In this document: positions 1 to 64,000 of the stretch, piece by piece
How positions within the stretch are numbered: position 1 is the stretch's first letter
Layout of the letters: every line of letters starts with the position of its first letter
Source: Gemmatimonadales bacterium
Lineage (GTDB): Bacteria; Gemmatimonadota; Gemmatimonadetes; Gemmatimonadales; GWC2-71-9
Direction: 5' to 3'
Length of the DNA: 64,000 nt
Assembly (NCBI GenBank): GCA_052389555.1
Contig: JBQTHV010000036.1
Coordinates: 18,531 to 82,530, forward strand
Program-made: the position numbers and the translations under genes
The notes under the pieces: generated by a model
The model's database searches: none
Seen by the model: only the letters and a program-made list of their open reading frames with translations
Told to the model about the DNA's origin: nothing

Positions 1-4628
<4,628 letters not shown>

Positions 4629-4675
4629 TTAGGTTTCTGCCCGGAAAGTTAGTTAACCCTCGGAGTTGAGCACGA

Positions 4676-4879
4676 ATGGCACGCATCTGCGCCGTCTGCG
4701 GTAAAGGCCCAACCGCGGGCAACCACGTGAGCCACGCGAACAACCGCGTGAAACGGCGCTGGTATCCTAACCTCCAGACCGTTCGTACCCTCGTGAACGG
4801 CCAGGTCCGCCGCATCCGGGTGTGTGCCCAGTGCATCCGCAGCAACCGGGTCGTCAAGGCTCCCGCAGCGGTCTCCTGA
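4676..4879 (+). CDS. rpmB: 50S ribosomal protein L28
   Basis: [34 protein letters not shown]... is a typical L28 sequence. Confidence 0.93.
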
Positions 4880-4880
4880 A

Positions 4881-4909
4881 TGAAAAAACGGGGACCCATC
4901 GGGTCCCCG
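4881..4909 (-). terminator. intrinsic terminator after rplQ (the hairpin also lies 3' of convergent rpmB)
   Basis: The stem is cggggaccc / gggtccccg (9 bp, loop atc, 4889-4909). On the minus strand it is followed by TTTTTT (forward aaaaaa, 4883-4888). Confidence 0.8.
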
Positions 4910-4934
4910 CCTGAGCGCCACGGCGCCGGCTCTC

Positions 4935-5291
4935 TCATTCCGTGAGGAGCTCGATTCGCGCGAGCTCGGCTCCATCGCCGGCGCGATGGCCGAGCTTGAG
5001 AATCCGCAGGTAGCCGCCGGGGCGGGCCGCAAAGCGCGGGCCGATCTCCCTGAACAGCCGGCCCAGAACTTCGCGATCCTTGATTCGTCGCTCGACCAGG
5101 CGTCGGGCGTGGAGGTCGCCCCGGCGGGCGAGGGTGATCAAACGCTCCGCATACGGCCGGAGCTCTTTGGCTTTGGCCTGCGTGGTGACGATGCCGTCAT
5201 GACGGAACAGGCTCGCGGCCAGGTTCCGGAGCAACGCCTTCCGGTGGCTGGCGGTACGGGAAAGCTGGCGGCCCTTGGCGCGATGGCGCAT
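4935..5291 (-). CDS. rplQ: 50S ribosomal protein L17
   Basis: MRHRAKGRQLSRTASHRKALLRNLAASLFRHDGIVTTQAKAKELRPYAERLITLA is an L17 sequence, and the gene follows rpoA. Confidence 0.94.
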   Translation of the reverse strand: MRHRAKGRQLSRTASHRKALLRNLAASLFRHDGIVTTQAKAKELRPYAERLITLARRGDLHARRLVERRIKDREVLGRLFREIGPRFAARPGGYLRILKLGHRAGDGAELARIELLTE

Positions 5292-6376
5292 CAGCCCTCG
5301 CTTCCGGTCTCCGGCATCCTGGCGGTCTCCTCGCCTTCCGCGGGAGCAACCGATGTCTCGGCCCGAGCGTCCGGCCGGGCGACCACCAGGTCACCATCAA
5401 CTTCCTCGAACGCCATCCCGAAGCGGAGCCCTTCGCGCTGGAGCAGATCGGCGATTTCCTCGATGGCCCGCTCGCCCACGTTCTTCACCTGGTCGAGCTG
5501 GCGCTCGTCCAGCTCCACCAGATCGCGCAGGGTGCGGATGTTGGAGTTCTTGAGCGAGTTGAGCGTCCGGACCGACAATCCGAGGTCGTCGATCAGCTTC
5601 TCGAGCTTGAGCCGGAGCCCGCTGGTTACCTTGGTGCCTTCCGCCGGCGCGGGCCGGGCCTGCGGCACCCGGCCGAAGTCGATGAAGAACCGGAAGTGCT
5701 CGGTGGCCAGGGCGGCCGCGTACGCGATGGCGTCCTCCGGACTGATCGTGCCGTTGGTCTCCACCATCACCGCGAGACGGTCGTAGTCGGTGCGCTGCCC
5801 CACCCGGGTCTCGCTCACCGTGAAATTCGCCCGCCGCACCGGATTGTAGATCGCATCGATCCGGATCACGTCCACGGGAAGCGACCGGTCGGTCGGATGC
5901 AGCTCGGCCTCCACATAGCCGCGGCCCTTGTTGACGTACAGGTCGCAGGAGATGTCCCGCGAATCCTGCACGGTGAAGAGGAGATGATCCGGATTCACGA
6001 CCCGCACGCCGGCCGTCTCCTGAATATCCCGCGCGTGCACCGGTGCTTTCCCTTCCCGGCGGATGCGCAGAATGGCCTCGTCCTTGTCCTCATCGAGGAC
6101 CAGGGTCAGTGCCTTGAGCCGCTGGATGATCTGGTGCACGTCTTCCAGGATGCCGGGGACGGTCTGGTGCTCGTGAACCACGCCATCCATGCGGAAGGCC
6201 CAGACCGCCGAACCGCGGAGCGAGGACAGCAGCAACCGCCGGAGCGCGTTGCCCAACGTGTAGCCGTACCCGCGCTCCAGCGGCTGCAGCCGGAACTCGG
6301 CGATATTGGGATTCTCGTCCCGCTTGGTCATTTCGACCATGAAGGGACGAACCAGGCCGGTCATGTCGATAGTCAT
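5291..6376 (-). CDS. rpoA: DNA-directed RNA polymerase subunit alpha
   Basis: MTIDMTGLVRPFMVEMTKRDENPNIAEFRLQPLERGYGYTLGNALRRLLLSSL.... I chose ATG 6376, which lies 16 nt after the rpsD stop. The longer track ORF to 6433 would overlap rpsD. The protein has an acidic C-terminal extension of about 40 aa. Confidence 0.93.
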   Translation of the reverse strand: MTIDMTGLVRPFMVEMTKRDENPNIAEFRLQPLERGYGYTLGNALRRLLLSSLRGSAVWAFRMDGVVHEHQTVPGILEDVHQIIQRLKALTLVLDEDKDEAILRIRREGKAPVHARDIQETAGVRVVNPDHLLFTVQDSRDISCDLYVNKGRGYVEAELHPTDRSLPVDVIRIDAIYNPVRRANFTVSETRVGQRTDYDRLAVMVETNGTISPEDAIAYAAALATEHFRFFIDFGRVPQARPAPAEGTKVTSGLRLKLEKLIDDLGLSVRTLNSLKNSNIRTLRDLVELDERQLDQVKNVGERAIEEIADLLQREGLRFGMAFEEVDGDLVVARPDARAETSVAPAEGEETARMPETGSEG

Positions 6377-6392
6377 GCGGGTACCGTTCTGA

Positions 6393-7031
6393 TCACTTCG
6401 AGTAAAGCTCGACCACGAGCTGTTCCTGGGCATTCAGCGGAATCGTGTCGCGAGTCGGCACCATGGTGAGCCGGCCCGACGCCGTGTCGGTATCCACGTT
6501 GAGCCAGGAGATCGGCGCGCCCCGGGTCGCGCTCTCCAGCGCGAGCTTCACCGGAACCAGGTCGCGGCTTTCGGGGGCGATCCGGATTTCCTGGCCCGGC
6601 TTCACGCGGTAGGATGGGATATTCACGCGCTCACCGTTCACCTGCACATGGCCATGCCGCACCAGCTGGCGCGCCTGCTTGCGGCTGGTCGCGAAGTTCA
6701 TCCGATACACGACGTTGTCGAGCCGGGTTTCCAGCGCTACCAGCAGGTTGGTGCCCTTGACGCCAGGCTCCTGGGTCGCCCGGTCGAAGGTGTTGCGGAA
6801 CTGCCGCTCCGAAAGTCCGTAGATCCGCTTGACCTTCTGCTTCTCCCGGAGCTGGCGCGCATACTCGGAGAGCTTGCGTCCCCGTCCGCCGCTCGCTTGT
6901 CCGTGCTGCCCAGGGGCATAGGCGCGCCGCTCGACCGCACACTTCTCGGTGAGGCAGCGCGATCCCTTGAGGAACAGCTTCATCCCCTCGCGCCGGCAGA
7001 GCCGGCAAACCGGTCCGGTGTAGCGCGCCAT
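6393..7031 (-). CDS. rpsD: 30S ribosomal protein S4
   Basis: MARYTGPVCRLCRREGMKLFLKGSRCLTEKCAVERRAYAPGQHG... is an S4 sequence. Confidence 0.95.
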   Translation of the reverse strand: MARYTGPVCRLCRREGMKLFLKGSRCLTEKCAVERRAYAPGQHGQASGGRGRKLSEYARQLREKQKVKRIYGLSERQFRNTFDRATQEPGVKGTNLLVALETRLDNVVYRMNFATSRKQARQLVRHGHVQVNGERVNIPSYRVKPGQEIRIAPESRDLVPVKLALESATRGAPISWLNVDTDTASGRLTMVPTRDTIPLNAQEQLVVELYSK

Positions 7032-7034
7032 CGC

Positions 7035-7487
7035 TCAGACCCGCCGACGCTTGGGAGGACGGCACCCATTGTGGGGAATCGGGGTGACATCCTTGATGGA
7101 GAGAATCTTGAGTCCAACCGAGGCCAGGGCTTGGATGGCCGACTCGCGACCGCTCCCCGGTCCCTGAACCAGGACATGCAACCGCCGAACCCCGAGGTTC
7201 ATCGCCTCGCGCCCCACATTCTCGGCGGCGACGGTCGCAGCGAACGGCGTGCTCTTCTTGGAGCCCTTGAATCCGGCCTTCCCCGCCGTACCCCATGCGA
7301 TGGCATTGCCGCGCGTATCAGTGATGGTGATGAGCACGTTGTTGAACGTAGCCGAGATGTGGGCGATGCCTTCGGCTTCCACCACCTTGCGGCCCCGCTT
7401 GGCCTTGGCCGGAGCAGCGGGCGCCGGGGAAGGAGCCCCCGTCGGGGGAGTCGGCTCGGGCGAAACGGGTTCGGTTGGAGTCGTCAT
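7035..7487 (-). CDS. rpsK: 30S ribosomal protein S11 (with a ~30-aa Pro/Ala-rich N-terminal extension)
   Basis: ...[45 protein letters not shown]...[15 protein letters not shown]. Confidence 0.94.
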
Positions 7488-7867
7488 TACTTCTTGGTCG
7501 CCTTCTTCTTGCCCGCGATGGCCCGGCGGGGGCCCCTCTTGGTGCGGGCGTTCGTGTGAGTGCGCTGGCCGCGGACCGGCAGGCCCTTCCGGTGACGGGA
7601 GCCCCGGTAGGTACCCACATCCATCAGCCGTTTGATGTTCATGGCCACCTCGGTGCGCAGGGCACCCTCCACCTTGACGCTCCGCTCGATCAATTGCCGG
7701 AGCCGCGCTACTTCGGCATCCGTGAGATCGCGAGTCCGGGTGTCCGGGTTGATCCCCGAATCCCCCAGCAACCGATTGCTGATGGGCCGGCCGATGCCGT
7801 AGATGTAGGTGAGAGCGATTTCGATGCGTTTGTCCCGCGGGAGATCAACGCCTGCAATACGCGCCAT
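7487..7867 (-). CDS. rpsM: 30S ribosomal protein S13
   Basis: [34 protein letters not shown]...[26 protein letters not shown]. Confidence 0.95.
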
Positions 7868-7868
7868 A

Positions 7869-7985
7869 TCAACCCTGCCGCTGCTTGTGCTTGGGGTTGC
7901 GCTTGCAGATGACGCGAATCACCCCTTGGCGCTTGATCACCTTGCAGTGCTCGCAAATCGGCTTGACACTCGATCGAACCTTCAC
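7869..7985 (-). CDS. rpmJ: 50S ribosomal protein L36 (GTG start)
   Basis: My translation, too short for the ORF track: (V/M)[37 protein letters not shown]. It lies directly upstream of rpsM, as in the canonical cluster. Confidence 0.9.
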
Positions 7986-8072
7986 CGCGGATCTCCCGGA
8001 ATCCGGTTAACGGGCAGCTTGGCAATTTAACTGGGGGTATCGGCGGGGCGCAAGGGGCGCCGCTCCAACTAC

Positions 8073-8789
8073 TTAGGAGACCGCCGCAAGGAAGTCGTCC
8101 AGGGCCGTCGGAGGGTCTTTTGCGGTAAGGATCGGCCGGCCGACCACGAGGTGGCTCGCTCCGGCAAGGGCGGCTTCTCGAGGCCCGGCCACCCGGGCTT
8201 GATCGTTCACGTCATCCTGACGCCGGCGGATTCCCGGGACAACGATTAAAGCCTCGGGGCCAATAGCGCTCCGAACCCCTTGGATTTCGAGCGGGCTGCA
8301 CACTACCCCCGCGAGTCCAGCTGACATCGCGGACCGGGCGAGGTTCATCACTGCATCACCCACAGATTTCACAGATTTCACAGATTCTTCTTGATGGATA
8401 GTCATTTCATCTGGGTAATCTGTCGGCAATATCCTCGAGGTCGACGTCAGTACCGTAACGCCCACTACGGCAAGGGACGCTCCCCCCGCGCGCACCGCGG
8501 CCTGCATCATGTCGCGACCACCCACGGTGTGTACCGTCACCATCCGAACGCCGAGGCCTGCCGCCGCCTGCACGGCCCCTCGCACCGTGTTAGGAATGTC
8601 GTGCCATTTGAGATCGAGAAACACCGCAAGGCCACGCCCCACGAGCTCTCGGACCAGCCCGGGACCGCCGTCGGCCGCCGTCATGAGGATCGGGCCCAGT
8701 TTGACCCAGCGAAGGCGGGGCAACCGGTCGAGCAGCCGGAGCGCGTCGTCGCGGGTCGGCAAGTCCAGCGCCAGGATTACCTGAGCCAT
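8073..8789 (-). CDS. pyrF: orotidine 5'-phosphate decarboxylase
   Basis: MAQVILALDLP...VKLGP...FLDLKWHDIPNTV...VTVHTVGG...VVGRPI. I prefer ATG 8789 over the TTG at 8849 because homologs begin about 5-10 aa before ALD. Confidence 0.9.
   Translation of the reverse strand: MAQVILALDLPTRDDALRLLDRLPRLRWVKLGPILMTAADGGPGLVRELVGRGLAVFLDLKWHDIPNTVRGAVQAAAGLGVRMVTVHTVGGRDMMQAAVRAGGASLAVVGVTVLTSTSRILPTDYPDEMTIHQEESVKSVKSVGDAVMNLARSAMSAGLAGVVCSPLEIQGVRSAIGPEALIVVPGIRRRQDDVNDQARVAGPREAALAGASHLVVGRPILTAKDPPTALDDFLAAVS
8361..8424. repeat. tandem nonamer (CACAGATTT)x3 plus a partial inverted copy, inside pyrF
   Basis: cacagatttcacagatttcacagatt lies at 8361-8386 and aatctgtc at 8417-8424. The segment is locally AT-rich. 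It encodes ...EESVKSVKSVGD... in pyrF. Confidence 0.8.
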
Positions 8790-8845
8790 CGTCTCAAGGG
8801 GTCCGAGTACTTGAAAGAACGCGGTTTTCGGCCCTGAAAGGAACT

Positions 8846-9754
8846 TCAATTACTCTGGCCCCTGGAAACTCGCTCGAGGTCTCGCACGATGCGCTCGGGC
8901 AGCCGTGGGTGGGCGAGCTGCGCGGTCCCGATCGCGACCAGGTCGGCGCCGGCCCGGAGGTATTGCCGCACGTCGTCGGCACTTCGGATCCCCCCGACCC
9001 CGATGATCCCCACCTCGGGTAGCCGCTCCCGGATGAGCCGGACCGCTTGCACCCCGATGGGGAGCAACGCGGGCCCGCTCACTCCTCCCTGCCCGTAACC
9101 CAGCCGCGGCGACTCGGGCCCATACAGGAATCCCGGCAAGGTGTTCACGGCGGTGATTCCAGCCGCGCCGGCCTCGGCGGCGGCCTGGGCCACGGCGGCG
9201 AGCTCCGGCAGCCCGGGCGCGAGCTTGGCAATGAGGGGCCTGCGGGTTACGCTGCGGCAGGACGCCACGACCCGGTGGGTGAGCTCCGGCACCGTGCCGA
9301 ACTCGACGCCTCCGGCTTGCGTGTTAGGGCACGACAAGTTGAGCTCGTAGGCGGCAATCCCCTCGCAGGCCTCGAGCCCGGCGATCACCCGGGCGTATTC
9401 GCCTTCGGTAAACCCCACGATGTTGACGATGATGCGCGCCCGCGAGAGCTGCCGGGCGAACCAGGGAAGCTGGTCGGCTTTCACCCGGTCCAGGCCGGGA
9501 TTGGCCAGCCCGACCGCGTTGAGCATCCCGCCCGGGAATTCGGCAACCCGGGGCGCCGGATGTCCGGGTCGGGGAAGCAGCGAGACGGCCTTGGTGACAA
9601 TGCCCCCCAGGCGGTCGAGCGCCACCGTGTCGGCCAGCTCGGGTCCGAACCCGGCGGTTCCCGAGGCGAGCAGGATGGGATTCTGGAAGGACTGTCCGAA
9701 AACGGTGCGAGCGATCGGTTCCGAGTGAGCGGGCGCGGTCGGCGCGGGGCTCAC
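8846..9754 (-). CDS. pyrD: dihydroorotate dehydrogenase (class 1 catalytic subunit)
   Basis: FQNPILLASGTAGFG...GGIVTKAVS...NAVGLANPG...NLSCPN...GGVSGPAL...IGVGGI. Confidence 0.92.
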   Translation of the reverse strand: MSPAPTAPAHSEPIARTVFGQSFQNPILLASGTAGFGPELADTVALDRLGGIVTKAVSLLPRPGHPAPRVAEFPGGMLNAVGLANPGLDRVKADQLPWFARQLSRARIIVNIVGFTEGEYARVIAGLEACEGIAAYELNLSCPNTQAGGVEFGTVPELTHRVVASCRSVTRRPLIAKLAPGLPELAAVAQAAAEAGAAGITAVNTLPGFLYGPESPRLGYGQGGVSGPALLPIGVQAVRLIRERLPEVGIIGVGGIRSADDVRQYLRAGADLVAIGTAQLAHPRLPERIVRDLERVSRGQSN

Positions 9755-10971
9755 TAGCGGCCGGCTGCCTGGCCTGGACTGCTGGTGACCCGTCCCTCCC
9801 CGATCTTGCGTTCGTACTCCCGGAGGTACCCGATGATCGCGTCGGCGATGGACGCCGCGAGGTTGCGCCGGGAGGTCCTGGAGGAGAGGAGGCGAGCGTC
9901 CTGCGCATTGGTGGCGAAACCGGTTTCGATCAGGATCGCGGGCCGCCGAGCGGTCGCGAGCACCATGAACCCCGCCTGCTTGACACCCAGGTTGGGGCCG
10001 GTATGTGCTTCGATGAGGTAGGACTGCACCAGCTCCGCGGCGCGGGCCGATTCTCGCAGATACTCGTTGAGCTGGAGGTCCTTGAGAATGAATTCCAGCT
10101 GACTGAGCTCGGCGTCGCTCTCCGCTGCCTCGAAGCGGATCGCCTCGTTCTCCATTCGCGCCACTCGGGCCGCGTCTTCAGTCCTGGCTTCGGCCAGAAA
10201 ATAGGTCTCGAATCCGCGTACCCGCTCGGCGCCGGGCCGCGCCGGCATGGCGTTCACGTGGATACTCACGAACAGGTCGCAGTCGGCCCGGCAGTAGGGG
10301 CCGCGATCGCGGAGGGCGATCAGGGTATCCGAGTCGCGGGTCATGACGACCCGAACACCCTCGCGGCGCAGTTCCTCTCGCACCAACCGGGCAAGCGCCA
10401 GCGTGATGTCCTTCTCGTGGACGCCGCGAGGGAAATGACGACCGAGAGTGCCAGCGTCGGTACCGCCGTGACCGGCATCAATCGTCACGACATGCCCGGT
10501 GCGAAGGCCGTTCGGCAGCCGGTCATCCCCATTACTGGCCGGGCGGCCAACTCCTTTGGCGGCCTCAGGGCCATTGGAGACCGCAGCCACCGCTTGCCGG
10601 CCGTGATCCTGCAACCGGGCCTGGCCCGGATCGTAGCGGAACCGCGAGCCCAGCACCCGAGGCAAAACCTCGGCGAGGAACTGCAGCGGAACCTCCACCG
10701 TATCACGGCGAATCCAGGTAGAACCCGCCAGCGGCTCCACCCTGCCGTCCACCGCGAGGATCGGGGCGCCGGGATAGAGGCGGAAGGTTCGCCCGCTCAG
10801 GGTGACGTCGGCCCACCCGTCCCCCCGGGTTAGGCGCGCCTCCAGGGCGCGCACCAGATCGGGGGCGGCGAGGACCGGGCCAGCCACCGGATCGAGCCGA
10901 ACGGGGACCCGGGCCTCGCCTCGCTCGCTGTGGATAACCACAACGGTCGGGACCAGCAAGGCGAGGAGCAT
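9754..10971 (-). CDS. N-acetylmuramoyl-L-alanine amidase (Amidase_3 family)
   Basis: VVTIDAGHGGTDAG...DLFVSIHVNA...FETYFL...ARRPAILIETGF. The N-terminus is hydrophobic. The start overlaps the smpB stop. Confidence 0.88.
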   Translation of the reverse strand: MLLALLVPTVVVIHSERGEARVPVRLDPVAGPVLAAPDLVRALEARLTRGDGWADVTLSGRTFRLYPGAPILAVDGRVEPLAGSTWIRRDTVEVPLQFLAEVLPRVLGSRFRYDPGQARLQDHGRQAVAAVSNGPEAAKGVGRPASNGDDRLPNGLRTGHVVTIDAGHGGTDAGTLGRHFPRGVHEKDITLALARLVREELRREGVRVVMTRDSDTLIALRDRGPYCRADCDLFVSIHVNAMPARPGAERVRGFETYFLAEARTEDAARVARMENEAIRFEAAESDAELSQLEFILKDLQLNEYLRESARAAELVQSYLIEAHTGPNLGVKQAGFMVLATARRPAILIETGFATNAQDARLLSSRTSRRNLAASIADAIIGYLREYERKIGEGRVTSSPGQAAGR

Positions 10972-11456
10972 CAGCGTCTGCCTCCCTTCAGCGCGCGGGC
11001 CATTTCGCGATCAGCGATCCGGCGCCGGAGGGTTTCCCGGCGATCGTGAAGCTTCTTCCCCCGGCCAAGGGCGAGGGCAATCTTGGCGCGACCTCGGCGG
11101 AAATACACTTCGAGGGGAATCAGGGTCAGCCCCTCCCGCTCGACCCCACCGATCAGGCGCTCGATCTCACGGCGGTGCATGAGCAGTTTCCGCGGGCGAA
11201 CCGGCTCGGGATTCCAGCGGTTGCCCTGCTCGTACGGGGTGATGTGCATCCCTTCGAGCCACACCTCCCCGCCCCGCACGCGAGCATAGGCCTCCTTGAT
11301 CGAGGCTTTACCATTCCGCAGGCTCTTGACTTCGGTTCCGGTCAGCACGATCCCCGCTTCCCAGGTGTCGAGCAAGTGGTAGTCGTGCGAGGCCCGCGGA
11401 TTTCGTGCCACGGTGGTGCGATTCTGGGCGGTGGGCGTGCTGGGGTTTGCGCTCAT
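10971..11456 (-). CDS. smpB: SsrA-binding protein
   Basis: ARNPRASHDYHLLDTWEAGIVLTGTEVKSLR...LIPLEVYFRRGRAKIALALGRGKKLHDRRE. Confidence 0.94.
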   Translation of the reverse strand: MSANPSTPTAQNRTTVARNPRASHDYHLLDTWEAGIVLTGTEVKSLRNGKASIKEAYARVRGGEVWLEGMHITPYEQGNRWNPEPVRPRKLLMHRREIERLIGGVEREGLTLIPLEVYFRRGRAKIALALGRGKKLHDRRETLRRRIADREMARALKGGRR

Positions 11457-11550
11457 AAGTGCCGCGAGAACCGCAAGATAGGACTTCCCCTCACCCCCGG
11501 CAACGCGGTGCTTGCCGCACGATGCAACGGGGCACTACCTTTGGCCGCGC

Positions 11551-11634
11551 GCCGAAGTGGTGGAACTGGTAGACGCGCTGCGTTCAGGGCGCAGTGGGCG
11601 CAAGCCCGTGGGGGTTCGAGTCCCCCCTTCGGCA
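11551..11634 (+). tRNA. tRNA-Leu (anticodon CAG)
   Basis: Acceptor GCCGAAG/CTTCGGC, anticodon stem-loop ctgcg-TTCAGGG-cgcag, a long variable arm (tgggcgcaagcccgt) and T arm ggggg-ttcgagt-ccccc. No CCA is encoded. Confidence 0.9.
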
Positions 11635-11651
11635 CTCTTTTCCCTTTTCAC

Positions 11652-12785
11652 TCAGTATCTCGCCATCCCAGGGTCCACCTCCGCCGCCCACTGATCGATC
11701 CCACCTGCCAGACTGCGGGCCTTGAATCCCGCGCCTTGCAGGAGCTGCTGCGCCATGAGGGAGCGCTTGCCTTTGTGACACACCGTCACGATCTCCTCGT
11801 GGGGGCTCAACTCGGCCAGCCGGCCGGGGAGCTCACCGAGAGGCACCAGCCGGCTGCCCGGAATCCGGGCGATCTCCCACTCCCACGGCTCACGAACATC
11901 AAGCACCACCAACCCATTCCCCCCCTCCCCGGCCGCCGCGAGCTCAAGGGCGGTGATCTCGGCGCCGGCGGGGGCGGCGGAATCCGGCACGCCGCAGTAG
12001 GCCTCGTAATCGATCAGGCGGGTTAGCGTCGGCGCGTCACCGCACGCCGCACAGGCCGGGTCGCGGGAGACGGCGAGCTCACGAAACCTAACCCGCAGCG
12101 CGTCGATCAGCAGCAGCCGGCCGACCAGCGACTCGCCCGTCCCAAGGATCCATTTGATTGCCTCCAGGGCCTGGAGGCTGCCCACCACACCGGGCAGGAC
12201 GCCGAGCACACCGGCTTCGGCGCAATTCGGCACCAGATCGGGCGGCGGCGGCTCTGCGAAGAGACAGCGGTAACAGGGCCCGGCCCGGCCCGGCGCCGCG
12301 AATACCGACACCTGGCCGTCGAACCGAAAGATGCTGCCGTACACGTACGGCTTGCCGAGAAGAACCGACGCGTCGTTGACGAGATAGCGGGTCGGAAAGT
12401 TGTCGCTGCCGTCGATCGTGAGGTCGTACCGGCCCAGGAGGTCGAGCGCGTTGGCGGACCCCAGACGCACCGGGTGGAGCTCTACCCGGACCTGGGGGTT
12501 CAGGTCGAGGAGGCGCTCGCGCGCCGACTCGGTCTTGGGACGCCCGATGGCCCCGGTCCCGTGGAGGACCTGCCGCTGCAGGTTGCTCAGCTCCACGGCA
12601 TCGGCGTCCACGATGCCGAGCGTGCCGACCCCCGCAGCCGCCAGGTAAAGCGCCGCCGGAGATCCTAACCCGCCAGCCCCGACGATGAGCACCCGGGCCG
12701 CCGCCAGCCGCTCCTGGCCGGCCGGTCCCACCTCGGGAAGAATGAGGTGGCGGGCATAGCGTACCAGCTCGGCGGGTCCCAGCAC
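11652..12785 (-). CDS. moeB: molybdopterin-synthase/ThiS adenylyltransferase with C-terminal rhodanese domain (MoeB/MoeZ type)
   Basis: RYARHLILPEVG...VLIVGAGGLGSP...SNLQRQVLH...CYRC...CAAC, followed by a rhodanese domain with the active-site loop CHKGKRS. Confidence 0.88.
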   Translation of the reverse strand: MLGPAELVRYARHLILPEVGPAGQERLAAARVLIVGAGGLGSPAALYLAAAGVGTLGIVDADAVELSNLQRQVLHGTGAIGRPKTESARERLLDLNPQVRVELHPVRLGSANALDLLGRYDLTIDGSDNFPTRYLVNDASVLLGKPYVYGSIFRFDGQVSVFAAPGRAGPCYRCLFAEPPPPDLVPNCAEAGVLGVLPGVVGSLQALEAIKWILGTGESLVGRLLLIDALRVRFRELAVSRDPACAACGDAPTLTRLIDYEAYCGVPDSAAPAGAEITALELAAAGEGGNGLVVLDVREPWEWEIARIPGSRLVPLGELPGRLAELSPHEEIVTVCHKGKRSLMAQQLLQGAGFKARSLAGGIDQWAAEVDPGMARY

Positions 12786-12800
12786 GGACGGCGAAGCGCC

Positions 12801-13259
12801 CTAACGGGTCGGGGCAGTAGTGAGCGGGACGAAAACCGGTGCGGGGGGATGTTCCTTGACCAGGTCGGCCAGCGTAATGCCCGACAGAAAATCATCGATC
12901 CGGCGCTGGAGGGCGTACCAGACCGGCCGGATCGAGCAGCCATTGGCGGGGTCGCATCGCTCGGAATCGACCGGGTGGGCGGTGCAGTTGGGCTCGAAGG
13001 TTTGGTGCTCGCACGCTGCCATCACGTCGCGCACGGTGATCTGCGCCGGTTCCCGGGCCAGCAGGTAGCCACCGCGAGCCCCCCGGACACTCTCCACCAG
13101 CCCTCCCCGGCGGAGCCGCAGCAGGATCTGCTCGACGTAGTCGGGGGGAAGCCGCTCTTCTTCCGAAAGCTCGCGGGCGGCCACCGGCCCCTTCCCCCGG
13201 CGCCGGGCCAGGTGGAGCGCAAGGATGAGGCTGTACTCGGTCCAAGTCGTCACCCGCAT
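12801..13259 (-). CDS. Rrf2 family transcriptional regulator
   Basis: MRVTTWTEYSLILALHLARR...PPDYVEQILLRLRRGGLVESVRGARGGYLLAR plus a Cys-rich tail. The ATG at 13259 gives the usual N-terminus. Confidence 0.85.
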   Translation of the reverse strand: MRVTTWTEYSLILALHLARRRGKGPVAARELSEEERLPPDYVEQILLRLRRGGLVESVRGARGGYLLAREPAQITVRDVMAACEHQTFEPNCTAHPVDSERCDPANGCSIRPVWYALQRRIDDFLSGITLADLVKEHPPAPVFVPLTTAPTR

Positions 13260-13351
13260 GGGGGGAAATATCCTGCCGAAGGAGAGGGTGGACAAGCTCG
13301 GCCTCTCGGCGCTCGGCACCCGGGGTCGGCAGGCGGGTAGGGGGGTAGGTT

Positions 13352-14437
13352 ATGGGGACGATGTCGAGACGCGGCAGTATCGTGCTGGCGGCGGCCATGC
13401 TGGCCGCCGTGGCGAAGGCCGGGGCTCAGGCACTCATCGCGGCGCCGGGAGGCGTCCTTGCCGGCCTGGTCCGGGACAGCATCTCCGGCTCGCCGGTGGG
13501 GTACGCGCTGGTGGTGCTCGACGGAGGCAACCAGCGGGTATTCGCTTCGGAGGCGGGAAGATTCTCGCTGAGCGGCCTCGCTTCGGGACCGGTCACCCTG
13601 CGGGTTCAGCAGATCGGGTATCAGGGTGTGGCGCTCCGTCTGGTTCTCGACACCCAGGCGGCAGCTCCCGCAGCGCTCACGGTTTCGCTGGTTCGCCAGC
13701 CATTCGTGCTGCCCGATGTCATCGTGTCGGATGGCTGTCCCAACGCCGAGCTGGGTGCGGGCGAGAGCGGGACCATTCTCGACGAGGCCTTCAAGAACGC
13801 GGAACGGCTGCTGACGCTTCAGCAGAACTATCCGTATCGGAGCTCGATGGAACAGGTGACTGTCATTCTCGATGCCAACAACATCGCGCTAACCCGGCAG
13901 GTCGATACGATCAGAATCGACAGCAAAACAACCAGTAGCTATCAGAAGGGGAAGGTGCTGCGGTACGTGCGCTCGCTGGAGTGGGGCCGCCCGATTCTCC
14001 GGGAGCACGCGGTGTATTTCCAACCGGCCGACCTGGCCGGGAATGAATTCCGCCGGCACCACTGCTTCTGGTATGCCGGGCCAGACAGCGTCGAGGGGTT
14101 TCCAGGGTACCGGATCGACTTCCGCCCGGTCGCGTCGGTCAGGACGCCGGACTGGGCCGGATCGCTGATCATCGACTCGGCGGCAATGCACATCCTCCGT
14201 TCCGATGCCAGGCTGGTGAACCTGCCGCGGAACGGGACCGCGTTTCGATCGGCGGAGTGCACGGTCACCTACGTTCAGTTCGCTCCGACCCTGGTCCACG
14301 AATATCGGGCCACCTGCAACACCACCCACAATTCGCGACCCCCAACCTCATCGGTGCGATACTGGCGCCTGCTGGAGCACGCGTTCCTGGAACGGAGACC
14401 GCAGGGCCCGGACCAGCCGCCACCACGACAGCCCTAA
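13352..14437 (+). CDS. secreted hypothetical protein with N-terminal carboxypeptidase-regulatory-like domain
   Basis: Signal peptide SIVLAAAMLAAVAKAGAQA, then GLVRDSISGSPVGYALVVLDGGNQRVFASEAGRFSLSGLASGPVTLRVQQIGY (CarboxypepD_reg-like). The remainder is unassigned. Confidence 0.6.
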   Translation: MGTMSRRGSIVLAAAMLAAVAKAGAQALIAAPGGVLAGLVRDSISGSPVGYALVVLDGGNQRVFASEAGRFSLSGLASGPVTLRVQQIGYQGVALRLVLDTQAAAPAALTVSLVRQPFVLPDVIVSDGCPNAELGAGESGTILDEAFKNAERLLTLQQNYPYRSSMEQVTVILDANNIALTRQVDTIRIDSKTTSSYQKGKVLRYVRSLEWGRPILREHAVYFQPADLAGNEFRRHHCFWYAGPDSVEGFPGYRIDFRPVASVRTPDWAGSLIIDSAAMHILRSDARLVNLPRNGTAFRSAECTVTYVQFAPTLVHEYRATCNTTHNSRPPTSSVRYWRLLEHAFLERRPQGPDQPPPRQP

Positions 14438-14447
14438 CCCGCGCGAA

Positions 14448-15866
14448 TCACCCGCCTCCCGGTTCCCCTTTCCCGCCCGGCACGCCGAGCTCGGTCATCG
14501 CGCGGAGATCCAGGACCTCTTCCAAGTCCCGCCCGGCCAGGAGGCCCCGCTGGATCACCAGGTCCCGCACCGTGAGGCCGCGGGCCAGCGCCTCCTTGGC
14601 CAGCCGGGCCGCCTCGGCGTATCCAATCCGCGGCGCCAGCGCGGTGACCAGCGCGGGACTCTGCTCCAGCCACCAGGCGCACCGGGCCGGGTCGGCCTCG
14701 ATCCCTCGCACGCAGCGCTCGTCGAACACCCGGCTCGCGTTGGCGAGGATGATGAGCGCGAACAGCAGGTTGTGCGCGATCACCGGCATCATCACGTTCA
14801 GCTCGAGCTGCCCGGCTTCCGACGCCAGCGCCACGGTTTGGTCCAGCCCCAGCACCTGCAAGCACACCTGATTCACCATCTCGGCGATCGAGGGATTGAT
14901 CTTACCGGGCATGATGCTCGAGCCGGGCTGCACCGAGGGCAGCACGATTTCGGCGAGCCCGGTACGCGGCCCCGACGCGAGGAGGCGCACATCGTTGGCG
15001 ATCTTGTTGAGATCGAGGACGTAGGCGCGGAGCGCGCCGCTCAGCGTGGCCAGGTCGCCCATGGACTGCATCAGCTGGACTCGATCGATGCCGGGCCGAA
15101 GGTCCATGCCCGTCAGGGCCCGCAGGTGCTCGACGATCCGCTGGGGATACGCGAGCTCGGCATTGAGTCCGGTCCCCACCGCCGTGCCCCCGATGTTGAG
15201 CTCCCGAAGCCATTCGGCGGCCTCCCCCAGCTTGGCCCGATGGCGGGACACGGTGTGCCCATACGCGGTGAATTCCTGGCCGAGCCGGATCGGGGTGGCA
15301 TCCTGGAGATGGGTGCGACCGGCTTTGACCACGTCATCGAACTCGGCGCCTTTTGCCTGGAGCGACCCGGCCAGACCTTCCATGGCGTCGAGCAGCTGCG
15401 GCAGGGTGGCGAGCGTAGCCAGCCGAATCGCGGTGGGGATCACGTCGTTGGTGCTCTGTGCCATGTTGACGTGATCGTTGGGATGCACCGGCGCGTAGCT
15501 CCCTCGCGCCGCGCCGAGCAATTCGTTCGCCCGATTGGCCAGCACCTCGTTACAGTTCATGTTGTGGCTGGTACCGGCGCCGGCCTGATAGACGTCGACG
15601 ACGAATTGCTCGCGGTGCTGGCCGGCCAGAACTTCGTCGGCCGCCCGCACAATCGCCTCGGCGAGGTGCGACGGTAACCGGCCGGTGTCGCGATGGGTCA
15701 GGGCGGCGGCCTTCTTGATCCAGACAACTGCGTCGACGAATGCCGGAAGCGGCCGGAGCCCGGAGATCGGGAAGTTCTCTACCGCCCGCAGGGTCTGGAT
15801 GCCATACAGGGCATCGGCGGGTACCTTCATCTCGCCAAGCGGGTCCTTCTCGATCCGAAAGCTCAT
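14448..15866 (-). CDS. aspA: aspartate ammonia-lyase (fumarase/aspartase superfamily)
   Basis: FRIEKDPLGEMKVPADALYGIQTLRAVENFPIS...QAGAGTSHNMNCNEV...GSSIMPGKINP signature. The call of aspartase rather than fumarase is by N-terminal similarity. Confidence 0.8.
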   Translation of the reverse strand: MSFRIEKDPLGEMKVPADALYGIQTLRAVENFPISGLRPLPAFVDAVVWIKKAAALTHRDTGRLPSHLAEAIVRAADEVLAGQHREQFVVDVYQAGAGTSHNMNCNEVLANRANELLGAARGSYAPVHPNDHVNMAQSTNDVIPTAIRLATLATLPQLLDAMEGLAGSLQAKGAEFDDVVKAGRTHLQDATPIRLGQEFTAYGHTVSRHRAKLGEAAEWLRELNIGGTAVGTGLNAELAYPQRIVEHLRALTGMDLRPGIDRVQLMQSMGDLATLSGALRAYVLDLNKIANDVRLLASGPRTGLAEIVLPSVQPGSSIMPGKINPSIAEMVNQVCLQVLGLDQTVALASEAGQLELNVMMPVIAHNLLFALIILANASRVFDERCVRGIEADPARCAWWLEQSPALVTALAPRIGYAEAARLAKEALARGLTVRDLVIQRGLLAGRDLEEVLDLRAMTELGVPGGKGEPGGG

Positions 15867-15910
15867 GCCCGGCTGTACTCCACGCCCAACGGTCGAGGAA
15901 CCCTGCCCTG

Positions 15911-16234
15911 ATGGCCGATCATTTCTTCTCCCTCTCGGGATGTGCCACCTACCGGGCCGACCGGTTCGTCAAGCTGGACCTGGTGGCGGGACGAACGCTT
16001 TTCCTCGGACTGAACTGCTTTGAAGACGGGCAATCGCAAGCCGTCCATACGCATGGTGGCGCGGACAAATTCTATCTGATCCTCTCGGGGAACGCGAGGA
16101 TGATCGTGGGCGAGCACACCGTGGACGCCGGTCCCAATACGCTGGTCTGGGCGCCGGTGGGGGTACCGCACGGCGTGGAACGGGCGTACGGGCGAACCCT
16201 GATGCTCGTCGGGATGGCGCCGCCGCCGGGTTAG
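15911..16234 (+). CDS. cupin domain protein
   Basis: MADHFFSL...QAVHTHGGADKFYLILSGNARM...VWAPVGVPHGV. ATG 15911 is chosen; the upstream part of the track ORF overlaps aspA in antisense. Confidence 0.7.
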   Translation: MADHFFSLSGCATYRADRFVKLDLVAGRTLFLGLNCFEDGQSQAVHTHGGADKFYLILSGNARMIVGEHTVDAGPNTLVWAPVGVPHGVERAYGRTLMLVGMAPPPG

Positions 16235-16860
16235 GTGAGGAACGGGTTGGTAGCCCGCTCCTGCCCGATCGTCGTCGGGGGGCCATGGCCGGGGTAGACG
16301 ACCGTATCATCCGCCAGCGAAAACAGCTCCCGCCGGATGCTCGCCAGGAGCGTCTCGTGATCGCCACCGGGCAGATCGGTCCGGCCGATCGACCCCTGGA
16401 ACAGGACATCGCCGGCTAGCACGGCGCCCGGCACGACGAAACAGACATGCCCGGGCGTGTGGCCCGGGACATGACGGACCTCCACGTCGACTCCGCCGAT
16501 GCGGAGTCGATCCCCATGGCTCAGGGCGTGGTCAGGAGGGGGCAGCGGTGGTACTCGCACTCCAAGCCACATTGCCTGCTGGGTCACCCCGTCATAGAGC
16601 GGCCGATCAGCGGGATGCAGCCAGATCGGCGCCCCGGTCGCTTCGCGAATCGCAGCCACCCCGTGGATGTGGTCGAGGTGCGCGTGGGTCAGCCAGATCG
16701 CGGTGATCTGCCGGCTCCGCCGCGCGGTTTCGGCGAGAAAACGCGCGGTCTCCTCTCCGGGATCGACCACAACGGTATCCGGGTGCTCCGGATCGCAGAC
16801 CAGATAGCAGTTCTCGGCGAAACTGCCGTTGGGAATGAGGACAATCTCGAGCGAGGCCAC
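16231..16860 (-). CDS. MBL-fold metallo-hydrolase (glyoxalase II-like)
   Basis: THAHLDHIHG (HxHxDH) ...HVPGHTPGH...GDVLFQGSIGRTD. GTG 16860 lies just after the trxB stop; the longer track ORF would overlap trxB. Confidence 0.82.
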   Translation of the reverse strand: MASLEIVLIPNGSFAENCYLVCDPEHPDTVVVDPGEETARFLAETARRSRQITAIWLTHAHLDHIHGVAAIREATGAPIWLHPADRPLYDGVTQQAMWLGVRVPPLPPPDHALSHGDRLRIGGVDVEVRHVPGHTPGHVCFVVPGAVLAGDVLFQGSIGRTDLPGGDHETLLASIRRELFSLADDTVVYPGHGPPTTIGQERATNPFLT

Positions 16861-16864
16861 GAGC

Positions 16865-17821
16865 TCAGGCTGCGCCGGCCACCACTTTCGCCTTGCGCTC
16901 GGTGAGGTACTTCTCGACCGCGATGGCCGCCGTGGTGGCATCGCCGACCGCGGTGGTCACCTGGCGGGTGAGCTGAACTCGTAAGTCGCCGGCGGCGAAC
17001 AGGCCGGGGATCGACGTCATCATGCGATCATCGGTCAGGAGATACCCCGCCGCGTCGTGGGCAACGTGATCCTTGACGAGCCAGCTATTGGGCGTGAATC
17101 CGATAAACACGAAACAGCCGGACACCGGCAGCCGGGACCGCGCGCCGGTGACCGCATGCTCCAGCTCGAGATGGCGAAGCCCGGTCTGGTTGCCCACCAT
17201 CTCGGTGACCCGGGAATTCCACAGGATCTCGATCTTGGGATTCTTGAAGACCCGGTCCTGGAGGAGTTTGGAGGCGCGGAATTCATCCCGCCGATGGACC
17301 AGGAAGACCCGTTCGGCGTAGCGGGTTAGGTAGTCGGCTTCCTCCACCGCCGCGTCGCCCCCCCCGACCACCGCGATGCGCTCGCCCTTGAAGAAGGCCC
17401 CGTCGCACACCGCGCAGTAGGAGACTCCCTTCCCGGCATATTCCAGCTCGCCGGGCACCCCCAGCTTGGTGGGGGTGCCGCCGGCGGTCAGAATCACCGC
17501 CGGGGCGTGGTATTCGGTTCCCGAGCTCGTGGTGACCCGGAACGCGCCGTCGCTCAGGTGATGGATCCCCTCCGCGTGCTCCATCCGGATGTCCGCGCCA
17601 AACGCCTTGGCGTGTTCCTCCATTTTCGCGGCCAAGTCGGGACCCAGGATACTCACGAAGCCCGGATAGTCTTCGATCTTTTCGGTGTTGAGCAGCTCGC
17701 CGCCGGGAATCCCCCGCTCCAGCACGACGGTCCTGAGCATACCACGGCCGGCGTAGAGTGCAGCACAGAGACCCGCCGGTCCGGCGCCGACGATGATGAC
17801 GTCGAAGTTTTCGGAGGGCAT
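16865..17821 (-). CDS. trxB: thioredoxin-disulfide reductase
   Basis: DVIIVGAGPAGLCAALYA..., redox-active CAVCDG, and the second dinucleotide site VVGGGDAAVEEA. Confidence 0.94.
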   Translation of the reverse strand: MPSENFDVIIVGAGPAGLCAALYAGRGMLRTVVLERGIPGGELLNTEKIEDYPGFVSILGPDLAAKMEEHAKAFGADIRMEHAEGIHHLSDGAFRVTTSSGTEYHAPAVILTAGGTPTKLGVPGELEYAGKGVSYCAVCDGAFFKGERIAVVGGGDAAVEEADYLTRYAERVFLVHRRDEFRASKLLQDRVFKNPKIEILWNSRVTEMVGNQTGLRHLELEHAVTGARSRLPVSGCFVFIGFTPNSWLVKDHVAHDAAGYLLTDDRMMTSIPGLFAAGDLRVQLTRQVTTAVGDATTAAIAVEKYLTERKAKVVAGAA

Positions 17822-17846
17822 TGCTGAAATATAGCCATTGGTTATC

Positions 17847-17881
17847 GGTCTTCGGTCTTCAGTCTTCAGTCCTCAGTCGCC
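17847..17881. repeat. tandem heptamers GGTCTTC GGTCTTC AGTCTTC AGTCCTC AGTCGCC
   Basis: Five consecutive 7-nt units span the 3' end and stop codon of the PHP gene, 26 nt upstream of the trxB ATG. The same unit (complement GAAGACT/GAGGACT) recurs at 28371-28398. Confidence 0.85.
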
Positions 17882-18701
17882 GATCCAACAACTCCAGCCA
17901 CTCCAGGGGGACTTCCTGCGACCCGATCATGGCGTGGCTCGCTTCGGGATTGTCCTCGCCGTGCCAATCGCTTCCCCCGGTGCGCGACAGGTCGAGCGGC
18001 TGGGCTAGTCCCGTGAGACGGTCTCGGAACTCTCCCGAGTGCGCAGGATGCCGGATCTCCACCGCATCGAGCCCTTCTGCTTTGAACGTCTCGAGGATCG
18101 CGCGAGTGGCATGCGCCCGGAGATGCGCGGCGGAGACCAAGCCACCGACGCGATGCACCTGGTCGGCCACCTCGCGGAAGGAGGGCAACCGTTTCTCCAC
18201 GTAGGCCCGCCGCCCCTTCGCGAGCCATAGCTTGAACGCTTCCTCGACACTGGCGACTTTGCCCAGGCGCACCAGGGCGCGAGCCAAGTGGGGGCGGCCC
18301 ATCGCCCCCGATCCGGTTTCCGCCGCGAGGTCTTCGAACGAGACATCAACCCCCCAGGCTTGCAGCCCTTCCACCATCTCCCGTCCTCGCCGAATCCGGT
18401 CTTCTCGACAGCGGTGGAGAAACGCCGCCAGAACCGGGTCCTCGGCTCGGAGGAAGTACCCCAGCACGTGCATCTCGCCCCACGGGGCCGCGGTGGAGAA
18501 CTCGCAACCGCCCACCACTCGCACGCCAAGCCGTTCCCCTTCGGCCACCGCTTCCGCGACTCCAGCGACGCTGTCATGATCGGTGAGCGCGACCGCGGCC
18601 AGGCCAAGCCCGGCGGCCCGCCGAATCACCGCGGCCGGCGACAACACGCCGTCGGACGCGGTGGAATGCAGATGGAGATCGATCTGCCTGGACCGGTTCA
18701 G
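17859..18701 (-). CDS. PHP-domain phosphoesterase (TrpH/YciV-like); probable non-canonical CTG start
   Basis: ALTDHDSVAGV...GCEFS...GEMHVLGYF...GGLVSAAHL...GGSDWHG. The essential N-terminal motif QIDLHLHSTASDG lies upstream of the first ATG/GTG/TTG (18647). The only in-frame candidate start is CTG 18701, which overlaps the upstream TGA. Confidence 0.7.
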   Translation of the reverse strand: MNRSRQIDLHLHSTASDGVLSPAAVIRRAAGLGLAAVALTDHDSVAGVAEAVAEGERLGVRVVGGCEFSTAAPWGEMHVLGYFLRAEDPVLAAFLHRCREDRIRRGREMVEGLQAWGVDVSFEDLAAETGSGAMGRPHLARALVRLGKVASVEEAFKLWLAKGRRAYVEKRLPSFREVADQVHRVGGLVSAAHLRAHATRAILETFKAEGLDAVEIRHPAHSGEFRDRLTGLAQPLDLSRTGGSDWHGEDNPEASHAMIGSQEVPLEWLELLDRRLRTED

Positions 18702-18964
18702 GAGCGATACCCCAGCTCGGGTGAAGTCCAGGACGGTTGGGAGACCTTGAACAGCTCGATCAGCTCGGCATCGCGGAGCTGAGCCAGCGATGTCTCGCGG
18801 CTCTTGGCGCCGAGCGGGGAGTACCGGGCGATGCGATCCGGAGCGGAGCCCGCTGGCAGCCGGCTAAAGCGGACCGCGAATTCGTCCTTCTCATAGACGG
18901 TGACCCGGCCGGCCGGTTCAACCGCCCAGCGTTCGCCATGAATCTCGAGGATCCGGCGAGGCAT
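18698..18964 (-). CDS. hypothetical protein (88 aa)
   Basis: The ORF lies between E2 (2-nt gap) and the PHP gene (overlap) and has GC-rich third positions. I recognise no motif. Confidence 0.45.
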   Translation of the reverse strand: MPRRILEIHGERWAVEPAGRVTVYEKDEFAVRFSRLPAGSAPDRIARYSPLGAKSRETSLAQLRDAELIELFKVSQPSWTSPELGYRS

Positions 18965-18966
18965 GG

Positions 18967-20418
18967 CTACGCGAGCCCTTCCGGATCCTGCTCCAACGTC
19001 GCCCGAAGGTCAGCCAGGAAACGATCGGCGTCCGCCCCGTCCACGATCCGATGGTCGTACGACATGGCGAGCATGCCCATGGTACGAATCGCAATCGTGT
19101 CGCTGCCGTCGGGACCGGTCAGCACCACCGGCCGCTTGCCGATCGCCCCCACCGCCAGGATCGCTGACTGGGGTTGGTTGAGGACGGGCAAGCCGACGAA
19201 GGTACCGAAGACGCCGGGATTCGTGATGGTAAAGGTCCCCTTCTGCACTTCATCGGGGGAGAGCTTCTTGGCGCGGGCTCGCTCGGCCAGATCGCTGATC
19301 GCGCGGGCGATGCCGAGCAGGTTGAGCTCATCGGCTCGCCGAACGACCGGGACGATGAGTCCCCAGTCCATCGCCACCGCGATCCCGAGATTGATTTCGG
19401 CTCGGAATATGGTGCTCTCGCCCATGACCGAAGCGTTGAGCACCGCGTGGCGCCGGAGGTTCCTGGCCACCGCCGTGGCGATGAAGGCGAGGTACGTGAG
19501 ATTGACGCCCCGTTCGGCAAACTCCGCTTTCCACTGAGACCGGAGAGCGGCAACCCTGGTGTAGTCCACCTCGATCAGGCTCTGCACGTGGGCGGACACC
19601 CGCCGCGACATCACCATGTGATCGGCGGTGAGCTTGCGGATCCGCGACCACGGCTCCACCCGATCACCTTCCCAGGGCTCCACGGCGGGGCCCGGGATGA
19701 CGCGAACACCGGCACCGACCGTGAGGTCAGGCGGTTGGGCGGTTGGGCGGCCAGGCGGCTCGGCAGCAGGACGGCCAGGCGGCTCGGCGGCCGGACGGCT
19801 CGGCGCTTCCAGGTGCGAGAGCACGTCGGACTTGGTGACCCGGCCGGCTAACCCGCTACCGGGAATCGTGGAGATATCGATGTTGTGCTCCGCGGCAATC
19901 CGGCGGACCAGCGGCGTTGATTTGGTTCGGAGTCGTTCCTCCAGGGAACTCGGTTGCTCGGGAACTGGGCGGCTGGGCGGCTGGACGGCTGGAAGGCTCG
20001 GCGGCTCGGCACTCGGCGCTCGAGGCCCGGCACTCGGCGCTCGAGGCTCGGGGCTCGGCGGCGGGGCCGCTCTGGGTTTGGCAGGTTCGGGTTTCGCCGC
20101 TTCAGCTTTCGCGGGCTCGGGCTTCGCAGGCTCTGGCTTTGCCGGCTCAGGTTTCGCGGGTTTGGCCGCCGCGGTGGCGTCGGTCTCGAGCCGCGCCACG
20201 ACGGTCTGCACCGCGACGGTTTGTCCCTCCGGCACCAGGATTTCCGCGAGCACTCCGGCCACGGGTGCCGGGATCTCGGCATCGACCTTATCGGTGGAGA
20301 TCTCGAAGATCGGCTCGTCCCGTCGGACCGGGTCGCCCACCTTCTTGAGCCACTTGGAGAGGGTGCCCTCCGCGATAGACTCGCCCATCTGGGGCATCAC
20401 GACATCGACTCTGGCCAT
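18967..20418 (-). CDS. 2-oxoacid dehydrogenase E2 component (dihydrolipoamide acyltransferase)
   Basis: Lipoyl domain MARVDVVMPQMGESIAEGTLSKWLKK...EISTDKVDAEIPAP, E3-binding domain TPLVRRIAAEHNIDISTIPGSGLAGRVTKSDV, and catalytic MSYDHRIVDGA. ATG 20418 is chosen. Confidence 0.9.
   Translation of the reverse strand: MARVDVVMPQMGESIAEGTLSKWLKKVGDPVRRDEPIFEISTDKVDAEIPAPVAGVLAEILVPEGQTVAVQTVVARLETDATAAAKPAKPEPAKPEPAKPEPAKAEAAKPEPAKPRAAPPPSPEPRAPSAGPRAPSAEPPSLPAVQPPSRPVPEQPSSLEERLRTKSTPLVRRIAAEHNIDISTIPGSGLAGRVTKSDVLSHLEAPSRPAAEPPGRPAAEPPGRPTAQPPDLTVGAGVRVIPGPAVEPWEGDRVEPWSRIRKLTADHMVMSRRVSAHVQSLIEVDYTRVAALRSQWKAEFAERGVNLTYLAFIATAVARNLRRHAVLNASVMGESTIFRAEINLGIAVAMDWGLIVPVVRRADELNLLGIARAISDLAERARAKKLSPDEVQKGTFTITNPGVFGTFVGLPVLNQPQSAILAVGAIGKRPVVLTGPDGSDTIAIRTMGMLAMSYDHRIVDGADADRFLADLRATLEQDPEGLA
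19730..20165. repeat. coding tandem repeats in the E2 interdomain linkers (24-bp, ~21-bp and 15-bp periods)
   Basis: These encode SRPAAEPPGRPAAEPPGRPTAQPP, PRAPSAGPRAPSAEPP and AKPEPAKPEPAKPEPAKAEAAKPEPAKP. The DNA contains GGCTCGGC-type units like those at 33503-33555. Confidence 0.8.
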
Positions 20419-20470
20419 GGCCTTTCTCGAACCGCTATCAGCTAATAGCTCCTGACTGATCGCTGCGACC

Positions 20471-22960
20471 TCACACGGTCGCTCCCTCAATCCGCATCTT
20501 ATAGAACGACCGATACACAAAGACGATCGACACGAGCAGGAACACCGCCGCGAGCACCCGGCTCAAGGTCGGCCCATTCTGGTGGGTGAGTGACACACCC
20601 AGCTCCACCGCCAGGAGTCCGAAGAGCGTGGTGAACTTGATGATCGGGTTCATGGCGACCGAGGATGTGTCCTTGAACGGATCACCCACGGTATCTCCTA
20701 CGACGGTGGCCGCGTGGAGGGCAGTGCCTTTCTGCTTGAGCTCGACCTCCACGATCTTCTTCGCGTTGTCCCAGGCGCCTCCCGCGTTTGCCATGAAGAC
20801 CGCCTGGAACAGGCCGAAGAGCGCGATGGACATCAGGTAGCCGACGAAGAAGAACGGCTCGATGAACGCAAAGCCCAGGGTTCCGAAGAACACCGCGAGG
20901 AAGATGTTGAACATTCCCTTTTGGGCATACTGGGTGCAGATCGCCACTACTTTCTTGCTGTCGGCCACCGATGCCTTGGTGGTGCCTTCCAGCTTGATGT
21001 TGGCCTTGATGAATTCCACGGCCCGGTACGCCCCGGTGGTTACCGCCTGGGTCGAGGCCCCGGTGAACCAGTAGATCATCGCGCCGCCCGAGAGGAGGCC
21101 CAGCAGGAACGGGGGGTGGAGCAGCGAGAGCTTGTCGAGATTCTGGCTCAGCCCCGAGGTGAGGGCGACGATGATCGCAAAGATCATGGTGGTCGCTCCC
21201 ACCACGGCGGTTCCGATGAGGACCGGTTTGGCGGTGGCCTTGAAGGTATTCCCGGCCCCGTCGTTCTCCTCGAGCATATGCTTGGCGGCTTCGAAATTCA
21301 CCTCGTATCCCTCTTCCGCTTTGATCTGGGCCGGGAGGCCCGGCACCTGCTCGATGAGCGAGAGCTCGTAGATCGACTGCGCGTTGTCGGTCACCGGGCC
21401 GTAGGAATCGACCGCAATGGTGACCGGACCCATTCCCAGGAATCCGAACGCGACCAGGCCGAACGCGAAGACCGCCGGCGCGAGCATCATGCCGCCTAAC
21501 CCGGGATTTGCGGGGTCCACCGCCGGGATGCCGGTGCTGACCAGGTAGGCGATCGCCATCAGCACCATGATGGTGAGGCCCAGCCAGTAGGCGCTGAAGT
21601 TCCCCGCGACAAACCCGGAGAGAATGTTGAGGGACGCTCCGCCCTCCCGCGACGAGGTCACCACCTCCCGGGTGTGACGGGACTCGGTCGAGGTGAACAC
21701 TTTCACGAATTCCGGAATGATCGCGCCGGCAAGCGTCCCGCAGGTGATCACGGTCGAGAGCTTCCACCACAGGCTGCCGTCGCCGAGGTCGGGGATCAGC
21801 AGGAACGAGACGAAATAGGTCAGCGCGATCGAGACGAACGACGTCAGCCACACCAGGCTGGTGAGCGGCGTTTCGAAGTTCATCCGGTCGGCGTGACCGT
21901 ACCGCGCCCGGGTGATCGCACCGTTCAACAGGTAGGAGACCCCGCTCGCGATCACCATGAGCACGCGCATGCTGAAGATCCAGACCAGCAGCTGGACCTG
22001 CACCGCCAGATCGGGCACCGCGAGGAGGATAAAGGAGATCAGGGCGACGCCCGTCACCCCGTAGGTCTCGAAGCCGTCGGCACTCGGCCCGATCGAATCG
22101 CCGGCGTTGTCGCCGGTGCAGTCGGCGATCACTCCCGGGTTACGGGCGTCATCTTCCTTGATCTTGAACACGATCTTCATGAGATCGGCGCCGATGTCGG
22201 CGATCTTGGTGAAGATCCCCCCGGCAATCCGGAGCGCCGACGCACCGAGCGATTCCCCGATCGCGAACCCGATGAAACAGGGCCCGGCGTACTCTCCCGG
22301 GACGAACAGCAGGATCACCAGCATGATCAGCAGCTCGACGCTGATCAGCGCCATGCCAATGCTCATGCCCGCTTTCAGCGGGATCTCGTGCAGCTGGTAC
22401 GGCTTGCCCCGCAGGCTGGCGTAGGCGGTCCGGGAGTTCGCGAACGTGTTGATGCGAATGCCGAACCAGGCGACCGCGTAGCTCCCGGCGATCCCCACCA
22501 GGCTAAAGAACAGAATGATGGCAACCTTGCCGGGCGGGAAGCCGTGGGTGGGGTTCCCAGCCGCATCGGTGGTGGCGGCGAGGGTGCCGAAATACACGGC
22601 CGTGACCGCCCCAATGAACACCCACAAGATCGCCAGGAGTTTGCCCTGCTGCACGAGATACGTCTTGCAGGTCTCGTAGATCAACTCGGACATCTCCCGC
22701 ATGGCTTCGTGGACCTTGAGGCCGCGAAGCTGCGAGTAGATGACCAGCCCGAAGAGGAGGCCGAGGCCGCACACCAGGAGACCGGTGAGCAAGAGCGACC
22801 GGCCGCTCAGGCCGATGAACTGCTGGGTTCCGAGGTCAGGCACCACGAGGTTCGCCTCTCCACCAGCCGCAGGGGCCTGGGCGAGGACGACCGTTGGAAT
22901 CAGAAACAGCAACAGGGTGAGGAACGGACCGAGAACTCGACGGCGAGCGCTACGAGGCAT
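20471..22960 (-). CDS. hppA: membrane-bound proton/sodium-translocating pyrophosphatase
   Basis: ...ADCTGDNAGDSIGPSADGFETYG...GGAWDNAKK...VGDTVGDPFKDTSSVAMNPIIKF. The protein is multi-pass. The start is ATG 22960 or 22999. Confidence 0.93.
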   Translation of the reverse strand: MPRSARRRVLGPFLTLLLFLIPTVVLAQAPAAGGEANLVVPDLGTQQFIGLSGRSLLLTGLLVCGLGLLFGLVIYSQLRGLKVHEAMREMSELIYETCKTYLVQQGKLLAILWVFIGAVTAVYFGTLAATTDAAGNPTHGFPPGKVAIILFFSLVGIAGSYAVAWFGIRINTFANSRTAYASLRGKPYQLHEIPLKAGMSIGMALISVELLIMLVILLFVPGEYAGPCFIGFAIGESLGASALRIAGGIFTKIADIGADLMKIVFKIKEDDARNPGVIADCTGDNAGDSIGPSADGFETYGVTGVALISFILLAVPDLAVQVQLLVWIFSMRVLMVIASGVSYLLNGAITRARYGHADRMNFETPLTSLVWLTSFVSIALTYFVSFLLIPDLGDGSLWWKLSTVITCGTLAGAIIPEFVKVFTSTESRHTREVVTSSREGGASLNILSGFVAGNFSAYWLGLTIMVLMAIAYLVSTGIPAVDPANPGLGGMMLAPAVFAFGLVAFGFLGMGPVTIAVDSYGPVTDNAQSIYELSLIEQVPGLPAQIKAEEGYEVNFEAAKHMLEENDGAGNTFKATAKPVLIGTAVVGATTMIFAIIVALTSGLSQNLDKLSLLHPPFLLGLLSGGAMIYWFTGASTQAVTTGAYRAVEFIKANIKLEGTTKASVADSKKVVAICTQYAQKGMFNIFLAVFFGTLGFAFIEPFFFVGYLMSIALFGLFQAVFMANAGGAWDNAKKIVEVELKQKGTALHAATVVGDTVGDPFKDTSSVAMNPIIKFTTLFGLLAVELGVSLTHQNGPTLSRVLAAVFLLVSIVFVYRSFYKMRIEGATV

Positions 22961-23043
22961 CAGCCAGGGGCTCCTGGTTGGGGTCGAATCGCGGCACAAA
23001 AGTAATAGGGGTGAGGGGCCAGGGGCCGCCGGCCCGGGCTCCT

Positions 23044-23802
23044 CTACACGTGCTCCAGCAAAAGCTCCAGCTTCTTCCGCAGCTCACCCAGCCGTTTCGA
23101 TTTGAACGCGTTCTTGGTCTGCTCGAGAACGTCGATCGTCTCCTGCACCGCCTGGTGAAGTTGCGCGCCTCGGGGACAATTGAGGAGCTGACAAGGGTGC
23201 TCGCTCACCGTACGCCCCGACAGGGCCCGCCCGAGCTGATCCAGGTCGGTCAGGGAGCCCATGACGTTGCGCAGGGTGAGGGAGAGAAACACATCGATCG
23301 CGGGGGCGGCGAGGTCACCGCCATCCTTGATGGGGGCAAGGTTCTCAAACTCCCGGCGCCAGTCGCGCAGCCGCCGCTCAGCGCTCTCGATGGCCCGATA
23401 GGAGCGAAACCGGCGGACCGCGGCTTCGACCTTGCCGAGCAACTCGGGGAAGTGCACCGGTTTGACCAGGTATGCCGCAACGGGCAGCTCGACGCAGGCA
23501 ATCGCCGACCGAGTCGAGGGGTATCCGGTCAGAATGATCACGGGTAACCCGCCACTCGTCTCGGCGATGCGGCGAACCAGCTGAAGATCGGAATTCCCCG
23601 GCATCTCCAGATCCGTGATCAGTAGATCGAACCTCCCGGCGGCCGCACGAGCTTCAGCCTGGGCTCCGTCGGTAACGGTCTCGCACTCGTAGCCCTCGCG
23701 CCGCAGCAGTTCCGCAGTCGAAGTCAGAAACGTCATTTCGTCGTCGGCCAGCAAGATGCGGCCGTGGATCGCAGTCGCCGGGGTAACCGTTGCGTGACTC
23801 AT
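23044..23802 (-). CDS. response regulator: receiver domain plus ~125-aa unassigned C-terminal domain
   Basis: RILLADDEMTF...FDLLITDLEMPG...LVKP is a REC domain. The C-terminal half (…CQLLNCPRG…KSKRLGELRKKLELLLEHV) has no HTH or enzymatic motif that I recognise. It overlaps the kinase stop by 4 nt. Confidence 0.8.
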   Translation of the reverse strand: MSHATVTPATAIHGRILLADDEMTFLTSTAELLRREGYECETVTDGAQAEARAAAGRFDLLITDLEMPGNSDLQLVRRIAETSGGLPVIILTGYPSTRSAIACVELPVAAYLVKPVHFPELLGKVEAAVRRFRSYRAIESAERRLRDWRREFENLAPIKDGGDLAAPAIDVFLSLTLRNVMGSLTDLDQLGRALSGRTVSEHPCQLLNCPRGAQLHQAVQETIDVLEQTKNAFKSKRLGELRKKLELLLEHV

Positions 23803-26696
23803 GAGGTCGTTCCGGAAATAGGCATTCGCACCACGAATTCGGTTCCCCCATCCGGCGGATCGAGGATCTCGATCGAGCCGCCGATCGCTCGAAGCGAGCG
23901 ATGGACCAGTGAAAGCCCGATCCCCATACCGCTAGTGGGCGAGCTCCTTCCTTTCGTACTGACGAACGGTTGGAAGAGCTGGGGCCGGATCGAGGGCGGA
24001 ATCCCCGGCCCTTGATCGCGCACCCGCAGCACGAACTGCCCGTCGCTGGCCTCGGCCGTTACGGTGACCGTCCCACCCCGCGGGGAGGCCTCGACGGCGT
24101 TCTGCACGAGATTATACACCGACTGCCGCAGGACCGATTCCGGGATCGCTACTTCCGAAGGAACCCGGTCCAGGTCGGCGTGGATCTGCACCTGAGCCGG
24201 CCGGTTGAGCTGCGTCAGCAAGGCCACCGCGTCGCCGATGAGGGTGCGCACCCCAGCTTGGCCGCTCCCATTTGTTTCGGGACGGTAGGTCTCGTAGAGC
24301 TGGCGGGTCACCCTCGCGATGCGGCCAATCTCGCGCTCCATCGCCCCGACGTAATGAAAGTGCGGGTGCTCGCTCGGAATCGCATCGCGCAGGAGCAGAA
24401 AGGCATTCTGGATGCCGGCCAGCGGGTTATTGATCTCGTGCGCCACGCGAGCGGCCAGGCGGCCCATCGTGCTCAGCGTTTCCACCTCGCGCAGCTGCGC
24501 CTCGGCGCGCCGCCGCGCGGTGATGTCCAGACCCTCGGCCAGGAGCTGGACGACCTCGCCATGGGTGTCGCAGATCGGCTTGATCGAGAAGTCGAGAATG
24601 AGGACCTCCCCGCCGGGCCGGGCGGCCTCAACTTCGAGAGTTACCAGCTCGCCACTGCGAGCCCGATCGAGCGCGCTGGCAATCCGGTCCCGCACCTCGC
24701 CGGTCGGCCACCAGGGGAGATCCCGCAACGCGGCCTGCCGGCGATCGCCGAGCGAATCGCCCGAGGGCAGGAGCGCCAAGGCCGCAGAATTGGCCTCCAG
24801 CACCCGGCCTTCGCGATCGAGGAGAACCTGGACGTGGTGGGCGCTAGCGAACACCGCCCGGAACCGAAGCTCACTGCTCTCGCGCTCCTGCTCGACCCGC
24901 TCCCGCTCGCTGATGTCGCCGCTCACGCCCAGCATCTTCGCAGGGGATCCATCCGCGGCCCGCTCGCTTACATGCCCGCGATCCACCAGCCACTGCCATT
25001 CGCCGGATTCCCGGCGGCGGCGGTAGCGCGCTTCGTACATCGGCGTGAGCCCTTGCAAGTGGGCGTGCAGCACCGCCTCGACTTGCCGGCGGTCCTCGGG
25101 ATGCACCAGCTCGGTCCAGCCACCCTCCCTCACTTCCTGGCCTGTCGCACTGGCCCGAATCCGCCCGGGACGAGGTTGGCCGGAGAGATCCCAGGACCAC
25201 GCGCGATCCACCGCTCGCCCCAGGGCAAGCCGGAGGCGCGCCGCCTCAGCGGCGCGAGCGTTGGCCTGGAGGGTTCGTCCCAGCTGCAACGAGAGGCCGA
25301 CGAGCCCGCTCATGACCAGGCCGAAGGCAAGCACCAGGTTGGGGAGACCGGTCGGCAGGCGCGCCCGCAGTTCGTGGGTCGGCCAGACCAGGAGCTCCCA
25401 GGTCATGTCATCGAAGGAGAGCAGCGTGCGGTCCAGCAAGCTCTCGTCGGGAAGAGGACGGCTGCGCGAGCCGGTGAGCGTCCGTCCCCGCCAGATCACA
25501 CTTCGATGGAAACCGTCGGCCGAGTCTGCGGCGATACCCCCCAGCATTTGATCAATCCGAAGCAGCCCTACGACGAACCCCTCGCACCCGCCCGGGAGAC
25601 ATCGCGGCACCGCGACCGCGATGGAATTCGCCGAATCGTTGAGCGCGAAATGGCGAACCGTGTCGGCGTCCTGCGACCTCCACGCGGAGGCCAGCTGCAA
25701 GCCCAGCTGCGCGCGGAGGACGAGTGAATCCGCGGTCGGCGGCACAATGAGCGGCGAAGGTCCGCTGCGGGCAACCCAGGCGATATGGGTCACCCCGGGT
25801 TCGCCGGCGCCAACGCCCTGCACGTACTCGGTCCAGGTTCGGGTCCCGACCACCCCGGGCGTGGACAGCAAAGCAATCCGGCCCAGAGTTAGGTTAACCC
25901 GCGCCATGGCCTCGCTGAGCTGGTCCTCGGTGGCGCGAGCGACGCTTCGCACCAACGCCGCGTGATCGTCGCGCTGGGTCTGGACCAGGGCCCTCCACAG
26001 GAACAGTACGGCCACGAGGCTGGCCAGTCCCACTCCGGGGGGCACCCACGCGGGGTAGGCTGACGGAAGCCACACCCGATTCCAGGCCACCGAGGTAAGA
26101 CACAATCCCAGCACCAGGAGCCCCACCGAGACCTGCGGAGAGGCCCCCGCCACCGCCCCGAACTGCACCTCCCGCGAGAGCCCGAACACCTGGGTGAACA
26201 GGATGGACAGACTCACCGCCACGATCACCAATCCGGAGAGACCCACCACGAAGGTGGCCGCGGATTCGTCCCGGAACCGGCTGGCAGTAAGCATCAAAGC
26301 CACGCCGCCGAGCACAAACCCAAGCGCGGTCGCGAGGGGAATCGGCTGCGGGTTAATGAGACCGGGCCGCGTGGGGACGTCGGGCACCGCGAACGGGGCG
26401 AGGGGAGCGAGCTCGAAACCGGCGAGCTGAACCAGCGCGAGATATCCGATGACTGCGGGCAGGGCCGCGATGGCGATCGCGATTCGGCGCCAGCCCCGTT
26501 CCTGGGTCAGAGCGGCCAAACCCAGCCCGATAAGACCGATGGTGGCGAGCGGACGGATGGGGGGCCGACTCAGGAATGGCTGAATAAGCCAGCGCCAGTC
26601 GGCGATCCATCCCATCAGGCCAAGGCCGCCGAGCACCACCAGCAGCCACCCGGTCGACCGCCATGGACCGCGCCACTGAAACAGCCGTCCTGCCAT
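23799..26696 (-). CDS. sensor histidine kinase (multi-TM N-terminus, periplasmic domain, PAS domains, HisKA, HATPase)
   Basis: H-box RLAARVAHEINNPLAGI, N/G boxes NLVQNAVEAS...DQGPGIP...GMGIGLSLV, about 8 N-terminal hydrophobic helices, and PAS-like segments (…WSWDL…, …FRAVFASAHH…). Confidence 0.88.
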   Translation of the reverse strand: MAGRLFQWRGPWRSTGWLLVVLGGLGLMGWIADWRWLIQPFLSRPPIRPLATIGLIGLGLAALTQERGWRRIAIAIAALPAVIGYLALVQLAGFELAPLAPFAVPDVPTRPGLINPQPIPLATALGFVLGGVALMLTASRFRDESAATFVVGLSGLVIVAVSLSILFTQVFGLSREVQFGAVAGASPQVSVGLLVLGLCLTSVAWNRVWLPSAYPAWVPPGVGLASLVAVLFLWRALVQTQRDDHAALVRSVARATEDQLSEAMARVNLTLGRIALLSTPGVVGTRTWTEYVQGVGAGEPGVTHIAWVARSGPSPLIVPPTADSLVLRAQLGLQLASAWRSQDADTVRHFALNDSANSIAVAVPRCLPGGCEGFVVGLLRIDQMLGGIAADSADGFHRSVIWRGRTLTGSRSRPLPDESLLDRTLLSFDDMTWELLVWPTHELRARLPTGLPNLVLAFGLVMSGLVGLSLQLGRTLQANARAAEAARLRLALGRAVDRAWSWDLSGQPRPGRIRASATGQEVREGGWTELVHPEDRRQVEAVLHAHLQGLTPMYEARYRRRRESGEWQWLVDRGHVSERAADGSPAKMLGVSGDISERERVEQERESSELRFRAVFASAHHVQVLLDREGRVLEANSAALALLPSGDSLGDRRQAALRDLPWWPTGEVRDRIASALDRARSGELVTLEVEAARPGGEVLILDFSIKPICDTHGEVVQLLAEGLDITARRRAEAQLREVETLSTMGRLAARVAHEINNPLAGIQNAFLLLRDAIPSEHPHFHYVGAMEREIGRIARVTRQLYETYRPETNGSGQAGVRTLIGDAVALLTQLNRPAQVQIHADLDRVPSEVAIPESVLRQSVYNLVQNAVEASPRGGTVTVTAEASDGQFVLRVRDQGPGIPPSIRPQLFQPFVSTKGRSSPTSGMGIGLSLVHRSLRAIGGSIEILDPPDGGTEFVVRMPISGTTS

Positions 26697-26729
26697 AGGC
26701 CCTCGGGGTGAGCGCTACCCAATACGCAC

Positions 26730-26768
26730 GAAGGCACGAGTAGCCGTCCGGGCTAAGCTCGTGCCTTC
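26730..26768. other. perfect 11-bp stem hairpin in the non-coding region upstream of the kinase gene
   Basis: gaaggcacgag (26730-26740) pairs with ctcgtgccttc (26758-26768) across a 17-nt loop. No U-tract follows on either strand. Confidence 0.5.
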
Positions 26769-27012
26769 AACGGGCGGACCGAAAGTGCCGCTCGTCAAGG
26801 AGAACCCGGCAGGCCGGGCCTCTGTGTGTTCCACCGCGCTTCCCTCGTCATGTTAGTGACGCGTTGCAGGTCGCGCAAGGCGAGCCAGACGGAATCGTGA
26901 CCCTTGCGGCTCGGAGCGACGCGCCGTAACATTGGGTCAGCATAACGATTCAGCAGGCGCCGGATATGTCGGCGCCCGCCTTGCCGGATGGAGCGCGGCT
27001 CCATCAGTCGAA

Positions 27013-27056
27013 GGCGCCACTCCCTGATTCGCTCGGGAGCGGCGCCTTTCTTGTTT
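27013..27056 (+). terminator. intrinsic-terminator-like hairpin with T-tract, 29 nt upstream of the DUF1328 ATG
   Basis: ggcgccactccc (27013-27024) pairs with gggagcggcgcc (27035-27046) with one mismatch, followed by tttcttgttt. I found no convincing plus-strand CDS upstream. Confidence 0.55.
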
Positions 27057-27084
27057 GCGACCTGAGAACGAGGTTCGAACCCTC

Positions 27085-27420
27085 ATGCTGCTTCGCGCCG
27101 CGCTCGCATTCCTGGTGCTCGCCTTCCTGGCAGGCCTGGCTGGATTCTCAGGCATCGCGGCGGCATCGGCCGGCCTGGTTCGAACCTTTTTCTTCGGATT
27201 CGTAAGTGGGTTTGTGGTCTTGCTGCTGACGGGACTCGCGACCGCGCGTGATCATCGCGCCGAGGCAGGTCGAGCGGCGGGAGTTCGAAGGAAGGAAGGA
27301 AGGAAGGATAGGCCCGGATTGCTCGAATCCCACCCGTATGAGCATCCGACCCTGACCGTCGCCCAGACGGCCTCCCCGGCCACTGGGCGGCGGGGCCTAT
27401 TCCCTTACTGCAGTAAGTAG
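27085..27420 (+). CDS. DUF1328 (UPF0391) small membrane protein with an unusual ~55-aa C-terminal extension
   Basis: MLLRAALAFLVLAFLAGLAGFSGIAAASAGLVRTFFFGFVSGFVVLLLTGL matches the ~55-aa family. The ORF continues through a (GAAG)5 repeat to a TAG at 27418-27420 inside a repeat hairpin. Confidence 0.7.
   Translation: MLLRAALAFLVLAFLAGLAGFSGIAAASAGLVRTFFFGFVSGFVVLLLTGLATARDHRAEAGRAAGVRRKEGRKDRPGLLESHPYEHPTLTVAQTASPATGRRGLFPYCSK
27287..27308. repeat. tetranucleotide repeat (GAAG)x5
   Basis: gaaggaaggaaggaaggaagga encodes RKEGRKD within the DUF1328 extension. Confidence 0.9.
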
Positions 27421-27518
27421 TAAGCAGGAGGTAGTGAGAAGGGACAGACCTTGTCGGTGCAAAGACCTCGCATCGGCAAGTTCTGTCCCTTCTTACTACG
27501 TCCTACTTACTACCTCCT
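27412..27518. repeat. long hairpin built from heptamer-like units between convergent genes
   Basis: The left arm agtaagtagtaagcaggaggtagtgagaagggacaga (27412-27448) faces the right arm tctgtcccttcttactacgtcctacttactacctcct (27482-27518). The ~18-bp basal stem has one mismatch, and the inner segments cttgtcggtgc/gcatcggcaag also pair using G-U pairs. Confidence 0.8.
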
Positions 27519-27520
27519 AA

Positions 27521-27925
27521 TCAGCTACCCCCAACCGCTCTCAGTTCCCCACACGCCACCACACCCCCGCTTCCGTGCACCTGGATGATGTGGCTACCGG
27601 TTTCCGGTGGCGCGACCGCGAGCGTAACGGACGCCTGCGCGGTGCCTCCGGGGCCGATCTGAAGACTCGGGTAGCCCGAGCCCTCGATCCCACCGGACGA
27701 TGCACAGGTGCCCGTGTGCATGTGCCAAGCAAGACTCGAGTTCGGAGCCCCATTGCGAATCGAGATGATGAAGTGCGTGGATCCGTCCTTCGCCTCGGCA
27801 GTCGCCCCGCCGCGGACCTGGCTGTTTCCGACCGGCTCGAGAATCGCTCGCCACTTTGGAGCCGGCGCCGCACTCGCCATGAGGCCAGCCGCGAGCACCG
27901 CGCTGGCCGCGTTTGTGAACAACAA
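27521..27925 (-). CDS. secreted hypothetical protein (134 aa)
   Basis: It has a signal-like N-terminus AVLAAGLMASAAPAP. LAWHMHTGTCASSGG faintly recalls Cu/Zn-SOD-like or CHRD folds, but I could not verify this. Confidence 0.5.
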   Translation of the reverse strand: MLFTNAASAVLAAGLMASAAPAPKWRAILEPVGNSQVRGGATAEAKDGSTHFIISIRNGAPNSSLAWHMHTGTCASSGGIEGSGYPSLQIGPGGTAQASVTLAVAPPETGSHIIQVHGSGGVVACGELRAVGGS

Positions 27926-28033
27926 GTTTCCTCCCTGTATCAGAACTGGTCAGCGGGTCCACTTCGGGCCCGCCGAAAGGAGACGTAACCCCCCTGAAAA
28001 AATCGCACGATCCGATCCCGCCGGGTAGTTCGC

Positions 28034-28324
28034 TCAGTATGCCCCGCGAAGGACATGATCCGGCTCGGCCATGGTATGCACGGTCGCGAGGAACCGCTTG
28101 GCGAGCTTGTCGAGCTCGCTCTCGCCGGGTTGGTTGGTCTCGACGGTCACCAGGGTGTAGTGGCCACCTTCCGCCTGCACCGAAATGCTGAGCTGGCCGA
28201 TCGAGCCCGCAAATCGTCGCCGGCGCGCTCCTTCTTCCACCGGCGAGAGCCGGGTCCCGAAAAACTCCGTCGCGTGGCGGACGACGGTGGTAGGGGAGAC
28301 GGTAGTTCGGTGGAAGTATTTCAT
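28034..28324 (-). CDS. hypothetical protein (96 aa)
   Basis: An ORF with coding-like composition and no recognised motif. Confidence 0.45.
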   Translation of the reverse strand: MKYFHRTTVSPTTVVRHATEFFGTRLSPVEEGARRRRFAGSIGQLSISVQAEGGHYTLVTVETNQPGESELDKLAKRFLATVHTMAEPDHVLRGAY

Positions 28325-28330
28325 AGTTGT

Positions 28331-28398
28331 GAGTCGTCAGTCATCCGACATCAGTCGCCAGTCGACTATGGACTGAGGACTGAAGACTAACGACTCCT
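28331..28398. repeat. inverted heptamer arrays (CAGTCNN)n / (GACTGAN)n
   Basis: The units are gagtcgt cagtcat ccgacat cagtcgc cagtcga (28331-28365), then gactgag gactgaa gactaac gactcct (28371-28398). The array lies between the 28324 gene start and the ino1 stop. Confidence 0.8.
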
Positions 28399-29737
28399 AC
28401 TCCTTTCCATACTCGTAATACTCAACTCCCAAGTGCGTGATCGGCTCTTCGCCCATCAGGTAGCGGAGCGTGTTCTTCAGCTTGGTCTGCTGAATGAAGA
28501 GGTCGTGTTCGGGGTAGAGTCCCGGGGCCACCTGGGGACTCTTGAAATAGAACGAGAGCCACTCCTGAATTCCGAAGAATCCGGCTCGCTGGGCCAGATC
28601 GAAGAACAGCGCGAGGTCGAGCACGAGCGGAGCGGCGAGGATCGAATCCCGGCACAGGAAATCGACCTTGATTTGCATCGGATAGCCGCACCAGCCGAAG
28701 ATGTCGATGTTGTCCCACCCTTCCTTGTTGTCGCCGCGGGGCGGGTAATAGTTGATGCGGACTTTGTGATACAGGTTGCCGTAGAGCTCGGGGTACATCC
28801 GGGGCTGCAGGATGTATTCGAGGACGCCGAGTTTGGATTCTTCCTTGGTCTTGAAGCTCTCCGGATCGTCCAGCACCTCGCCGTCGCGATTGCCCAGGAT
28901 GTTGGTGGAATACCAGCCTGACACGCCGAGCATGCGGGCCTTGAACATGGGCGAGAGGACCGTCTTTACCATCGTCTGCCCGGTCTTGAAGTCCTTGCCT
29001 CCGATCGCGACTTTGCGCCGCTCGGCCAACTCGATCATCGCCGGGATATCGACCGTGAGGTTCGGTGCGCCATTCGCAAACGGCACACCCTCCATGAGCG
29101 CAGCCCAGGCGTACAGCATGGATGGAGCAATCGCGGGGTCGTTGCTGTCCATGGCCCGCTCGAAGGCGGCGAGGGTCTCGTGGGGGGGCCCCGGAGCGAT
29201 GAAAATTTCGGTCGAGGCGCACCAGACCATCACCATCCGCTCGCATCCGGTGCGCGCCTTGAAGCCGCGAATGTCTTGCCGCAGCGCCTCCGCCCGCTCC
29301 CGCTTGGTGGCGCCTTGCTTCACGTTGGATCCCTGCAGCCGTTTCACATAGTACTGATCGAAGACGGCCGGCATGGGGGCAATGGATTCCAGAAAATCCC
29401 GGATCGGCTCGACATGCTCGTGGCGATCGAGCACTCCCCCCTTGAGCGCGGCCTGATAGGCATTGTCGGGAATCGGATCCCACGCCCCGAAGACCAGGTC
29501 TGCAAGCCGCGCGAGCGGCACGAAATCCTTGATGAACGGCGCTCGCCCCTCGGTCCGCTTGCCGAGCCGGATGGTGGCGAGCTGGGTGAGTGAGCCGAAC
29601 GGCTTGGTGCGACCCCGCCGGACCAGCTCCACCCCGGCGATGAAGGTCGTGGCGACCGCGCCCAGACCGACGCACAGCACACCCAGCTTGCCGCTCGCGG
29701 GCGCGATGGGCCGGCCGTTCGTCTCGGCGGGAGCCAT
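28397..29737 (-). CDS. ino1: inositol-3-phosphate synthase (myo-inositol-1-phosphate synthase)
   Basis: KLGVLCVGLGAVATTFIAG...VMVWCASTE...ANGAPN...GGKDFKTGQTMVKTVLSPMF...WYSTNILGNRDG, typical of the bacterial/archaeal MIPS family. Confidence 0.9.
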   Translation of the reverse strand: MAPAETNGRPIAPASGKLGVLCVGLGAVATTFIAGVELVRRGRTKPFGSLTQLATIRLGKRTEGRAPFIKDFVPLARLADLVFGAWDPIPDNAYQAALKGGVLDRHEHVEPIRDFLESIAPMPAVFDQYYVKRLQGSNVKQGATKRERAEALRQDIRGFKARTGCERMVMVWCASTEIFIAPGPPHETLAAFERAMDSNDPAIAPSMLYAWAALMEGVPFANGAPNLTVDIPAMIELAERRKVAIGGKDFKTGQTMVKTVLSPMFKARMLGVSGWYSTNILGNRDGEVLDDPESFKTKEESKLGVLEYILQPRMYPELYGNLYHKVRINYYPPRGDNKEGWDNIDIFGWCGYPMQIKVDFLCRDSILAAPLVLDLALFFDLAQRAGFFGIQEWLSFYFKSPQVAPGLYPEHDLFIQQTKLKNTLRYLMGEEPITHLGVEYYEYGKE

Positions 29738-29738
29738 C

Positions 29739-30368
29739 TCAGGTCCTTTCCTGGCGGGTTATGTGATGAACGTAGACGAACCGCTGCACGACGGTGATCG
29801 TGGAGAAGACCGCCAGCACCGCCACGATAGTCTGGAGGACGGTAACGGTGAGGGGGCCGTGGCCGACCAGAATGGTCGGGACTCCGATCGCCAGCAGCCG
29901 CTCGGCCCGCTGCACCAACCCGACCTTGCACTCGAGGCCGAGCCCTTCCGCCCGCGCCCGCGCGTACGAAACCAGCAAGGAACTGAGCACCGCGATCATG
30001 CACAGCGTGACGGTTTCGATGCGCCAGGGGACCCCGGGCTCCCGGAGCAGAAAGACCGCGATGCCGATGAAGGTGACTCCGTCGCCCACCCGGTCGAGGG
30101 TGGAATCATAGAAGGCGCCGAATTTGGAGACTCGGTGGCCGTGCCGCGCCACCTGGCCGTCAAACGTATCGACGATTCCGCTGCCAATCAGCAGTATCCC
30201 GCCGAGCCGGATCCACCCTCCCCCATACGCGATCGCCGAAAGCACAACGAGTACCGCGCCGATCGTCGTGATCGTGTTCGGCGGCACGTGCTGCCGATGC
30301 AGCCACTCCGCGATGGGAAACGTCGCGGAGAGAAAGCCCCGCTCAACTGCCTTCGGGACCAGCTTCAT
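29739..30368 (-). CDS. CDP-alcohol phosphatidyltransferase (candidate phosphatidylinositol-phosphate synthase)
   Basis: The motif DTFDGQVARHGHRVSKFGAFYDSTLDRVGD fits D-x2-DG-x2-AR-x8-G-x3-D-x3-D. The protein is multi-TM, and only 1 nt (29738) separates it from ino1. The substrate is inferred from context only. Confidence 0.8.
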   Translation of the reverse strand: MKLVPKAVERGFLSATFPIAEWLHRQHVPPNTITTIGAVLVVLSAIAYGGGWIRLGGILLIGSGIVDTFDGQVARHGHRVSKFGAFYDSTLDRVGDGVTFIGIAVFLLREPGVPWRIETVTLCMIAVLSSLLVSYARARAEGLGLECKVGLVQRAERLLAIGVPTILVGHGPLTVTVLQTIVAVLAVFSTITVVQRFVYVHHITRQERT

Positions 30369-30472
30369 CGGGTTTCGAGGCTGCCGGCGCTAGGATGGAG
30401 CATCGAGAGTGGCAAGGCTTGCGCGCGGGTGAAGATAGCGGGAGAGGTCCGGCGCGGCAAACCGGTGCACCC

Positions 30473-31723
30473 CTAATGATAGAGCAGCACGGATGCACGC
30501 CGGAGCTCCCAGGCCGCTCGTGCGGCACTCCATCCGGCGGTGATCTGCCCCGCTGGCATGCCGGCAACCAGGGCTTGACGCAGCGCAGGGCCTCCAGCCA
30601 GGCGGTCGAAATGAGCTTCGCGAAAGCCGATGCGATCGGGGTGGACCTGCTGCACCGCGACCAGCAATGCCACTGCCGCGGCCGTCGGGTCGTAGCGGTG
30701 AGGACGGGTAAGCACGAGCCGGATACCCACAACCGGCACGCCGGCGAACTTTCCATCACCGGGATCGGAGGGTGTGAATTGCACCGAATCGAACCGGACG
30801 CCCCGGGCTTCGGGCTCGAGCGCCGCCATCACGCGGGGGACGTCGAGCCACGGTGCTCCGATCTGGTGGAACGGCGCGTCGGTTCCCCGTCCCACCGAGA
30901 GTGCGGTCCCCTCGAACAGGCACAGCCCCGGATAGTGAAACAGGCCCTCCAGATCGCGAAGATTCGGACTGGGGGGGACAAAAGGAAGACCGGTTTCGCC
31001 CAGCGGCATGGAGCGGGACCATCCCACCGCCGGCACTACGCGGAGATCGGCGCCGATGCCGAGCTCTCGATTGGCCAGGCGCGCGAGTTCGGCCAATGTC
31101 ATGCCGTGCCGCATCGGCATGGCCAGCGGGCCGACGAAGGACCGATACGCCGAATCCAGCACGTTGCCCTGCACCGCACCGCCGATCGGGTTAGGCCGGT
31201 CCAGGACGATGACGGTGCGGCCGAGCCGAACCGCCGCGCGCATGACCTCGATCGTCGTGCTGAGGTAGGTGTAGTACCGGGCTCCTACGTCGGGGAGATC
31301 GACCAGGATTACCTGGACCCCCGCGAGCATCGAATCGCTCGGCTGCCGGCGCTCCCCATAGAGGCTGTAGATTGGAAGACCGGTGGCGCTGTCGATCGTC
31401 GAGGCTACCGGCTGGCCCGGCGCAGCGCTCCCCCGAAAGCCGTGCTCGGGGCTCATCAGCGCCACCAGCCGGACGCGCGCATCGAGAAGGCGCTCGACAT
31501 CGCTCCTACCGCGGGCATCGATGCCGGCCTGGTTCGATACCAGGGCCACCGTGCGGTCCCGAACCAAGTGGACGCTGTCCCGGAGGAGGACCTCAATCCC
31601 GGGCCGCACACGGGGTTCCGGCGCCGGCGCCGGCGCCCCGGCTGGCGCACACGCTGAAACCGCAACCAGGGCGATTATCCAACCCTCTTTCCCGCCGAGA
31701 TACCCGTGTCGATTCGCCGTCAC
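30473..31723 (-). CDS. DUF1343 family exo-beta-N-acetylmuramidase-like protein (NamZ/YbbC family)
   Basis: ALVSNQAGIDARG...LVALMSPEHGFRG...LPIYSLYG...ILVDLPDVGARYYTY...VLDRPNPIGG, with a lipoprotein-like N-terminus (VAVSAC). The GTG start is uncertain because it overlaps the divergent nagZ start. Confidence 0.82.
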   Translation of the reverse strand: MTANRHGYLGGKEGWIIALVAVSACAPAGAPAPAPEPRVRPGIEVLLRDSVHLVRDRTVALVSNQAGIDARGRSDVERLLDARVRLVALMSPEHGFRGSAAPGQPVASTIDSATGLPIYSLYGERRQPSDSMLAGVQVILVDLPDVGARYYTYLSTTIEVMRAAVRLGRTVIVLDRPNPIGGAVQGNVLDSAYRSFVGPLAMPMRHGMTLAELARLANRELGIGADLRVVPAVGWSRSMPLGETGLPFVPPSPNLRDLEGLFHYPGLCLFEGTALSVGRGTDAPFHQIGAPWLDVPRVMAALEPEARGVRFDSVQFTPSDPGDGKFAGVPVVGIRLVLTRPHRYDPTAAAVALLVAVQQVHPDRIGFREAHFDRLAGGPALRQALVAGMPAGQITAGWSAARAAWELRRASVLLYH

Positions 31724-33466
31724 CTGGTAATTGCCTTTCTTGTTTCACTCGCGCCCGCGGTGACCCTGGCCCAGCAACCGCCCGCCCGGCAGCGGCCTGT
31801 CAGGGTCCCGGGTGAGGTGGCACGACTGCTTCGCACGCTGCCGCTCAGAGATCGAATTGCCCAGCTCGTGATGCCGTGGATCCCGGGCAGCTATGCAGCC
31901 TTCGACGATTCGGCCCTGGCGCAGGTCCGGGCCTGGGTTGATTCCGTGCGCGTCGGTGGGATCGTCGTGTCGATCGGCTCGCCGCTCGACATCGCGGCCA
32001 AGCTGAACTTTCTCCAACGCCGCTCCCGGCTGCCGCTCCTCATCGCCTCGGACCTCGAGGCCGGGACCAGCATTCGGTTCAACGGCGGAACTCCCTTCCC
32101 TACCAATATGGGCGTGGGCGCATCGGGGAGCGAGTCGGATGCGTTCGCGATGGGACGGATCACCGCCGCGGAGGGACGCGCGGCCGGGATCCATCTCACG
32201 TTTGCGCCGGTCGCCGACGTCAACAACAATCCGGCGAATCCGATCATCAACACCCGTGCGTTCGGCAGCGACGCGCGCGAGGTAGCCCGCCTGGTTGCGG
32301 CGGCCGTTCGCGGCACCGAGACGGGGGGCATGCTGGCGACCGCGAAGCACTTCCCCGGACACGGAGATACCGACACCGATTCGCATCTCGCGCTCCCGGT
32401 GATCCGGGCCGACTGGCCCCGGCTCGATTCGCTCGAGCTGGTCCCGTTCCGGTCCGCGATCGCGGCAGGAGTCAGCGTGATCATGTCCGCGCACGTGGCG
32501 CTTCCCGAGCTGACCCAGGGCACGACCCCGGCCACCCTGGATCCGGCGATCCTCACGGGGGTCCTGCGCGACTCCCTGGGGTTCACCGGCCTGGTGGTGA
32601 CCGACGCCCTGAACATGGGCGCTCTGGTGAACAGCTATGGGTCCGGCGAAGCCGCGGTGCGCGCGCTGGAGGCGGGCACGGACATTCTGCTGATGCCGCT
32701 CGATCCGCGCAGCGCGGTGGAGGCGGTGGAAGCGGCAATCCGTACCGGGCGCCTAACCCGCGAGCGGATCGACACCTCGCTCCGCCGGATTCTGCTGGCC
32801 AAACACCGGCTCGGCCTTTTCCGCCGCCGCACCGTGGACCTCGACCAGCTCGGCTTCGTGGTCGGCCGGCGGGAGCATCGAGACACCGCCCTCGGGGTGT
32901 CCCGCCGGGCCATCGTCGTGGTGCGCGACACGCTGGGCATCCTGGACAGCCTGCGGACCGGACCCCGCCCGGTCGCTCTGGTGACCTATGCCGATGCCTA
33001 CTCCCAGCCGTTCGGGAGCACGCTGAGCGCCGAACTCACCAAGCGCGGCTATTCGGTGAGGACCTTCCGGCTCTCGGCGACGAGCGGGCCGGAGGCCTAC
33101 GACTCCGCCGCTGCCGTGTTAGGGAACTCCCGGCTGGCGCTCTTCGCGACCTCCATCCGGGTCGCGGCCTGGCGGGGCGCGATCGCGATGCCGGAACGGC
33201 TGGCCGATCTGATCGAGCGATCGGTGCGCGATCGCCCGACCGGTCTCCTATCGTTCGGCACTCCCTATCTGCTTGCCCAGGTCCCCAAGGTGCCGTTCTA
33301 CCTGCTGGCCTGGACCGGGAACCCGGTGATGGAGGAAGCCGTCGCGGGGGCGCTGACCGGCGCGGCCATCACCGGGCGCCTGCCGATCGACCTGCCGCCC
33401 GGCTACCCGTGGGGATGGGGCGTACCAAAGGACGGCCGGACGGCGGGACGGCCGGACGGCAGGTGA
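31706..33466 (+). CDS. nagZ: glycoside hydrolase family 3 beta-N-acetylhexosaminidase
   Basis: Signal peptide, then ...LLIASDLEAG...FAPVADVNNNPANPIINTRAFG...AKHFPGHGDTDTDSH.... The C-terminus KDGRTAGRPDGR* is encoded by the octamer array. Confidence 0.88.
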   Translation: MSIRRHLVIAFLVSLAPAVTLAQQPPARQRPVRVPGEVARLLRTLPLRDRIAQLVMPWIPGSYAAFDDSALAQVRAWVDSVRVGGIVVSIGSPLDIAAKLNFLQRRSRLPLLIASDLEAGTSIRFNGGTPFPTNMGVGASGSESDAFAMGRITAAEGRAAGIHLTFAPVADVNNNPANPIINTRAFGSDAREVARLVAAAVRGTETGGMLATAKHFPGHGDTDTDSHLALPVIRADWPRLDSLELVPFRSAIAAGVSVIMSAHVALPELTQGTTPATLDPAILTGVLRDSLGFTGLVVTDALNMGALVNSYGSGEAAVRALEAGTDILLMPLDPRSAVEAVEAAIRTGRLTRERIDTSLRRILLAKHRLGLFRRRTVDLDQLGFVVGRREHRDTALGVSRRAIVVVRDTLGILDSLRTGPRPVALVTYADAYSQPFGSTLSAELTKRGYSVRTFRLSATSGPEAYDSAAAVLGNSRLALFATSIRVAAWRGAIAMPERLADLIERSVRDRPTGLLSFGTPYLLAQVPKVPFYLLAWTGNPVMEEAVAGALTGAAITGRLPIDLPPGYPWGWGVPKDGRTAGRPDGR

Positions 33467-33555
33467 GCGGCAGGGCGGCAGGATGGCAAGACGGCAGGTG
33501 ACTCGGCACCTGGGGGGCTCGGCAGCTCGGCGGCTCGGCGGCTCGGCGCTCGGCG
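33431..33555. repeat. run of about 15 consecutive octamers (GACGGCNG, CAGGNNGG, TCGGCNNC)
   Basis: gacggccg gacggcgg gacggccg gacggcag gtgagcgg cagggcgg caggatgg caagacgg caggtgac tcggcacc tggggggc tcggcagc tcggcggc tcggcggc tcggcgc. The run covers the nagZ stop, the 16-nt spacer and the first 24 codons of the next gene. Confidence 0.85.
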
Positions 33556-34787
33556 TTGCACTGCTGGCTGCCTGCGCGGGGAATCGGCCCGGAGCCCTCG
33601 CGTCCCCCCGACTCTGTCCTAACCCGACCTGCGCGCTCGACTCGATCACCCCGCTGCTGGATTCGGCGGTCGCGACCGGTGCCGCACCGGGCGCGATGCT
33701 CGGGGTCTCCTACCGGGGGGCGCGGTATCTCTACGGCACCGGCCGGCTCGCCCTCGACGATCCCCGGCGGCCCGACGGCCACACCATTTACGATCTCGCC
33801 TCGCTCACCAAGCTGATCGCGACCACCACGCTCACGATGATGGCCGTGAGCGAGGGCCGGCTGGAGCTGGATACACCAGTCGGGCGCTACTTGCCGGCGT
33901 ATGCAGGACCGGGGAAGGAGGCGGTGACCATCCGTCACCTGCTCACCCACTCGAGCGGCTTGCCGGCCCACCGGCCCCTGTGGCGCGAGACTCCCGACCG
34001 GGAGGCCGCGCTCCGGCTGGTGAACCGCACCCCCCTCGACACACCGCCCGGCACCCGGATGGTGTATTCCGACCTCGGTGTCATCGTGTTAGGCCAGGTC
34101 ATCGAGCAGATCTATCATGACCGCCTCGACCGCCTGGCTGGACGACGGATCTTCCGCCCGCTGGGCATGCGTTCGACGGGGTTCCGGCCTAACCCGGGAG
34201 CTCTGCCTCGCATCGCGGCGACCGAATACGACACGGCCTGGCGCAAGCGGATCGTGCGCGGCGAGGTGCACGACGAGAACGCCGCCTGGCTCGGCGGGGT
34301 AGCCGGGCAGGCGGGGCTGTTCGGGAGTGCGGTGGACCTGTTGGCGTTTGGAGAGTGGCTGCTTTCGGTGGCAGGACGGCAGGACGGCAAGACGGCAGGA
34401 GGCGATGGATCGTCAGCGGGTGCGGCTCACCTGCCGTCCGGCCGTCTTGCCGTCCTGCCACCTGTGGCTCGCGAATTCACCCGCAGGCAGCACGTCGTTT
34501 CCGGCTCCTCGCGGGCGCTGGGCTGGGACACCCCATCACCGGGAAGCAGCGCCGGCACCGAGCTCGACTCGACCAGCTTTGGTCATACCGGCTTCACCGG
34601 CACCTCGTTATGGATCGATCCGACCCGTGATTTGGTGATTGTCCTGCTGACGAACCGAGTCCACCCGACCCGGAGCAACCCGAGAATCGGGCCGCTCCGG
34701 ATCGCGGTAGCCAACCGGGTGGTGAGCTTGCTGGAGGATTTGCGGGTTAGGACTACTTTCCGATTGCCACGTTTACCCGGGCAATGA
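33483..34787 (+). CDS. serine hydrolase, beta-lactamase/transpeptidase-like (class C / AmpH-like) lipoprotein
   Basis: Lipobox LLAAC and the SxxK motif YDLASLTKLIATT, then ...HLLTHSSGLP...YSDLG...FGHTGFTGTSLWIDP. It contains an in-frame repeat insertion at 34368-34461. Confidence 0.85.
   Translation: MARRQVTRHLGGSAARRLGGSALGVALLAACAGNRPGALASPRLCPNPTCALDSITPLLDSAVATGAAPGAMLGVSYRGARYLYGTGRLALDDPRRPDGHTIYDLASLTKLIATTTLTMMAVSEGRLELDTPVGRYLPAYAGPGKEAVTIRHLLTHSSGLPAHRPLWRETPDREAALRLVNRTPLDTPPGTRMVYSDLGVIVLGQVIEQIYHDRLDRLAGRRIFRPLGMRSTGFRPNPGALPRIAATEYDTAWRKRIVRGEVHDENAAWLGGVAGQAGLFGSAVDLLAFGEWLLSVAGRQDGKTAGGDGSSAGAAHLPSGRLAVLPPVAREFTRRQHVVSGSSRALGWDTPSPGSSAGTELDSTSFGHTGFTGTSLWIDPTRDLVIVLLTNRVHPTRSNPRIGPLRIAVANRVVSLLEDLRVRTTFRLPRLPGQ
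34368..34461. repeat. inverted octamer arrays (GGCAGGAC)n / (GTCCTGCC)n forming a ~30-bp stem, in frame inside the serine hydrolase
   Basis: gtggcaggacggcaggacggcaagacggcagg (34368-34399) faces cctgccgtccggccgtcttgccgtcctgccac (34430-34461). It encodes [32 protein letters not shown]. Confidence 0.88.
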
Positions 34788-35391
34788 AGGCAACGTCGTC
34801 ACCCCCATCGGGGCCTCCGATGATGAATCGGATGGCGGGCACCGCCGAAATGCGGTTGCTGAAGATCAGACCCACTCCGGCATCGAGCAGCAGTACGACA
34901 TCGGTCTCGGACTCGGACTCGTCGAGGACCTCGAAGGTCGATCGCTGGAAGCCGAGCTGGGCCGCGCCGGTGAGGACGATGTTGAGGCTGCTGGAGCCCG
35001 ACGAGACGGGATAGCCTCCGGAAAGCCCGCCCGTCGCGAGGATGTAACTGAACCCGTCCTTTTCAAAGCCGTACTGAAAGCCGACGATTGGGCAAAGACT
35101 GACTTTGTCTCCCAGCTTCTGGCTGATCTCCTTGCCTCCCACCGCGCTGACAAAGAGTTGCGAACCGCCGCCGCCCTCATAGTCGGTAAACCCCAGCGCG
35201 GCCCCACCGAAGAGACCACCGTCTTTTCCGACGCCGACCCCGCCCGACAGGCTGGTGCCGCCATCGAGCTGGAGGGCTCCGCCGATTTTCAACGCCCCCG
35301 CGCTCCAGGCGGCCTGCCCCACGCACATCTGAGCCTGTACCGCAACCGGAACCGCAGCTAGCCCCACGAGGAGCAACGCCACTCTGCGCAT
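34753..35391 (-). CDS. putative outer-membrane beta-barrel protein
   Basis: Signal peptide MRRVALLLVGLAAVPVAVQAQ and Gly-rich alternating strands. It overlaps the convergent hydrolase 3' end by 35 nt. Confidence 0.6.
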   Translation of the reverse strand: MRRVALLLVGLAAVPVAVQAQMCVGQAAWSAGALKIGGALQLDGGTSLSGGVGVGKDGGLFGGAALGFTDYEGGGGSQLFVSAVGGKEISQKLGDKVSLCPIVGFQYGFEKDGFSYILATGGLSGGYPVSSGSSSLNIVLTGAAQLGFQRSTFEVLDESESETDVVLLLDAGVGLIFSNRISAVPAIRFIIGGPDGGDDVAFIARVNVAIGK

Positions 35392-35506
35392 GGTCTAACC
35401 TCCACTGAAGGGGAAAGGCCGGAGGAGCGATCGGACTGGGTCCCTCGCCGTTACAATCTAGCTAGCCAGAACGCGATTGCTGCACTCCAGGGTTTCAATG
35501 CGTCAG

Positions 35507-35535
35507 TTGACCTGGAAAACCGTCTCTCCTAAGTT
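35507..35535 (+). promoter_or_regulatory. candidate sigma70-type promoter (TTGACC-N17-TAAGTT)
   Basis: ttgacc lies at 35507-35512, followed by a 17-nt spacer and taagtt at 35530-35535, about 40 nt upstream of the iscA-like start. Confidence 0.35.
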
Positions 35536-35576
35536 TCTCCCAAGGCGCCGCATGCGCGGCACACACTTTGCGAGAC

Positions 35577-35954
35577 ATGAGGAGCATGAGTTCAGTCGGC
35601 CAGGAAACCCAGACCAGCGGCATTCAGGTCAACCTCACCCCTCGAGCGGTCGAGGAGGTCCTGAAGTTCATGGAACTCGAAAAGGTCCAACCGGATATCG
35701 GGGGTCTCAGGGTGAGCGTCTTGCCGGGGGGGTGCTCCGGCTTCAAGTACAGCCTGAACATCGAGGATCAGCCTCTCGAGGACGACCACATCATCCCGGT
35801 CGACCGGGTCCGCGTGTTTGTTGATGGGTTCAGTCTCCAGTACCTGAATGGCGTTACGATCGACTACGTCTCCTCGATGCAGGGCTCCGGCTTCACCTTC
35901 GACAATCCCAACGCCACCGGGGGCTGCGGTTGCGGAAGCAGCTTCACGGCTTGA
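35577..35954 (+). CDS. iron-sulfur cluster insertion protein (IscA/ErpA/HesB family)
   Basis: LRVSVLPGGCSGFKYSL...VDGFSLQYLNGVTIDYV...FDNPNATGGCGCGSSF. Three close alternative starts exist (35568 TTG, 35577 ATG, 35586 ATG). Confidence 0.88.
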   Translation: MRSMSSVGQETQTSGIQVNLTPRAVEEVLKFMELEKVQPDIGGLRVSVLPGGCSGFKYSLNIEDQPLEDDHIIPVDRVRVFVDGFSLQYLNGVTIDYVSSMQGSGFTFDNPNATGGCGCGSSFTA

Positions 35955-35979
35955 GCGCACTCTGACGCTCAGAAGGTCA

Positions 35980-36010
35980 GCCCGCCGGATGTGAACCGGC
36001 GGGCATTTTT
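35980..36010 (+). terminator. intrinsic terminator after the iscA-like gene
   Basis: gcccgccgg (35980-35988) pairs with ccggcgggc (35996-36004), followed by attttt. Confidence 0.8.
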
Positions 36011-36022
36011 CTAGGTGCGAGG

Positions 36023-37492
36023 ATGCGCCCTCTCGACCTCGCCGTCATCCTGCTCTACTTCGCCCTCACGCTCGGGGTGGGGCTCTGGGTCACCCGGTCG
36101 CAGCGCACCGCGAGCGACTATTTCCTGGGCGCCCGCGACCTTCCCGCCTCCGCGGTTCTGCTGTCCATCGTGGCGACCGAGACCTCGGCGCTCACCGTCA
36201 TCTCGATTCCCGGGTTAGGGGCCCGGGGCGATCTCACCTTCCTCCAGCTCGCGTTCGGCTACCTGGTCGGCCGGTCCCTGGTGGCCTGGTGGCTGCTGCC
36301 GGGGTATTTCACCGGCCAGCAGGAGACCGCGTATGCCCGCCTGGAATCGCGGTTCGGCACCGGCACCCGGCGGCTGATCTCGGGGTGCTTTCTGGCCACT
36401 CGCTTCCTGGGAGACGGGGTGCGAATCTTCGCGGGGGCGATTCCCCTCGCGCTGGTGACCGGCTGGAGTATTCCGGGAGCCATTCTGGCCATGGGCGCGG
36501 TGACCCTGCTCTACACCTACCTCGGGGGACTCAAAGCGGTGGTGTGGGCCGACGTGATCCAGCTCGTGGTATACCTGGGCGGCGGGCTCGCCGCGCTCGC
36601 CATTGCAGCCGGTCTCGCCGGCGGTCTCGGGCCGGCGCTCGATCTCGCCGCGGCGGCCGACAAGCTTCGGATCGTGAATCCCTCGCTCTCGCTCTCCGCG
36701 CCATACACGTTTCTCGGCGGGATGGTGGGGGGCGCCCTGCTCTCGGCAGCCTCCCACGGCACTGATCATCTCATCGTGCAGCGGCTGCTCGCGACCCGAT
36801 CGCTCCGCGATGCTCGCCGGGCCCTGGTAGGGTCGGGCGTCGTGGTGATTCTGCAGTTCCTGCTGTTCCTCCTGGTGGGCGTCACGATCTGGGCCGCGGG
36901 TGCCGCGCCCGCCGAGGTCCCGGGCGACCAGGTCTTTCCCCGCTTCATCGTGACCAGTCTGCCGGCGGGACTGGCCGGGCTGGTGATCGCCGGCATTCTC
37001 GCGGCGGCCATGAGCACGATCAGCTCGTCGATCAACGCGCTCGCCTCTTCGGTGACCCACGACTTCTACGCGAGCATCACGGGGCGGCGCGAGCCCGAGC
37101 ACCTGCTCAAGGTGGGCCGCGGTTTCTCGGCGGTCTGGGGAGTCGGGCTGGTCGGTGCGGCGCTCGGGTTCGCCGCCTATGCCACCGAGACCGACACGCC
37201 GGTGGTCGTGCTGGCCCTCTCGATCGCGTCGGTGACCTATGGGGCGCTGCTGGGCACCTTCCTGCTGGCCGGCCGGTGGCACCGGGCTCGAGGGCGCGAC
37301 GCGGTGGCCGGTACCATCGTGACGCTGGCGGTCATGCTGGTGGTTATCTTCGCGCGGCGGCTCACCGAGGTCCCCGGGTTAGGATGGCTCGCTCCGATCG
37401 GCTCGCTGGCCTGGCCCTGGTATGTTCCGCTCGGTACCGCTCTGACCCTTCTGGTCGGGATTGCCTCGAGCGCGGTGCGGCGAAACTCATGA
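36023..37492 (+). CDS. sodium:solute symporter family transporter
   Basis: A 489-aa multi-pass protein reading DYFLGARDLPASAVLLSIVATETSALTVISIPG...YTYLGGLKAVVWADVIQ, typical of SSF. Confidence 0.82.
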   Translation: MRPLDLAVILLYFALTLGVGLWVTRSQRTASDYFLGARDLPASAVLLSIVATETSALTVISIPGLGARGDLTFLQLAFGYLVGRSLVAWWLLPGYFTGQQETAYARLESRFGTGTRRLISGCFLATRFLGDGVRIFAGAIPLALVTGWSIPGAILAMGAVTLLYTYLGGLKAVVWADVIQLVVYLGGGLAALAIAAGLAGGLGPALDLAAAADKLRIVNPSLSLSAPYTFLGGMVGGALLSAASHGTDHLIVQRLLATRSLRDARRALVGSGVVVILQFLLFLLVGVTIWAAGAAPAEVPGDQVFPRFIVTSLPAGLAGLVIAGILAAAMSTISSSINALASSVTHDFYASITGRREPEHLLKVGRGFSAVWGVGLVGAALGFAAYATETDTPVVVLALSIASVTYGALLGTFLLAGRWHRARGRDAVAGTIVTLAVMLVVIFARRLTEVPGLGWLAPIGSLAWPWYVPLGTALTLLVGIASSAVRRNS

Positions 37493-38388
37493 CGATCCTG
37501 CTTGGCGTCGACGCGGGAGGAACCCGGACCACCACGCTGGTAGCCCGGGGAGATCAGGTGATCGCCCGGGCCACCGGCAGCGCGGGTGCGGTGCGGCCGG
37601 GACGCGCGTTCCAGGCGGCAACCCGGATTGCCGCGGTGGCGCGACATGCGCTCACGGAAGCCGGTCTGCTGCAGGCCGGCGTCCTGACGGTCGGTGCCGC
37701 GGGCGTCGGCCGGGAGCCCGAGCGCACCGAGCTCCGCGAGGGACTGCGCACCGAGCGGCTCGCCGACCGGGTGGTGGTGACCGGGGATCTCGACATCGCG
37801 CTGCAGGCTGCTTTCGGCGACGGGCCCGGCATCGTCCTGCTCTCAGGGACGGGCAGCGTCGCGGTTGCGCGGACGCCGGATGGGACAGTCCACCGGCGCG
37901 GCGGCTACGGATGGCAGATCGGAGACGAGGGAAGCGGATTTGCCATTGGCCGCGCGGCACTCGCCGCCGTCTCCCGCGCGCGAGATGGCCGCGGGCCTGC
38001 CAGCGCCCTCAGCGATGCCGTGCTGCAGGCCTCGCCGGCGAGCGATTTCGATGGGCTGATCCGGTGGACCACCACCGCCGACCCGGCCGAGATCGCGGCC
38101 CTGGCGCCCTCGGTCTTTCGGGCCGCGCACACCGGCGACCCGGTCGCCCAGGGAATCGTGGCAGCGGCGGCGGAGGAGCTGGCCGCCCTGGTGGAATCGC
38201 TGGCCTCGCTCTTGGGAGACAGTCCGGCGATTCCGCTCGCCCTCGCCGGGGGAAACCTCGATCCGGGCCGCGGGCTGCGTCCCGCGGTGCTCGAGGTGCT
38301 GGAAGCCCGGCCCCGGTTCGCGATCCGGACCGAGCGGCTCGAGCCGGCGGAAGGGGCGCTGGCGCTCGCGCGCAAGCTTGCGGGTTAG
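37489..38388 (+). CDS. BadF/BadG/BcrA/BcrD-type ATPase, N-acetylglucosamine/MurNAc kinase-like
   Basis: MTILLGVDAGGTRT...VLLSGTGSVA...GWQIGDEGSGFAIG. The ATG overlaps the transporter stop (ATGA). The upstream part of the track ORF is the wrong frame of the transporter. Confidence 0.82.
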   Translation: MTILLGVDAGGTRTTTLVARGDQVIARATGSAGAVRPGRAFQAATRIAAVARHALTEAGLLQAGVLTVGAAGVGREPERTELREGLRTERLADRVVVTGDLDIALQAAFGDGPGIVLLSGTGSVAVARTPDGTVHRRGGYGWQIGDEGSGFAIGRAALAAVSRARDGRGPASALSDAVLQASPASDFDGLIRWTTTADPAEIAALAPSVFRAAHTGDPVAQGIVAAAAEELAALVESLASLLGDSPAIPLALAGGNLDPGRGLRPAVLEVLEARPRFAIRTERLEPAEGALALARKLAG

Positions 38389-38416
38389 GATCCAAAGACG
38401 ACGCAGAAAAAAGCAA

Positions 38417-38511
38417 ATCCACAGATTACGCGGATTACGCAGATTCAACCGGATGAGTGACAAGCCACCGTCATCCGCGGTTAAACCGTGTAATCCGCGT
38501 AATCCGTGGAT
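38417..38511. repeat. inverted nonamer arrays (GGATTACGC)n forming a ~26-bp stem between convergent genes
   Basis: atccacagattacgcggattacgcagattc (38417-38446) faces ccgtgtaatccgcgtaatccgtggat (38486-38511). The CACAGATT start resembles the pyrF repeat. Confidence 0.85.
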
Positions 38512-38546
38512 AAGCCCTTTCCATCCGACTCCTAGCCCGCGGCGCC

Positions 38547-40088
38547 CTAACCCGCGCTCTTCCCCGCCCGCCCCAGGCGGCTGTGGCGGATGCTGTAGAG
38601 GAAGTAGATCACCAGCCCGGCCAGCAGCCAGAGTCCGAACCGCTTCCAGGTAATCCCCGGCAGCTCGATCATCAGGTAGATGCAGGCCGCCACCGAGAGG
38701 AGCGGGGTCCAGGGCGCGCCCGGGACCCGGAAGGGTCTGGGGCGATCAGGATCCTTGACCCGCAGCACGATCACGCCGAGCGACACCAGGACAAAGGCGA
38801 ACAGGGTTCCGATGTTGGTGAGGTCCACCACTTCGGCCACGTTCGCGAACGCCGCGAAGATCGCCACGAACAGCCCGGTGAGAATCGTGCCCACGTACGG
38901 CGTCTTGTAGCGCGGATGCACGCGGGCAAAGGCGGGCGGCAGGAGACCGTCCCGCGCCATCGAAAAGAAGATCCGGGGTTGCCCCAGCTGGAACACCAGG
39001 AGCACGCTGCCCATCGCGATCACCGCACCAAGGGCCACGATAAATCGGGAGACGTTGATGAGCACCGGCGGCCCGTCCGCCTGCGCGAGCGCGGTGATCA
39101 TCGGCTCCGGGGTCCCCAGGGTGCGCCACGGCGCAATGCCGGTCATCACCGCCGTCATCACAACGTAGAGAATGGTGGTGATCACCAGGCTCATGATGAT
39201 TCCGAACGGCATGTCACGCTGGGGGTTCCGGGCCTCTTCCGAGGCGGTGGAAACCGCGTCAAACCCGATGTAACTGAAGAAAATGATGGCTGCCGCCGCA
39301 CTGATGCCCGCGAATCCGCTCGGCGCGAAGCCGCCCTGCGCCGGATCGGTCCAGTTGGCCGGCCGAATGAAGAACGCACCGACCGCAATGAAGAAGAGAA
39401 TGATCCCGATCTTGAGCAATACCATCGCGTTGTTGGTATTGGCCGACTCGCGGATCCCGATGACCAGGATCACCGTGATGACCGCCACCGAGAAAAAGGC
39501 GGGCAGGTTGGCGATGAGCGGCACTCCGAAGACGGTAGGCGCCGCGCTCAGGGCGGACGCGTGGTAGAGGTTGCTCGGATCAGTCGCGCCCCCGGCCACC
39601 GCCGCGGCCGCCAGGCTCGCGGATCGTGGGTCGGTCGCGAGCCAAGCGGGGAGATTGATCCCGAAGTGCCCGATCAGCTCGCGGAAATAGCCGGACCAGC
39701 CAATAGCCACGCCGATGTTTCCCACGGCGTACTCGATGATCAGGTCCCAGCCAATGATCCAGGCAATCAGCTCGCCGAGGGAAGCATACGCATAGGTGTA
39801 GGCCGATCCGGAAATCGGGACCATGGCCGCGAACTCGGCGTAGCAGAGCGCGGCAAATCCGCAGGCAACCGCCGTGATCAGGAAGGAGAGCACGATGGCG
39901 GGACCGGCGCCGGGCCGGGCGGGATCGCCCACGATCGCCGTGCCGGTCGCGACGAAGATTCCCGCGCCGATGGTCGCTCCGATGCCTAACGCCGTGAGAT
40001 GCCACTTCGTGAGGGTCCGGCGGAGGCCGCCGCGCTCGGCAATGTCGGACTCGAACTCGGCGACAGACTTCCGGCGGAAGAGCTGCAT
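38547..40088 (-). CDS. amino acid permease (APC superfamily)
   Basis: LTKWHLTALGIGATIGAGIFVATG...FAALCYAEFAAMVPISGSAYTYAY...; the protein has about 12 TM segments. Confidence 0.88.
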   Translation of the reverse strand: MQLFRRKSVAEFESDIAERGGLRRTLTKWHLTALGIGATIGAGIFVATGTAIVGDPARPGAGPAIVLSFLITAVACGFAALCYAEFAAMVPISGSAYTYAYASLGELIAWIIGWDLIIEYAVGNIGVAIGWSGYFRELIGHFGINLPAWLATDPRSASLAAAAVAGGATDPSNLYHASALSAAPTVFGVPLIANLPAFFSVAVITVILVIGIRESANTNNAMVLLKIGIILFFIAVGAFFIRPANWTDPAQGGFAPSGFAGISAAAAIIFFSYIGFDAVSTASEEARNPQRDMPFGIIMSLVITTILYVVMTAVMTGIAPWRTLGTPEPMITALAQADGPPVLINVSRFIVALGAVIAMGSVLLVFQLGQPRIFFSMARDGLLPPAFARVHPRYKTPYVGTILTGLFVAIFAAFANVAEVVDLTNIGTLFAFVLVSLGVIVLRVKDPDRPRPFRVPGAPWTPLLSVAACIYLMIELPGITWKRFGLWLLAGLVIYFLYSIRHSRLGRAGKSAG

Positions 40089-40118
40089 CGGTCCTGCCCT
40101 CAGTGTCAGACGGAAAAG

Positions 40119-40853
40119 TCAGAAGGAGACTCGCACCACCGCCACACCCGGGATCACCTGCCCCTCCGCATTGCGGGCGGGGCGGAAGCGGTAGGCCCGC
40201 ATCGCGTCCTCCAGCTTCCTGGCGTAGGCCCGGTCGGGAATATCCGGAATGAACACCACTCGTTCGACCCGCCCGTCGGCGAGCACGAAAAAGTTAACGT
40301 CGATGCTCTGGCCTCGCAGAGTCCGCGGGTAATCGAACGGCGGCAGGATCAGCCGAGTCGGTTCCGGCGGTCGAGCTCTGCCGCGCGCGGAATCTGCCGG
40401 GGTTCCGGCCGTCCCGGTTCCCGGACCCGCTCCCGATCCGGTTCCCGGCCCGGTGCCGGATCCGCTTCCCCCACCGGTTCCGGTCCCGCTGCCGGCTGAC
40501 GCGTTCGCGGCTGCTGTCGCGCTGGAGTCCGCCGGCGGATTCGCCGGCGGCAGAACCGCCCGTTCCGCGATGGGTTGGGGCGGCACGATCCGTCGGGGCG
40601 GTACGACAGGAGCGACCCGAGCGCGCTCCTGCCTTGGAGTCTCCGGAGCGGCGAGTGGCGCAAGATTGATCATGGTGATCTCGCGGACTATCCCGCCGCG
40701 ACCGCCGCCCCCGCCGATCCGCGCGCCGGGCGGGTCGGTCAGCGAGGACCACGGATTCGAGTTCTGAGTCAGCTCAACGATCGACAGGAGCAACGCGAGA
40801 TGCATCACCAGCGACAGCCAGGCACCGTCGCGGCGCGCACGCATCCGCGGCAT
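40119..40853 (-). CDS. TonB-family protein with Gly/Ser/Thr-rich rather than Pro-rich distal linker
   Basis: The TM anchor is AWLSLVMHLALLLSIV. The linker reads ...PPRRIVPPQP...SGTGTGGGSGSGTGPGTGSGAGPGTG. The C-terminal domain reads YPRTLRGQSIDVNFFVLADGRVERVVF...YRFRPARNAEGQVIPG. ATG 40853 is chosen. Confidence 0.7.
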   Translation of the reverse strand: MPRMRARRDGAWLSLVMHLALLLSIVELTQNSNPWSSLTDPPGARIGGGGGRGGIVREITMINLAPLAAPETPRQERARVAPVVPPRRIVPPQPIAERAVLPPANPPADSSATAAANASAGSGTGTGGGSGSGTGPGTGSGAGPGTGTAGTPADSARGRARPPEPTRLILPPFDYPRTLRGQSIDVNFFVLADGRVERVVFIPDIPDRAYARKLEDAMRAYRFRPARNAEGQVIPGVAVVRVSF

Positions 40854-40953
40854 TTCGAGCCGCGGGGGAGGAAGTGGCGGAAGGGGAAGCGGACCAGGCA
40901 CCATCTCTAGTGTAATCCCAGAGGGGTCCCCGGCGAAGCGGGGCGGGACCGTG

Positions 40954-41306
40954 CTACGGCGTGATGGCAAACACGAACCGTTGCTGCACCAATTGGCAAA
41001 CCGGGCGCCCGTTGATTCGAGCCGGCCGGAACCGACTGCGCTGGAGCGCTTCGCGGGCGGGCAGCTCGAAGTGTGAATGGGAGCTGGCGACCACCTTCCA
41101 GCTATTCAGCTCAACATGGCCGCTGGTATCTACGACAAATTGGGCCTCGACGAATCCTTCGATGCCGGCATGCTGAAGGAGCGGAGGATGACGTGGGTCG
41201 GGACGATGGATCCCGCAGCGAGCAGCGCATGCAGCAGGGCGGACCAGGCGATCGATACACCGGGACGAATTCCGGCGGCCCGGGATTCGATGAGTCTCTC
41301 GAACAT
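40954..41306 (-). pseudogene. degraded TonB paralog (linker deleted and frame shifted)
   Basis: Frame A from ATG 41306 reads MFERLIESRAAGIRPGVSIAWSALLHALLAAGSIVPT... (compare MFENLVESKP... of tonB) and stops at 41130. A second frame encodes the C-terminal domain PRHPPLLQHAGIEGFVEAQFVVDTSGH...RPARINGRPVCQLVQQRFVF (compare PRYPPVLQQAGVQGFVEAQYVVDTTGH). The ~120-aa linker is missing. Confidence 0.65.
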
Positions 41307-41362
41307 GGCAAGAACTCCGGGTTAGGGCCCTTGACCAAGTAACTGCCTCCGGATGGATTCCC

Positions 41363-41422
41363 GATGACCGACGGATGACAACGTCCCGTGGCTCCAATGA
41401 CAAATCGATGACCGCAGGTCAC
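41363..41422 (-). promoter_or_regulatory. 11-bp-phased direct repeats GTCATC(G) upstream of the degraded tonB paralog
   Basis: In gene sense the units read GTGACCTGCG|GTCATCGATTT|GTCATTGGAGC|CACGGGACGTT|GTCATCCGTCG|GTCATCGG. GATGAC starts at 41363, 41374 and 41407, and AATGAC at 41396. Confidence 0.4.
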
Positions 41423-41454
41423 CGCAAAACAAACAGGGGCCCGAAGGCCCCTGT
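41423..41454 (-). terminator. intrinsic terminator of the tonB-exbB-exbD-exbD operon
   Basis: The stem is acaggggcc / ggcccctgt (9 bp, loop cgaa, 41433-41454). On the minus strand it is followed by TTTGTTTTG, 23 nt after the exbD stop. Confidence 0.85.
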
Positions 41455-41476
41455 CCCGTCCATGAACCCGCGGTCC

Positions 41477-41884
41477 TCAGGTCTTGGGCGTGAACCCGAT
41501 CACCTGGATCCCGGCACCCCGGGCCACATCCATGGCCTCGATCACTTCCTGGTAGACCCGGTTCCCCGCTGCCTTCACGAACAGCAGCTTGGCGGGCCGC
41601 GGATCGAAGATCGCGCGGATCTGGGTATCGAGCTGATTCTTCGGTACCGCTTGGCCGTTGATCGAGTAGCTGCCATCCGCCGCGATCTCGAGCACGATCT
41701 GGGTGGATGGCGCATTCGACGTCGTCTGGATCGGCGGCGGCACCTGCGCGTCCACCGCCATCCGGCTGAGCGGCAGCGAGATCATGAAGATGATCAGGAG
41801 CACGAGCAGGATGTCGATCATCGGGATCACGTTCGGCTCGGAGGTGATGCCGCCCGGTCCGCCCTGCTGAACTTGCATGCCCAT
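41477..41884 (-). CDS. exbD: ExbD/TolR family biopolymer transport protein
   Basis: SEPNVIPMIDILLVLLIIFM... is a typical ExbD TM region, followed by a periplasmic domain. Confidence 0.9.
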   Translation of the reverse strand: MGMQVQQGGPGGITSEPNVIPMIDILLVLLIIFMISLPLSRMAVDAQVPPPIQTTSNAPSTQIVLEIAADGSYSINGQAVPKNQLDTQIRAIFDPRPAKLLFVKAAGNRVYQEVIEAMDVARGAGIQVIGFTPKT

Positions 41885-41896
41885 ACGAGGCCCTCC

Positions 41897-42346
41897 CTAT
41901 TGCGCGGGGAGGCCACACGCCGAGCGGTCCTGGCACTCGGTGATGGCCCGCAGAACCCGCACGCCCGCCTTCCGGGCGATCTCGACCGCGTCCTGGACCT
42001 TAGCGAACGGCAGGTCCTTGTGGGCGCGGAAGTGCAGGATCTTGTCTTCCGTGTGCGTGGTGGCGTAGATGCTCCGCAACTGGTCCTCCAGCACCTCGGT
42101 CGGAATGTGATTGCCGTTCAGGAAATAGTCCCCGCCGATATCGATCCCCAGCACGACCTCGTTTTCGCCCTCCGGGCGCTTGTCGAGGTTGGTGCCGATC
42201 GGCATGGTGGCCTTGAAGCCGGCGGCGAGCAGGGGCGTCACGATCATGAAGATGATCAACAGCACCAGCATGATGTCGATCATCGGAATGACGTTCGGCT
42301 CCGATTTGACGGCCGTCTGGCCGGCCTTCTCAGCTGATGTGGCCAC
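41897..42346 (-). CDS. exbD: ExbD/TolR family biopolymer transport protein
   Basis: SEPNVIPMIDIMLVLLIIFMIVTP.... This is the second tandem copy and overlaps the exbB 3' end by 17 nt. Confidence 0.9.
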   Translation of the reverse strand: MATSAEKAGQTAVKSEPNVIPMIDIMLVLLIIFMIVTPLLAAGFKATMPIGTNLDKRPEGENEVVLGIDIGGDYFLNGNHIPTEVLEDQLRSIYATTHTEDKILHFRAHKDLPFAKVQDAVEIARKAGVRVLRAITECQDRSACGLPAQ

Positions 42347-43076
42347 TGCCGCTCACCGCCTTCTGAGCCTGGAACTCCTTGGTGAAGATCGAGCGGCCGA
42401 ATTCGCTGCCGACACTCTTGATGAGGTAGTCGATCAGCTCCTTCGACGTATAGGTCATCTCGACCGTCAGGTTCTCGACCTTGGTAGTGAAGTAGTTGTA
42501 GAACCACACCGCCGGGATCGCGACCGCGAGGCCGAGCGCCGTGGTGATCAGCGCTTCCGCGATACCCTTGGAGATTCCGGCCAAGCCGCCCGAGGTCCCC
42601 CCGGCGTTGATCGCGGAGAACGCCTGCACGATACCCATCGTGGTTCCCAACAGACCCACGAACGGTGCCGTGGCGCCTACGGTCGCCAGCACGCCGAGCC
42701 CGCGCTTGAACTCGGAGAGCACGATCAACATCTGCCGTTCCACCGCACGCTCCGCCGAATTGATGTCGGCAGCCGTAATGGTGGCGCGGTCCCTGAGCAG
42801 CGGCTTCACTTCCTGCAGCGCTCCACCCAGCACCCGGGAGACATGGCTCCCCTGGTTCTTCTCGGAGAGCGTGATCGCCTGATCGAGCTGCTCTTCCTGG
42901 ATGGCCCGCGAGAACTGGGGCGCGAACTTGCGGGTGGCCAAGGTGCTCTTGCGCACCTGCCAGAGCCTATTCAGCGCGATGGTGAGCGAGAAGAAGGACA
43001 TGATGAGCAGCGTAATCACGATCCCCTTGGCAAAGGGACCGGCATCACGCCACAGCTGGAGAATATCTACACCCAT
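42330..43076 (-). CDS. exbB: MotA/TolQ/ExbB proton channel family protein
   Basis: GIVITLLIMSFFSLTIAL...ATVGATAPFVGLLGTTMGIVQAF...GIAEALITTALGLAVAIPAVWFYNYF. Confidence 0.92.
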   Translation of the reverse strand: MGVDILQLWRDAGPFAKGIVITLLIMSFFSLTIALNRLWQVRKSTLATRKFAPQFSRAIQEEQLDQAITLSEKNQGSHVSRVLGGALQEVKPLLRDRATITAADINSAERAVERQMLIVLSEFKRGLGVLATVGATAPFVGLLGTTMGIVQAFSAINAGGTSGGLAGISKGIAEALITTALGLAVAIPAVWFYNYFTTKVENLTVEMTYTSKELIDYLIKSVGSEFGRSIFTKEFQAQKAVSGSGHIS

Positions 43077-43103
43077 GCTGGACTCCTTGGACGGGAAAAA
43101 AGG

Positions 43104-43805
43104 TTACTGGCCGATCGTGAACCCGAATCGCTGCTGCACCAGCTGCCGGACGGCCCGGCCCTTGATGCGGGCCGGCTTGAACACACTCTTCATCGCTGCC
43201 TCGCGGGCCGGCGCCTCGAACTGGGGATGGGTGCTCTTGGTCACCTTCCAGGAGGCCGGTTCAGCGTGGCCGGTAGTATCGACGACGTACTGCGCTTCCA
43301 CGAATCCCTGCACCCCGGCCTGCTGGAGCACCGGCGGATACCGCGGCTTGGGCTGGTTGATCGGAGCCACCGGATCATCGACTTCCTCGGCGAGGAACGC
43401 TTCGCCAGTAACCGGTCCGGTCCCACCAGCGATACCGGTGGCGATGCCGCCTTCAACCCCCTTTCCGCTGAAGTCCGCCGCGTTGAACCGCTCGTTGAGG
43501 TTGACCGGAGGAATCTCCTTCGGGATCTCGGTCGGCGGCATCACGGTCTGGAAGCCGAGCGGCGGCGGGTTAGCGGTCACGATGGCCTCCGGCGGCGGCG
43601 TCTCCGGCGGCGGCGGCGGCGGCGGCTCCGGCGGCTTGAGCCACACCATCGTGGTGTCCGACAGAATGTCCTCCATCGTCTCGGCGGCACTCTTGGTCGC
43701 CACTACGGCCCCGGCGATCACCGCCGTGTTAATGATGGCCGACAGGACCGCCTGCTTGAAGGTCTTCTGCTTCTTGGGTTTCGATTCTACCAGGTTCTCG
43801 AACAT
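43104..43805 (-). CDS. tonB: energy transducer TonB
   Basis: N-terminal anchor AVLSAIINTAVIAGAVVA, Pro-rich linker KPPEPPPPPPPETPPPE, and C-terminal domain PRYPPVLQQAGVQGFVEAQYVVDTTGH...FKPARIKGRAVRQLV. Confidence 0.9.
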   Translation of the reverse strand: MFENLVESKPKKQKTFKQAVLSAIINTAVIAGAVVATKSAAETMEDILSDTTMVWLKPPEPPPPPPPETPPPEAIVTANPPPLGFQTVMPPTEIPKEIPPVNLNERFNAADFSGKGVEGGIATGIAGGTGPVTGEAFLAEEVDDPVAPINQPKPRYPPVLQQAGVQGFVEAQYVVDTTGHAEPASWKVTKSTHPQFEAPAREAAMKSVFKPARIKGRAVRQLVQQRFGFTIGQ

Positions 43806-43879
43806 CGCGAGGGCGCCTCCCAGAGACTCATCTTCTTCCTAATAGTAGATGCCGATGGGTAGCTCGAGCTTCACCGCCG

Positions 43880-43907
43880 GATGACAATTCGATGACAAAA
43901 CGATTAG
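43880..43907 (-). promoter_or_regulatory. 11-bp-phased direct repeats (Pho-box-like) upstream of tonB
   Basis: In gene sense the sequence is TAATCGTTTTG|TCATCGAATTG|TCATC, that is GTCATC units separated by 4-bp A/T spacers. It lies 75-100 nt upstream of the tonB ATG and overlaps the kinase stop codon. Confidence 0.45.
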
Positions 43908-45367
43908 GAAACCCTCTCACTCGGTGTGGGACGCGGGAGCGTGACCGTGAACAGAGTTCCCCGGCCGGGGCGACTCTGGACCGTAATGCTGCCCCCGTGC
44001 GCTTCGGCCACCCACTTGGTGATGGCCAACCCCAGCCCCGCCCCAGGGCGCTCCCCGGTGCGGGAGCGGGCCGGGTCCGCCCGCCAGAAACGGTCGAATA
44101 TATGCGGCAGGTCTCCGGCCGCAATCCCGATCCCGGTATCCGCGACTGAGAGCACCAGGGCCTCTCCGGTGTCTCGCAGCGTGATGGTCACGCCCCCGGC
44201 GGGAGTGTACTTCACCGCATTGGTCACCAGGTTGAGGAGGAGCTGACGGATTCGCGCGCGGTCGGCGCGGAACGGAACCGGCGCATCCGGTAGCTCAGTG
44301 GTCACGGTGAGTCCGGCCGGCTCGGCCAGCATGCTCGCGGTTTCGCCGGCTTCGGCGACGAGCTCGCGCAGATCGCAGTCCTCCAGCGCGAGCGGGAAGC
44401 GGCCCTCGTCCGCCCGGGCGAGGGTGAGCAGGTTGTCGACCAGCTCGCTCATCCAATTGATCTGGTCGAGCGACTCGTCGAGGGCGGGCAGGATTTCGGC
44501 CGGCGTGCCGGGGTGACGAAGGGCACGCTCAACGCCGGTTCGAAGCACCATGAGCGGGGTCTTGAGCTCATGACTCGCCTCGGCAGTAAAGCGGTGCTGG
44601 GCCGAGAAGCTGCGTTCCAACCGCTCGAACATCCGGTTCGCGGCGGCGCCCAGCCGGGCAACCTCGTCGCCATCACGCTCGACCGGCACCCGGCGATGCA
44701 AGCTGGTGCCGTCGGTGATGGCCTCGAGCTCGCGCACCATGGCGCCGAGGGGGACCAGGTTGCGTCCCGCGACCCAGTAGCCGAGCAGCAGGGACGCCAG
44801 GAGGATCAGGGGCGCGATCACCAGCATGCTGGAGAGGAGCGCCTGGGCGTCGAGGATGGTCGCTGTGCTGGGCGCCGCGACCAGGAGTGCGGCGACTTCG
44901 AGGCCGGCGCCGCGCACCGGCATCGCCTGGTAATAGGCCGGACCGACTCGAGGATCGAACCGATAGGCCCCTTTACCGGGCGCCGGGGAGGGGGGCCGCA
45001 CTGGGGCGAGGAACTGTTCGAACGAGCTGACCGGCAGGGCCGCCGCGCTGTCGGAGGCGAAGAGCACCCGCCCCTGGCGATCGACCACCACGAAGTAGTC
45101 CTGGATGCTCTCGAAGTAGGAGGCGATGGCGGGCTCGAGCACCGGAAGCGAATCCCGGGTGACCACCCTACCTAACACGCGGTAGGATTCTTCCAGGTAA
45201 CGGGCCGCCAGCTCGGCCTCGAGCCGAATGCGGTCCTGCTGGCGAAGGTCGAAGCTCCGCCGGCTGGTGCGCTGCCAGCTGAAGTAGAGCAGCGCGCCGA
45301 AGGCGGCCATCGTTACGGCCAGTGCGACGGCGAAACCCGCGCTGAGCCGCCAGCGGATCGAGCGCAT
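43904..45367 (-). CDS. sensor histidine kinase (2 TM, periplasmic loop, HAMP, HisKA, HATPase)
   Basis: H-box FTAEASHELKTPL, ...LLLNLVTNAVKYTP...DTGIGI...GAGLGLAITK. Confidence 0.9.
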   Translation of the reverse strand: MRSIRWRLSAGFAVALAVTMAAFGALLYFSWQRTSRRSFDLRQQDRIRLEAELAARYLEESYRVLGRVVTRDSLPVLEPAIASYFESIQDYFVVVDRQGRVLFASDSAAALPVSSFEQFLAPVRPPSPAPGKGAYRFDPRVGPAYYQAMPVRGAGLEVAALLVAAPSTATILDAQALLSSMLVIAPLILLASLLLGYWVAGRNLVPLGAMVRELEAITDGTSLHRRVPVERDGDEVARLGAAANRMFERLERSFSAQHRFTAEASHELKTPLMVLRTGVERALRHPGTPAEILPALDESLDQINWMSELVDNLLTLARADEGRFPLALEDCDLRELVAEAGETASMLAEPAGLTVTTELPDAPVPFRADRARIRQLLLNLVTNAVKYTPAGGVTITLRDTGEALVLSVADTGIGIAAGDLPHIFDRFWRADPARSRTGERPGAGLGLAITKWVAEAHGGSITVQSRPGRGTLFTVTLPRPTPSERVS

Positions 45368-45368
45368 G

Positions 45369-46037
45369 TCAGGGCCGGATTACGTATCCGACTCCCCGCA
45401 CCGTGTGGAGCAGCTTCTTCTCGTGCTGGGCATCGATCTTCTTCCGGAGCCGGTTGATCACCACGTCCACGATGTTGGTGCCGGGGTCGAAGTGGTAGTC
45501 CCACACATACTCGGTGATCAAGGTACGTGACATGACCCGGGGGGAGTGCCGCATGAGGTACTCCAGTACCGAGTACTCCTTCGGCGTGAGCTCGATGAGC
45601 TGCCCGGCGCGGCGCATCTCATGGGTGTTGCGGTCGAGCTCGAGGTCGGCAACGACGAGGCGGGTCGGGGAGAGCTGCTTGGGGCGGCGGGCCAGGGCCT
45701 CGACCCGGGCCAGCACTTCCTCGAACGAGAACGGCTTGGTGACGTAGTCATCCGCGCCCGCCCGCAACGCCTCCACTTTCTGCCCCACCGCCTCCTGGGC
45801 GGTGAGAATCAGAATTGGGGTGGCGTTCCCGCGGTCGCGCAGGGTGCGGAGCACCTCCAGGCCGGTCATCCCGGGGAGGCGGAGGTCCAGAATCACCAAG
45901 TCGTAGTGCCCGCCCGACGCGAGTCGCAAGGCCTCGAGGCCATCGGGGACCAGATCGGCGTGGTACTGGGCCTCTTCCAGGCCCCGGCGGACATACTGGC
46001 CGACCGTGCGGTCGTCTTCGACGACCAGGATCTTCAC
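45369..46037 (-). CDS. OmpR/PhoB-family response regulator (winged-helix DNA-binding)
   Basis: MKILVVEDD...DLVILDLRLPGMTG...GADDYVTKPF is a REC domain. LTPKEYSVLEYLMRH...NIVDVVINRLRKKID...TVRGVGYVI is the winged helix. Confidence 0.93.
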   Translation of the reverse strand: MKILVVEDDRTVGQYVRRGLEEAQYHADLVPDGLEALRLASGGHYDLVILDLRLPGMTGLEVLRTLRDRGNATPILILTAQEAVGQKVEALRAGADDYVTKPFSFEEVLARVEALARRPKQLSPTRLVVADLELDRNTHEMRRAGQLIELTPKEYSVLEYLMRHSPRVMSRTLITEYVWDYHFDPGTNIVDVVINRLRKKIDAQHEKKLLHTVRGVGYVIRP

Positions 46038-47563
46038 GCGGCCGCTCCAATCGCCACGGGCAGGAATACCCGGAAGTTGGTGCCGCGGCCCGGCTCGGAA
46101 TCCACCTCGATCCGGCCGTAGTGCTGCTCCACGATCCCATAGCAGATCGAAAGACCTAACCCGGTGCCGCGACCCGGCGGCTTGGTGGTGTAGAACGGCT
46201 CGAAGATCTTGGGCAGGTCGGCCGCCGCAATGCCGTGGCCGGTATCCGCGATCTCGATCTCCACCTCGTCGCCGCGAGCCGGATTGGTCCGGGTCGTCAC
46301 CGTGAGCACGCCGCCCTCGTCCATCGAATCGACGCCGTTCAGCATGAGGGCCATCAGCACCTGGATCATCTGCTCGTCGTTGGCCAGGATCGGAGGAATG
46401 TCGTCGCCGAGGTGCCTGGTCACGGTGATGCGCTTGAACCGCTGGTGATGCTTCAGCAGGAACAGGGTCTGCTCGACCAGCTCATTGACCGGCGTCGGAC
46501 CCTTCGGGACGGGTTCCCTGGGCCGGCTGAAGTCGAGCAGGCCCTCAACGATCCGGCTGCACCGGTCCACTTCCTTGTCGATGATTTCGAGGTACTCCCG
46601 GACGGTCGCGTCGGTCTTGCTGATCCGCCCTTCGATCGCGGCCACGCAGGCGCCAATCGTCGCGAGCGGATTGTTGATCTCGTGCATCACGCCGGCGGCG
46701 AGCTGGCCCACGGCGGCCAGTTTCTCGCTCTGGAGAATCCGAAGCTGCACCTCACGCGACTCGGTGACATCCTCGCCGATCGTGATCACATGGGTAATGG
46801 CATCGCCCTCGAGCCGCATCGGGATCCGGCTGATCCGGTAGTATCGGGTGTCCCCGGCTCCCTGGCCTTTGACCTCGATATCCAGTTGCTGGAGCTCGCC
46901 GGCCCGGAACACCCGGTCGAACTCGGCCTTGAGCTGGACCGCAGGCTGCCGGGTTAGGACCTCGAAGACCTGGCGCCCCACCACGTCGGATCTTCGCAGG
47001 CCCTGGGTACCCAGCTCCCGCTTCCGGTTCCAGACCTGAATCCGGTAATCCCGGTCGATGACATAGAGGCCGACCGGGAGACTGTCGATGATGAGGCTGG
47101 TGAACCGGCGCTGCTCCTCGATCGCGCGAGAGCGGCTTGCCACTTCGAGGGCCAGATCCTCAGACAGCGCAACCGTGCCGAGAAACGGCGCCAGCAAGTC
47201 ACCGACGATCGGCAGTACCGCAGCCATGCGCTCGGGCGGCTGAGCCGGCGGGACGAACTCGAGCTCGAGCAGGCCGACCCGCGTCCCCGCATGGATCAGC
47301 GGAACTCGGCGTACTCCCGGCCCTGCCGGGGGCAGCGCGTCGAGCGACTCCACGAAGTACTGCCTGCTGGGCCGGGTCACCCCGGTAAATCCGGCGGACC
47401 TCGGCTCGCGACGCCAGATCACGGCGCGTTGCGCACCCAGACCATGCTGCAGAGCCACCGCGACGGTCCGCAGCGTTTCATCCGGTCCCAGGCCGCCGTT
47501 CAACACGCCGGCGATCTGACCGATCAACTCCAGCGCCGACCGCCCGGCCGCGAGCTCCGTCAT
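46034..47563 (-). CDS. sensor histidine kinase (cytoplasmic GAF-PAS-HisKA-HATPase)
   Basis: H-box AAGVMHEINNPLATI, ...LNGVDSM...DTGHGI...GTGLGLSICYG. There is no TM segment. It overlaps the regulator start by 4 nt. Confidence 0.9.
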   Translation of the reverse strand: MTELAAGRSALELIGQIAGVLNGGLGPDETLRTVAVALQHGLGAQRAVIWRREPRSAGFTGVTRPSRQYFVESLDALPPAGPGVRRVPLIHAGTRVGLLELEFVPPAQPPERMAAVLPIVGDLLAPFLGTVALSEDLALEVASRSRAIEEQRRFTSLIIDSLPVGLYVIDRDYRIQVWNRKRELGTQGLRRSDVVGRQVFEVLTRQPAVQLKAEFDRVFRAGELQQLDIEVKGQGAGDTRYYRISRIPMRLEGDAITHVITIGEDVTESREVQLRILQSEKLAAVGQLAAGVMHEINNPLATIGACVAAIEGRISKTDATVREYLEIIDKEVDRCSRIVEGLLDFSRPREPVPKGPTPVNELVEQTLFLLKHHQRFKRITVTRHLGDDIPPILANDEQMIQVLMALMLNGVDSMDEGGVLTVTTRTNPARGDEVEIEIADTGHGIAAADLPKIFEPFYTTKPPGRGTGLGLSICYGIVEQHYGRIEVDSEPGRGTNFRVFLPVAIGAAA

Positions 47564-47691
47564 CGGCTGGCGACTCGTTCTCTCTGGCTCATGCCGTGTC
47601 GCCGACCTCGCCTCCGGCTCGGTTCCTCATGCGATTCGCTGTAGTCTAACCGATCGGGCCCCGCGATGACCGGCACCGGCGAACGTCCCGC

Positions 47692-48287
47692 TCAGAAGGA
47701 ATGCGGCGTCCCTAACCCGTACACCGCCGTCTCGGGATGGTAGGTCGTCCAGTCGAACCAGTAGTCCTTGAGGACATAGATCGCCCAGTAGTCCTTGAGG
47801 ACATAGACCGCCGTCAGCGGCCTGCCCTGGAGCGGACCGGCAATCGCGCGGCCGGTCACCTGTTGCCACCAGGAGCCGGTTTCCCGATCTTCCATGATGA
47901 AGTTCTGATTGTTGATGCCGGCGAGCCGGAAGCTCAACACCTGTCCGTCCACTGTCCGCTCCCACCCCAGACCGGTGTGGCAAAGCGTTCAATAGGTCGC
48001 GAGGATGGGCACTCCACCGACCGAATCGTTCACGAGGTGATGATAGGCGAGCTGGCGCACCGGATACCCAGCGGGGTCACCGCCGATCAGGACCGCGAGG
48101 ACCATGTCGTCCGGGTTCACGAGAACTCGGCCTGGGCGGCCCGCACAAAGCGAGGGTCCGTCAGCGGGGCGAACATCCATTCGAAGTAGTTCTGGCGCGC
48201 GAGCCACGCGGAGCCGACGATCGGCAAGGCCAGCACCGCGGCCAACACCCGAGGCACGACCCACCGTATTACTCGGCTCCGGTTCAT
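47692..48287 (-). pseudogene. DUF3179 family gene interrupted by a frameshift (~48120) and an in-frame TGA (47989-47991); alternatively a selenoprotein
   Basis: Three collinear pieces are present. The first is [28 protein letters not shown]...AAQAEFS* (48117-48287). The second is ...VNPDDMVLAVLIGGDPAGYPVRQLAYHHLVNDSVGGVPILATY-TGA. The third is TLCHTGLGWERTVDGQVLSFRLAGINNQNFIMEDRETGSWWQQVTG...HPETAV. The TGA occupies the first Cys of the family CxLC motif. Confidence 0.7.
47758..47811. repeat. 27-bp tandem duplication inside the DUF3179 gene
   Basis: ccagtagtccttgaggacataga occurs at 47758 and again at 47785, giving YVLKDYWAI-YVLKDYWFD. Confidence 0.9.
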
Positions 48288-48877
48288 TCCCGTGCTCCTC
48301 GGAAGAAGAACATGATCTCGTGCTCGCCCAGCAGCGTCAACACGGCGCGATCGCCCTCCACCGGCACCTCATCGACGGTGACCTGCCCGATGGGCCCCAC
48401 GTTTCGAAGCCCAACCACGAGGGGAATCGAAGGGCCGAACTCGCGTTCCAGCCGCACCGTTGCCCAGTCAGCACGGGCCCGGATATCCAGGTCGAGCACG
48501 GTGCGGTGGCATCGGAGGCCCCGCAGTCGGAAGGCTCGCCATCCTTCGGGCAGCCACGGCCTGATTTCGTAGCGGCCCCCGGCCGCATCAGCTCGAACCC
48601 CGAAGAGGCCTGCGACGACGTGTCGAATCAGCGTTTCGGGGCCCGGCAACGCGGCCGACCCCACCCGCTTGAACCCCTTGGCCCACTCGAGCAGCAGGGC
48701 CTGCGCATCGGCGTCCCATTCCGGCCCCGAGCCCGGGTCGGCCCGTATTCCCGCCGGGTTATGGCGTGCGGCCCAGACAAACGCCTGATCGAGAGACGCC
48801 TCGGGAGTGGTGAGATGCGCTCGGGTCAGCCCGTGAAGCTCTCCGCCACGGCGCTCCAGTTCACGACGTTCCACCAC
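48284..48877 (-). CDS. hypothetical protein, possibly an orphan C-terminal fragment of a larger glycoside-hydrolase-like protein
   Basis: ...[32 protein letters not shown]...[10 protein letters not shown]... resembles C-terminal beta-sandwich tails of large glycosidases, judged from memory only. The start lies 52 nt inside the sodA 3' end, and the stop overlaps the DUF3179 ATG (ATGA). Confidence 0.4.
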
Positions 48878-49431
48878 GCCGTGAGATAGTCAGCCCGGCG
48901 ATTCTGGTATCTCAGATAGTACGCGTGCTCCCACACATCGCACCCTAACACGGGGTGCTTGCCGTCCATCATGGGATTGTCCTGGTTGGCCGTGCTCTCG
49001 ATGGCGAGCTTGCCGTCCCGGGTGCGTACCAGCCAGGCCCACCCGCTCCCGAACCGATCCAGGCCGGCCTTCTGAAACTGTTCTTGGAAGCTCTCGAACG
49101 CGCCGAACGTGGACTGAAGGGTCCTGGCGAGCTCGCCTTCCGGAGTCTTTGCGCCGCCCGGCGTCATCCATGTCCAGAACAGCGTGTGGTTGAGATGCCC
49201 GCCGCCGTTGTTACGCACCTTGGTCCGGATCGCCTCGGGCACTTTGCCGAGGTCGGCGAGCAGGGCTTCGAGCGACAGATTCTGAAGCGCCGCCTGGCCC
49301 TCCAACGCGGCATTCAGATTGGTCACATAGGCCTGGTGATGCTTGCCGTGATGGATCCGCATCGTGGTCTCATCGATGTGCGGCTCCAGAGCGTTGTACT
49401 CGAACGGCAGGGGAGGAAGCGAGAACGGCAT
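48826..49431 (-). CDS. sodA: Fe/Mn superoxide dismutase
   Basis: [32 protein letters not shown]...[11 protein letters not shown]...[15 protein letters not shown]. Confidence 0.94.
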
Positions 49432-49497
49432 GGCCCATACCTCGGTGCGGTCGGCGCCCTAATATAACGGCGGGCGGCAGGTCGCTCCGCACACCGG

Positions 49498-50718
49498 CTA
49501 ACGCGCGGACCCGTCCAGGTCGCCGATCGTGCGAAGGCTCGGCGGCCGGATGCGCCGGAGACGAAGCGAGACCTGCTCGGCGCGAGCCAGCGCGCGGAGG
49601 ACGTTTTCCCCACCCAGTTGGCGGAGTTCGGCGGCCTTCCAGCCACGGCGGGCGAGCTCCGCGAAGAGCGCCGGGTAGGTGGAGACATCCTCCAACCCGT
49701 CCACCGTATCGGTGATCCCGTCGAAGTCAGCGCCGATCCCCACATGATCAGCGCCGGCCACCTTGCGGATGTGGTCGATGTGGTCGGCAACATCGGCGAT
49801 GGTAACCCGCGGGGGAGGGTGAGCGGCGCGCCAGGCTTCGCTCGAGTCGGACCAGGTGCGACGCGCCGCCGAAATAAACGACGGGACGAAGGGTACCATG
49901 ACGACGCCCCCGTTTTGGGCCACCCGAACCAGAATGGAATCCGGCACGTTGCGCGGATGATCCACCAGCGCCTGTGCCGCCGAGTGGGAGAAGATGACCG
50001 GCGCTTCGGCCGAGGTCAGCGCATCGCTCATCGTGGCCGGGGACCCGTGGGAGAGATCCACCAACATGCCAAGCCGGTTCATCTCGCGCACCACCTCTTC
50101 GCCGAACCGGGTGAGGCCACCGTGTCGCTGTTCCCCGAGCGCAGCATCGGCCCAATCCAGCGTGACATTGTGGGTGAGGGTCAGGTAGCGGACCCCGAGA
50201 TCGTAGTAGGCGCGCAACGCACCGAGCGAGTTCTCGATCGCGTGGCCTCCTTCCATGCCGAGCAGTGAGCCGATGCGACCGGCGGCAAAGGCGCTCCGCA
50301 CGCCGGCGGCGGTGGTCACCAATCGCAGCGATTCCGGATACTTCGCGATGACGCGGCGGGCAATGTCGATCTGCTCGAGCTGCACCCGGGCATACCCCGA
50401 ATCGCCGATTTCGCCGGGCACATAGACGGACCAGAACTGCGCGCCCACCATTCCCTGCCGGAGCCGCGCCAGATCGGTGTGGCCGGGTGTCCGGCGCCGG
50501 AGATCGTACCGCTCGACGTCGCGGCTCATCGCCGTGTCCTCGCGGATCCGCCACGGCAGGTCGTTATGCCCATCCACCAGCGGCGTTGTGCGCAGGACCT
50601 GCCTCGCGAGCACGAGGTGGGGATCACGGACCTGCCCGGGAAGCGCGGGCGCCGCGCCGGCGAGGAGGACCATAGCAATCTGCGAAATCCGGGTAATCTG
50701 GAACGTGGTCGAATTCAC
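49498..50718 (-). CDS. membrane dipeptidase (peptidase family M19)
   Basis: PLVDGHNDLPW...GAQFWSVYVP...GMEGGHAIENSLGALRAYYDLGVRYLTLTHN...DLSH...FSHSAA. GTG 50718 gives a signal-like N-terminus; ATG 50673 is an alternative. Confidence 0.88.
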   Translation of the reverse strand: MNSTTFQITRISQIAMVLLAGAAPALPGQVRDPHLVLARQVLRTTPLVDGHNDLPWRIREDTAMSRDVERYDLRRRTPGHTDLARLRQGMVGAQFWSVYVPGEIGDSGYARVQLEQIDIARRVIAKYPESLRLVTTAAGVRSAFAAGRIGSLLGMEGGHAIENSLGALRAYYDLGVRYLTLTHNVTLDWADAALGEQRHGGLTRFGEEVVREMNRLGMLVDLSHGSPATMSDALTSAEAPVIFSHSAAQALVDHPRNVPDSILVRVAQNGGVVMVPFVPSFISAARRTWSDSSEAWRAAHPPPRVTIADVADHIDHIRKVAGADHVGIGADFDGITDTVDGLEDVSTYPALFAELARRGWKAAELRQLGGENVLRALARAEQVSLRLRRIRPPSLRTIGDLDGSAR

Positions 50719-50844
50719 GGAATCACCAATGAGCGAGTGCGTGCAGGCCGGTCTTCCCGAATACCTCAGCCAAAGTAGGCGAGTCCATGCAGTTTCGGTA
50801 CAGGCTTTGCACCGACGTGCCATCCTCGCAGGGAGGAGAGCAGC

Positions 50845-51489
50845 GTGATTACGGCCGATGCCCGCAGTCGTCTCACTCGCGAGGACCTCGAGCTCCTTGG
50901 TTCCTGCTTCGGCACCCGCTCGGTGCCGACGCATCTGGATCAGGTGCTCGACCGGCGCGAGATCGCAAGCTATCTCCTTACCGCGACCATGCCGGGCCCC
51001 TCGCCTTCCCTGCTCTTCTACGTCCTGGTCCGGCATGCCCTGCTCGACGTCGGGGTGAGGGACCCCTCGGTTGCCGATTACTTCGCGGCCGTGATCCGCG
51101 AGTTCGGTATCCGTCAGCGAGCCAACCGGGTTGACGACCTGGACGACCACGACCATCACTATCTGGTCGACATCCTCGCCGATCTCGCTGCCGCGAGCGG
51201 GGCGCGACAGTTCAAGGTTTCGGTCCACCTGGGCAACTACGCACTCTGGCTGGCAGGCCTCTTTCCCGAGCGGATCGCCGCCCAGCGGATTCGCCGCGGT
51301 GGTCCCGATGTTTCATACTACGAGAGTCTGGGCGGTCGCGGCTTTGCGGAAGCGTCGGAGCACCGGCTCGCCGAGCAGGTTGGGCTCGAAGAGATCCTCC
51401 GGACTGCCGCCGAACGCGCCCACGAGATTCGAGTGGCGCTGAATCAGGTCAGTGACCACCTGGTTTTGCGGTCTCGGCTCGCTGCCTAG
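50845..51489 (+). CDS. hypothetical protein (214 aa)
   Basis: The GTG start is preceded by a strong Shine-Dalgarno sequence GGAGGAG (50832-50838). Composition is coding-like and I recognise no motif. Confidence 0.6.
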   Translation: MITADARSRLTREDLELLGSCFGTRSVPTHLDQVLDRREIASYLLTATMPGPSPSLLFYVLVRHALLDVGVRDPSVADYFAAVIREFGIRQRANRVDDLDDHDHHYLVDILADLAAASGARQFKVSVHLGNYALWLAGLFPERIAAQRIRRGGPDVSYYESLGGRGFAEASEHRLAEQVGLEEILRTAAERAHEIRVALNQVSDHLVLRSRLAA

Positions 51490-51551
51490 CGAATCCGAGT
51501 TAGGAGCTTCCTCCTCGCAACTCGCTACTCACTAGCTCCTATATTCCCACC

Positions 51552-52478
51552 ATGCCGCGAATCGTCTCGTTTCTGCCGGCCGGGACCGAGATCGCCTACG
51601 CGCTCGGCGCGGGCGCGGAGCTGGTCGGACGGTCGCACGAGTGCGACTATCCCCCGGAAGCGATCGGGTTGCCGGTAGTTTCGCGGCCGGCCCTGGCGCT
51701 CGAGGGCCGGACGCCGGACGAGGTGGATCGGGCCGTGGCCGAGCGGCTCCGAAGCGGCGAGAGTTTATACGAGATCGATGAGCACCTGCTCCGTGACCTC
51801 GCCCCCGAGATCATTCTCACCCAGGACCTCTGCCAGGTCTGCGCCCCTTCCGGCCACGAGCTCAGCCGCGCGGTGCGCGAGCTTCCGGGCAACCCGAAGA
51901 TCGTCTGGCTGTCGCCGGGTAACCTGTTCGAGATTGAGCAGAACATCCTGGCGGTCGGGGAAGCAACCGGGCGAATTCCGGAGGCACGAGCGCTGATCGA
52001 GCGGAATCGCGAACGGATTGCCAAGGTCCGACGAGCCGTGTCGAGCGCTCCGGTGCGGCAGGTCGTGGTATTGGAATGGGTCGATCCGCCGTTTGCCGCG
52101 GGCCACTGGGTTCCCGAGATGGTTTCCTACGCGGGAGGCCGGGAGCTCCTGGGACATCCGGGGGCCAAATCGGAGCGGGTTACGCTGGACGCCGTGCGGG
52201 CCGCTGCCCCCGAGATCGTGATCCTGGCGCCCTGCGGGTTCGGACTCGACCGCGCCCTCGAGCTGGGAGCGCGACTCCCGGAAATGCCTGGCGCCGAGGC
52301 AATCGCGGTTGATGCGAATGCGTACTTCGCGCGGCCAGGACCGCGGGTCGCCGAGGGGATCGAGCTGCTCGCCCACCTGTTTCATCCGGAGCAGTTCGCC
52401 TGGCCCCATGCCACGCGGCCCTGGGGCCGGCTGCCGGACCTACATCCGGTGGCGGATCGCCCAGAGGTCCGGGAATAG
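51552..52478 (+). CDS. class III periplasmic-binding-protein fold (BtuF/FhuD-like cobalamin/siderophore-binding family), no signal peptide
   Basis: RIVSFLPAGTEIAYALGAGAELVGRSHECDYP...PEIILTQDLC...PEIVILAPCG. Confidence 0.65.
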   Translation: MPRIVSFLPAGTEIAYALGAGAELVGRSHECDYPPEAIGLPVVSRPALALEGRTPDEVDRAVAERLRSGESLYEIDEHLLRDLAPEIILTQDLCQVCAPSGHELSRAVRELPGNPKIVWLSPGNLFEIEQNILAVGEATGRIPEARALIERNRERIAKVRRAVSSAPVRQVVVLEWVDPPFAAGHWVPEMVSYAGGRELLGHPGAKSERVTLDAVRAAAPEIVILAPCGFGLDRALELGARLPEMPGAEAIAVDANAYFARPGPRVAEGIELLAHLFHPEQFAWPHATRPWGRLPDLHPVADRPEVRE

Positions 52479-53222
52479 CGGCTGCCACAGAGACTGCTTG
52501 AGGAACTCGACGCCCGGCGAGCCCCCGGTCCCCCGCTTGGCTCCGATGGTCCGCTCGACCAGCTTGATGTGCCGGTAGCGCCATTCCTGAAATCCCTCGT
52601 CGAAATCGGTCATCAGCTCGAACAGAATGACGAGCTCCGGCTGCTCGTGATAGACCCGGAGCAGCTCTTCCTGCAGAGCCGGGCTCGGCTGGGTCGGCTG
52701 GGTAACGTCCCGGGTCAGGAGCTCCCCGGGGACGCCCACCCCCCGTTGGTGGAGGAACCGGTAGAAGTGATCGATCACCGACGGATCGGTGAGCCAGCGC
52801 TCGGCCGTTGCGCGCTGCCCTTCGTGCTCCGGGATCGCCGCAACGACTCCGGGACGCTTGTAGCCATAGGCGAATTCGATCTCCCGAAACTGGAATGACT
52901 GAAAGCCCGAAGCGGTGTCGAGCCGGTCGCGGAAGGAGGCGAACGAGAGCGGCGTCATGGTTTCCAGAATATCGAGCTGCCCGACCAGCGTTTTGAGCAC
53001 GGTCCGGAGCCGTTTCCAGGTGTGGATGGCACCGTAGAGATCGTTCCCCGAAAAATCGCGCCCGATCTTGAGCGTCTCGTGGAGCACCAGCTTGAACCAG
53101 AGCTCGTAGGTCTGGTGGATCACGATGAATAGCATTTCGTCGTGCTCGGGAGGCAGGGACCGCGGCTGCTGCAGCCGGAGCAGCTCGGGGAGGCGGAGGT
53201 AGGTAGAGTAGGTGAGCGGCAT
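52440..53222 (-). CDS. kynA: tryptophan 2,3-dioxygenase
   Basis: MPLTYSTYLRLPELLRLQQP...HDEMLFIVIHQTYELWFKL...SGFQSFQFREIEF...GTGGSPGVEFL. ATG 53222 is chosen. Confidence 0.9.
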   Translation of the reverse strand: MPLTYSTYLRLPELLRLQQPRSLPPEHDEMLFIVIHQTYELWFKLVLHETLKIGRDFSGNDLYGAIHTWKRLRTVLKTLVGQLDILETMTPLSFASFRDRLDTASGFQSFQFREIEFAYGYKRPGVVAAIPEHEGQRATAERWLTDPSVIDHFYRFLHQRGVGVPGELLTRDVTQPTQPSPALQEELLRVYHEQPELVILFELMTDFDEGFQEWRYRHIKLVERTIGAKRGTGGSPGVEFLKQSLWQPLFPDLWAIRHRM

Positions 53223-53227
53223 GACGA

Positions 53228-53255
53228 GGGAAGTGTGAAAAGTGAAAAGTGAGCG
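53228..53255. repeat. tandem heptamers GGGAAGT GTGAAAA GTGAAAA GTGAGCG in the kynU-kynA spacer
   Basis: Four 7-nt units begin 6 nt upstream of the kynA ATG. I saw no inverted partner nearby. Confidence 0.75.
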
Positions 53256-53297
53256 GTGCAACGGGCGAACCGGTACCCCACCAATTCCGAGACCGGG

Positions 53298-54569
53298 TTA
53301 GGCCGCCACCAGGTCTCCCAGCGCGTGGGCGAACCGCCAGACCTCATGGAACGTATTGTAGAACGGTACCGGCGCGGCCCGGATCACGCCGGGATTGCGG
53401 TAGTCGGTGACGAACCCGCGTTGCCGCAGGGCCCGCACCAGGGATTCCGCTCCTCCGACTTGCAGGGAAACCTGACAGCCTCGGGCCGCCGGGTCGCGCG
53501 GGGTCAGGAGGCGTACCGGCTTACCCGGAAGCCGATCGATGAGGAACTCGAGATACCCGGTGAGTCGTTCCGACTTGCGGCGCAGCACCGGCATGCCCAC
53601 CCGGTCGAAGAGTGCCAAGGACGCGGCTAACGGCGCCATCGCGAGGACCGGCGGACTGCTGATCTGCCAGCCGGCGGCATCCGCCACCGGGACGAAGCCA
53701 GACCCGGACTGCATCTCGAAGCGGGTCTCCGGGTCGTTCCCCCACCAGCCCCCGAACCGGGGCAGCAAGCGATCCCCGGCGTGGCGTTCGTGCAGGAAGC
53801 AACCCCCGATCCCGCCGGGGCCGCCGTTCAAATACTTGTAAGAGCACCATGCCGCGAAATCCACGTCCCAGGCGTGCAGCTCCAGCTCCACATTCCCGAT
53901 TGCGTGGGCCAGGTCGAAGCCGACCAGGCATCCGGCCCGATGCGCCGCCGCGGTCATGCGCGGGAGGTCGAGGAACTGTCCGGTGTAGTAGTGCACCCCG
54001 CTGAGCCAGACGACGGCGATCTCGCTACCCCGCTCCGCGAGAAGCCCCTCGACATCTTCGGTGCGAAGCAGCGGTTCTCCGGGGCGGGGCCGCGCGATGA
54101 GGACCGCCTCGGGCCCTAACCCGCGGTATTGTGCATGTGACGCCACGGCGTAGGCATCCGATGGGAACGCGGCGGGTTCGATCAGGATGCGGGTTCGCGC
54201 GCCCTCCGGCCGATAGAAGGTGACCAGCAGCAGGTGCAGGTTCACCGTCAGCGCGTTCATGGCGATCACCTCACCGGGGAGTGCCCCGACCAGCCGGGAG
54301 AGCGGGTCCCGGAGCCGTTGGCTGTAGGTATACCACGGGTCGGGACCCTCGAAATACCCGTCCACTCCCAGCCGGGCCCAGCGTTCGAGCTCGTGGTCGA
54401 GTTGAGCCATCGCCCCGCGGGGCAGGGCACCGAGGGAGTTGCCGCAGAAATAGACCAGCGACTTCCCCCCTTCGGCGGGGAGCTCGAAGTTGGTTCGGTA
54501 CGACGCGAGGGGATCGGCCTCGTCCTGGGTCAGGGCCCAGGCCTCGTCGGGAGCGTAATCGGTGGTCAC
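53298..54569 (-). CDS. kynU: kynureninase
   Basis: LVYFCGNSLGALP...NALTVNLHLLL...VGFDLAHAIGNVELELHAWDVDFAAWCSYKYLNGGPGG (PLP-Lys region). Confidence 0.92.
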   Translation of the reverse strand: MTTDYAPDEAWALTQDEADPLASYRTNFELPAEGGKSLVYFCGNSLGALPRGAMAQLDHELERWARLGVDGYFEGPDPWYTYSQRLRDPLSRLVGALPGEVIAMNALTVNLHLLLVTFYRPEGARTRILIEPAAFPSDAYAVASHAQYRGLGPEAVLIARPRPGEPLLRTEDVEGLLAERGSEIAVVWLSGVHYYTGQFLDLPRMTAAAHRAGCLVGFDLAHAIGNVELELHAWDVDFAAWCSYKYLNGGPGGIGGCFLHERHAGDRLLPRFGGWWGNDPETRFEMQSGSGFVPVADAAGWQISSPPVLAMAPLAASLALFDRVGMPVLRRKSERLTGYLEFLIDRLPGKPVRLLTPRDPAARGCQVSLQVGGAESLVRALRQRGFVTDYRNPGVIRAAPVPFYNTFHEVWRFAHALGDLVAA

Positions 54570-55639
54570 GGGCGGTCCGTCGCACCCTCGGTGTTCACCA
54601 GGAACACCCGCGTGTTAGGGCCGAGCTTGAGAAAGCGCCGCGCCGCCAGGAGCTCGGGGGCTTCGAGCAACGCGAAGAGGCCGGCCAGGCCCGCCGCCCC
54701 TGAGGGGCCGGCTTCGATCGCCGGATCGGCCCCGAGCGGCTGGGCCAGCCGCCGCATCGCGGCCTCGGCAAAGCGGTCCTCGACGGTCAGGACCAACTCC
54801 ACGCCGCGACGCACAATCGGCCACGCGGTGAGCGAGACGTGGCCGCAATTGAGGCCGGCCATGATCGAGTCCTGCCGACCTCGGGAGGGGACCGGCTGTC
54901 CCTCCGGGTGATCCACCGAGGCCATCAGCGGGTCCGCTTCGACGGGCTCCACCGCCGCGAGCATGGGCTGCTCCCGCCGGCTCCGGAAGTGTTCCACCGC
55001 AGCCTGCGCAAGCCCTCCCACTCCGGCCTGAATCAGCACGACCTCCGGGTTAGGCAAGCCGGTGACCCGGCGTTGTTCTTCCGCTTCCTCGAAGAGCGTC
55101 GAGTAGCCCTCGGCGATGCAGTGCGGGAGGTCCAGATACCCTTCGTATCCGACATCGGCGACGACCTCCCAACCCCTGGCCGCGCTCACGGCCGCGCATC
55201 GCTGCACCGCGTCGTCGTAGGTCCCCTCCACCCGCTCGACCCTGGCCCCCTCCCGGCGGATATGCTCGATGCGCGGCGGCGTCGCATGCGCCGGGATGAA
55301 CACGACCGCGGGAATTCCCATCTGCCTCGCCGCCCAGGCAAGGGCGCGGCCATGGTTCCCTTCCGTCGCCGTCGAGACCGTGAGCGGCGCCGGGTGGCGA
55401 TCGAGGAGCCGGTGCAGCGCCCACGAGGCGCCCAACACCTTGAAGGATTGTAGCCCGAATCGCCCCGATTCGTCCTTGACCAGTAATCCCCCGATCCCCA
55501 GCGCAGCCGCCAGGGCGGCACAGGACCTGAGCGGGGTTGGCGCATAGCCCGCGAGCGTCCGATGGAATTCGCGCACCGGCTCGCGGCTCGGCTGCGGGGT
55601 CACCCCGGGCTCGAAGAACGGATTCACCCGCGCGCGCAT
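54566..55639 (-). CDS. fold-type II PLP-dependent enzyme, diaminopropionate ammonia-lyase-like
   Basis: YAPTPLRSC...LLVKDESGRFGLQSFKVLGASWAL...ATEGNHGRALAWAA...IQAGVGGLA. ATG 55639 is chosen; the upstream part of the track ORF overlaps the ocd gene in another frame. Confidence 0.78.
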   Translation of the reverse strand: MRARVNPFFEPGVTPQPSREPVREFHRTLAGYAPTPLRSCAALAAALGIGGLLVKDESGRFGLQSFKVLGASWALHRLLDRHPAPLTVSTATEGNHGRALAWAARQMGIPAVVFIPAHATPPRIEHIRREGARVERVEGTYDDAVQRCAAVSAARGWEVVADVGYEGYLDLPHCIAEGYSTLFEEAEEQRRVTGLPNPEVVLIQAGVGGLAQAAVEHFRSRREQPMLAAVEPVEADPLMASVDHPEGQPVPSRGRQDSIMAGLNCGHVSLTAWPIVRRGVELVLTVEDRFAEAAMRRLAQPLGADPAIEAGPSGAAGLAGLFALLEAPELLAARRFLKLGPNTRVFLVNTEGATDRP

Positions 55640-55641
55640 GG

Positions 55642-56643
55642 TCACCCGTGCCGCTTTCCTCCCAGCTCGGCCTGGAGCCCGGCCTGTCCGGCCTCGGCCC
55701 TCCGCCACACCAGGTCCGCCGCGGCAAGATCTTCGACCGCGAGCCCCAGCGACTTGAAGACGGTGACCTGGTCCGGATCGCTCCGGCCCGGTATCCGTCC
55801 CAGCAACACGTCGCCCAGCTCTCCGGCGATGTGCGTATCGGCAATGGCTCCCTCGGCCCGAGGGATCAGGAAGTCTCCTGCTTCGTTCCTCGCGGATTCC
55901 AGCCGGTCCACGATCAAGCGCGCGCGAGCTACCGTGGCGGTATCGAGCTCCCGAGTGGTCGGCAGACTTGCCCCTACCGCGTTCAGATGGGCGCCGTTGG
56001 CGATCCACTCCGAGCGCACGACCGGCTCGGCCGACGCCGTCACGGTGCAGATCAGATCCGCCCCCTCGAGGGCCGCTGGTGGGCCGGCGACAGGCTCCAC
56101 CTGGATCCGAAGCTGCTCCGCGGCCCAGCGCACGAACCCCAGCACGCGTTCCGCATGGGGGCTCCAAACCCTAACCCGCCGAAGCGGGCGCACCAGCGCC
56201 AACGCCTCCAGATGGGTGCGCGCCTGCACCCCGCTCCCGAGCAGGGCCAGATCCCCCGCGCCGGAACGGGCAAGGACCCGAGTGGCCACCGCCGAAACCG
56301 CGGCGGTCCGGATCGCGGTGATGCTGCTCGCGTCCATGACGGCGAGCGGTGAACCCACCTCCGGATCGAAGAGCACCACCAGTCCCTGATGGGAATCCAG
56401 CGGAGTGCCTGCGTTCCCCGGGAACACCGTGATCGCTTTGAGACCCAGCACGTCAGGACGGCGGAGCTCGGCCGGCATCACGGCGAAGGCCCCACGCCCT
56501 TCGGCGAGCCGCAATACGGTTCGGAGCGGGAGCTGCGCCTCGCCACGGCTCAAGCCGCGCAGGACGCGCTCCATCGCCTCGATGCATTCGCCCATCGGGA
56601 GGAGCGCAGTCACCTCGGCCTGACTCAGGATCCGGACCGGCAT
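55642..56643 (-). CDS. ornithine cyclodeaminase / mu-crystallin family protein
   Basis: ILSQAEVTALLPMGECIEAME...LKAITVFPGN...DASSITAIRTAAVSAVATRVLA...LALLGSGVQA... Confidence 0.88.
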   Translation of the reverse strand: MPVRILSQAEVTALLPMGECIEAMERVLRGLSRGEAQLPLRTVLRLAEGRGAFAVMPAELRRPDVLGLKAITVFPGNAGTPLDSHQGLVVLFDPEVGSPLAVMDASSITAIRTAAVSAVATRVLARSGAGDLALLGSGVQARTHLEALALVRPLRRVRVWSPHAERVLGFVRWAAEQLRIQVEPVAGPPAALEGADLICTVTASAEPVVRSEWIANGAHLNAVGASLPTTRELDTATVARARLIVDRLESARNEAGDFLIPRAEGAIADTHIAGELGDVLLGRIPGRSDPDQVTVFKSLGLAVEDLAAADLVWRRAEAGQAGLQAELGGKRHG

Positions 56644-56665
56644 GAGGGGGGTAATTTACCGAGCG

Positions 56666-56896
56666 ATGAACCTGACGCGGATACCGGTTGGCCTGGTCAT
56701 CGCGGGCGCCGGCCTGCTGCTGGTAGTGGTGGGGTTGCTGGTCTGGGCGGGCGCCTTCAGCTGGTTCGGCCGGCTCCCCGGCGACATCCGGATCGAACGC
56801 CCGGGGGTGCGGTTCTACTTTCCGCTCGTTTCGATGATCATTGTATCGATCGTGCTATCGTTGCTGATTGGGTTGGTGCAGCGGCTCACCAGGTAG
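56666..56896 (+). CDS. DUF2905 family small membrane protein
   Basis: GRLPGDIRIERPGVRFYFPLVSMIIVSIVLSLL is the family signature. ATG 56666 avoids an overlap with the divergent ocd start. Confidence 0.75.
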   Translation: MNLTRIPVGLVIAGAGLLLVVVGLLVWAGAFSWFGRLPGDIRIERPGVRFYFPLVSMIIVSIVLSLLIGLVQRLTR

Positions 56897-56994
56897 CAGG
56901 ACGGCCAGACGGCCAGACGGCCAGACGGCCAGACGGCCAGACGGCCAGGCGGCAAGTTGTACCACCGGCCGTCCCGCCAGCCTGCCGTCCTGTC
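56896..56994. repeat. inverted octamer arrays (GACGGCCA)x5 / complement, between convergent genes
   Basis: gcaggacggccagacggccagacggccagacggccagacggccaggcggcaag (56896-56956) faces ccggccgtcccgccagcctgccgtcctgtc (56965-56994). The loop is about 8 nt. Confidence 0.85.
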
Positions 56995-57000
56995 ACCGGT

Positions 57001-57402
57001 TCAGTCCCACTTCCCCTTTCCCATCCCATACCGTCCCGATCCCAGCAAGAACACGGCAAGGGCCGAAAACAGAATGAGTGCCTCAAGCTCCACTGCCCAG
57101 CCGCCGCCTTGCTGGCCCGTGGCGAACAACCTCGGGCGAAGCACCAGGACGCCAGCCATGATCATGTCGACGGCGATGACCAGCGCGGCAACCCGGGCCT
57201 TCCACCCCGCAATCACCAGCAGAGGAGCGACGATCTCCGCGAGATACGTCCCGTAGGCAAGCTCGCCGGGAAGGCCAAGGCTGGCCAGCGGTTGCTTGAT
57301 CCACTCTACTCCGTTGAGGACTTTGAACACCCCGTGGAACAGGAGAACCCCGCCCAGCGCGAGCCGAAGCAGGAGTTTCCCGAGATCTTCGCGACTGGTC
57401 AT
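57001..57402 (-). CDS. DoxX family membrane protein
   Basis: LLLRLALGGVLLFHGVFKV...AEIVAPLLVIAG... is a typical DoxX sequence. Confidence 0.82.
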   Translation of the reverse strand: MTSREDLGKLLLRLALGGVLLFHGVFKVLNGVEWIKQPLASLGLPGELAYGTYLAEIVAPLLVIAGWKARVAALVIAVDMIMAGVLVLRPRLFATGQQGGGWAVELEALILFSALAVFLLGSGRYGMGKGKWD

Positions 57403-57408
57403 ACCTGC

Positions 57409-58161
57409 TTACCCCATCCGCAAGCCAACCGAGACCTCACCGCGGTACCCTGACCCATCGGGGACGACCCGCAGGAGCAGAGCTTCGCCGGTATTGCGCA
57501 AACGGTAGATCCCGTCTTGCGCATTGCGGGTAGGTCGGGGGCCCTTGGGCTGGTAGGGCGACTGCTCGAAGACCCGATCGGAGAGGGCGTCGTCGAAGTA
57601 GAGCTGGGAGGTGAACTCATGGGCTCGCCGCTCGCCCTCAAATACCCGCACCTTGAAGTGAATGTGCACGGTCCGGCCCGCATACCAGCCCGGATAGACG
57701 GTCAGGAACTCCGCCTTCCCCGCGCGATCGGTCATCTGGTAGCCGCGGAGAAACTTCCGGCCTCGAGTATCGAAAAACCCGTTGGTATCGAGCACGTCGG
57801 AGTACACCCCCAGCGCGTCGCATTGCCAAACATCCACCATCGCGCCCGGAACCGGCGCGCAAGCGTTGCCATCGACGCGGGTTACCCCGATCGTGAGGCG
57901 GAGCGGCGCGCCTTCACTGACGGCGCTGGTGGTCGGATCGAGACGGATGTCGGCGCGCTGCAGCCGCTCGTCCACGAAGTAGGGACCCTCGGTCTGGGCC
58001 GGTGTGACGACACAATCCAATCCGTCAAGGTCCACGCCGCTTACCGGAGCCGGTTGACCGGGAGAGGAAGCGGCTGATTGGCTTCCCGTGAGCGCCAGGG
58101 CTCCCGCGGCTCCCAGCACGCTCAGCATTTCACGCCGAGTGATATGCGAATCGCCCGACAT
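57409..58161 (-). CDS. intradiol ring-cleavage dioxygenase family protein with Tat-type signal
   Basis: Tat motif ITRREMLSVLGAAGALAL, then TPAQTEGPYFVD...GAMVDVWQCDALGVYS...FLRGYQMTD..GKAEFLTVYPGWYAGRTVHIHFKV. Confidence 0.82.
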   Translation of the reverse strand: MSGDSHITRREMLSVLGAAGALALTGSQSAASSPGQPAPVSGVDLDGLDCVVTPAQTEGPYFVDERLQRADIRLDPTTSAVSEGAPLRLTIGVTRVDGNACAPVPGAMVDVWQCDALGVYSDVLDTNGFFDTRGRKFLRGYQMTDRAGKAEFLTVYPGWYAGRTVHIHFKVRVFEGERRAHEFTSQLYFDDALSDRVFEQSPYQPKGPRPTRNAQDGIYRLRNTGEALLLRVVPDGSGYRGEVSVGLRMG

Positions 58162-58237
58162 CACCCCGTCCTGGAAAAGGTAGGGTTCCAATCTACCCAA
58201 CCTTCAGTCATCATCGCCAATACTTTGTTGATATCGA

Positions 58238-58258
58238 TTAATAGGGCTAGCTTATTAA
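58238..58258. promoter_or_regulatory. LysR-type T-N11-A inverted repeat TTAATA-N9-TATTAA
   Basis: ttaata gggctagct tattaa sits in the AT-rich 98-bp divergent region, ending 2 nt before the LysR ATG. Confidence 0.45.
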
Positions 58259-58259
58259 G

Positions 58260-59189
58260 ATGGAGCTCCGGCATCTCCGCTACTTCGTCGCTCTCGCTGA
58301 GGAACTTCACTTCGGTCGCGCGGCAGCCCGCCTGCGGGTGGCACAGCCTGCCCTGAGCCAGCAACTCAGGCAACTTGAGATAGAACTCGGGGTGACTCTG
58401 CTTGCCCGAACCAAGCGGCGGGTCGCTTTGACGGAGCCGGGCCGGGCCTTTCTGACGGAGGCCCGGCGAACTCTCAGCTCCGCTGCCGTCGCGGTTCGGG
58501 CTGCGCAGCGAGCTGCGGCGGGGGAGGTCGGAAGTCTTCGAATTGGCTACGTTGATTTGGCAACCTGGCTCAATTTTCCCGCGATTCTTCGCACCTTTCG
58601 CCAGCGATTCCCCGAAGTCGACGTGAGCCTCACCGAGTTACACCGGGAGCCGCAACGCGAGGCATTGCTTCGGGGAGATCTGGACGTGGGATTCTTTGCC
58701 ATGGCCGATCGAGACCAGGGCCTGTCGGGCTTTCCGGTTGCCCGTGATCAGCTGCTCGTCGCGTTGCCGGGCGGTCATCCGCTGGCGGCCCGCTCCACCA
58801 TTCCGCTCGGACTGTTGGCCGAGGAGAACTGGGTGCTCTTCCCGCGTGAGCTCCGCACCGTCCACGTGGAGCTCGTGCTCGCGGCCTGCCGCCAGGCAGG
58901 GTTCGTTCCCCGCATCGTGCAGGAGGCAAGCCAGGTCCACACCATCGCCGGCCTGGTGAGTGCCGGGGTCGGGTTGACCTTGCTGCCGCGAGCGATGGCC
59001 GCAGCCCCTCGCGCTGGAGTCGTCTACCGGCCGCTGGCCGGCCCCGCCCCCGAGTTGCTGCTCCATGTGATCTGGCGGCAGGGTGACCTTCCCCCTCCCG
59101 CGGCCCGGTTCATCGCCCTGGCCCGCGATCTCGCCGGACCGGGCCGTGCGGTTGACCCCCCGGATTCGTCGAGTTCATACTCCAGCTAG
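58260..59189 (+). CDS. LysR family transcriptional regulator
   Basis: MELRHLRYFVALAEELHFGRAAARLRVAQPALSQQLRQLE is the HTH, followed by an LysR substrate-binding domain. Confidence 0.93.
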   Translation: MELRHLRYFVALAEELHFGRAAARLRVAQPALSQQLRQLEIELGVTLLARTKRRVALTEPGRAFLTEARRTLSSAAVAVRAAQRAAAGEVGSLRIGYVDLATWLNFPAILRTFRQRFPEVDVSLTELHREPQREALLRGDLDVGFFAMADRDQGLSGFPVARDQLLVALPGGHPLAARSTIPLGLLAEENWVLFPRELRTVHVELVLAACRQAGFVPRIVQEASQVHTIAGLVSAGVGLTLLPRAMAAAPRAGVVYRPLAGPAPELLLHVIWRQGDLPPPAARFIALARDLAGPGRAVDPPDSSSSYSS

Positions 59190-59191
59190 CT

Positions 59192-59941
59192 GTGGTGTCT
59201 CAGGCGCACATGAACCTTCCCCATGGCGAGTTCCGGTTACTGCCGATGGCAACCGGCCTGTTCGTGGCAGTGCTCGTGCTCACCCCTCCGCTCGATTCCA
59301 AGTTCATCGCGATCGGTCCCTTCGCGCTCCCCGGGGCAACGATCATCTTCCCGATCGCGTTCATCCTGAACGACGTGCTGACCGAGGTCTATGGCTACGA
59401 GCGGTCCCGCCGGATCATCTGGACCGGCCTGGCCTGCCAGCTGTTCGCCGCCGGGTCCTTCTGGATCGTGGGGCGGCTCCCGGGCGCTTTCTTCTGGACC
59501 AGCCAATCCGCTTACGATACCATCCTCGGGGTGGCCCCCCGCATCGCGCTGGCGAGCTTCACCGCCTATCTCGCCGGGGAGTTCGCCAACAGCTACGTGC
59601 TGTCGCGGCTCAAGTTTTCCCAGCGGGGCCGCCGCGGGCTGGCTCAGGGCTGGCGCTTCGTGGCCTCCACGCTCGTGGGGGAAGCCGTCGATACGACGAT
59701 CTTCATGACGGTGGGCTTTGCGGGGGTGATCGCTGGCCGCGATCTGCTCACCACCATGCTGGTGCTGTACGGATTCAAGCTGGGCTACGAAATCGTGGCG
59801 CTGCCGCTGAGCATCCGGGTGGCCAACTGGATGAAGCGGGTGGAACGGTTCGATCAGCTGGACGACCCGATGCTAACACGCTACACCCCGTTCCGGCTTC
59901 GGGTCTCCCCGGCCGGGGCCAGCAACCAGCCGGCGCCCTAG
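59192..59941 (+). CDS. yhhQ: queuosine-precursor transporter family protein (YhhQ/DUF165, VUT family)
   Basis: GATIIFPIAFILNDVLTEVYGYERSRRIIW...AYLAGEFANSYVLSRLK...STLVGEAVDTTIF. The true start may be ATG 59210 or 59246. Confidence 0.82.
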   Translation: MVSQAHMNLPHGEFRLLPMATGLFVAVLVLTPPLDSKFIAIGPFALPGATIIFPIAFILNDVLTEVYGYERSRRIIWTGLACQLFAAGSFWIVGRLPGAFFWTSQSAYDTILGVAPRIALASFTAYLAGEFANSYVLSRLKFSQRGRRGLAQGWRFVASTLVGEAVDTTIFMTVGFAGVIAGRDLLTTMLVLYGFKLGYEIVALPLSIRVANWMKRVERFDQLDDPMLTRYTPFRLRVSPAGASNQPAP

Positions 59942-59945
59942 CTCG

Positions 59946-61913
59946 ATGTCGCACCCAAGCGACCCTGGGTCGCCCCCTCCTATTTCGCTTCCCCCCCTCG
60001 GGCTCACCCTGGAGGAAATCGGCCGGCTCACCTGGACCATCGAAGACTACGCGATCTTCATCCTCGACCCGGCCGGCCGGATCATGAGCTGGAACCTGGG
60101 CGCGGCTCGGGTCACCGGGTACGCAGCTCATGAGATCCTGGAGCAGCCCTACCGGCAGGTGAGCCGGACCGCGGCAGGCGAGCTCGAGGCTGCTGCTGCT
60201 GAGGGCCGCTACGCCGAGGCCGGTTGGCGCCATCGGAAGGACGGCTCCCGGTTCTGGTCCAGCGTCGTGGTCACCGCGCTGCGCGACCCGGCCGGATCCC
60301 TTCGCTGTTTTCTGGTGATCCTGCGCGACCTCAGCTCGCGGCTCGAGCTGGAGGAGCAGCTCCGCCAAGCAGTCGCGCAGGCCCAGCGGGAAGCCGAACT
60401 CCGCGCCCGGGAGAGCGAGGAGCGCTTTGCCCGATTCACCCGGCACCTCCCCGGACTTGCCTGGATCAAGGATCTCGAGGGCCGGTATGTGTATGTGAAC
60501 GGACCGTGCGCTCGGGCGTTCGGGCGGCTCCGTGCCGAGATCATTGGGCGCACCGATGCGGAGCTGTTTCCCCCCGACACCGCCGCCCAGTTCCGGGAGA
60601 ACGACCGCCGCGCCCTGGGCGCCGAGACCGGGATCCAGGCGGTTGAGTTGCTGACCGACCCGACCGGGGCGGTCCGCCACTCGATCATCAGCAAGTTCCC
60701 GATCTTCGATGCTTCCGGCCGGCCCGCGCGGGTGGGCGGGATCGCGATCGACATCACCGAGCGGGTTAGGGCCGAAGCTGCGCTCCAGGAAGCCGACCGG
60801 CGGAAGGACGAGTTCCTCGCGACCCTGTCACACGAGCTGCGGAACGCCCTCGCGCCTCTCCGCAACTCGCTCTTCCTGGCCGGGAGCCTCGATCAGGCCG
60901 GAACCCATCAGCGTCTCTTTCAGACGATGGAGGACCAGCTGCACCGGCTGGTGCGGCTGGTCGACGACCTGCTCGAAGTTTCCCGCATCACCAGCGGCAA
61001 GATCGAGCTGCGGCGCGAACCGGTCTCGCTCTCGGCGGTCGTGGAGAGCGCGCTGGATACCAGCCGTCCGGTGATCGAGGGCGCCGGTCATCGCCTCGAG
61101 GTCACGCTCCCCTCCGAGCCGATCGTGCTCGAGGCCGATCCGGTGCGGCTGGCCCAGGTCATTTCCAATCTTCTCAACAACGCCGCGAAGTACACGCCGG
61201 AAGGCGGCCGGATCTGGCTCAGGGCCCGCTGCGAAGAATCGGACGCCGTCGTATCGGTTCGGGACGACGGGTTAGGCATTCCGGCCGAGATGCTAGACCG
61301 GGTCTTCGAGATCTTCACTCAGGTGGATCGGACCCTCAAGCGAGCGCAGGAGGGCCTGGGCATCGGCCTCGCCCTGGCTCGCCGGCTGGCCGAATTGCAT
61401 GGCGGCCGGCTCGAGGCGCGGAGCGATGGGCTCTATTGCGGGAGTGAGTTCGTGTTGCGCCTCCCGATCCCCGCCGGCCTGACCAGCCCGGCCGCACCGA
61501 CGCGGGGCGACGAATCCACCAGCAGGGCACCGCCCTCGATCCGCGTGGTCGTGGTCGATGACAGTCGCGACGGTGCCGATACGCTGGCAATGGTCCTTCA
61601 CACCCTCGGCGCCGAGGTGCGGGTGGCGTATGACGGGCTCTCGGCACTTCAAACGATTCGGGAATACCGGCCGTCCCTCGTTCTGCTGGACCTTGGCATG
61701 CCGGGGATGGACGGCTACGAAGTGGCGTACCGCATTCGTGGTGATCCGGCGATCGGACCCATCCGCCTCGTTGCGCTCACCGGTTTCGGCTCGGAGGAGG
61801 AGCGTCGCCGAGCCCTTGGCTCCGGATTCGACGAACACTGCGTCAAGCCGGCCGATCCGGCTCTGCTCCGGGAGCTGCTCACGAGCTCGGCCCGGAGCGC
61901 GGCTTCTCGCTGA
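59946..61913 (+). CDS. hybrid sensor histidine kinase/response regulator (PAS-PAS-HisKA-HATPase-REC)
   Basis: H-box FLATLSHELRNALAPL, ...NLLNNAAKYTP...DDGLGIP...GLGIGLALAR. The C-terminal REC domain reads VVVVDDSRD...LVLLDLGMPGMDG...KP. Confidence 0.9.
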   Translation: MSHPSDPGSPPPISLPPLGLTLEEIGRLTWTIEDYAIFILDPAGRIMSWNLGAARVTGYAAHEILEQPYRQVSRTAAGELEAAAAEGRYAEAGWRHRKDGSRFWSSVVVTALRDPAGSLRCFLVILRDLSSRLELEEQLRQAVAQAQREAELRARESEERFARFTRHLPGLAWIKDLEGRYVYVNGPCARAFGRLRAEIIGRTDAELFPPDTAAQFRENDRRALGAETGIQAVELLTDPTGAVRHSIISKFPIFDASGRPARVGGIAIDITERVRAEAALQEADRRKDEFLATLSHELRNALAPLRNSLFLAGSLDQAGTHQRLFQTMEDQLHRLVRLVDDLLEVSRITSGKIELRREPVSLSAVVESALDTSRPVIEGAGHRLEVTLPSEPIVLEADPVRLAQVISNLLNNAAKYTPEGGRIWLRARCEESDAVVSVRDDGLGIPAEMLDRVFEIFTQVDRTLKRAQEGLGIGLALARRLAELHGGRLEARSDGLYCGSEFVLRLPIPAGLTSPAAPTRGDESTSRAPPSIRVVVVDDSRDGADTLAMVLHTLGAEVRVAYDGLSALQTIREYRPSLVLLDLGMPGMDGYEVAYRIRGDPAIGPIRLVALTGFGSEEERRRALGSGFDEHCVKPADPALLRELLTSSARSAASR

Positions 61914-61963
61914 CCGAGTCTCTTGGTCAGCGGGTGGTCCCCATCCATATTTCCTTCGTGCCA

Positions 61964-62036
61964 GGGGCGGTAGCTCAGCCGGGAGAGCGCCTGGTTTGCA
62001 ACCAGGAGGTCACGGGTTCGATTCCCGTCCGCTCCA
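61964..62036 (+). tRNA. tRNA-Ala (anticodon UGC)
   Basis: Acceptor GGGGCGG/CCGCTCC with the G3:U70 identity pair, anticodon stem-loop cctgg-TTTGCAA-ccagg, and T arm acggg-ttcgatt-cccgt. It is 73 nt and encodes no CCA. Confidence 0.92.
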
Positions 62037-62083
62037 TGGTCGGCCTTGACGAAACCGATCGGACCCGAGATACTAGACCGACG

Positions 62084-62155
62084 ATGCGACCCTCGATTCA
62101 GCAGAGCTGGTGGGCCTGGCGCGGTGATCGCCGCGGTGGGCCGGGGTGCGCTTGA
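62084..62155 (+). CDS. candidate Trp-rich leader peptide (23 aa) of an aroF-trpE attenuator
   Basis: The ORF reads MRPSIQQSWWAWRGDRRGGPGCA*. Three Trp codons fall within four positions (62108-62119). The ORF ends 38 nt before a terminator that abuts aroF. I found no obvious Shine-Dalgarno sequence. Confidence 0.5.
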   Translation: MRPSIQQSWWAWRGDRRGGPGCA

Positions 62156-62193
62156 AGCCGTAGTCACGTAGGAGGACGCGCAATCTCAGGGAG

Positions 62194-62217
62194 CCCACCG
62201 GAAGCGGTGGGTTTTTT
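62194..62217 (+). terminator. intrinsic terminator / attenuator hairpin immediately upstream of aroF
   Basis: cccaccg (62194-62200) pairs with cggtggg (62205-62211) across loop gaag, followed by TTTTTT. The aroF ATG lies 5 nt after the T-tract. Confidence 0.75.
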
Positions 62218-62222
62218 GTTGC

Positions 62223-63236
62223 ATGATCATCGTCCTTAAACCTCACGCCACCAGGGCGCACGCCGAAGCGCTGATGCAGCGCATCGCGGCCCTCGGCCTC
62301 CGGCCGCTCTACATGCCCGGGCAGGAACGCGTCGTGCTGGGCGCCCTGGGCGACGAGCGCGCGCTTGAGAGCCTCCATCTCGACAGCGATCCTCTGGTCG
62401 AGAGCGTCAAACCCATTCTGGCCCCGTACAAGCTGGTCGGGCGCGAGATCCACCCCCACGATTCCATCATCGACCTCGGCGGAACCCAGGTCGGCGGCGG
62501 GCGGTTCACCGTCGTGGCGGGGCCGTGCGCGGTCGAGAGTGCCGACCAGATGCGCCGCACCGCCCAGGCGGTGCACACCGCGGGCGCCCACGCGTTGCGA
62601 GGCGGTGCCTACAAGCCGCGCACCAGTCCGTACTCGTTTCAGGGCCTCGGCAAGGAGGGCCTCGCGATCCTCCGCGAGGTGTCTCAGGAAACCGGGCTCC
62701 CCACCGTGACCGAAGTCATGGACCCGGGCGATGTCGAGTTGGTCGACCAATACGCTGCCGCGTTCCAGGCCGGCGCGCGCAACATGCAGAACTTCCGCCT
62801 GCTCCAGGCCCTCGGGAAGAGCCGTAAGCCGGTGGTGCTGAAGCGCGGCCCGGCGGCCAAGGTCGATGACCTGCTGCTCGCCGCCGAGTACATCCTGGCC
62901 GAAGGCAATCCCAACGTGATCCTGTGCGAGCGCGGCATCACCACGTTCGAGACCGCTACCCGTAACACGCTCGATCTGAATGCGGTCCCGCTGATCAAGC
63001 AGCGAAGTCATCTGCCGGTGCTGGTGGACCCCTCCCACGGCACCGGACTGCGCGAACTGGTGCCGCCGATGGCCAAGGCCGCGCTCGCGTGTGGGGCGGA
63101 CGGGATTCTGGTCGAGGTACACTACGATCCTGCTCAGGCGCTCTCCGACGGCCGGCAATCGCTGTATCCCGAGCAGTTCGCCCAGATGATGCGGGAGCTC
63201 AGGACCATCGCCGCCGCGATCGGCAAGGTGATGTGA
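62223..63236 (+). CDS. aroF: 3-deoxy-7-phosphoheptulonate (DAHP) synthase, type I-beta with N-terminal ferredoxin-like regulatory domain
   Basis: MIIVLKPHATRAHAEALMQRI... is the regulatory domain. The catalytic part reads VVAGPCAVES...LRGGAYKPRTSPYSFQGLG...GARNMQNF...VDPSHGTG. Confidence 0.9.
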   Translation: MIIVLKPHATRAHAEALMQRIAALGLRPLYMPGQERVVLGALGDERALESLHLDSDPLVESVKPILAPYKLVGREIHPHDSIIDLGGTQVGGGRFTVVAGPCAVESADQMRRTAQAVHTAGAHALRGGAYKPRTSPYSFQGLGKEGLAILREVSQETGLPTVTEVMDPGDVELVDQYAAAFQAGARNMQNFRLLQALGKSRKPVVLKRGPAAKVDDLLLAAEYILAEGNPNVILCERGITTFETATRNTLDLNAVPLIKQRSHLPVLVDPSHGTGLRELVPPMAKAALACGADGILVEVHYDPAQALSDGRQSLYPEQFAQMMRELRTIAAAIGKVM

Positions 63237-64000
63237 TGGTGATCGCTCCGATTTCCGGGGGCGCGGTCCTGCCGCTGGTGCGGGAAGTGACCGGCAGTCC
63301 GGACCCGCTGGCGCTCTACGCGGCGCTGAGCGCGGGTGGCCAGCGGCCCGGCACCTTCCTGCTCGAGTCGGCGGAGACCGGGACCGGCTCCGGGGAGCGG
63401 AGCCTGATCGGCGCCGGCGTGGCGCTCAGACTCGCGTGTCAGGGTCGTCAGGTGGAGATCGAGGCGCGCTCTCCCAATGGCCGGGCGATGCTGCCCTGGC
63501 TGGAAACCCGGTTCGAGGATGCGGCCGGCGTCACGGTGGGCCGGGCCGAGCCTAACACGCTGCGGGTGGCCTATCCCGAGCCGCCGTCGGGCCCCCGGGA
63601 CGAGAGCAGCCGGGGCCGGCTCCCCTCGCCGCTCGATGCGCTGCGGGCCGTGGTGTTCGGCCCCGACCTGCTGGCCCACCCCACCGATGCCTGCCATCTC
63701 GCCGCCGGGGTGTTCTCCTACGATCTCATCGAGCTGTTCGAAGCGCTTCCCCCCGGCCGGCCCGAACCGGAACCGACCCCCCACTTCGAGTTCTTCGTGC
63801 CCGACCGGCTCATCGTGATCGACCACCTCCGCAACCGCACCTTGCTGGTCGCGACGGCCATCGGGGGTTCCGGCGATGCGGGGGAGGCGAACTATCACGA
63901 TGCGGTCACCGCCATCGGCGATCTCATGCAGATCCTGGAGGGAATCGGGAGTCGGGAATCGGGAGCCGGGAGTCGACTGGAAGCCCCCGATTCCCGACTC
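63236..64000 (+). CDS. trpE: anthranilate synthase component I (N-terminal part; continues beyond the window)
   Basis: My translation from ATG 63236 (TGATG overlap with the aroF stop) reads MVIAPISGGAVLPLVREVTGSPDPLALYAALSAGGQRPGTFLLESAETGTGSGERSLIG...GVFSYDLIELFE.... It is not in the ORF track because it runs off the edge. Confidence 0.85.
   Translation, partial: MVIAPISGGAVLPLVREVTGSPDPLALYAALSAGGQRPGTFLLESAETGTGSGERSLIGAGVALRLACQGRQVEIEARSPNGRAMLPWLETRFEDAAGVTVGRAEPNTLRVAYPEPPSGPRDESSRGRLPSPLDALRAVVFGPDLLAHPTDACHLAAGVFSYDLIELFEALPPGRPEPEPTPHFEFFVPDRLIVIDHLRNRTLLVATAIGGSGDAGEANYHDAVTAIGDLMQILEGIGSRESGAGSRLEAPDSRL
63941..64000. repeat. inverted heptamer arrays (GGGAATC/GGGAGTC)n in frame inside trpE (truncated by the window end)
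   Basis: ggaatcg ggagtcg ggaatcg ggagccg ggagtcg (63941-63975) is followed by the complement ccccgattcccgactc (63985-64000). It encodes GIGSRESGAGSRLEAPDSRL. Confidence 0.85.

Follow-up and report, generated by a model that had tools for sequence, protein, structure and literature searches.

Phased direct repeats upstream of tonB in Gemmatimonadales, a predicted operator for an OmpR-family regulator

What binds the direct repeats that precede tonB, and a second tonB-like gene, in a Gemmatimonadales bacterium? In the stretch of DNA analysed (64,000 nucleotides, hereafter the window), an earlier note had described 11-bp-phased GTCATC repeats at both places, had likened them to the Pho box of Escherichia coli, and had proposed as their binder a response regulator encoded next to tonB. 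A literature search on tonB regulation in Gemmatimonadetes found nothing specific.

Repeats in front of tonB and of a decaying tonB copy

The tonB gene (43104..43805, minus strand; 233 aa) encodes a TonB_C domain and has a Shine-Dalgarno sequence, GGAGG, at 43816-43820; its orthologs in Gemmatimonadales, at 70-92% identity, are annotated as energy transducer TonB. Co-oriented with it on the minus strand are exbB (42330-43076), exbD (41897-42346) and a second exbD, exbD2 (41477-41884). Past exbD2 lies an intrinsic terminator, ACAGGGGCC-TTCG-GGCCCCTGT then TTGTTTTG (41425..41454, minus strand), which is kept in L081. The second tonB-like gene (40954..41306, minus strand) consists of an ORF for the N-terminal membrane anchor (41306-41130) and a TonB_C domain in another frame (to 40954); its linker is deleted, the change of frame falls near a GGG run, and it retains 65% amino acid and 69% nucleotide identity to the C-terminus of tonB. 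A database search with this copy returned a sole match, its own 85-aa fragment. We considered a family of intact linker-less 'mini-TonB' proteins and found none, the only match being that same fragment of the source genome. The repeats do lie upstream of 'both tonB paralogs', as had been claimed, but the second gene is a frameshifted copy present only in this lineage, and the second site thus belongs to a lineage-specific, decaying tonB copy.

Both repeat sequences had been read correctly, matching the minus strand exactly. The tonB site on this (gene) strand is CTAATCGTTTTGTCATCGAATTGTCATC (43879-43907), and it holds three units rather than the two described. Unit 1 of this predicted operator, CTAAT (43903..43907, minus strand), contains the stop codon TAA (43904-43906) of the upstream HAMP kinase, so the kinase operon indeed ends within the site. 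Unit 2, TGTCAT (43892..43897, minus strand), is kept as TGT(C/A/T)AT in all loci, and the promoter-proximal unit 3, TGTCAT (43881..43886, minus strand), is TGTCAT or TGACAT across loci. The full element is thus three 11-bp-phased units, CT(A/C)AT-N6-GT(C/A/T)AT-N6-G(T/A)(C/A)AT. The second predicted operator (41364..41412, minus strand; core matrix score 23.0 for 41396-41414) has four GTCAT units, at 41412-41408, 41401-41397, 41379-41375 and 41368-41364, with offsets of 0, 11, 33 and 44 and one phase position empty. The uniform 4-bp A/T spacers reported before do not hold up: the tonB spacers are CGTTT and CGAAT, and one pair in the second site is separated by CCGTCG.

A scan of both strands of the 64-kb window found GTCAT-N6-GTCAT three times against 0.03 expected, a count reached in none of 100 shuffles; all three copies read in gene sense and precede either tonB or the degraded paralog, and the window has no third place with this motif. 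TGTMAT-N5-TGTMAT occurs once (0.025 expected), as does the three-unit pattern (0.0 expected). In contrast, the single heptamer TGTCATC was not enriched in the window (8 versus 6.1 expected), and the signal therefore resides in the phasing.

Conservation across the order and the predicted promoter

The earlier note had tied its reading to the motif not being absent from relatives. We found the element, using a 29-bp matrix, upstream of tonB in 78 of 78 Gemmatimonadales loci having enough upstream sequence, while TonB identity across these loci falls from 92% to 52%. It also precedes extra tonB paralogs in about 10 genomes. Over 937 kb of loci the core matrix gave 82 matches at tonB and 9 elsewhere, and at least 4 of the latter lie in front of an extra tonB paralog; shuffled sequence gave 1-2. 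Away from tonB-family genes, about 1 Mb of related DNA, many promoters included, has next to no copies of the element. Because the repeats persist throughout an order in front of tonB orthologs as well as paralogs, we take them to be a genuine cis-regulatory element under selection. Two observations might have pointed to a chance or neutral feature, such as a residue of duplication: the second site precedes a decaying gene known only in this lineage, and a weak hairpin call overlaps that site's first unit. Such an origin is scarcely credible given the roughly 100-fold enrichment over shuffles and the persistence of the element while TonB drops to 52% identity, and for the tonB site it is effectively refuted.

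In the alignment of loci, information content is high at the unit positions (1.4-2.3 bits for the T, G, T, A and T of unit 2, TGT(C/A/T)AT) and close to zero in the first spacer. Since the old duplication behind the degraded copy, the units alone still align in the upstream DNA. The conservation of unit 1 as CTAAT merely for the sake of the kinase stop codon was ruled out, because CT(A/C)AT persists even in 32 of 70 loci without a long ORF ending within 40 nt, and one clade has CTCAT. We also rejected an RNA element. Rfam yielded no match at E<=1 and alifold no consensus structure, from which we conclude that the element works as DNA. The spacer and the leader each had a fold z-score close to zero, and apparent compensatory pairs spotted by eye were not upheld.

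Might these positions need no specific protein at all? The element stands out as A/T-rich against a genome of 67% GC, has a period of roughly one helical turn and occupies about -45 to -71, the region in which UP elements act; it could be UP-element-like or intrinsically bent DNA that boosts a constitutive tonB promoter. We consider this improbable, because the best-conserved positions include the G and C of TGTCAT rather than A-tracts, conservation is missing from the A/T-rich first spacer, and the motif is limited to tonB-family genes and absent from ~1 Mb of other sequence with many promoters.

The position of the units was judged from the sequence downstream of them. A TAnnnT hexamer lies 32-33 nt past unit 3 in 55 of 77 loci, and in 5 more once in register (60/77), against a background of 0.002-0.013 per position. 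At tonB in the window this predicted -10 hexamer is TACTAT (43842..43847, minus strand), 33 nt past unit 3. Promoters of the paralogs have a TA-start hexamer at the matching 32-33 nt spacing in 9 of 10 cases, with intervening sequence unrelated to that of the main promoters. Downstream of the second site, a weak -10-like hexamer, TACTTG (41336..41341, minus strand), marks a putative paralog promoter; it aligns with cTTACTTTcc of the tonB promoters and lies 33 nt from unit c of the site, the same spacing as at tonB.

With the TA-hexamer at this distance, the units fall near -47, -58 and -69, positions from which activators work. No sigma-70 -35/-10 pair was found by consensus scan between the repeats and tonB, which fits dependence on an activator. 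The last unit itself was tried as the -35 and rejected, because the hexamers 17-19 nt downstream differ among clades and no promoter was picked up there by the consensus scan. From this geometry we infer both the tonB start site and activation rather than repression. OmpR acts from a comparable position at ompF and ompC, where tandem half-sites (F1-F3, C1-C3) are ~10 bp apart just 5' of a weak -35. Those arrays share with the tonB element several tandem half-sites in activator position, but differ from it in half-site sequence, regulator subfamily and target genes. The tonB gene is usually under Fur-box control; by eye, the alignment had no Fur box (19-bp A/T-rich palindrome, GATAATGATAATCATTATC) between the units and the start codon.

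The adjoining regulator and its rivals

Directly upstream of tonB on the minus strand are genes for a cytoplasmic PAS histidine kinase (46034..47563; 509 aa), whose end overlaps the start of the next gene by 4 nt, an OmpR-family response regulator (45369..46037; 222 aa), which is the candidate binder, and a membrane HAMP histidine kinase (43904..45367; 487 aa) with two transmembrane helices and a periplasmic domain of ~145 aa. The order PAS kinase, regulator, HAMP kinase, tonB-exbB-exbD-exbD is kept in essentially all Gemmatimonadales loci, and the helix-turn-helix and wing of the regulator are identical in 65 loci. The best family match of the regulator is TIGR01387 (246.7 bits versus a cut-off of 279.2), and that of the HAMP kinase is TIGR01386 (232.2 versus 292.55); the CusR-type heavy-metal subfamily is thus the best match for both. 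The DNA-binding domain of the regulator scores 87-89 bits against PcoR and Mycobacterium tuberculosis PhoP and 50 against E. coli PhoB, and the PhoB models are matched below their cut-offs (TIGR02154, 185.3 versus 296.2 bits; the Bacteroidetes PhoB model, 149.7 versus 270). By these scores, the regulator is CusR/CopR/PcoR-like, below that family's cut-off, and not a PhoB ortholog.

The Pho box was the comparison drawn first. Pho boxes take the place of the -35, ~10 nt from the -10, and pho promoters typically carry multi-unit arrays. The tonB site has the (C)TGTCAT direct repeats and 11-bp period by which a Pho box is recognized (TGTCATCGAATTGTCAT at 43881-43897), and in form TGTCATCGAATTGTCATC is nearly identical to the E. 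coli PhoB sites mapped by ChIP-seq, such as phoH TGTCATCACTCTGTCATC and phoA TGTCATAAAGTTGTCACG, which have an 11-bp period and for which strict spacing is stressed (PMC10294691). The tonB element thus shares with the Pho box the half-site TGTCAT, the period, the multi-unit array and the expectation of a winged-helix response regulator as binder. It differs in its first unit, CTAAT, in its target, a TonB energiser with no phosphate genes nearby, and in its distance to the predicted -10, which is 32-33 nt, about two helical turns further. So 'Pho-box-like' is right for the half-site and the 11-bp period, but not for the spacing to the -10-like hexamer.

Since the motif fits the E. coli PhoB sites equally well, the binder could be a PhoB ortholog whose gene lies elsewhere in the genome; the repeats would then be true Pho boxes, the TonB energiser would be under phosphate-starvation control, and the neighbouring two-component system would be unrelated. 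The multi-unit layout typical of pho promoters would suit this. We nevertheless regard it as unlikely, because the last unit is 32-33 nt, not ~10, from the conserved TA-hexamer, the window has neither phosphate genes nor further copies of the motif, and the element tracks tonB paralogs and the adjoining two-component system. Indeed, the window contains no TonB-dependent receptor, phosphate (pst, pho, phn) or metal genes, and we found no link to phosphate, iron or copper.

The half-site, moreover, is not peculiar to PhoB. The boxes of CusR, HprR, CopR and AgrR (CATTACAAAATTGTAATG) have a half-site, TGT(A/C)AT, identical to that of the element, and its C/A alternation is mirrored between Gemmatimonadales clades. 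A TGTCAT direct repeat should therefore not be read by default as a phosphate signal, since the CusR/CopR subfamily has the same half-site. The arrangement of the half-sites differs: the mapped CusR and AgrR boxes are inverted (6-4-6), whereas the tonB element is direct (6-5-6), though AgrR too uses additional in-phase direct repeats. The consensus for heavy-metal two-component boxes is ATKACA-N4-TGTMAT (PMC7380067), which has 0 matches in the window. The system also departs from CusRS and CopRS in that both proteins are below the family cut-offs, the kinase lacks metal ligands (0 His, 0 Cys and 1 Met in its periplasmic domain), and there is an extra cytoplasmic PAS kinase. The neighbours at the locus are SOD, DUF3179 and tonB-exbBD; no efflux, oxidase or copper genes were found beside the two-component system.

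The layout, with direct repeats in 11-bp phase along one face of the helix and a constant spacing to the predicted core promoter, matches that of OmpR/PhoB-family operators, as the earlier note had said. The proposal that the adjoining regulator is the binder is likewise reasonable, because the adjacency is conserved throughout the order and TGT(A/C)AT is the half-site mapped for its subfamily. Inherited gene order alone could account for the conserved adjacency. Many such two-component systems autoregulate; we found no element-like site upstream of the regulator's own operon, 5' of the PAS kinase gene, in the window or in any locus. Co-variation of the recognition helix with the motif was rejected as well, because the helix is unchanged where TGTCAT shifts to TGTAAT or TGACAT.

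Some other factor that binds direct repeats could be responsible, whether another OmpR-family protein, a ToxR/CadC-like or SARP-like winged-helix protein or a member of an unrelated family, and it could repress. Bacterial genomes usually hold many OmpR-family paralogs with overlapping half-sites, PhoB of E. coli also binds at the cusR/cusC region, the neighbouring regulator has no autoregulatory site that would link it to the motif, and one unit of the second site overlaps the -35 position. We regard this as unlikely, given that the conserved block encodes no other candidate and the half-site agrees with the subfamily of the neighbouring regulator; for a repressor, moreover, the fixed placement 5' of the -35 region would be unusual. 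On balance, we favour reading the repeats as an operator to which a winged-helix OmpR-family regulator binds, most likely the product of the adjoining regulator gene, and we infer the identity of that binder from gene order, subfamily and half-site.

A possible circuit for the TonB energiser

The two-kinase/one-regulator operon probably switches the tonB genes on. The cytoplasmic PAS kinase and the periplasm-sensing HAMP kinase would both feed the CusR/CopR/PcoR-like regulator, which when phosphorylated would bind the T(G)T(C/A)AT units, phased at 11 bp, head-to-tail on one DNA face. Relative to the predicted promoter, with its TAnnTT -10 and no recognisable -35, the unit centres fall at about -47, -58 and -69; from there the bound regulator may recruit RNA polymerase and thereby activate tonB-exbB-exbD-exbD; the extra tonB paralogs elsewhere and the decaying copy here would be driven by a matching design. 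A related case is VgrRS (ColRS) of Xanthomonas campestris, in which VgrR represses the receptor gene tdvA and senses iron (PMC5231390). Both are OmpR-family two-component systems that directly control a component of TonB-dependent uptake (here by prediction), but VgrRS targets a receptor gene, whereas the predicted target here is tonB-exbBD itself.

More tentatively, and with somewhat less than even confidence, we suggest that across Gemmatimonadales it is the energiser TonB-ExbBD and every extra tonB paralog, not individual receptors, that are hard-wired to a dedicated two-kinase/one-regulator circuit, which would take PAS and periplasmic non-metal inputs, use a direct-repeat variant of the CusR-type half-site and replace the Fur control usual in other phyla. 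If true, the wholly invariant DNA-binding surface of the regulator would imply a larger, still unseen regulon.

The regulatory prediction is real and useful, yet of an ordinary and well-known type. Next to nothing is known of how Gemmatimonadota, an abundant soil phylum, regulate transcription, and the analysis yields a concrete predicted operator together with a candidate regulator and a promoter layout, each conserved order-wide and testable in cultured Gemmatimonas strains. It suggests that in these bacteria a two-component system, instead of or besides Fur, sets the capacity for outer-membrane transport by acting on the energiser.

Phased repeats upstream of tonB

The tonB region of this Gemmatimonadales bacterium (66.7% GC) lies on the minus strand, where genes for a cytoplasmic PAS histidine kinase (47563-46034), an OmpR-family response regulator (46037-45369) and a membrane HAMP histidine kinase (45367-43904) precede tonB (43805-43104), exbB (43076-42330), a first exbD (42346-41897), a second exbD, exbD2 (41884-41477), and, after it, a strong intrinsic terminator (41454-41425). 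The regulator gene starts within the last 4 nt of the PAS kinase gene (46034-46037) and the HAMP kinase starts directly after the regulator stop (45367-45369), suggesting that the three signalling genes are translationally coupled. No terminator was found between the HAMP kinase gene and tonB, and transcription may therefore continue into tonB. Between the SOD and PAS kinase genes, the DUF3179-like region carries a 27-bp tandem unit (2.0 copies, 96% match; 47758-47812), and its reading frames look fragmented in the window, whereas L081, a related tonB locus, has two intact DUF3179 genes.

In gene sense, the sequence is CCTAATCGTTTTGTCATCGAATTGTCATCC (43879-43907) upstream of tonB and GGTCATCGATTTGTCATTGGAGCCACGGGACGTTGTCATCCGTCGGTCATCGG upstream of a tonB remnant, the phased GTCATC direct repeats being present at both as the earlier note described. 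GTCAT-N6-GTCAT occurs three times on the two strands of the 64-kb window, against 0.03 expected from dinucleotide-preserving shuffles, and all three copies are on the gene strand in one or other of these upstream regions. The finding is real. The heptamer TGTCATC by itself is not enriched in the window, so what stands out is the 11-bp phasing. The tonB layout needed amending, as there are three units (CTAAT, TGTCAT and TGTCAT) and the spacers are not, as had been claimed, uniformly A/T. The HAMP kinase stop codon, TAA, falls within unit 1, so the kinase-regulator-kinase operon does end inside the tonB site.

TonB ortholog alignment yielded 80 Gemmatimonadales loci (TonB identity 82% down to 52%), along with additional contigs at 85-92% identity. 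Presence of the motif upstream of tonB orthologs, proposed earlier as a check, was found in every locus with enough upstream sequence, as CT(A/C)AT-N6-GT(C/A/T)AT-N6-G(T/A)(C/A)AT ~100 nt 5′ of the tonB start. Positions within the units carry 1.4-2.3 bits of information, those of the first spacer ~0. The variant CTAATGCGGTTGTAATCGAAATGACATC is found in one large clade, and CTAAT is kept with or without a stop codon inside it. A matrix of the 19-bp core, run over 937 kb of loci, located 82 sites at tonB plus 9 in other positions (1-2 in shuffles), at least 4 of the 9 preceding an additional full-length tonB paralog. By eye, such sites occur in ~10 loci in all (L014, L042-L044, L048, L059, L061, L063 and L066, and L027, where the paralog is degraded). 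These paralogs (216-236 aa, with some 30-40% identity to TonB) sit as insertions between the HAMP kinase gene and tonB, at about -770 to -940 from the latter, and every copy has its own three-unit site, CTCAC-N6-ATCAT-N6-GTCAT. The order-wide conservation, with matrix matches mostly at tonB and its paralogs, thus marks the element as one that purifying selection maintains and that belongs specifically to tonB-family genes.

Predicted promoter geometry and the second site

A TAnnnT hexamer (TACTTT, TAGCTT and others) lies 32-33 nt past the last unit in 55/77 loci, and in 5 further loci once anchoring is in register; at the window tonB it is TACTAT (43847-43842), and one subclade has TTGATT instead. 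In 9/10 of the extra-paralog promoters TAnCTA stands exactly 32 nt past the third unit, the intervening sequence being unrelated. A promoter consensus scan detected no -35/-10 pair in the tonB upstream region. Taking the hexamer as the -10 would centre the units near -47, -58 and -69, where OmpR-type activators usually sit when a promoter lacks a -35. That the repeats are instead a protein-independent upstream element seems very unlikely. The tonB upstream region has neither an Rfam match nor a conserved RNA fold, which rules out an RNA element and indicates that the element acts as DNA.

At the second site (41364-41412), TACTTG follows the third unit by 33 nt, with the fourth unit one helical turn closer to it. 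The remnant behind it (41306-40954) lacks a linker of ~110 residues, and its membrane-anchor ORF and TonB_C domain are in different frames. Its C-terminal domain shares 65% (amino acid) and 69% (nucleotide) identity with that of tonB and is less similar to the extra paralogs found in other genomes. Database searches with the reconstructed protein matched only an 85-aa fragment from its own genome. In the closest relatives the exbD2 terminator is followed directly by the 283-aa gene, so the module is an insertion specific to this lineage. Ahead of the remnant, alignment with the tonB promoter persists only in the phased units. The second site is best interpreted as a duplicated operator preceding a gene in decay: the repeats reported at the degraded paralog stand, the paralog itself being a frame-split, linker-less copy of this lineage only. 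A terminator scan reported a weak hairpin, CGGTGACC-TGC-GGTCATCG (41406-41424, minus strand), overlapping unit 1 of the second site, and missed the strong terminator that, in gene sense, lies just upstream of the hairpin.

The remnant is followed by the 283-aa Pro/Gly-rich TonB-like gene and an amino-acid permease gene, both on the minus strand. The start of the former is probably the ATG/GTG at 40904/40901, only 4-7 nt past a TACACT hexamer (40899-40914, minus strand); relatives share the layout, with TACACT or TAGAAT (L081 ~8420-8440; L084, another such locus, ~2760-2780), which suggests a leaderless mRNA and a later start codon than the longest ORF implies.

The candidate regulator

Essentially all loci preserve the order SOD, (DUF3179), PAS kinase, regulator, HAMP kinase, tonB-exbB-exbD-exbD, permease, and the regulator is more conserved than TonB. 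Its stretch VMSRTLITEY.WDYHFDPGTNIVDVV.NR.RKK and wing HTVRG.GY are identical in 65 loci. The helix-turn-helix and wing are wholly invariant across an order where TonB drops to 52% identity, which may mean many more targets than the visible tonB genes. The regulator's highest family match is the heavy-metal subfamily TIGR01387 (246.7 bits, below the 279.2 cut-off), that of the HAMP kinase TIGR01386 (232.2, below 292.55). Matches of the regulator's DNA-binding domain to PcoR and M. tuberculosis PhoP score 87-89 bits, and that to E. coli PhoB 50; the recognition helix, TNIVDVVINRLRKKID, is nearest to PcoR's TNVIDVAVRRLRSKID.

Mapped operators of the CusR/AgrR subfamily, CATTACAAAATTGTAATG for CusR/HprR (PMC9302797) and ATKACA-N4-TGTMAT with extra in-phase direct repeats for AgrR (PMC7380067), share the half-site with the tonB element; their half-sites, however, are inverted, whereas those at tonB are direct. 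In form the tonB site equally matches E. coli PhoB sites, and the cusR/cusC region is itself among those that PhoB binds (PMC10294691), so the motif cannot by itself reveal the binder. A PhoB ortholog as binder, which this shared form would favour, is nevertheless rather unlikely; the adjacent regulator is not PhoB, scoring 185 bits against the equivalog cut-off of 296. Binding by another factor is also unlikely. The HAMP kinase periplasmic sensor domain (44830-45275, residues about 31-178) contains no His, no Cys and one Met, so it probably does not sense a metal by binding it as CusS does. This, the direct half-sites, the absence of metal genes near the regulator operon and of a site upstream of that operon in the window or the loci disfavour a simple copper-system assignment.

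We favour, with modest confidence, an OmpR-family operator at which the adjacent CusR-like regulator would bind the phased units and activate tonB-exbBD. The system is of a well-known kind; what it offers is a precise regulatory prediction covering a whole order in a little-studied phylum.

Follow-up and report, generated by a model that had tools for sequence, protein, structure and literature searches.

Predicted Trp leader-peptide attenuator upstream of an aroF-led trp operon in Gemmatimonadales

A short open reading frame (ORF) rich in Trp codons, followed by an intrinsic terminator, directly precedes the DAHP synthase gene aroF in the window (here, the whole 64-kb stretch of DNA that was analyzed, from a MAG of a soil Gemmatimonadales bacterium). 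Judged from sequence comparison and modeled RNA structures, this region is very probably a ribosome-mediated leader-peptide transcription attenuator, which would sense charged tRNA-Trp and control a trp operon led by aroF. An attenuator upstream of aroF-trpE had been proposed in a sequence-only reading of the window, and the proposal gained support from comparative and folding evidence, including evidence from other lineages in which trpE follows aroF.

Layout of the leader region and of the regulated genes

The leader ORF contains three Trp codons within four codons and is placed 5' of aroF-trpE (Table 1). When each coordinate was checked against the sequence, the 23-codon ORF and its Trp codons were confirmed as the sequence-only reading had given them, and the terminator, the 8-bp complement, and the TGATG overlap of aroF and trpE reported there proved exact to the base. 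The terminator (62191-62217), which lies between the leader ORF and aroF, is a GC-rich 10-bp stem with U6, and its core consists of cccaccg (62194-62200), gaag, cggtggg (62205-62211), and TTTTTT (62212-62217). Inside the leader ORF, cggtgggc (62134-62141) complements gcccaccg (62193-62200) exactly. The parts of the layout named in the earlier reading were thus in place, but a 1:2 hairpin, a promoter, and a probable leaderless start had been overlooked. A promoter scan returned the sigma-70-like TTGACG-N17-GATACT (62046-62074) as the sole such site in 3 kb; it sits between tRNA-Ala and the leader ORF, and in the window 9 nt separate the end of the -10 box from the ATG. The 3' end of tRNA-Ala(TGC) is itself only 9 nt from the -35 box (61964-62051).

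Table 1. Features of the aroF leader region and its neighbors, in window coordinates
Feature	Position	Strand	Basis or remark
tRNA-Ala(TGC)	61964-62036		Upstream neighbor of the leader in the window
-35 hexamer TTGACG of leader promoter	62046-62051	+	Promoter scan; CTTGAC invariant in 12 Gemmatimonadales loci
-10 hexamer GATACT	62069-62074	+	Promoter scan; conserved as GAGATACT, 90% column identity
Leader ORF	62084-62155	+	ATG at 62084, TGA at 62153-62155; 23 codons plus stop, product MRPSIQQSWWAWRGDRRGGPGCA
Regulatory Trp codons TGG TGG GCC TGG	62108-62119	+	Read from sequence
Region 1, 5' arm of 1:2 hairpin (anti-antiterminator or pause)	62113-62125	+	MFE folds; overlaps Trp codons 2 and 3
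Region 2, 3' arm of 1:2 hairpin	62130-62142	+	62134-62141/2 also the 5' strand of the 2:3 antiterminator
Region 3, terminator 5' arm; alternative partner region 2	62191-62200	+	Folding
Region 4 (terminator 3' arm) and U-tract TTTTTT	62205-62217	+	Hairpin of -17.1 to -17.8 kcal/mol
aroF, type I-beta DAHP synthase with N-terminal ferredoxin-like regulatory domain	62223-63236	+	Pfam PF00793, PF18152
trpE, anthranilate synthase component I, 5' part, ends at window edge	63236-64000	+	Pfam PF04715

The U-tract ends 5 nt before the aroF ATG (62223) in the window, and the aroF stop codon overlaps the trpE start codon at 63234-63238. AroF of the window matched a Gemmatimonadales MAG protein at 100% identity, and the next matches fell into >120 clusters at 83-92% identity, the named ones all being Gemmatimonadales or Gemmatimonadetes. 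With the window ending inside trpE, the operon content beyond that gene was read from the relative L161, which carries the complete operon aroF-trpE-trpG-trpD-trpC(F)-trpB-trpA. On this basis, the regulated unit is probably the whole operon aroF-trpEGD(CF)BA; the sequence-only reading had named aroF and trpE, both of which belong to the unit, but so defined it was probably too narrow.

Several further observations were made on the regulated genes. The L161 operon adjoins genes for kynureninase, 3-hydroxyanthranilate dioxygenase, an amidohydrolase, an FAD monooxygenase, and a LysR regulator (1-7662), so that genes of Trp synthesis and Trp breakdown lie side by side. In L172 (1290-3761), a full Trp leader, the terminator, and aroF are followed by an unrelated convergent gene in place of trpE; unless that contig is misassembled, the attenuator can therefore control aroF alone. 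The aroF ATG of the window has no Shine-Dalgarno motif (62212-62225), and in relatives the spacer between the hairpin and aroF is 25-45 nt long, often with GGAAGG or GGA. At the window locus, the folded terminator could also block initiation of aroF translation.

Alternative folds of the leader RNA

Besides the terminator (3:4), the leader can form a 1:2 hairpin (62113-62142; -23.6 kcal/mol) in which the segment bearing Trp codons 2 and 3 pairs with region 2, and the two hairpins together complete the four-segment layout of a classical attenuator. The competing 2:3 antiterminator duplex of the window comprises 8-9 bp (-17.3 kcal/mol). The energies of both conformers, which the sequence-only reading had suggested computing, identified the terminated fold as the default: with the ribosome absent, the terminated conformer (1:2 plus 3:4) reached -62.3, versus -48.6 when the 2:3 duplex was enforced, an advantage of ~14 kcal/mol. 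Masking of nucleotides 1-46, which covers region 1 and mimics a stalled ribosome, nearly equalized the two conformers, bringing them within 4 kcal/mol of each other. When a stalled footprint was placed on the Trp codons and the transcript ended before region 4, 9 of the 10 nt of region 3 paired with 62134-62142, and region 2 was the predicted partner of region 3 in all 15 leaders that were folded with a stalled-ribosome footprint. In most of the stalled-ribosome folds, the terminator stayed the MFE structure at equilibrium. Since it does so even with the footprint in place, the switch would have to be kinetic and co-transcriptional, as in E. coli.

The last Trp codon of the window leader lies 14 nt before region 2, and the corresponding gap in E. 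coli trpL is about the same. Because of this distance, region 2 would be left free by a ribosome stalled on the Trp codons.

Conservation among Gemmatimonadales

The conservation of the mini-ORF and of its alternative pairings in related genomes, a check put forward in the sequence-only reading, was assessed at 12 distinct Gemmatimonadales loci, namely, the window, L081 (from a metagenome scan), and 10 relatives obtained through exact-protein look-ups (L161-L164, L167, L170-L173, and L176). All 12, with AroF proteins 83-100% identical, kept the promoter, the in-frame ATG, WWxW, and regions 1-4; both the mini-ORF and the pairings were therefore retained throughout. The conserved element can be written as CTTGAC-N17-GAGATACT, 7-10 nt, ATG, seven to nine variable codons, and WW[A/P/S]W, followed by CGCGG-loop-CCGCGGTGGGCC, a variable spacer, GCCCACCGC, a variable loop, and GCGGTGGGC with a T-rich tail. 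The WW[A/P/S]W motif was invariant (12/12). In the alignment of these loci (alignment A1), the -35 box had a column identity of 1.0 and the -10 box one of 0.9; a value of 0.98 was reached both by the Trp block (together with region 1) and by region 2, and one of 0.92 by regions 3 and 4 alike. Identity fell to 0.38-0.59 in the promoter spacer, in the N-terminal codons, in the loops, and between regions 2 and 3. The distance from the ATG to TGGTGG was 24, 27, or 30 nt, such that changes in length were multiples of 3 and the frame was kept.

The gap of 7-10 nt between the -10 box and the leader ATG was common to all 12 loci, and a Shine-Dalgarno motif in that gap was absent from every one of them. 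Because the -10 box is so close to the ATG and such a motif is missing, translation of the leader ORF probably begins on an mRNA that is leaderless or almost so, the start site being placed according to the position of the promoter; the model assumes leaderless translation in Gemmatimonadota. The 17-nt promoter spacer was 59% conserved across the 12 loci and, being unconserved in this sense, gave no sign of a TrpR operator in the leader promoter.

The same comparison bears on a simpler account, raised in the sequence-only reading as a scenario that would refute it, in which the hairpin and T-run are a plain terminator of a tRNA-Ala/histidine-kinase transcript, the mini-ORF is a product of chance, and aroF has a promoter of its own. 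In the window, no other terminator lies between the end of tRNA-Ala (62036) and 62217, as this account would have it, and tRNA-Ala is the upstream neighbor at 4 of the 12 loci (the window, L161, L163, and L176). The complete element was nevertheless present at the other eight loci, which have no upstream tRNA and whose upstream neighbors are unrelated (DUF4142, beta-lactamase, aminotransferase, DHOR, and others). These variable neighbors indicate that the terminator belongs to the leader and not to the tRNA. Moreover, a conserved promoter separates the tRNA from the leader, the 5 nt between the terminator and the aroF ATG leave no room for a downstream promoter, and conservation extends to the frame of the ORF, to its Trp codons, and to region 2. 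The plain-terminator account thus fails as an objection, and we consider it extremely improbable. Where tRNA-Ala is the neighbor, the terminator of the attenuator probably also stops readthrough from the tRNA gene.

A second alternative is that the mini-ORF or the short transcript serves mainly as a functional small peptide or a trans-acting sRNA, in the manner of the Sinorhizobium products peTrpL and rnTrpL. All 12 loci keep the motif WRG..RGGP.C[A/V] at the C terminus of the peptide, as might be expected of a functional peptide, and Sinorhizobium is documented to have attenuator-derived sRNAs and leader peptides that act in trans (PMC6614838, PMC7298713). In regions 1 and 2, however, third codon positions were as conserved as positions 1 and 2 (alignment A1), and the constraint is therefore on RNA pairing rather than on the peptide. 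The conservation coincides with the pairing segments, whereas N-terminal and hairpin-loop codons vary freely, a pattern that fits constraint at the RNA level. A role in trans would in any case supplement attenuation and not substitute for it, and as the main function it is very unlikely.

The helices themselves were well preserved. Overall, 95-97% of cells were paired within Gemmatimonadales; the value was 98% for the 1:2 hairpin in alignment A1 and 95% for the 2:3 pairing across the 12 loci, with a C-A mismatch in the 2:3 duplex of L161 and L163. Compensatory changes were limited to two base-of-stem pairs, both in the terminator, and shuffles often reached the observed scores; covariation within these 12 loci is uninformative because the helices hardly vary. 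A second exact copy of the region 1 motif, TGGTGGNCCTGGCGCG, was noticed inside trpE of L162 (4155-4170) and is probably a chance occurrence in GC-rich coding sequence.

The terminator tail was less uniform. Canonical T5-T7 tracts were found in the window and at most loci, and poor U-tracts, e.g., GGGCTTCGTCGTTG, were found in L164, L171, and L173, where purely intrinsic termination may consequently be inefficient. Trp could accordingly be sensed by ribosome stalling with a different output, either Rho-dependent termination or translational control of aroF by the abutting hairpin. The weak tracts of these three loci would suit such an output, as would the window itself, in which the aroF ATG has no Shine-Dalgarno motif and stands so close to the hairpin that the 3:4 stem would occupy the ribosome landing site. 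The canonical tracts of the window and most relatives argue against it, and since other loci start aroF 25-45 nt past the hairpin, start-site occlusion is not conserved. We therefore regard this output as distinctly unlikely and transcription attenuation as the preferred reading.

Chance expectation within the window

The Trp-codon motif TGGTGGNNNTGG occurred four times on both strands of the 64-kb window, versus 0.5 expected, and the copy at the leader was the only one of the four within an intergenic mini-ORF. In this sequence of 66.7% GC, a scan for perfect stems of 7 bp or longer with a run of T5 or longer behind them returned only three hairpins, and the sole run of T6 or longer on the + strand starts at 62212. 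The three canonical terminators were located at 4889-4909 (-), 35980-36004 (+), and 62194-62217 (+), and this genome appears to make little use of intrinsic termination. A generic terminator scan did not call the hairpin at 62191-62217, likely because a G-U extension of the stem absorbs the T-run. The 2:3 duplex of the window (-17.3 kcal/mol) was compared with 1,000 dinucleotide shuffles of the segment in between, which averaged -11.4 +/- 2.0 kcal/mol and were as good in 17 cases; the 1:2 duplex was equaled by 5 of 1,000 dinucleotide shuffles. It is unlikely that the features of the leader arose by chance.

Trp leaders at aroF-trpE loci of other lineages

A wider comparison covered the 160 loci with the most similar AroF proteins, drawn from species genomes and metagenomes. 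In only five of these (L003, L004, L006, L082, and L083) was trpE directly 3' of aroF. The three loci that could be evaluated (L004, L006, and L082) all had a Trp-rich leader and then a terminator, together with a region 2:3 complement; at L003 and L083, terminators were visible at the contig edge, and the leader region was cut off. The leader peptides were MTHRSAQHIAWWWRSQT in Ferrimonas balearica (L004; motif WWW), one ending in ANWWRWLFLEAEGAPA in Enterovirga sp. (L006; motif WWRW), and MIQVRSAQTWWWRWSPAIDAARPMNG at the metagenome locus L082 (motif WWWRW). The motifs of Enterovirga and L082 resemble those of alpha-proteobacterial trpL peptides that contain WWW, e.g., in Sinorhizobium. In folds with a stalled ribosome, region 2 paired with region 3 as AGCGGG with CCCGCU (L004), GGCGCGCC with GGCCCGCC (L006), and CGGCGCGC with CCGCCG (L082); for L082 and Ferrimonas, the 2:3 and 1:2 duplexes, with the arms as defined here, were no better than shuffles.

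The three loci are like the window in the order of Trp leader, terminator, aroF (I-beta, with the ferredoxin-like domain), and trpE, whereas their leader sequences are unrelated to the Gemmatimonadales leader. As read from sequence, they are independent solutions to one architecture and the best substitute for covariation. No published description of any of the three loci was found. The Ferrimonas leader gave a match to the Rfam Trp_leader model (RF00513) over the whole model (2874-2981; 29.8 bits, E = 0.027), which is below the gathering threshold of 41 bits. This leader, 5' of aroF-trpE-trpG, resembles a trpL attenuator of gamma-proteobacteria that is separated from trpE by a DAHP synthase gene.

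In a rough neighbor-joining tree, the AroF proteins of the aroF-trpE loci grouped with those of Gemmatimonadales. The species representatives with the closest AroF, L001 and L002 (72% and 69%), had neither a Trp leader nor a downstream trpE, and the leader therefore goes with the trp-linked arrangement and not with the AroF clade as a whole. Upstream of aroF in L002 (2670-2930; a Methylomirabilota MAG), tandem GGTTCAA repeats were observed with an inverted TTGAACC copy ~100 nt downstream, and these repeats could form a long hairpin.

A speculative and rather unlikely extension is that leader, terminator, aroF, and trp genes moved as a cassette between Gemmatimonadota, Alpha-, and Gammaproteobacteria together with a Trp-dedicated DAHP synthase isozyme, with a possible role in trans for the leader RNA or peptide. 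The isozyme would perhaps be inhibited by Trp through its ferredoxin-like domain, and by analogy with rnTrpL and peTrpL of Sinorhizobium, an abundant terminated leader RNA or the conserved WWPWRG..RGGPxCA peptide of Gemmatimonadales might also act in trans.

Discussion

In the proposed attenuation mechanism, transcription would start at the conserved TTGACG-N17-GATACT promoter, at the leader AUG or a few nucleotides from it, and the leaderless mRNA would be translated. With Trp plentiful, a ribosome running to the stop codon would cover region 2, or the 1:2 hairpin would lock it; if the leader were untranslated, region 2 would likewise be held in the 1:2 hairpin, making termination the default. 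With region 2 unavailable, region 3 would pair with region 4, and polymerase would terminate in the U-tract, which ends 5 nt short of the aroF start. When Trp runs short, the ribosome would stall on UGG UGG GCC UGG, its footprint masking region 1 and ending ~14 nt before region 2, and the freed region 2 would capture the emerging region 3 before region 4 exists. Trp-dependent readthrough into aroF and the trp genes would follow.

As a predicted attenuator, the element represents a well-known mechanism in a sequence family and a phylum that are new to it, with two mildly unusual traits, i.e., aroF as the first regulated gene and a leader ORF that is probably leaderless. Gemmatimonadota, an abundant yet poorly studied soil phylum, would thereby join the few lineages with amino-acid leader-peptide attenuation, and a Trp signal would govern both the trp genes and the enzyme at the entry to the entire aromatic pathway. 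For annotators, the result is an element, conserved but missed by the Rfam models now in use, that combines a promoter, a probable leaderless start, and a predicted attenuator. The predicted native promoter and start site, with a Trp-responsive part, would be useful in a phylum with almost no genetic tools. The understanding of attenuation itself is unchanged by the Gemmatimonadales leader.

Leader-peptide Trp attenuators are textbook examples of regulation in Proteobacteria. According to a survey from 2010, leader-peptide systems had until then been known from Proteobacteria and Actinobacteria alone; the survey itself added Firmicutes (PMC2965389), and a report on Deinococcus came in 2014 (PMC4007540). 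For Trp, such an attenuator is described in Sinorhizobium (PMC6614838), and another report cites examples from Corynebacterium and Streptomyces (PMC4833913). The claim of novelty in the sequence-only reading held in part. Our literature search found no description of a leader peptide in Gemmatimonadota, and a natural aroF-trpE or aroG-trpE operon was not found in the searchable literature, an earlier mention in papers on trp-operon evolution being possible; aroF leaders with Phe/Tyr codons and a leaderless Trp leader in Deinococcus, on the other hand, were already known. In Deinococcus deserti, the latter lies 5' of trpEGD and has a predicted role in attenuation, and differential RNA-seq placed its transcription start at the start codon or 1 nt upstream of it (PMC4007540). 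The Gemmatimonadales leader is like it in being a Trp leader peptide outside Proteobacteria and Actinobacteria and, probably, in being leaderless; it differs in that its start was placed from the promoter position instead of being mapped, and the D. deserti operon has no aroF.

Leader peptides in front of aroF provide a second comparison. C. glutamicum has an aroF leader peptide with Phe/Tyr codons. In Acholeplasma, the uORFC-13-1 motif consists of a leader ORF with Phe codons and a terminator 5' of aroF (PMC8632094). As predicted for Gemmatimonadales, a short upstream ORF and an intrinsic terminator control a DAHP synthase gene in these systems. The Acholeplasma ORF would sense Phe, however, whereas here Trp would be the signal and a trp operon begins with aroF; neither the Acholeplasma nor the C. 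glutamicum aroF leader is known to have been reported with trp genes. The linkage of common-pathway genes with trp genes has a parallel in the aro-trp supraoperon of Desulfovibrio vulgaris, for which an attenuator was predicted (PMC1173090). There too, common aromatic-pathway genes stand ahead of a complete trp operon with the predicted attenuator in front, but the supraoperon starts with alternative aroA' and aroB' genes, followed by pheA, aroF (in the nomenclature of that paper), and tyrA, and its attenuator is a database prediction only, with no leader peptide described.

Another close counterpart in layout is the trpL attenuator of E. coli and other gamma-proteobacteria, represented in Rfam by RF00513. 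That model gave no match up to E = 10 in the window (61800-62400) and no match in L161, L006, or L082. Among T-box and other curated leaders in Rfam 15, only tRNA-Ala passed the threshold in the intergenic region, the remainder being tRNA-derived noise. The Gemmatimonadales leader differs from E. coli trpL in having three Trp codons instead of two, in carrying region 2 inside the ORF and not after the stop codon, in the absence of a 5' untranslated region or Shine-Dalgarno motif (its start being probably leaderless), and in a spacer of ~50 nt between regions 2 and 3. The first regulated gene here is the DAHP synthase gene, whereas in E. coli it is trpE, the host belongs to Gemmatimonadota, and the leader promoter shows no sign of a TrpR operator. 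Nevertheless, the two share a short ORF with adjacent Trp codons, the 1:2, 2:3, and 3:4 pairings, an intrinsic terminator just 5' of the first structural gene, a fused trpC(F) gene in the operon, and termination as the default when the leader is untranslated.
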